Shown in pieces: positions 1-11,417 of a DNA stretch of 11,417 bases. Position numbers and translations under genes: made by a program. The notes beneath the pieces are model-generated. The model was not told the DNA's origin. It worked only from the letters and a program-made list of their open reading frames with translations, and searched no databases. Source of the stretch: Armatimonadia bacterium. Lineage in GTDB: Bacteria > Armatimonadota > Zipacnadia > Zipacnadales > UBA11051. Location of the stretch: assembly GCA_039683575.1 (NCBI GenBank), contig JBDKRC010000307.1, forward strand, positions 1-11,417. The letters are read 5' to 3'. The number at the start of each line of letters is the position of its first letter. Position 1 is the stretch's first letter.

Positions 1-980
1 GGCACGTGCGACTTGCACCCCAGTATCAGCGTCGCCTGCATCTCGCGCGCTAGAGACTGCAGCCTTTCCAAAACTGCCGGATCATCCGTCACGTAGTCAT
101 TCACAGCCAGTTCCGGCCAGACAATGAGTTTCGGCCGCGAGCGTGCGAACTCGCGCGTGCGCTCGATGAGCCAGTCGAGGTCCTCAGTCTCGCTCTGCAC
201 CATGAGGACGGTGAGAGGGTCGGGGTCGGTGCCCCCTCCCACGGCCCCGCCGCTCGAAAGCCCTGTGAGCCACGCCACGCGGAACGCCAGGGCCAGGACC
301 GCGACCAGTCCGGTAGTAGCGGCCAGAGCCTTGAGACGGCGCACCCGGTTCGGCTGCAACAGCGCCAGGGTCAGGGCCGCGCTGACCAATACCGTCAGGA
401 ATGTCATCCCATACACGCCCACGAGCGGGTACGTGGACTGGCTGGCCTGCGAGGCGACATAGGCGCTGCCGGGCTGCAGCCACGAGAAGCGGAAGTACCA
501 GCCCTGGCAGCGCACCCACTCAATCGCGGTGAAGAGCACAGGCGTAGCGAGGATCATCTCTAGACGCGTGGTAGGCATGCTCCGCATGCCGGACTCACTG
601 ACCGAGATTCCGGCATGCGGAGCATGCCTACCACGCGCACAAAAGGCAAGCCGCCGCGCCAGCACATGATACCCAAGCCCAAACAGCAGCCAGGGCAGCG
701 CAATGAGCACGCAGACCGCGATCATGCCGGTAGCGAAGATGCTCCAGCGCCAGTGCAGCGAGACCAGCGACATCGTCCAGCCGGTGAGCAGCGCCAGATA
801 ACCGGCGGCGCGGGTGGTTTCGGTGCGGTGGAGGCCGATGAGGAGTGGCACCAGCGCGACCGGCGCCAGGAACCAGAGGTCGAAGGGGTAGAAGACAAGC
901 GCGCCAAGCACCCCGGAACCCACGGCGAGCAGGCCGTTGCGCTTGAGGTCGACGGCGACGTCGCTTGGGGTGAGGCGCAT
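1..980 (-). CDS. lnt: Apolipoprotein N-acyltransferase (Lnt), 3' end beyond window edge
   Basis: Manual translation from ATG at 980 (GGGGGA SD about 6 nt upstream) stays open to position 1: MRLTPSDVAVDLKRNGLLAVGSGVLGALVFYPFDLWFLAPVALVPLL...TPVLFTAIEWVRCQGWYFRFSWLQPG...YPLVGVYGMTFL...TVLMVQ...KLIVWPELAV...ATLILG. It has the Lnt N-terminal TM pattern (P-x-x-L-W-x-L-A-x-V-A-L-V-P-L, E-W-x-R, G-V-Y-G) and the nitrilase-fold IVWPE catalytic-Glu motif. It is absent from the ORF track because its stop codon is outside the window. Confidence 0.93.
   Translation of the reverse strand, partial: MRLTPSDVAVDLKRNGLLAVGSGVLGALVFYPFDLWFLAPVALVPLLIGLHRTETTRAAGYLALLTGWTMSLVSLHWRWSIFATGMIAVCVLIALPWLLFGLGYHVLARRLAFCARGRHAPHAGISVSESGMRSMPTTRLEMILATPVLFTAIEWVRCQGWYFRFSWLQPGSAYVASQASQSTYPLVGVYGMTFLTVLVSAALTLALLQPNRVRRLKALAATTGLVAVLALAFRVAWLTGLSSGGAVGGGTDPDPLTVLMVQSETEDLDWLIERTREFARSRPKLIVWPELAVNDYVTDDPAVLERLQSLAREMQATLILGCKSHV
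565..637. repeat. GTAG-type REP doublet (REPIN-like inverted repeat) inside the lnt coding sequence
   Basis: Perfect 29-bp inverted arms CGCGTGGTAGGCATGCTCCGCATGCCGGA (565-593) and TCCGGCATGCGGAGCATGCCTACCACGCG (609-637) with a 15-nt spacer. Each arm has GTAG adjoining the hairpin GGCATGC-TCC-GCATGCC. Confidence 0.88.
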
Positions 981-1163
981 GGAGATTCCCCCGGTGCGGT
1001 AAGTTACGAGTTGAAACACGGCAAACGGCGGTGAGTTCCGCGAACTAGAAGCTCCTCAGACCCCAGTGGGCAAGTATTGCGCTTCGGCAAGGCTATATTG
1101 GTGATTCTGTGACTTGGGTTGGAGGGTGGCTTAGCTGGGAGGTCGTTGGTTGTCTACGGTTTT

Positions 1164-1185
1164 TGACATAACTTCTATACTGTCA
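1164..1185. promoter_or_regulatory. Possible operator palindrome TGACA-N12-TGTCA upstream of lnt
   Basis: TGACA (1164-1168) and TGTCA (1181-1185) are inverted around an AT-rich 12-nt spacer in an AT-rich intergenic patch. The arms are short, so this may be chance. Confidence 0.25.
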
Positions 1186-1360
1186 TGGTGCTCACCAGCG
1201 GGTCGCCGGGCCATCCCGAATCGAGGTGCCGGTAGGGGCTAGGGCATGGGAAATGCCTCCGAATGAGAGCTTTACAGGATGTGCAGGATAGAGGCAATGA
1301 TGGACAGGATACGGCACAGAGGGTTCGAGATGGTGAGGTGGGGGACCTGCAGAGATGGGC

Positions 1361-2029
1361 TTAGTCGTCAGCGAGGGAGCCGTTCTGGAGGTGCAGGACG
1401 CGGTCCATCACGCCTATCACGTCCTGATCGTGGCTGGCGATGATGACCGTGCGCCCCTGGTCGGAGAAGCTGGTCAGAAGCTCCATGATGCGCCCGGCGT
1501 TCGCGCAGTCCAGTTCCCCCGTCGGCTCATCAGCGAGGATCAGTGAGGGCTGGTTCACAATCGCCCGCGCCACCGCCGCACGCTGCTGCTCGCCGCCGGA
1601 TAGCTCACCCGGCAGATGTGTCGCGCGGTGGGCGATGTTAGCCTGCTCCAAAGCAGCCTGCACGCGCTCGTCTTTGTCGGAGTGGGAGAGAGGGACCGGG
1701 ATCAGCGGGAGCATCACATTTTCATACACCGTCAGCGCCGGGACGAGGTTGGCAGCCTGAAACACGAAGCCCACGGTGTTGCGGCGATAGAGCGTCAGCC
1801 CGTCGTCGGACAGGTTCTCCAGCGACGAACCATCAACCATTACCGTGCCCGAGGTCGGCCGGTCCAGCCCGCCGAGGATGTTGAGCAGTGTGGACTTCCC
1901 CGAGCCCGAGGGTCCGCTCAGACCAACAAGCTCTCCCTGGGCGATCACGAATGAGACCTCGCTAAGCGCGATAACCTCGCGCGCGCCCTGGGTGTAGACT
2001 TTGCTGAGTAGGTTGGCAGTCAAATCCAT
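1361..2029 (-). CDS. ABC transporter ATP-binding protein, LolD/MacB/FtsE family
   Basis: 222 aa. Walker A GPSGSGKST, GFVFQ Q-loop, signature LSGGEQQR, Walker B/D-loop LILADEPTGELD and SHD switch, all typical of LolD/MacB-type NBDs. Confidence 0.95.
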   Translation of the reverse strand: MDLTANLLSKVYTQGAREVIALSEVSFVIAQGELVGLSGPSGSGKSTLLNILGGLDRPTSGTVMVDGSSLENLSDDGLTLYRRNTVGFVFQAANLVPALTVYENVMLPLIPVPLSHSDKDERVQAALEQANIAHRATHLPGELSGGEQQRAAVARAIVNQPSLILADEPTGELDCANAGRIMELLTSFSDQGRTVIIASHDQDVIGVMDRVLHLQNGSLADD

Positions 2030-2031
2030 GG

Positions 2032-2072
2032 TCAGGTTTCAGGTCTCAGGGATCAGAGTTCAGAATCAGGAA
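2032..2072. repeat. Degenerate tandem heptamer repeat (TCAGnnn x6)
   Basis: TCAGGTT TCAGGTC TCAGGGA TCAGAGT TCAGAA TCAGGAA, lying directly upstream of the ATPase start codon on the minus strand. Confidence 0.75.
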
Positions 2073-2097
2073 GTAGCGAGATTGCAGCGGGGCTGCG

Positions 2098-2182
2098 TGA
2101 ATTGGGGACTGACACATTTTCGCAGCCTGTACTATCGCTTGCCAGTAACCCACGTGCGAAAATGGTGTCTGTACCCAATTCA
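2098..2182. repeat. Imperfect inverted repeat, REP/MITE-like (GGGGAC-GACAC type)
   Basis: TGAATTGGGGACTGACACATTTTCGCA (2098-2124) matches the reverse complement of 2155-2182 (TGAATTGGGTACAGACACCATTTTCGCA) with 2 mismatches and 1 gap. The spacer is 30 nt. Confidence 0.75.
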
Positions 2183-2192
2183 TTCCAACGCA

Positions 2193-3503
2193 CTACAGCC
2201 GCCTCAAGGCCTCAGACGGATCAAGCCGCGCTGCTCGGTGTGACGCCGCCAGGCCCGCCAGCGTGCCAATAACCAGTGCCGCCACCAGCCCCAGGCCAAA
2301 GATCAGAACTGAAGGCGTCGTATCCAGCGGCAACGCCAGCGGCGGCTGCGTGGTTGAGCAGGGCGGAAACGAGCTCAGCGCCGATGGCAGGCGCAGGTGG
2401 GCGAACTGGCTGAAAGCGAAGGCCAGCCCCCAGCCCACCAGACACCCCGCAACCCCGCCAATGACGCCCCCGATAAGCTCCTCGGCCATAAACAGCCGCG
2501 ACACGTCCATCCGCCGCCAGCCCAGAGCCCGCATCAGACCGACCTCTTTGAGCCGCTCGGCCACGGTCGAAAGCGCGTTGCGGACGATCAGCAGGAACGT
2601 GAAGAGCAGCACCAACGCCGCGAGCCCCAGCATCGTCCGCCGGGTGAGATCGGCCACCGCCGAGGTTCCCGCGTCCACGTTGTTAGAGGTCGTGATGCTC
2701 GTCTCCGGTGGGTCATTCGGCTTCGGCTCGATCCATTTCTGCACCACCGCCGAGACCAGTTCGATGCTCTTTTGGGACTTCAGCGCGACAAAGATGGTGT
2801 CCACGATGTCGCCCTTGCCATACATCGCCTGCGCGGTCTTCAGCGGAATGAAGGCCTCCGCCTCCGCGATGCGCGCCGAGCCGGACAAGTCCACAACCCC
2901 CACCACCGTAAACAGGTCCCGCGGCCCCAGGTGGATCTTATCCCCAACCTTGTACCCAAACGCCTTCGCGTATTCCTTGGTAAGCATCACTGCGCGGTTG
3001 TCGTAGCGCGTCAAATACCGCCCCGAGGTGATGGCGCAGCAGGACTTATCATCTTCCCCCGTCTTCTCCTCAGCCTTCTTGCCGGCGAGGGCGGCCTTCT
3101 CTTCCTCAGTCTTCTTGCTGATCCGCACGGGCCCAATGGTTTTGAGCGTCGGGTCAACGCCCGCAACCACGGTCGGATGCCCCTTGTGGAACGCCCACAG
3201 CAGCAGCACCCCCGAGACATTCTCGACCTGCTGGAGCGCACCGATCTTCTTGACCACTTCCGCGTCAATCTCGGCAAGGTCCTTGGGGAGCTTCACATCG
3301 GCGAAGGGGCAGGGCTTGACGCGGCGCTGGATGACCATATCCGCCCCCGCGGCGCCCAGCGAATCATCAATGGCGCCCTTAACGGACTCGGAGATGGACA
3401 CGACCGCCACCAGCATGCCGATGCTGAGGGTAATGCCGGCAATGGCCAAAGAAGTGCGGGTCCGGCGGCGGACAAAGCCTCTCCAGGCGTACTTGAATAG
3501 CAC
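2193..3503 (-). CDS. ABC transporter permease, MacB-PCD/FtsX (LolC/E-like) family
   Basis: KYAWRGFVRRRTRTSLAIAGITLSIGMLV (TM1), a large extracytoplasmic domain (GRYL...KVGDKI...FTVVGV...AFIPL), the VAERLKEVGLMRALGW FtsX motif, and C-terminal AARLDPSEALR. Start placed at GTG 3503 (GAGG SD 6 nt upstream). ATG 3515 and TTG 3557 are alternatives. Confidence 0.93.
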   Translation of the reverse strand: MLFKYAWRGFVRRRTRTSLAIAGITLSIGMLVAVVSISESVKGAIDDSLGAAGADMVIQRRVKPCPFADVKLPKDLAEIDAEVVKKIGALQQVENVSGVLLLWAFHKGHPTVVAGVDPTLKTIGPVRISKKTEEEKAALAGKKAEEKTGEDDKSCCAITSGRYLTRYDNRAVMLTKEYAKAFGYKVGDKIHLGPRDLFTVVGVVDLSGSARIAEAEAFIPLKTAQAMYGKGDIVDTIFVALKSQKSIELVSAVVQKWIEPKPNDPPETSITTSNNVDAGTSAVADLTRRTMLGLAALVLLFTFLLIVRNALSTVAERLKEVGLMRALGWRRMDVSRLFMAEELIGGVIGGVAGCLVGWGLAFAFSQFAHLRLPSALSSFPPCSTTQPPLALPLDTTPSVLIFGLGLVAALVIGTLAGLAASHRAARLDPSEALRRL

Positions 3504-3603
3504 AAACAGCCTCATGAAGCGGGGTAATATGGCGACTGACAGTTTCAACAAGCGCAAGCCCAGGGATGGTTCCCGCTGTGGACTCAGGAGGGGCCGTCTC
3601 TCA

Positions 3604-3691
3604 GGAGGGGCCGAGCTTTAGCCGGCCCAGCCGTTATCTATGACACCTTCTGCCATTGGCAGACGTGGGCCGGCTAAAGCTCGGCCCCTCC
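3604..3691. repeat. GGAG/GTAG-type REP doublet (REPIN-like), nested in a degenerate outer inverted repeat
   Basis: Perfect 26-bp inverted arms GGAGGGGCCGAGCTTTAGCCGGCCCA (3604-3629) and TGGGCCGGCTAAAGCTCGGCCCCTCC (3666-3691). Each arm is GGAG plus an imperfect hairpin. The spacer holds TCTGCCA-T-TGGCAGA. Outer partial arms are AGGGGCCG (3589-3596) and CGGCCCCT (3703-3710). Confidence 0.85.
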
Positions 3692-3721
3692 AAAGAGAAA
3701 TCCGGCCCCTTCATCCCAAAA

Positions 3722-3755
3722 CACAAAAAAGCCCCGCTCATTCGAGCGAGGCTTT
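3722..3755 (-). terminator. Intrinsic (Rho-independent) terminator
   Basis: Minus strand reads AAAGCCUCGCUC-GAAU-GAGCGGGGC-UUUUUUGUGUUUU. The single stem irregularity is a G-U wobble only on the minus strand, which supports the orientation. Confidence 0.85.
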
Positions 3756-3867
3756 GTAATCTTTGGCGCGGCTGTTTACACCCGGACAGTCGCCAACCGT
3801 GACCGACCCCCTCAGACCCCAGTCCGTTGCCGGACCCTACGTCTATGTGCACACTCAAGGGGCGTCG
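3724..3867 (-). ncRNA. Putative structured ~144-nt RNA (riboswitch-like leader or sRNA), family not recognised
   Basis: Bounded by a near-consensus promoter and a terminator. Folds by eye: P1 CGAC(G)CCCCU/AGGGGGUCG, AGAC/GUCU, GUCCG-GCAA-CGGAC (GNRA loop), and UUGGCG..CUGU/ACAG..CGCCAA. Confidence 0.6.
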
Positions 3868-3873
3868 AGAGTT

Positions 3874-3902
3874 AGTATAGCGGAAGCGGGGACGTTTGTC
3901 AA
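3874..3902 (-). promoter_or_regulatory. Sigma70/sigmaA promoter
   Basis: Minus strand TTGACA (3902-3897), 17-nt spacer, TATACT (3879-3874). Predicted TSS about 3867-3866. Confidence 0.85.
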
Positions 3903-3927
3903 AGGAGCTTGGCAACGCCCACGCGCT

Positions 3928-3971
3928 TGTCATGCCGAGCACGGACGTCCGCGTCCGGCAAGCGAAGCATC
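3928..3971. repeat. GTCAT-type REP-like palindrome with an inserted hairpin
   Basis: TGTCATGCCGAGC-a-CGGACG-TCCG-CGTCCG-gca-AGCGAAGCATC resembles the GTCAT(G/C)CTGAGC..AGCGAAG(C/G)ATC repeat type with an extra internal stem-loop. Recognised from memory only. Confidence 0.5.
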
Positions 3972-4024
3972 CCCGGCATCCCCAACACCTGCCGGTCCCC
4001 ATGTTGGGCAACTCGTCTCCCCAG

Positions 4025-5863
4025 CTACACTCCGCTCCCCGCCCCAATCGTGGCAATATGCCGCCGCTCCCCCGTCCGCGGGTCATAGCTCGTGAAGCTG
4101 CGCTCCCTGTCCCAGATAATGACCTTCCCATCCGGCGCCATCCCCAGCACCTCCCCCTGCTGCTCGCCCAGATCGCGCAGGCCCGAGCCATCGGGGTTCA
4201 GGCGCCAGAGGTGGAACTGGGCGGGCGTAGCCCCCCTTGACTTGACCGGGACGTGCACGACGGCATATGGCACGCCGATGTGGTGGGCGATCTGGGGGGT
4301 GGATCCGGTGCTGAAGCCCCAGAGCGGCCTCGCATTGGCTATCCGCATGGTCGCGGTGTCAAGGAAATAGAACACAGCGGGCCCTTCCGGCCCGAACGGC
4401 CGGTGTCGGACCACGAGATGTCGGTTGTCGAGGAAGCTGTCGAGAGTGGCCGAGAGATTCGGGAAGCGGTACAGACAGCGCGTCTGGAGATCGAGAATAA
4501 GCAAAGTGCTCTCGGATGACTCAGCACCGCTCGGGCGTGGCTTGCCGGTGGCCTGCGCGACCAGATAGCGTCCGTCCGGCGACACCTGCTGCAAGAACGA
4601 TACGCCCGGAATGTCGATAATGGACTGCGTCTGGCGGGTCTGCAGGTCCAGGCGCGTGACGCTGACCGAGGCGGCGAGGTAGTACGCGTAGCGGCTGTCG
4701 GGTGAGAAAACGGGGCCGCCCTCTTGCGGGACTGTGGCGACAGGGCGATTGCCATCATAGATGACGTGCTTGAAGAGCTTGGGAGGCTGGATGACCGTAT
4801 AGCGGCCATCGGGGGAGCCCATGCGAAAACGCTCTGGAAGACGGCGCAGGGCCCTGGTGGCGGTGTCGGCAGACCATGTGATACTCTCTTGGAGCATCGG
4901 GCCATATCCGAGGTAGACCGAGTTCCCGCAGGCATCATCGTACCAGGGATTGCCCTTGGCGAGTAGCCGGGGCGTGCTACCGGTGAGCGGCAGGGCCCAC
5001 ACGCCCCCTACGTCAGTAGGCGAAGCGCTGGTGCCAAAGCAAACACTGTCGCCGACGAGCCCGAGACTCTCTGCACGAAGTGGCTGGGCCAGCGACGGCG
5101 TGCGCGTGTACTGCCAGCCTGCCATCCCGGCGAGGGCGAGGACAGAGAGAACGAGTAACGTTCCCAGCGCCCGCCAGAGCCTACGCCGCGTCTCCAGCAC
5201 CGGCAGGCGCACGAACGCATAGCCCGCCGTCGCCAGCGCCAGCATCGACAGCATCACCGCGCAGCCTTTCCAGAGCGTAACGGAGGTCTCGATCTCGCCA
5301 AAGTACGGTCCCCACGCCGTCGGCAGGTAAAACCCCAGCACATACACATACCCCGCCGCCAGCGCGAACAAGGTCACCAGCCCCAGCCCCGCCGCTGCCA
5401 GGATGGGGGAGAGGAGCGTCGACCACAGCAGCGCGAAAGCAAAACACAGCGGCAGCCCATAGCCCAGCGCCGTCCACGTCTCCGGCGCGACCCATGTCTG
5501 CAGATCAGCGCTCCCCGAACTGAAGTCCACCACGCTCAGGCAGATGAGAAAGCCCAGGGTGATGGCGGTAAATGTCAGCAAGGCGCTGACGAGGGCCTTC
5601 GCGCCCCAGAGCGTCACCCGCTTGTAGGGCCACGAACTCAGAAAGACCATGTTCTGCCGGCTCTCCCGCGCGAACGCCCCCGCCCCGCCGAGGAACGCCA
5701 TCACAAACGCCAGCACCGCCCAGATACTCACCGCCAGCCCCTCATAGCGCGCCCACTGGTAGTTGTACGCCAGATCAATCAGGGCCAGCACAACGGCAGT
5801 ACCGAGCACCGCGCAGAAACTGACGGACAGGTCTCGGACTTCCTTCCTGATCAGGGCCTTCAT
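4025..5863 (-). CDS. ABC-2-like permease fused to a C-terminal TolB/WD40-like beta-propeller (diverged paralog 3)
   Basis: 612 aa. N-terminus MKALIRKEVR, several hydrophobic helices, the FARE..Q..MVFLSSWP motif, then repeated SPDGRY/FSPDSRY/LNPDGSGLR/APDGK propeller motifs. Its start overlaps the upstream stop (ATGA at 5860-5863). Confidence 0.85.
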   Translation of the reverse strand: MKALIRKEVRDLSVSFCAVLGTAVVLALIDLAYNYQWARYEGLAVSIWAVLAFVMAFLGGAGAFARESRQNMVFLSSWPYKRVTLWGAKALVSALLTFTAITLGFLICLSVVDFSSGSADLQTWVAPETWTALGYGLPLCFAFALLWSTLLSPILAAAGLGLVTLFALAAGYVYVLGFYLPTAWGPYFGEIETSVTLWKGCAVMLSMLALATAGYAFVRLPVLETRRRLWRALGTLLVLSVLALAGMAGWQYTRTPSLAQPLRAESLGLVGDSVCFGTSASPTDVGGVWALPLTGSTPRLLAKGNPWYDDACGNSVYLGYGPMLQESITWSADTATRALRRLPERFRMGSPDGRYTVIQPPKLFKHVIYDGNRPVATVPQEGGPVFSPDSRYAYYLAASVSVTRLDLQTRQTQSIIDIPGVSFLQQVSPDGRYLVAQATGKPRPSGAESSESTLLILDLQTRCLYRFPNLSATLDSFLDNRHLVVRHRPFGPEGPAVFYFLDTATMRIANARPLWGFSTGSTPQIAHHIGVPYAVVHVPVKSRGATPAQFHLWRLNPDGSGLRDLGEQQGEVLGMAPDGKVIIWDRERSFTSYDPRTGERRHIATIGAGSGV

Positions 5864-7947
5864 GGTTGGCTGCCTGCCTTCTTCTTAGCCTCCATCGCCT
5901 TCGCCCGCTCCTCAAGCGCATCGAAACGCGACCGCGTCTGCAGCACCGTCCGTATCTGCCCGCCGCTGCCGATCGCCAGCAGTCTGTTGCCCTGGCTGAA
6001 AATGACTTCCCCCGCCGGGGTCCAGCCGAGCAACTCCTCGGACCCCATGCCGAAGCTGCTTCCCTCAGGCACCGCGACTTTCGTTGTCTTGCCGTCGAGG
6101 CCCAGTATGTACACCGCACTGGCTTCCCTCTGCCCAAACGCCTCCGCGTAGAACGCCACCCGCTTCTCATCCTGCGACCATTTCATCTCCATCGGCCTGA
6201 ACATGTCCGGAAGCTCCAGGAACATGCTGCGGACGATCTTGCCAGTTCGCATGTCCAGTACCGCGAACTCCTGCTTCACCTTCCGGCGCGGGTCCATGCC
6301 AAACTCGTCGCTGCGGTCCGCCTTCCGCATCAGGAAGCAGTACCGCTCGGAGTCCGACATGCTCGCGTTGTATGACCCCCACCCTGGCAGGTCAAAGTAC
6401 CGGGTGCCATCGATGCGCCGGAACCTCGTCACGAGAACCTGCCGGTACGTATTCGTCATGTACGTGTAGGTCCGCTTCACCGTCTTGCCGTCCGGCGTGC
6501 GCACCGGGTACGTCCGCTGCACCGGCCGGTACTGGCTCTTCGGCAGCGGCACCGAGTAACTGCGGTCCTGTATCATCCAACTCCCCCACGGACTGAAGAA
6601 GTTGACATTCAGGTTGGGCAGCCCCGGAATTGTCAACGGCTTCGTCTCCGCCGACGGCACTGCGATCCGCTTCAGTGCCCGGCGGTGGTCTGCGCCCGAT
6701 TCGCTCACAAAGATCGCGCTGTCATCCGGCAGCCACGTCAGGAACCATGGCTCATAGTTGGGCACCGCGACCTTCCCCAGCCGCTGCCAGGTGTTCGTAT
6801 CCACAAACTCCCCGCCGAGCCACAAATACTTCCCCTGCGGCGAAAGCAGCTCCGCCGTGCCGTTCACTCGCGGCACCACAAACAGCTTCGTCGCCTCCGG
6901 CTTCTCCACCCCGGTGTCGAGATACCACCACTGGAAGTCGTTGGTCGACTGGAACGAGCGCCTTCGTCCCCGCCGCCCGTTGGGGCTCTTGACCTCGGCC
7001 ATCACCACGCTCCCAAACACCAGCCGCCGGCTGTCCTTGAGCCAGATGATCTTATCCGCCTGCTCAGTAGTAAGCCGCCGCAGCCCCGTCCCATCCGTGT
7101 TGATCAGCCATAGCCCCTTCCCAAAGCTCTCGCTGAACACCACCTGCTTCCCATCCGGGCTAAGCTCGCTGTGCGAGATGCCCTGCGGCTTCGGCTCCAC
7201 CCGCAATACGGTCGCCGCCCACACCATCAGCATCACCAGCAGCGCGGGGATGATGATCGCGGCGGCAGTACCAAGCGACCGCCGGGCCCTGCGCCCGACT
7301 TCGAGCACGGGAGTAGTCAGAAACCCGCGCAGGGAGCCGGTGATGAGGGCGATGATGATGATGCCGGATGCAGCATACGAGAGGTAAGGAGATGGCAGAT
7401 GAGGTTGGTTACGCATCGCCATTGCCGTGTAGATGTACAATGGCATTGCGGCGAGAACGGAGAAGACGAGAGAGAGAACGAGGCTCAGCCCAAAGGCGCC
7501 CGCAGCGGTACGCGTCAGCCCCGACGCAAAGAAGGCAACGACGAAGAAGAAACTGAGGCTGCCGATAGGCCAGACGGTCTTGAGCGTGTAGCCGAGGTCC
7601 ACCACCGGCGTGTGGTGTTGCGCCAGCCACACCAGCATGTACATGGCCGCGATGCCCACCACCAGCGTAATCACCAGGTTCATCACAAACCGCAGCATCC
7701 ACCACTGCAGCCGCGACACCGGCCACAGGTAGTGCCACTCCTGCCGCTGCTGCAGCCGGTCCGCCGAAATCGTGTCAGCCCCCAGGTACAGCGCCAGCAA
7801 AAGCCCTGCCCACATGTACAGAAAGATGAGCCCTTGCGACCAATACCCCTGCAAGTGCAGGATGTACGTCACCGCCCCCAGCACCCCCAAAAGGCCCACC
7901 GGCAGCCACCAGATCTCCCGCAGTTCCTTCGCGATCAGCGCTCTCAT
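5860..7947 (-). CDS. ABC-2-like permease fused to a TolB-like beta-propeller (paralog 2)
   Basis: 695 aa. MRALIAKELREIW, multiple TM helices, then LSPDGKQVVFS..LWLINTDGTGLRRLT, LSPQGKY, WLPDDS and WSQDEKRVAF. ATGA overlap with the upstream gene at 7944-7947. Confidence 0.88.
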   Translation of the reverse strand: MRALIAKELREIWWLPVGLLGVLGAVTYILHLQGYWSQGLIFLYMWAGLLLALYLGADTISADRLQQRQEWHYLWPVSRLQWWMLRFVMNLVITLVVGIAAMYMLVWLAQHHTPVVDLGYTLKTVWPIGSLSFFFVVAFFASGLTRTAAGAFGLSLVLSLVFSVLAAMPLYIYTAMAMRNQPHLPSPYLSYAASGIIIIALITGSLRGFLTTPVLEVGRRARRSLGTAAAIIIPALLVMLMVWAATVLRVEPKPQGISHSELSPDGKQVVFSESFGKGLWLINTDGTGLRRLTTEQADKIIWLKDSRRLVFGSVVMAEVKSPNGRRGRRRSFQSTNDFQWWYLDTGVEKPEATKLFVVPRVNGTAELLSPQGKYLWLGGEFVDTNTWQRLGKVAVPNYEPWFLTWLPDDSAIFVSESGADHRRALKRIAVPSAETKPLTIPGLPNLNVNFFSPWGSWMIQDRSYSVPLPKSQYRPVQRTYPVRTPDGKTVKRTYTYMTNTYRQVLVTRFRRIDGTRYFDLPGWGSYNASMSDSERYCFLMRKADRSDEFGMDPRRKVKQEFAVLDMRTGKIVRSMFLELPDMFRPMEMKWSQDEKRVAFYAEAFGQREASAVYILGLDGKTTKVAVPEGSSFGMGSEELLGWTPAGEVIFSQGNRLLAIGSGGQIRTVLQTRSRFDALEERAKAMEAKKKAGSQP

Positions 7948-10031
7948 GGCTGCTTCCCTGCCTTCCTCCTCGCCTCCTGTGCTTTGGCCAGCTCCTCCAG
8001 CTTGTCAAAGCGCGTCGGCGCCTCCAGCAAAGTCCGCGTCTGGCCGTTCGGGCTGACGGCCACCAGCCGGTTGCCCCGCCTCACTATCACCTCTCCCGCA
8101 GCGCTCCACCCCAGCAGCTCGTCTTCCGTCGTGACATACGCGTCGGTCTTTGGCAGCTCAGCCACCTTGTGCTCGCCGTCCAGGGTCAGGAAGTGGACAG
8201 TCTCCCGCGAGTACAGCGCCACCTGCTTCTCATCCCGCGACCACTTCAGGTCTGACGGGTCACGGTATGGGAACTTCACCTTCATGGTGCGGACTATCTT
8301 CCCTGTCCGCATGTCCAGAAGCCCGAATACGAGCTCTCCGTTCCTGAAGGGGTCATGGTCGAGCTCGTAGTCCTCCGTGGGGCTCCGGATCAGTAAACAG
8401 TACTGCTCTGAGTCCGACATGTTGGCGCTGAATGATCCCCAACCTGGCACGTCGAACTGCCTGCTGCCGTCTATCCGCCGGAACCTCGTCACGTAGACCG
8501 GCTGGCACGTGTTCGTCGTGTACCTGTAAGGTCGGTTCACCGTCTTGCCGTCCGGCGTGCGCACCGGGTATGTCCGCTGAACCACCTGGAGCTGGCTCTT
8601 CGGCAGCGGCACCGTGTAGCTCCGGTCCTGGATCATCCAGTTACCCCAGGGCTTGAAGAAGCTGACATCGGGCTTGGGCAAGCCCGCGATCCCCAGTGGC
8701 TTCGCCTCTCCCGATGGTACCTCAATTCGCTTCGGCGCCTGGTCCTCAGGTTCGCGGTTGTTCTTCACGAGGATCGCGCTGTCATCCGTGAGCCACGTCA
8801 GAAACGACGGCCAGTAATACGGTGCCGCGACTTTCCCCACCCGCTGCCACGTGGTCGTATCAACAAACTCCCCGCCCAGCCACAGGTACTTCCCCTGCGG
8901 CGACAGCATCTCGCTGTCGCCTTCAACGCGCGGTAGTACGAAGAGCTTCGTGGGCTCGGGCTTCTCCGCCCCCGTGTCCAGGTACCACCACTGGGTGTAA
9001 TTGGTTGAACGATGCGACCGCACCCTTCCCCACCGCCCGGGGTTCACCGTCTCCTCCATCGCCACGCTCCCAAACGCCAGCCGCCGGCTGTCCTTGAGCC
9101 AGATGATCTTCTCCGCCTGCTCTTTACCAAGCCGCCGCAGCCCCGTCCCATCGGCGCCGATCAGCCACAACCCCGCGCCCTCACTCTCGCTGAACGCAAT
9201 CTGCTTCCCATCGGGGCTCAGCTCGCTCTTCGCTATCCCCTGCGGCTCAGGCTTCGCCGTCAGTATCGCCCGGAGCGGGAGCACGTACGCGATCAGCAGG
9301 CCCGCCACCACGACTGCCAGACACGGGACGACACTCACCCGGGCTGCCTGCCGGGTACGCGTAACCCGCGCGCGCACGTCCAGCACCGGCGCAGTAGTGA
9401 ACGCGCAGTATGATGCGCCTGCCAGACCGGCAACTATGATCAGGAGAAAGAGATATGAAGGCGTAAGCGCGGGCGTGACGGGACCAATCTGCCGCGCCAT
9501 GGTGATGAGCAGTATGTACCATGGGAAAAGTGTAAGGCAGCTACACGCAAAGAAGATGACGATGCCAACTCCGAACGCCCTGGCCGCCGACCGCGTCACC
9601 CCCGAGGCAAAGAACGCAAACGTGAACGGGAACACCAGAGAAGGAAGCAGGCCTGCCAGCGTGTATGTGGTGATCTTCCGCATCTCTTCAGGCGCATAGT
9701 GCTGCGTCAGCCACACCAGCATCGCCGTCGCCGCCGCGCCGACCACCAGCGTGATCACGAGATTCATCCCAAACCGCAGCCACCACCACCGCGCCCGTGA
9801 CACCGGCCACATGTAGTGCCACTCCTCCAGCCCCCGCAGCCGGTCCGCACAGATCGCATCCGCCCCCAGGTACAAGGCCAGCAATACCGTCGCCAGCATG
9901 TAGATCATCACGATCCCGGGCGTCCAGTACGCGCTCACACGCAGCGCGTAGGTCACCGCACCCAGCACCCCCACGAGCCCCACCGGCAGCCACCAGATCT
10001 CCCGCAACTCCTTCCAAATCAGCGCCTTCAT
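7944..10031 (-). CDS. ABC-2-like permease fused to a TolB-like beta-propeller (paralog 1)
   Basis: 695 aa, clearly homologous to 5860-7947 (shared LSPDGKQ, KIIWLKDSRRL, LSPQGKYLWLGGEFVDT, QRTYPVRTPDGKTV). A GGGGGA/GAGG SD-like sequence lies upstream. Confidence 0.88.
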   Translation of the reverse strand: MKALIWKELREIWWLPVGLVGVLGAVTYALRVSAYWTPGIVMIYMLATVLLALYLGADAICADRLRGLEEWHYMWPVSRARWWWLRFGMNLVITLVVGAAATAMLVWLTQHYAPEEMRKITTYTLAGLLPSLVFPFTFAFFASGVTRSAARAFGVGIVIFFACSCLTLFPWYILLITMARQIGPVTPALTPSYLFLLIIVAGLAGASYCAFTTAPVLDVRARVTRTRQAARVSVVPCLAVVVAGLLIAYVLPLRAILTAKPEPQGIAKSELSPDGKQIAFSESEGAGLWLIGADGTGLRRLGKEQAEKIIWLKDSRRLAFGSVAMEETVNPGRWGRVRSHRSTNYTQWWYLDTGAEKPEPTKLFVLPRVEGDSEMLSPQGKYLWLGGEFVDTTTWQRVGKVAAPYYWPSFLTWLTDDSAILVKNNREPEDQAPKRIEVPSGEAKPLGIAGLPKPDVSFFKPWGNWMIQDRSYTVPLPKSQLQVVQRTYPVRTPDGKTVNRPYRYTTNTCQPVYVTRFRRIDGSRQFDVPGWGSFSANMSDSEQYCLLIRSPTEDYELDHDPFRNGELVFGLLDMRTGKIVRTMKVKFPYRDPSDLKWSRDEKQVALYSRETVHFLTLDGEHKVAELPKTDAYVTTEDELLGWSAAGEVIVRRGNRLVAVSPNGQTRTLLEAPTRFDKLEELAKAQEARRKAGKQP

Positions 10032-10043
10032 GCCTCATTCCCC

Positions 10044-10934
10044 CTATGCTGCCTTACCCGTCCGCACAAACGCCACGAAGATGTCCTCCAGCGAGCAGTG
10101 CTCCACTTCCGCGCTCAGCGCCCCCGCATCATGCAGCCGCTGCAGTATCCCGGTGTCATAGTCCCGTACCACCCACACCTGCTGCCGCCCCCCATCCGAA
10201 TGCTGCAGTACCCCCGGCAGTTCCACCTTCGTGGGCTCCGCGAAGGTCGCAATCACCCGCCGCACCGCCCCCTTCAACTCCTCCAGCGGCGCCTGCACCA
10301 CCAGCTTCCCCTCGTGCAAGATCCCGATCACATCCGCTACCCGCTCCACATCCTCGAGGATATGCGACGAGAAGAACACGGTCGTCCCGGTATCACTCAG
10401 CGCCCCGACAATGCTCTCCATGAACTCCCGCCGCACCAGCGCATCCAGACCCATCGTCGGGTCATCCAGTATCAGCAGTCGCGGTCGCGACGCCAGCGCC
10501 GACAACAGCGCCGCCTTCCCCTGCATCCCCCGCGATAGCTGACCCAGCTTCCGCTCCGCCGGCAGCTCCAGCCGCTTGCGCAGCGCCTCCGCATACCCCG
10601 CGTCCCAGTTCGGGTGCACCCCGCGCCCAAAGCCCATCAAGTGCCCCACCGTCATCCACTCGGGCATATGCACCCGCTCGGGCACATACGACACCACCCG
10701 CTTCATCGCCACATCCTCCCGCAGCGGATCGAACCCCATCACGCGCATGGAGCCGATATCCGGCTGCAGCATCCCCATGAGCATCTGGATGGTGGTAGTC
10801 TTCCCGGCCCCATTGCGCCCCAGGTACCCATAGACGCTCCCCCCAGGCACCTGCAGGTTCACATGATCCACCGCAAGCACATTGCCAAACGCCCGCGTCA
10901 ACCCGGTAGTCTCAATAGCCAACTCACTCATCAT
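10044..10934 (-). CDS. ABC-2/DrrA-YtrB-type ATP-binding protein
   Basis: Walker A GRNGAGKTT, signature LSRGMQGK, Walker B LLILDDPTMGLD, SSHIL and C-terminal SLEDIF. Start placed at ATG 10934 behind a GAGGGGAG SD (MMSELAIETTGL). In-frame ATG 11012 is an alternative. The track's 11399 start overlaps gntR and is not credible. Confidence 0.93.
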   Translation of the reverse strand: MMSELAIETTGLTRAFGNVLAVDHVNLQVPGGSVYGYLGRNGAGKTTTIQMLMGMLQPDIGSMRVMGFDPLREDVAMKRVVSYVPERVHMPEWMTVGHLMGFGRGVHPNWDAGYAEALRKRLELPAERKLGQLSRGMQGKAALLSALASRPRLLILDDPTMGLDALVRREFMESIVGALSDTGTTVFFSSHILEDVERVADVIGILHEGKLVVQAPLEELKGAVRRVIATFAEPTKVELPGVLQHSDGGRQQVWVVRDYDTGILQRLHDAGALSAEVEHCSLEDIFVAFVRTGKAA

Positions 10935-10971
10935 CGAACTCTCCCCTCGTAAGTAACCGCTAACGCTGCCT

Positions 10972-10996
10972 GTAGGAGCGGTCACCAGACCGCGAT
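10972..10996 (+). repeat. Single GTAG-type REP
   Basis: GTAGGA-GCGGTC-ACCA-GACCGC-GAT has the GTAG tetranucleotide plus GC hairpin architecture of GTAG-family REPs. Confidence 0.7.
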
Positions 10997-11025
10997 CATC
11001 TACGACCACCATTTGCCTCACCCCC

Positions 11026-11417
11026 CTAATCATCCCCTCCCACCCCCGCCTCCTCAGCCTCCCGCAAAATCTCCCCCGCAACCTCCCGCAACTCCCGCCA
11101 CCCCATCCCCACACTCCGCCCCAGCGCCACCGCCCCGCGCAGCCGCGCCCGCACCAGATCGGCGCTCTGCCGCCCGGCCAGCGCCACGGCCTCCTCAGCC
11201 ACAAACGTCCCGCTCCCCTGCCGCGACGCCAAAAGCCCCTCCGCCTGCAGATCGCGATACACCCGCGCGATTGTACTGGGGTTGATCCGAAGCTGCGCGG
11301 CCAACTCCCGCACCGTAGGAAGCTGATCCCCGACCACCAGCGCCCCGGTAGCAATAGCCAGCCGCATCTGCTCCTTAAGCTGCAGATGAAGCGGCGCACC
11401 AGAGTTGGGGTCGAGAG
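11026..11417 (-). CDS. GntR-family transcriptional regulator, YtrA subfamily (start just beyond window)
   Basis: The frame extends upstream of the track ORF: LDPNSGAPLHLQLKEQMRLAIATG..GDQLPTVRELAAQLRINPSTIARVYRDLQAEGLLASRQGSGTFV. It has a wHTH with a short helical C-terminus and sits directly before an ABC ATPase, as YtrA does. Confidence 0.93.
   Translation of the reverse strand, partial: LDPNSGAPLHLQLKEQMRLAIATGALVVGDQLPTVRELAAQLRINPSTIARVYRDLQAEGLLASRQGSGTFVAEEAVALAGRQSADLVRARLRGAVALGRSVGMGWRELREVAGEILREAEEAGVGGDD

Follow-up and report, generated by a model that had tools for sequence, protein, structure and literature searches.

Trans-encoded small RNAs (sRNAs), of the Hfq-dependent type known from enterobacteria, are transcribed from a sigma-70 promoter of their own and end at a Rho-independent terminator. 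A locus of this layout is found on the minus strand of the window, as the whole stretch of 11,417 nucleotides analysed here is called (Table 1). The promoter TTGACA-17-TATACT and the U-tailed terminator had been reported in a first-pass annotation, and both are present at the positions described. The two marks of an sRNA gene, i.e. a promoter of its own and a short non-coding transcript closed by a terminator, can thus be read from the sequence. We favour the reading that the locus is the gene of a stand-alone small non-coding RNA of ~145 nt, which probably acts in trans and is probably not a riboswitch of the permease gene next to it, and we give this reading a probability of roughly 0.55. 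Transcription is predicted to start at 3867-3865, as judged from the -10 box, and the 3' end is placed in the U-run.

Table 1. Features of the predicted small RNA locus; positions are those of the window.
Feature	Position	Strand	Remark
-35 hexamer TTGACA	3897..3902	-	6/6 identical in 3/3 family members
-10 hexamer TATACT	3874..3879	-	17-nt spacer; TATAGT / TACAGT in homologues, equal spacing
Predicted small RNA, about 142-145 nt	3724..3867	-	Fold; single copy
P1 5' strand	3857..3866	-	RNAalifold, 3 sequences
P1 3' strand	3801..3812	-	Two registers possible
Invariant GUGUGCACA, 5' internal loop	3846..3854	-	9 invariant columns in alignment A4
Variable central domain	3813..3845	-	In the window: short hairpin, loop GCAA
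Invariant 42-nt block	3762..3803	-	Linker GUCACGG + 34-nt hairpin UUGGCG...CGCCAA, loop CCGGGUGUAA
Intrinsic terminator hairpin, 12 bp, GAAU loop	3728..3755	-	Arms invariant in 3 sequences
U-rich terminator tail	3718..3727	-	Homologue similarity fades within ~10 nt beyond

In a consensus scan, the promoter (3902-3874, minus strand) matched the consensus at 11 of 12 positions, and it was the sole promoter-like site within the 11.4-kb window. The combination of a perfect TTGACA with a -10 hexamer of at least 5/6 matches, 16-18 nt apart, is rare in the genome (77 sites in 12.46 Mb, both strands). The 6S RNA gene of the same genome has TTGAAA-17-TACAAT upstream and, by comparison with this 6S RNA promoter, TTGACA-17-TATACT is likely to be a real promoter type.

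The minimum-free-energy (MFE) fold of 3868-3724 has -63.4 kcal/mol (z = -3.2), and none of 200 shuffled sequences was as stable. It contains the helix P1, AGAC/GUCU, the GUCCG-GCAA-CGGAC hairpin, a second hairpin, and the terminator. The first-pass drawing, in which P1 encloses the AGAC/GUCU and GUCCG-GCAA-CGGAC elements, is therefore reproduced; the second hairpin of that drawing also forms, although its inner part differs in ViennaRNA. The 3' strand of P1 has two possible registers because GUC is repeated. An A-rich stretch lies 5' of the U-tailed terminator, and the palindrome GUGCAC sits within the invariant GUGUGCACA.

Relatives of the RNA were searched for at several levels. Its own genome, assembled into 352 contigs and 96% complete, has a single copy of it. 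BLAST of the 186-nt unit against 60 relatives gave no homologue, two 27-nt non-self matches of 89% identity (E about 0.008) being rejected as such, and a single-sequence covariance model (R1, with the window sequence entered twice) gave none across the same 60 relatives, where its best non-self match was 24.3 bits. Nothing below E 0.01 was obtained by blastn and nhmmer with the 465-nt intergenic region against 47 loci, and blastn in distant mode gave no match among phages and plasmids. A purine/pyrimidine-degenerate pattern of the 5' domain matched neither genome contigs nor metagenome contigs (0 in each). A pattern of the 3' hairpin, with 0 matches in genome contigs and 0 in viral contigs, matched two metagenome contigs, L055 and L056, each of which carries a full-length diverged relative. 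In both, TTGACA, a 17-nt spacer, and TATAGT or TACAGT precede an equal 5' end, and the 3' hairpin and the terminator follow. The homologues score 181.6 bits (L055:1912-2066) and 178 bits (L056:223-66) with model R2, a model of three sequences in whose building both were used. Since they resemble the window from the -35 box to past the terminator, the original proposal of an orphan RNA with a promoter and a terminator of its own is strengthened.

The extent of this similarity delimits the unit. It begins at TTTGACAAA in the window, L055, and L056. In pairwise comparison, the 60 nt upstream of the -35 box are identical at 13-17/60 positions, which is the random level, and the 40 nt beyond the terminator at 13-20/40. 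Between these borders, the 17-nt promoter spacer shows identities of 7/17, 7/17, and 12/17, the -10 hexamer 4-5/6, and the 5 nt after it 5/5. Therefore, the conserved block consists of promoter, RNA, and terminator. Within the unit, the near-randomised spacer can be taken as a neutral control, and it implies that the rest is under constraint. With similarity running from the -35 box to the terminator, and with hexamers and 17-nt spacing kept around a scrambled spacer, the locus appears to be an independent, constrained transcription unit. The conserved promoter also suggests that consensus promoters of the sigma-70 type are recognisable in this lineage.

Within the RNA, the invariant parts are UCGACGC, GUGUGCACA, GGGGUC, the 42-nt run of linker and hairpin, and both arms of the terminator. 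The pattern by which the homologues were found fixed 14 of the 42 positions of this run and limited 20 to purine or pyrimidine class, leaving 8 free; the hairpin loop was among the fixed parts, so the invariance of the 42-nt block is partly a matter of ascertainment. GUGUGCACA and the other blocks outside the run were not constrained by the pattern and were free to vary. In the central domain, the homologues carry 20 or 23 nt more than the window. As neither indel is a multiple of three and no open reading frame is shared, the unit appears to be non-coding.

In RNAalifold of the three sequences, P1 has 10 pairs, none of them broken; the changes are one-sided in two of these pairs and two-sided in a single pair, from U-A to C-G. 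The 3' hairpin has zero variation across the three sequences in RNAalifold. With a single two-sided change in P1 and an invariant 3' hairpin, the structure is not proven by covariation (n = 3). In the centre, two mutually exclusive 5-bp hairpins, GUCCG/CGGAC and the overlapping CGGAY-NNNN-GUYYG, share the strand CGGAY, and both fit all three sequences; in the homologues, the alternative has a GGAA loop. The GNRA hairpin described first is present in the window, but its loop is not a conserved feature, since both homologues have GCGG in place of GCAA. Nor is the AGAC/GUCU helix kept in the homologues, and it does not hold as a family feature. As for the proposed pseudoknot between GUGUA and UGCAC, the 5-bp pairing exists, yet it is at chance level and without covariation: when the loop was shuffled 20,000 times, 47% of the shuffles gave 5 or more consecutive pairs.

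In the first-pass annotation, the RNA could not be matched to a known class. The window has no match in Rfam 15 at gathering cut-offs, and a search of the 501 nt from 3550 to 4050 at E<=10 gave only sub-threshold matches on the 3' hairpin and terminator of the RNA. The homologues in L055 and L056 likewise fall into no Rfam family at the gathering cut-off and give only sub-threshold terminator or hairpin matches. Leu_leader (RF00512; cut-off 50 bits) scores 30.4 bits, and Trp_leader (RF00513; cut-off 41 bits) scores 19.8 bits; these matches cover 3726-3806 and 3723-3801, respectively, with most of the model deleted. Both leaders consist of a hairpin followed by a terminator, as does the RNA of the window. 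An amino-acid operon leader is not indicated, since the scores are below the cut-offs and the sequence does not encode a leader peptide that contains Leu or Trp codons.

A loose resemblance of UAGGGUCCG...CUGGGGUCUGAG in the window to the 5' core of ykkC had also been remarked upon. It does not survive: the ykkC covariance model (RF00442) is not among the matches for 3550-4050 even at E<=10, and the string is not conserved, GUAGGGUCCGG of the window being replaced by GGUAGGUCUGG and UUAGGUCUGG in the homologues, where the indels of 20 and 23 nt follow. With a terminator that does not switch and an unrelated gene context in addition, a ykkC (guanidine-I) riboswitch was rejected. The genome has its 6S RNA and its SRP RNA elsewhere, both above the cut-off (C63:35648-35747, 66.1 bits, and C254:1058-1254, 66 bits), so that identity with either housekeeping RNA is rejected, and ARAGORN found no tRNA or tmRNA. 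Rfam matches to miRNA families at 3589-3710 correspond to an inverted repeat (3597-3698), not to an RNA gene.

The distribution of the RNA is narrow. With model R2, 4 of the 79 genomes searched within the class gave a match at E<=0.1, and 15 of 151 genomes in an even sample of the phylum did so at E<=0.01, the genome of the window being counted in both. The best non-self score in these searches was 34.4 bits, and the non-self matches were rejected as chance because the alignments inspected (3 + 4 + 1) rest mainly on the terminator. The RNA was thus not found by R2 in the 78 other genomes searched within the class or in the 150 other genomes of the phylum sample, which suggests that it is young and could be dispensable. 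So far, judging by sequence matches, the family has been found only in the species of the window or near-identical strains and in the two diverged metagenome copies, and it appears to be confined to a sublineage of one genus. L055 derives from a close relative of the window's genome. The 28-nt repeat at its end has 69 copies in that genome (at most 1 mismatch), occurs once each in two congeners, and is absent from a third congener and from a sister genus; the IS110-family element of L055 also has copies in the genome of the window.

Among the other explanations, the one that survives best, though we regard it as unlikely, is that the locus is an element acting at the DNA level or a passenger of repeat-mediated rearrangement, for example a site of protein binding or recombination that has a promoter by chance, or a fragment in decay, with no RNA function. 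It would suit the position of the locus at a synteny break with a multi-copy repeat on either side, its very narrow distribution, the conserved blocks that are invariant in sequence and lack covariation, and TGTGCACA, which is a DNA palindrome. However, promoter, P1, and terminator are kept with pair-preserving changes despite the near-randomised spacer, and the fold is more stable than its shuffles by the z score given above. Moreover, both repeats that flank the RNA occur in multiple copies in the genome, unlike the RNA itself.

Evidence from sequencing runs bears on a second explanation, which we consider quite improbable. Here the structured sequence would be the 3' end (3' UTR and terminator) or a stable processing product of the upstream ABC-2/propeller operon, and the promoter would be secondary or silent. 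Twenty sequencing runs share words with 3300-4300, and contigs of four of them were compared. Metatranscriptome run X7 yielded one 190-nt contig, 100% identical to 3818-4007, at a depth of 8.4; it reaches 140 nt past the predicted start into the upstream region, does not include the 3' 94 nt of the RNA, carries no strand or end information, and may stem from DNA carry-over. In this run, the flanking coding regions have no cover, although uncovered parts prove nothing alone, and in DNA run X1 of the same study the region is covered at a depth of 4-6. The contig therefore suggests local transcription at the RNA locus, with DNA carry-over possible. That this sole contig from an RNA library starts 18 nt past the upstream stop codon and crosses the promoter would agree with transcription from the upstream operon, as would the lack of a terminator-like site between the stop codon (4025) and the RNA. 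Yet both hexamers, -35 and -10, are kept at constant spacing in front of the RNA while the sequence further upstream is unrelated, and in L055 and L056 the RNA is preceded by other genes. In other genomes, no such RNA accompanies the homologues of the upstream gene, and the upstream coding region 4086-4300 is uncovered in the RNA run.

In two runs, contigs break off at 3814 and 3818, i.e. exactly at the junction of the invariant 3' part and the variable centre. We infer that these stops are branch points in the assembly graph, caused by co-occurring variants, and not ends of the RNA. A contig of run X1 (3698-3997) has 9 differences from the window and an insertion of 16 nt immediately before the -35 box; among the 5 differences listed, 1 is in the RNA, at 3754, where it changes an A-U pair of the terminator to G-U.

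The third explanation, which we likewise consider quite improbable, is the cis option of the first-pass annotation, i.e. a leader (riboswitch or attenuator) of the operon for a MacB/LolC-like permease, a LolD-like ATPase, and Lnt, in which a signal would gate read-through of the terminator. The arrangement in the window is in keeping with it: the RNA precedes the permease gene on the same strand, the start of the gene being about 170-220 nt away, no promoter-like site is present between the terminator and the gene, and a domain closed by P1 is followed by a terminator. The weak Leu- and Trp-leader-like matches reflect a layout of hairpin and terminator. Judged by its orthologues, the permease gene has its probable start at GTG near 3503 rather than at TTG 3557, which would place the end of the RNA ~220 nt upstream of the permease start.

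Against the leader stands the terminator, which lacks a competing alternative fold. Its pair probabilities are 0.73-1.0 in the window and 0.97-1.0 in the homologues, it is unchanged in the MFE fold when the 5' strand of P1 is blocked, and in all three sequences blocking the terminator costs 19-20 kcal/mol (by thermodynamic folding). The antiterminator formed by the 3' strand of P1, as once suggested, is possible on paper but does not compete in energy, and the terminator is predicted by folding to be constitutive, with no antiterminator competing. The core enclosed by P1, where a conserved ligand site would be expected of a riboswitch, varies more than any other part of the RNA; it bears the indels of 20 and 23 nt, and only GUGUGCACA is invariant there. 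A riboswitch is disfavoured on these two counts, as neither mutual exclusivity of terminator and antiterminator nor a conserved ligand core within P1 was found.

The gene context of the RNA also speaks against the leader. Orthologues of the permease at E<=1e-30 are present in 23 of 41 genomes, including the window's own, and in all three congeners they are 71-76% identical. There, a region of roughly 300 nt upstream of the permease faces a divergent Flp/Fap pilin gene (PF04964); none of the three regions has similarity to the RNA, and the whole genomes are without a model match. In the window, a repeat with 33-nt inverted arms separates terminator and permease gene, and this arm family has 217 BLAST hits on 66 contigs of the genome. 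In a contig from another study, the match to 3722-3814 is perfect, and divergence sets in directly behind the terminator. The three members of the family differ in their upstream neighbours: in the window it is the ABC-2/propeller gene, in L055 an IS110-family element on the same strand whose end lies about 180 nt ahead of the promoter, and in L056 a divergent methyltransferase gene. The downstream genes of L055 and L056 lie beyond the contig ends, 65-160 nt past the terminator, and the copies may share a downstream gene. Taken together, differing upstream neighbours, congener permeases without the RNA, the lack of an antiterminator, and indels in the core make a riboswitch or attenuator unlikely. 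Of the pair proposed at first, attenuator or stand-alone sRNA, the sRNA is the better supported option, and the attenuator is disfavoured by the constitutive terminator, the RNA-less congener permeases, and the variable P1 core.

We see only a slim chance that the GUGUGCACA loop and the hairpin loop CCGGGUGUAA dock, and that the resulting compact fold binds a small molecule or a dedicated protein; the RNA would then be a new class of structured regulatory RNA on a promoter-to-terminator cassette that relocates among repeat-rich intergenic regions of this lineage. A gene of a small protein or leader peptide, e.g. the 6-codon frame UUG GCG ACU GUC CGG GUG UAA in the invariant hairpin, can hardly be credited, since this tiny frame, although identical in the three sequences and preceded by GAGGGGG 10 nt upstream of UUG, lies inside a stable hairpin with a UUG start and a long Shine-Dalgarno spacing, and no longer frame persists, owing to early stops or the 20/23-nt indels.

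For the stand-alone sRNA, a possible course of events can be described as follows. The sigma-70-type promoter would fire on the minus strand and give a transcript from about 3866 to about 3724. In this transcript, P1 would close off a fast-evolving insert, the invariant linker and hairpin would come next, and transcription would stop at the constitutive intrinsic terminator. The RNA would then probably act in trans via its invariant parts, GUGUGCACA and the linker with the hairpin loop, either by base-pairing with mRNA, possibly helped by Hfq, or by binding of a protein. It would sense no ligand that controls the adjoining MacB/LolC-like permease operon. Genes for Hfq and CsrA are present in the genome.

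Antisense targets were sought in the RNA's own genome, where the longest matches are 14 nt with E>=2.5, which is chance level. By RNAduplex, pairing of the RNA with the 5' region of the permease ranks at the 23.5th percentile among 600 random stretches of the genome, a comparison that is uninformative because the unrestricted duplex model is unrealistic. Complementarity of mRNA 3481-3458 to 3837-3822 and 3757-3748 of the RNA involves the non-conserved hairpin and was treated as chance.

The RNA represents a previously undescribed family of a known kind, most likely the sRNAs, and belongs to no Rfam family. Regulatory RNAs of Armatimonadota are essentially uncharted, and a full-text literature search gave nothing relevant on sRNAs or riboswitches of this phylum. 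The locus provides a concrete sRNA candidate with clean boundaries and three natural variants for the design of probes. It shows young, lineage-specific sRNA genes sitting in repeat-rich hotspots of rearrangement. If the sRNA reading is true, it adds one more orphan sRNA family and opens no new mechanism.

Among known systems, the bridge or seek RNAs of IS110-family elements come to mind, since L055 has a transposase gene upstream on the same strand and these RNAs are of a size similar to that of the RNA in the window. In contrast to them, the RNA has no transposase beside it in the window or in L056. In L055, the right end of the element lies near position 1700 and the promoter at ~1878, and the ends of the element are multi-copy whereas the RNA is single-copy; a bridge RNA was therefore rejected. 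The trans-encoded sRNAs of enterobacteria are the closer comparison. The RNA of the window differs from them in having no relative by sequence or in Rfam, and in a host lineage that is uncultured. It resembles them as an intergenic non-coding unit within the range of 50-300 nt, with a conserved promoter and a strong U-tailed terminator. The A-rich stretch before the terminator, the invariant segments beside fast-evolving ones, the narrow phylogenetic range, and the Hfq gene in the genome are further points of likeness to trans-encoded sRNAs.

In all three congeneric genomes, a divergent gene for a 53-aa Flp/Fap pilin (PF04964, E 2.5e-9 in G002) precedes the orthologue of the MacB/LolC-like permease gene (loci L026-L028 of G003, G002 and G001, respectively). 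Therefore, the lineage of the window has been rearranged exactly in the intergenic region upstream of the permease gene. The start of the permease ORF as listed may itself need to be moved, since the alignment of orthologues, together with a GAGG 6 nt ahead of a GTG at ~3503, suggests that translation truly begins at this GTG, approximately 18 codons downstream.

The intergenic region holds two repeats, one on either side of the RNA and its promoter (table below). The arms of the inverted repeat element are 94% complementary, the arm sequence gives 217 BLAST matches on 66 contigs of the window's own assembly (G000), and this sequence reached a depth of 142 in a DNA run vs 4-6 in the flanks. 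Matches to miRNA families in Rfam at this site were rejected as spurious, being produced by the inverted repeat. The palindromic repeat has about ten copies in the genome and elevated depth in run X1, a DNA sequencing run; a similar palindrome, GCGGAC...GTCC, is found at a comparable distance upstream in L055, a metagenome contig with a diverged homologue of the RNA.

Coordinates of the features in the window and, where prefixed, on other contigs
Feature	Position	Details
Inverted repeat element	3597-3698	separates the RNA from the permease gene; two 33-nt arms, 36 nt apart
Second palindromic repeat	3920-3985	25-80 nt ahead of the RNA's -35 box
Permease ORF start as listed	3557	TTG
Upstream operon	4025-11399	minus strand
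TTGAAA-17-TACAAT	G000:C254, ~15-45 nt upstream of position 1058	precedes the 6S RNA gene
IS110-family insertion sequence	L055:287-1700	DEDD_Tnp_IS110 + Transposase_20, 346 aa
28-nt GC-rich repeat	L055:2200-2227	

On L055, each end of the IS110-family element has matches of 72-87% identity at several contig ends of G000, and therefore relatives of this element break the assembly. The 28-nt repeat of the same contig occurs 69 times in G000 (at most one mismatch) and only 0-1 times in the three congeners and one sister genus; its expansion is recent and specific to the sublineage of the window. The TTGAAA-17-TACAAT ahead of the 6S RNA gene indicates that RNA genes in this organism are driven by promoters of the sigma-70 consensus type.

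The first gene of the upstream operon encodes a DrrA-like ABC ATPase with an N-terminal extension of ~150 aa, followed by three proteins of 695, 695 and 612 aa with overlapping stop and start codons. None of the three matched Pfam or NCBIfam, and tandem homologues are present in relatives. In a pairwise alignment, the 612-aa protein and its 695-aa neighbour seem to have a hydrophobic N-terminal part in common, which gives the impression of an ABC-2-permease-like membrane domain. The same alignment contains repeated 'SPDG'-type motifs, which we take to recall TolB-like beta-propellers.
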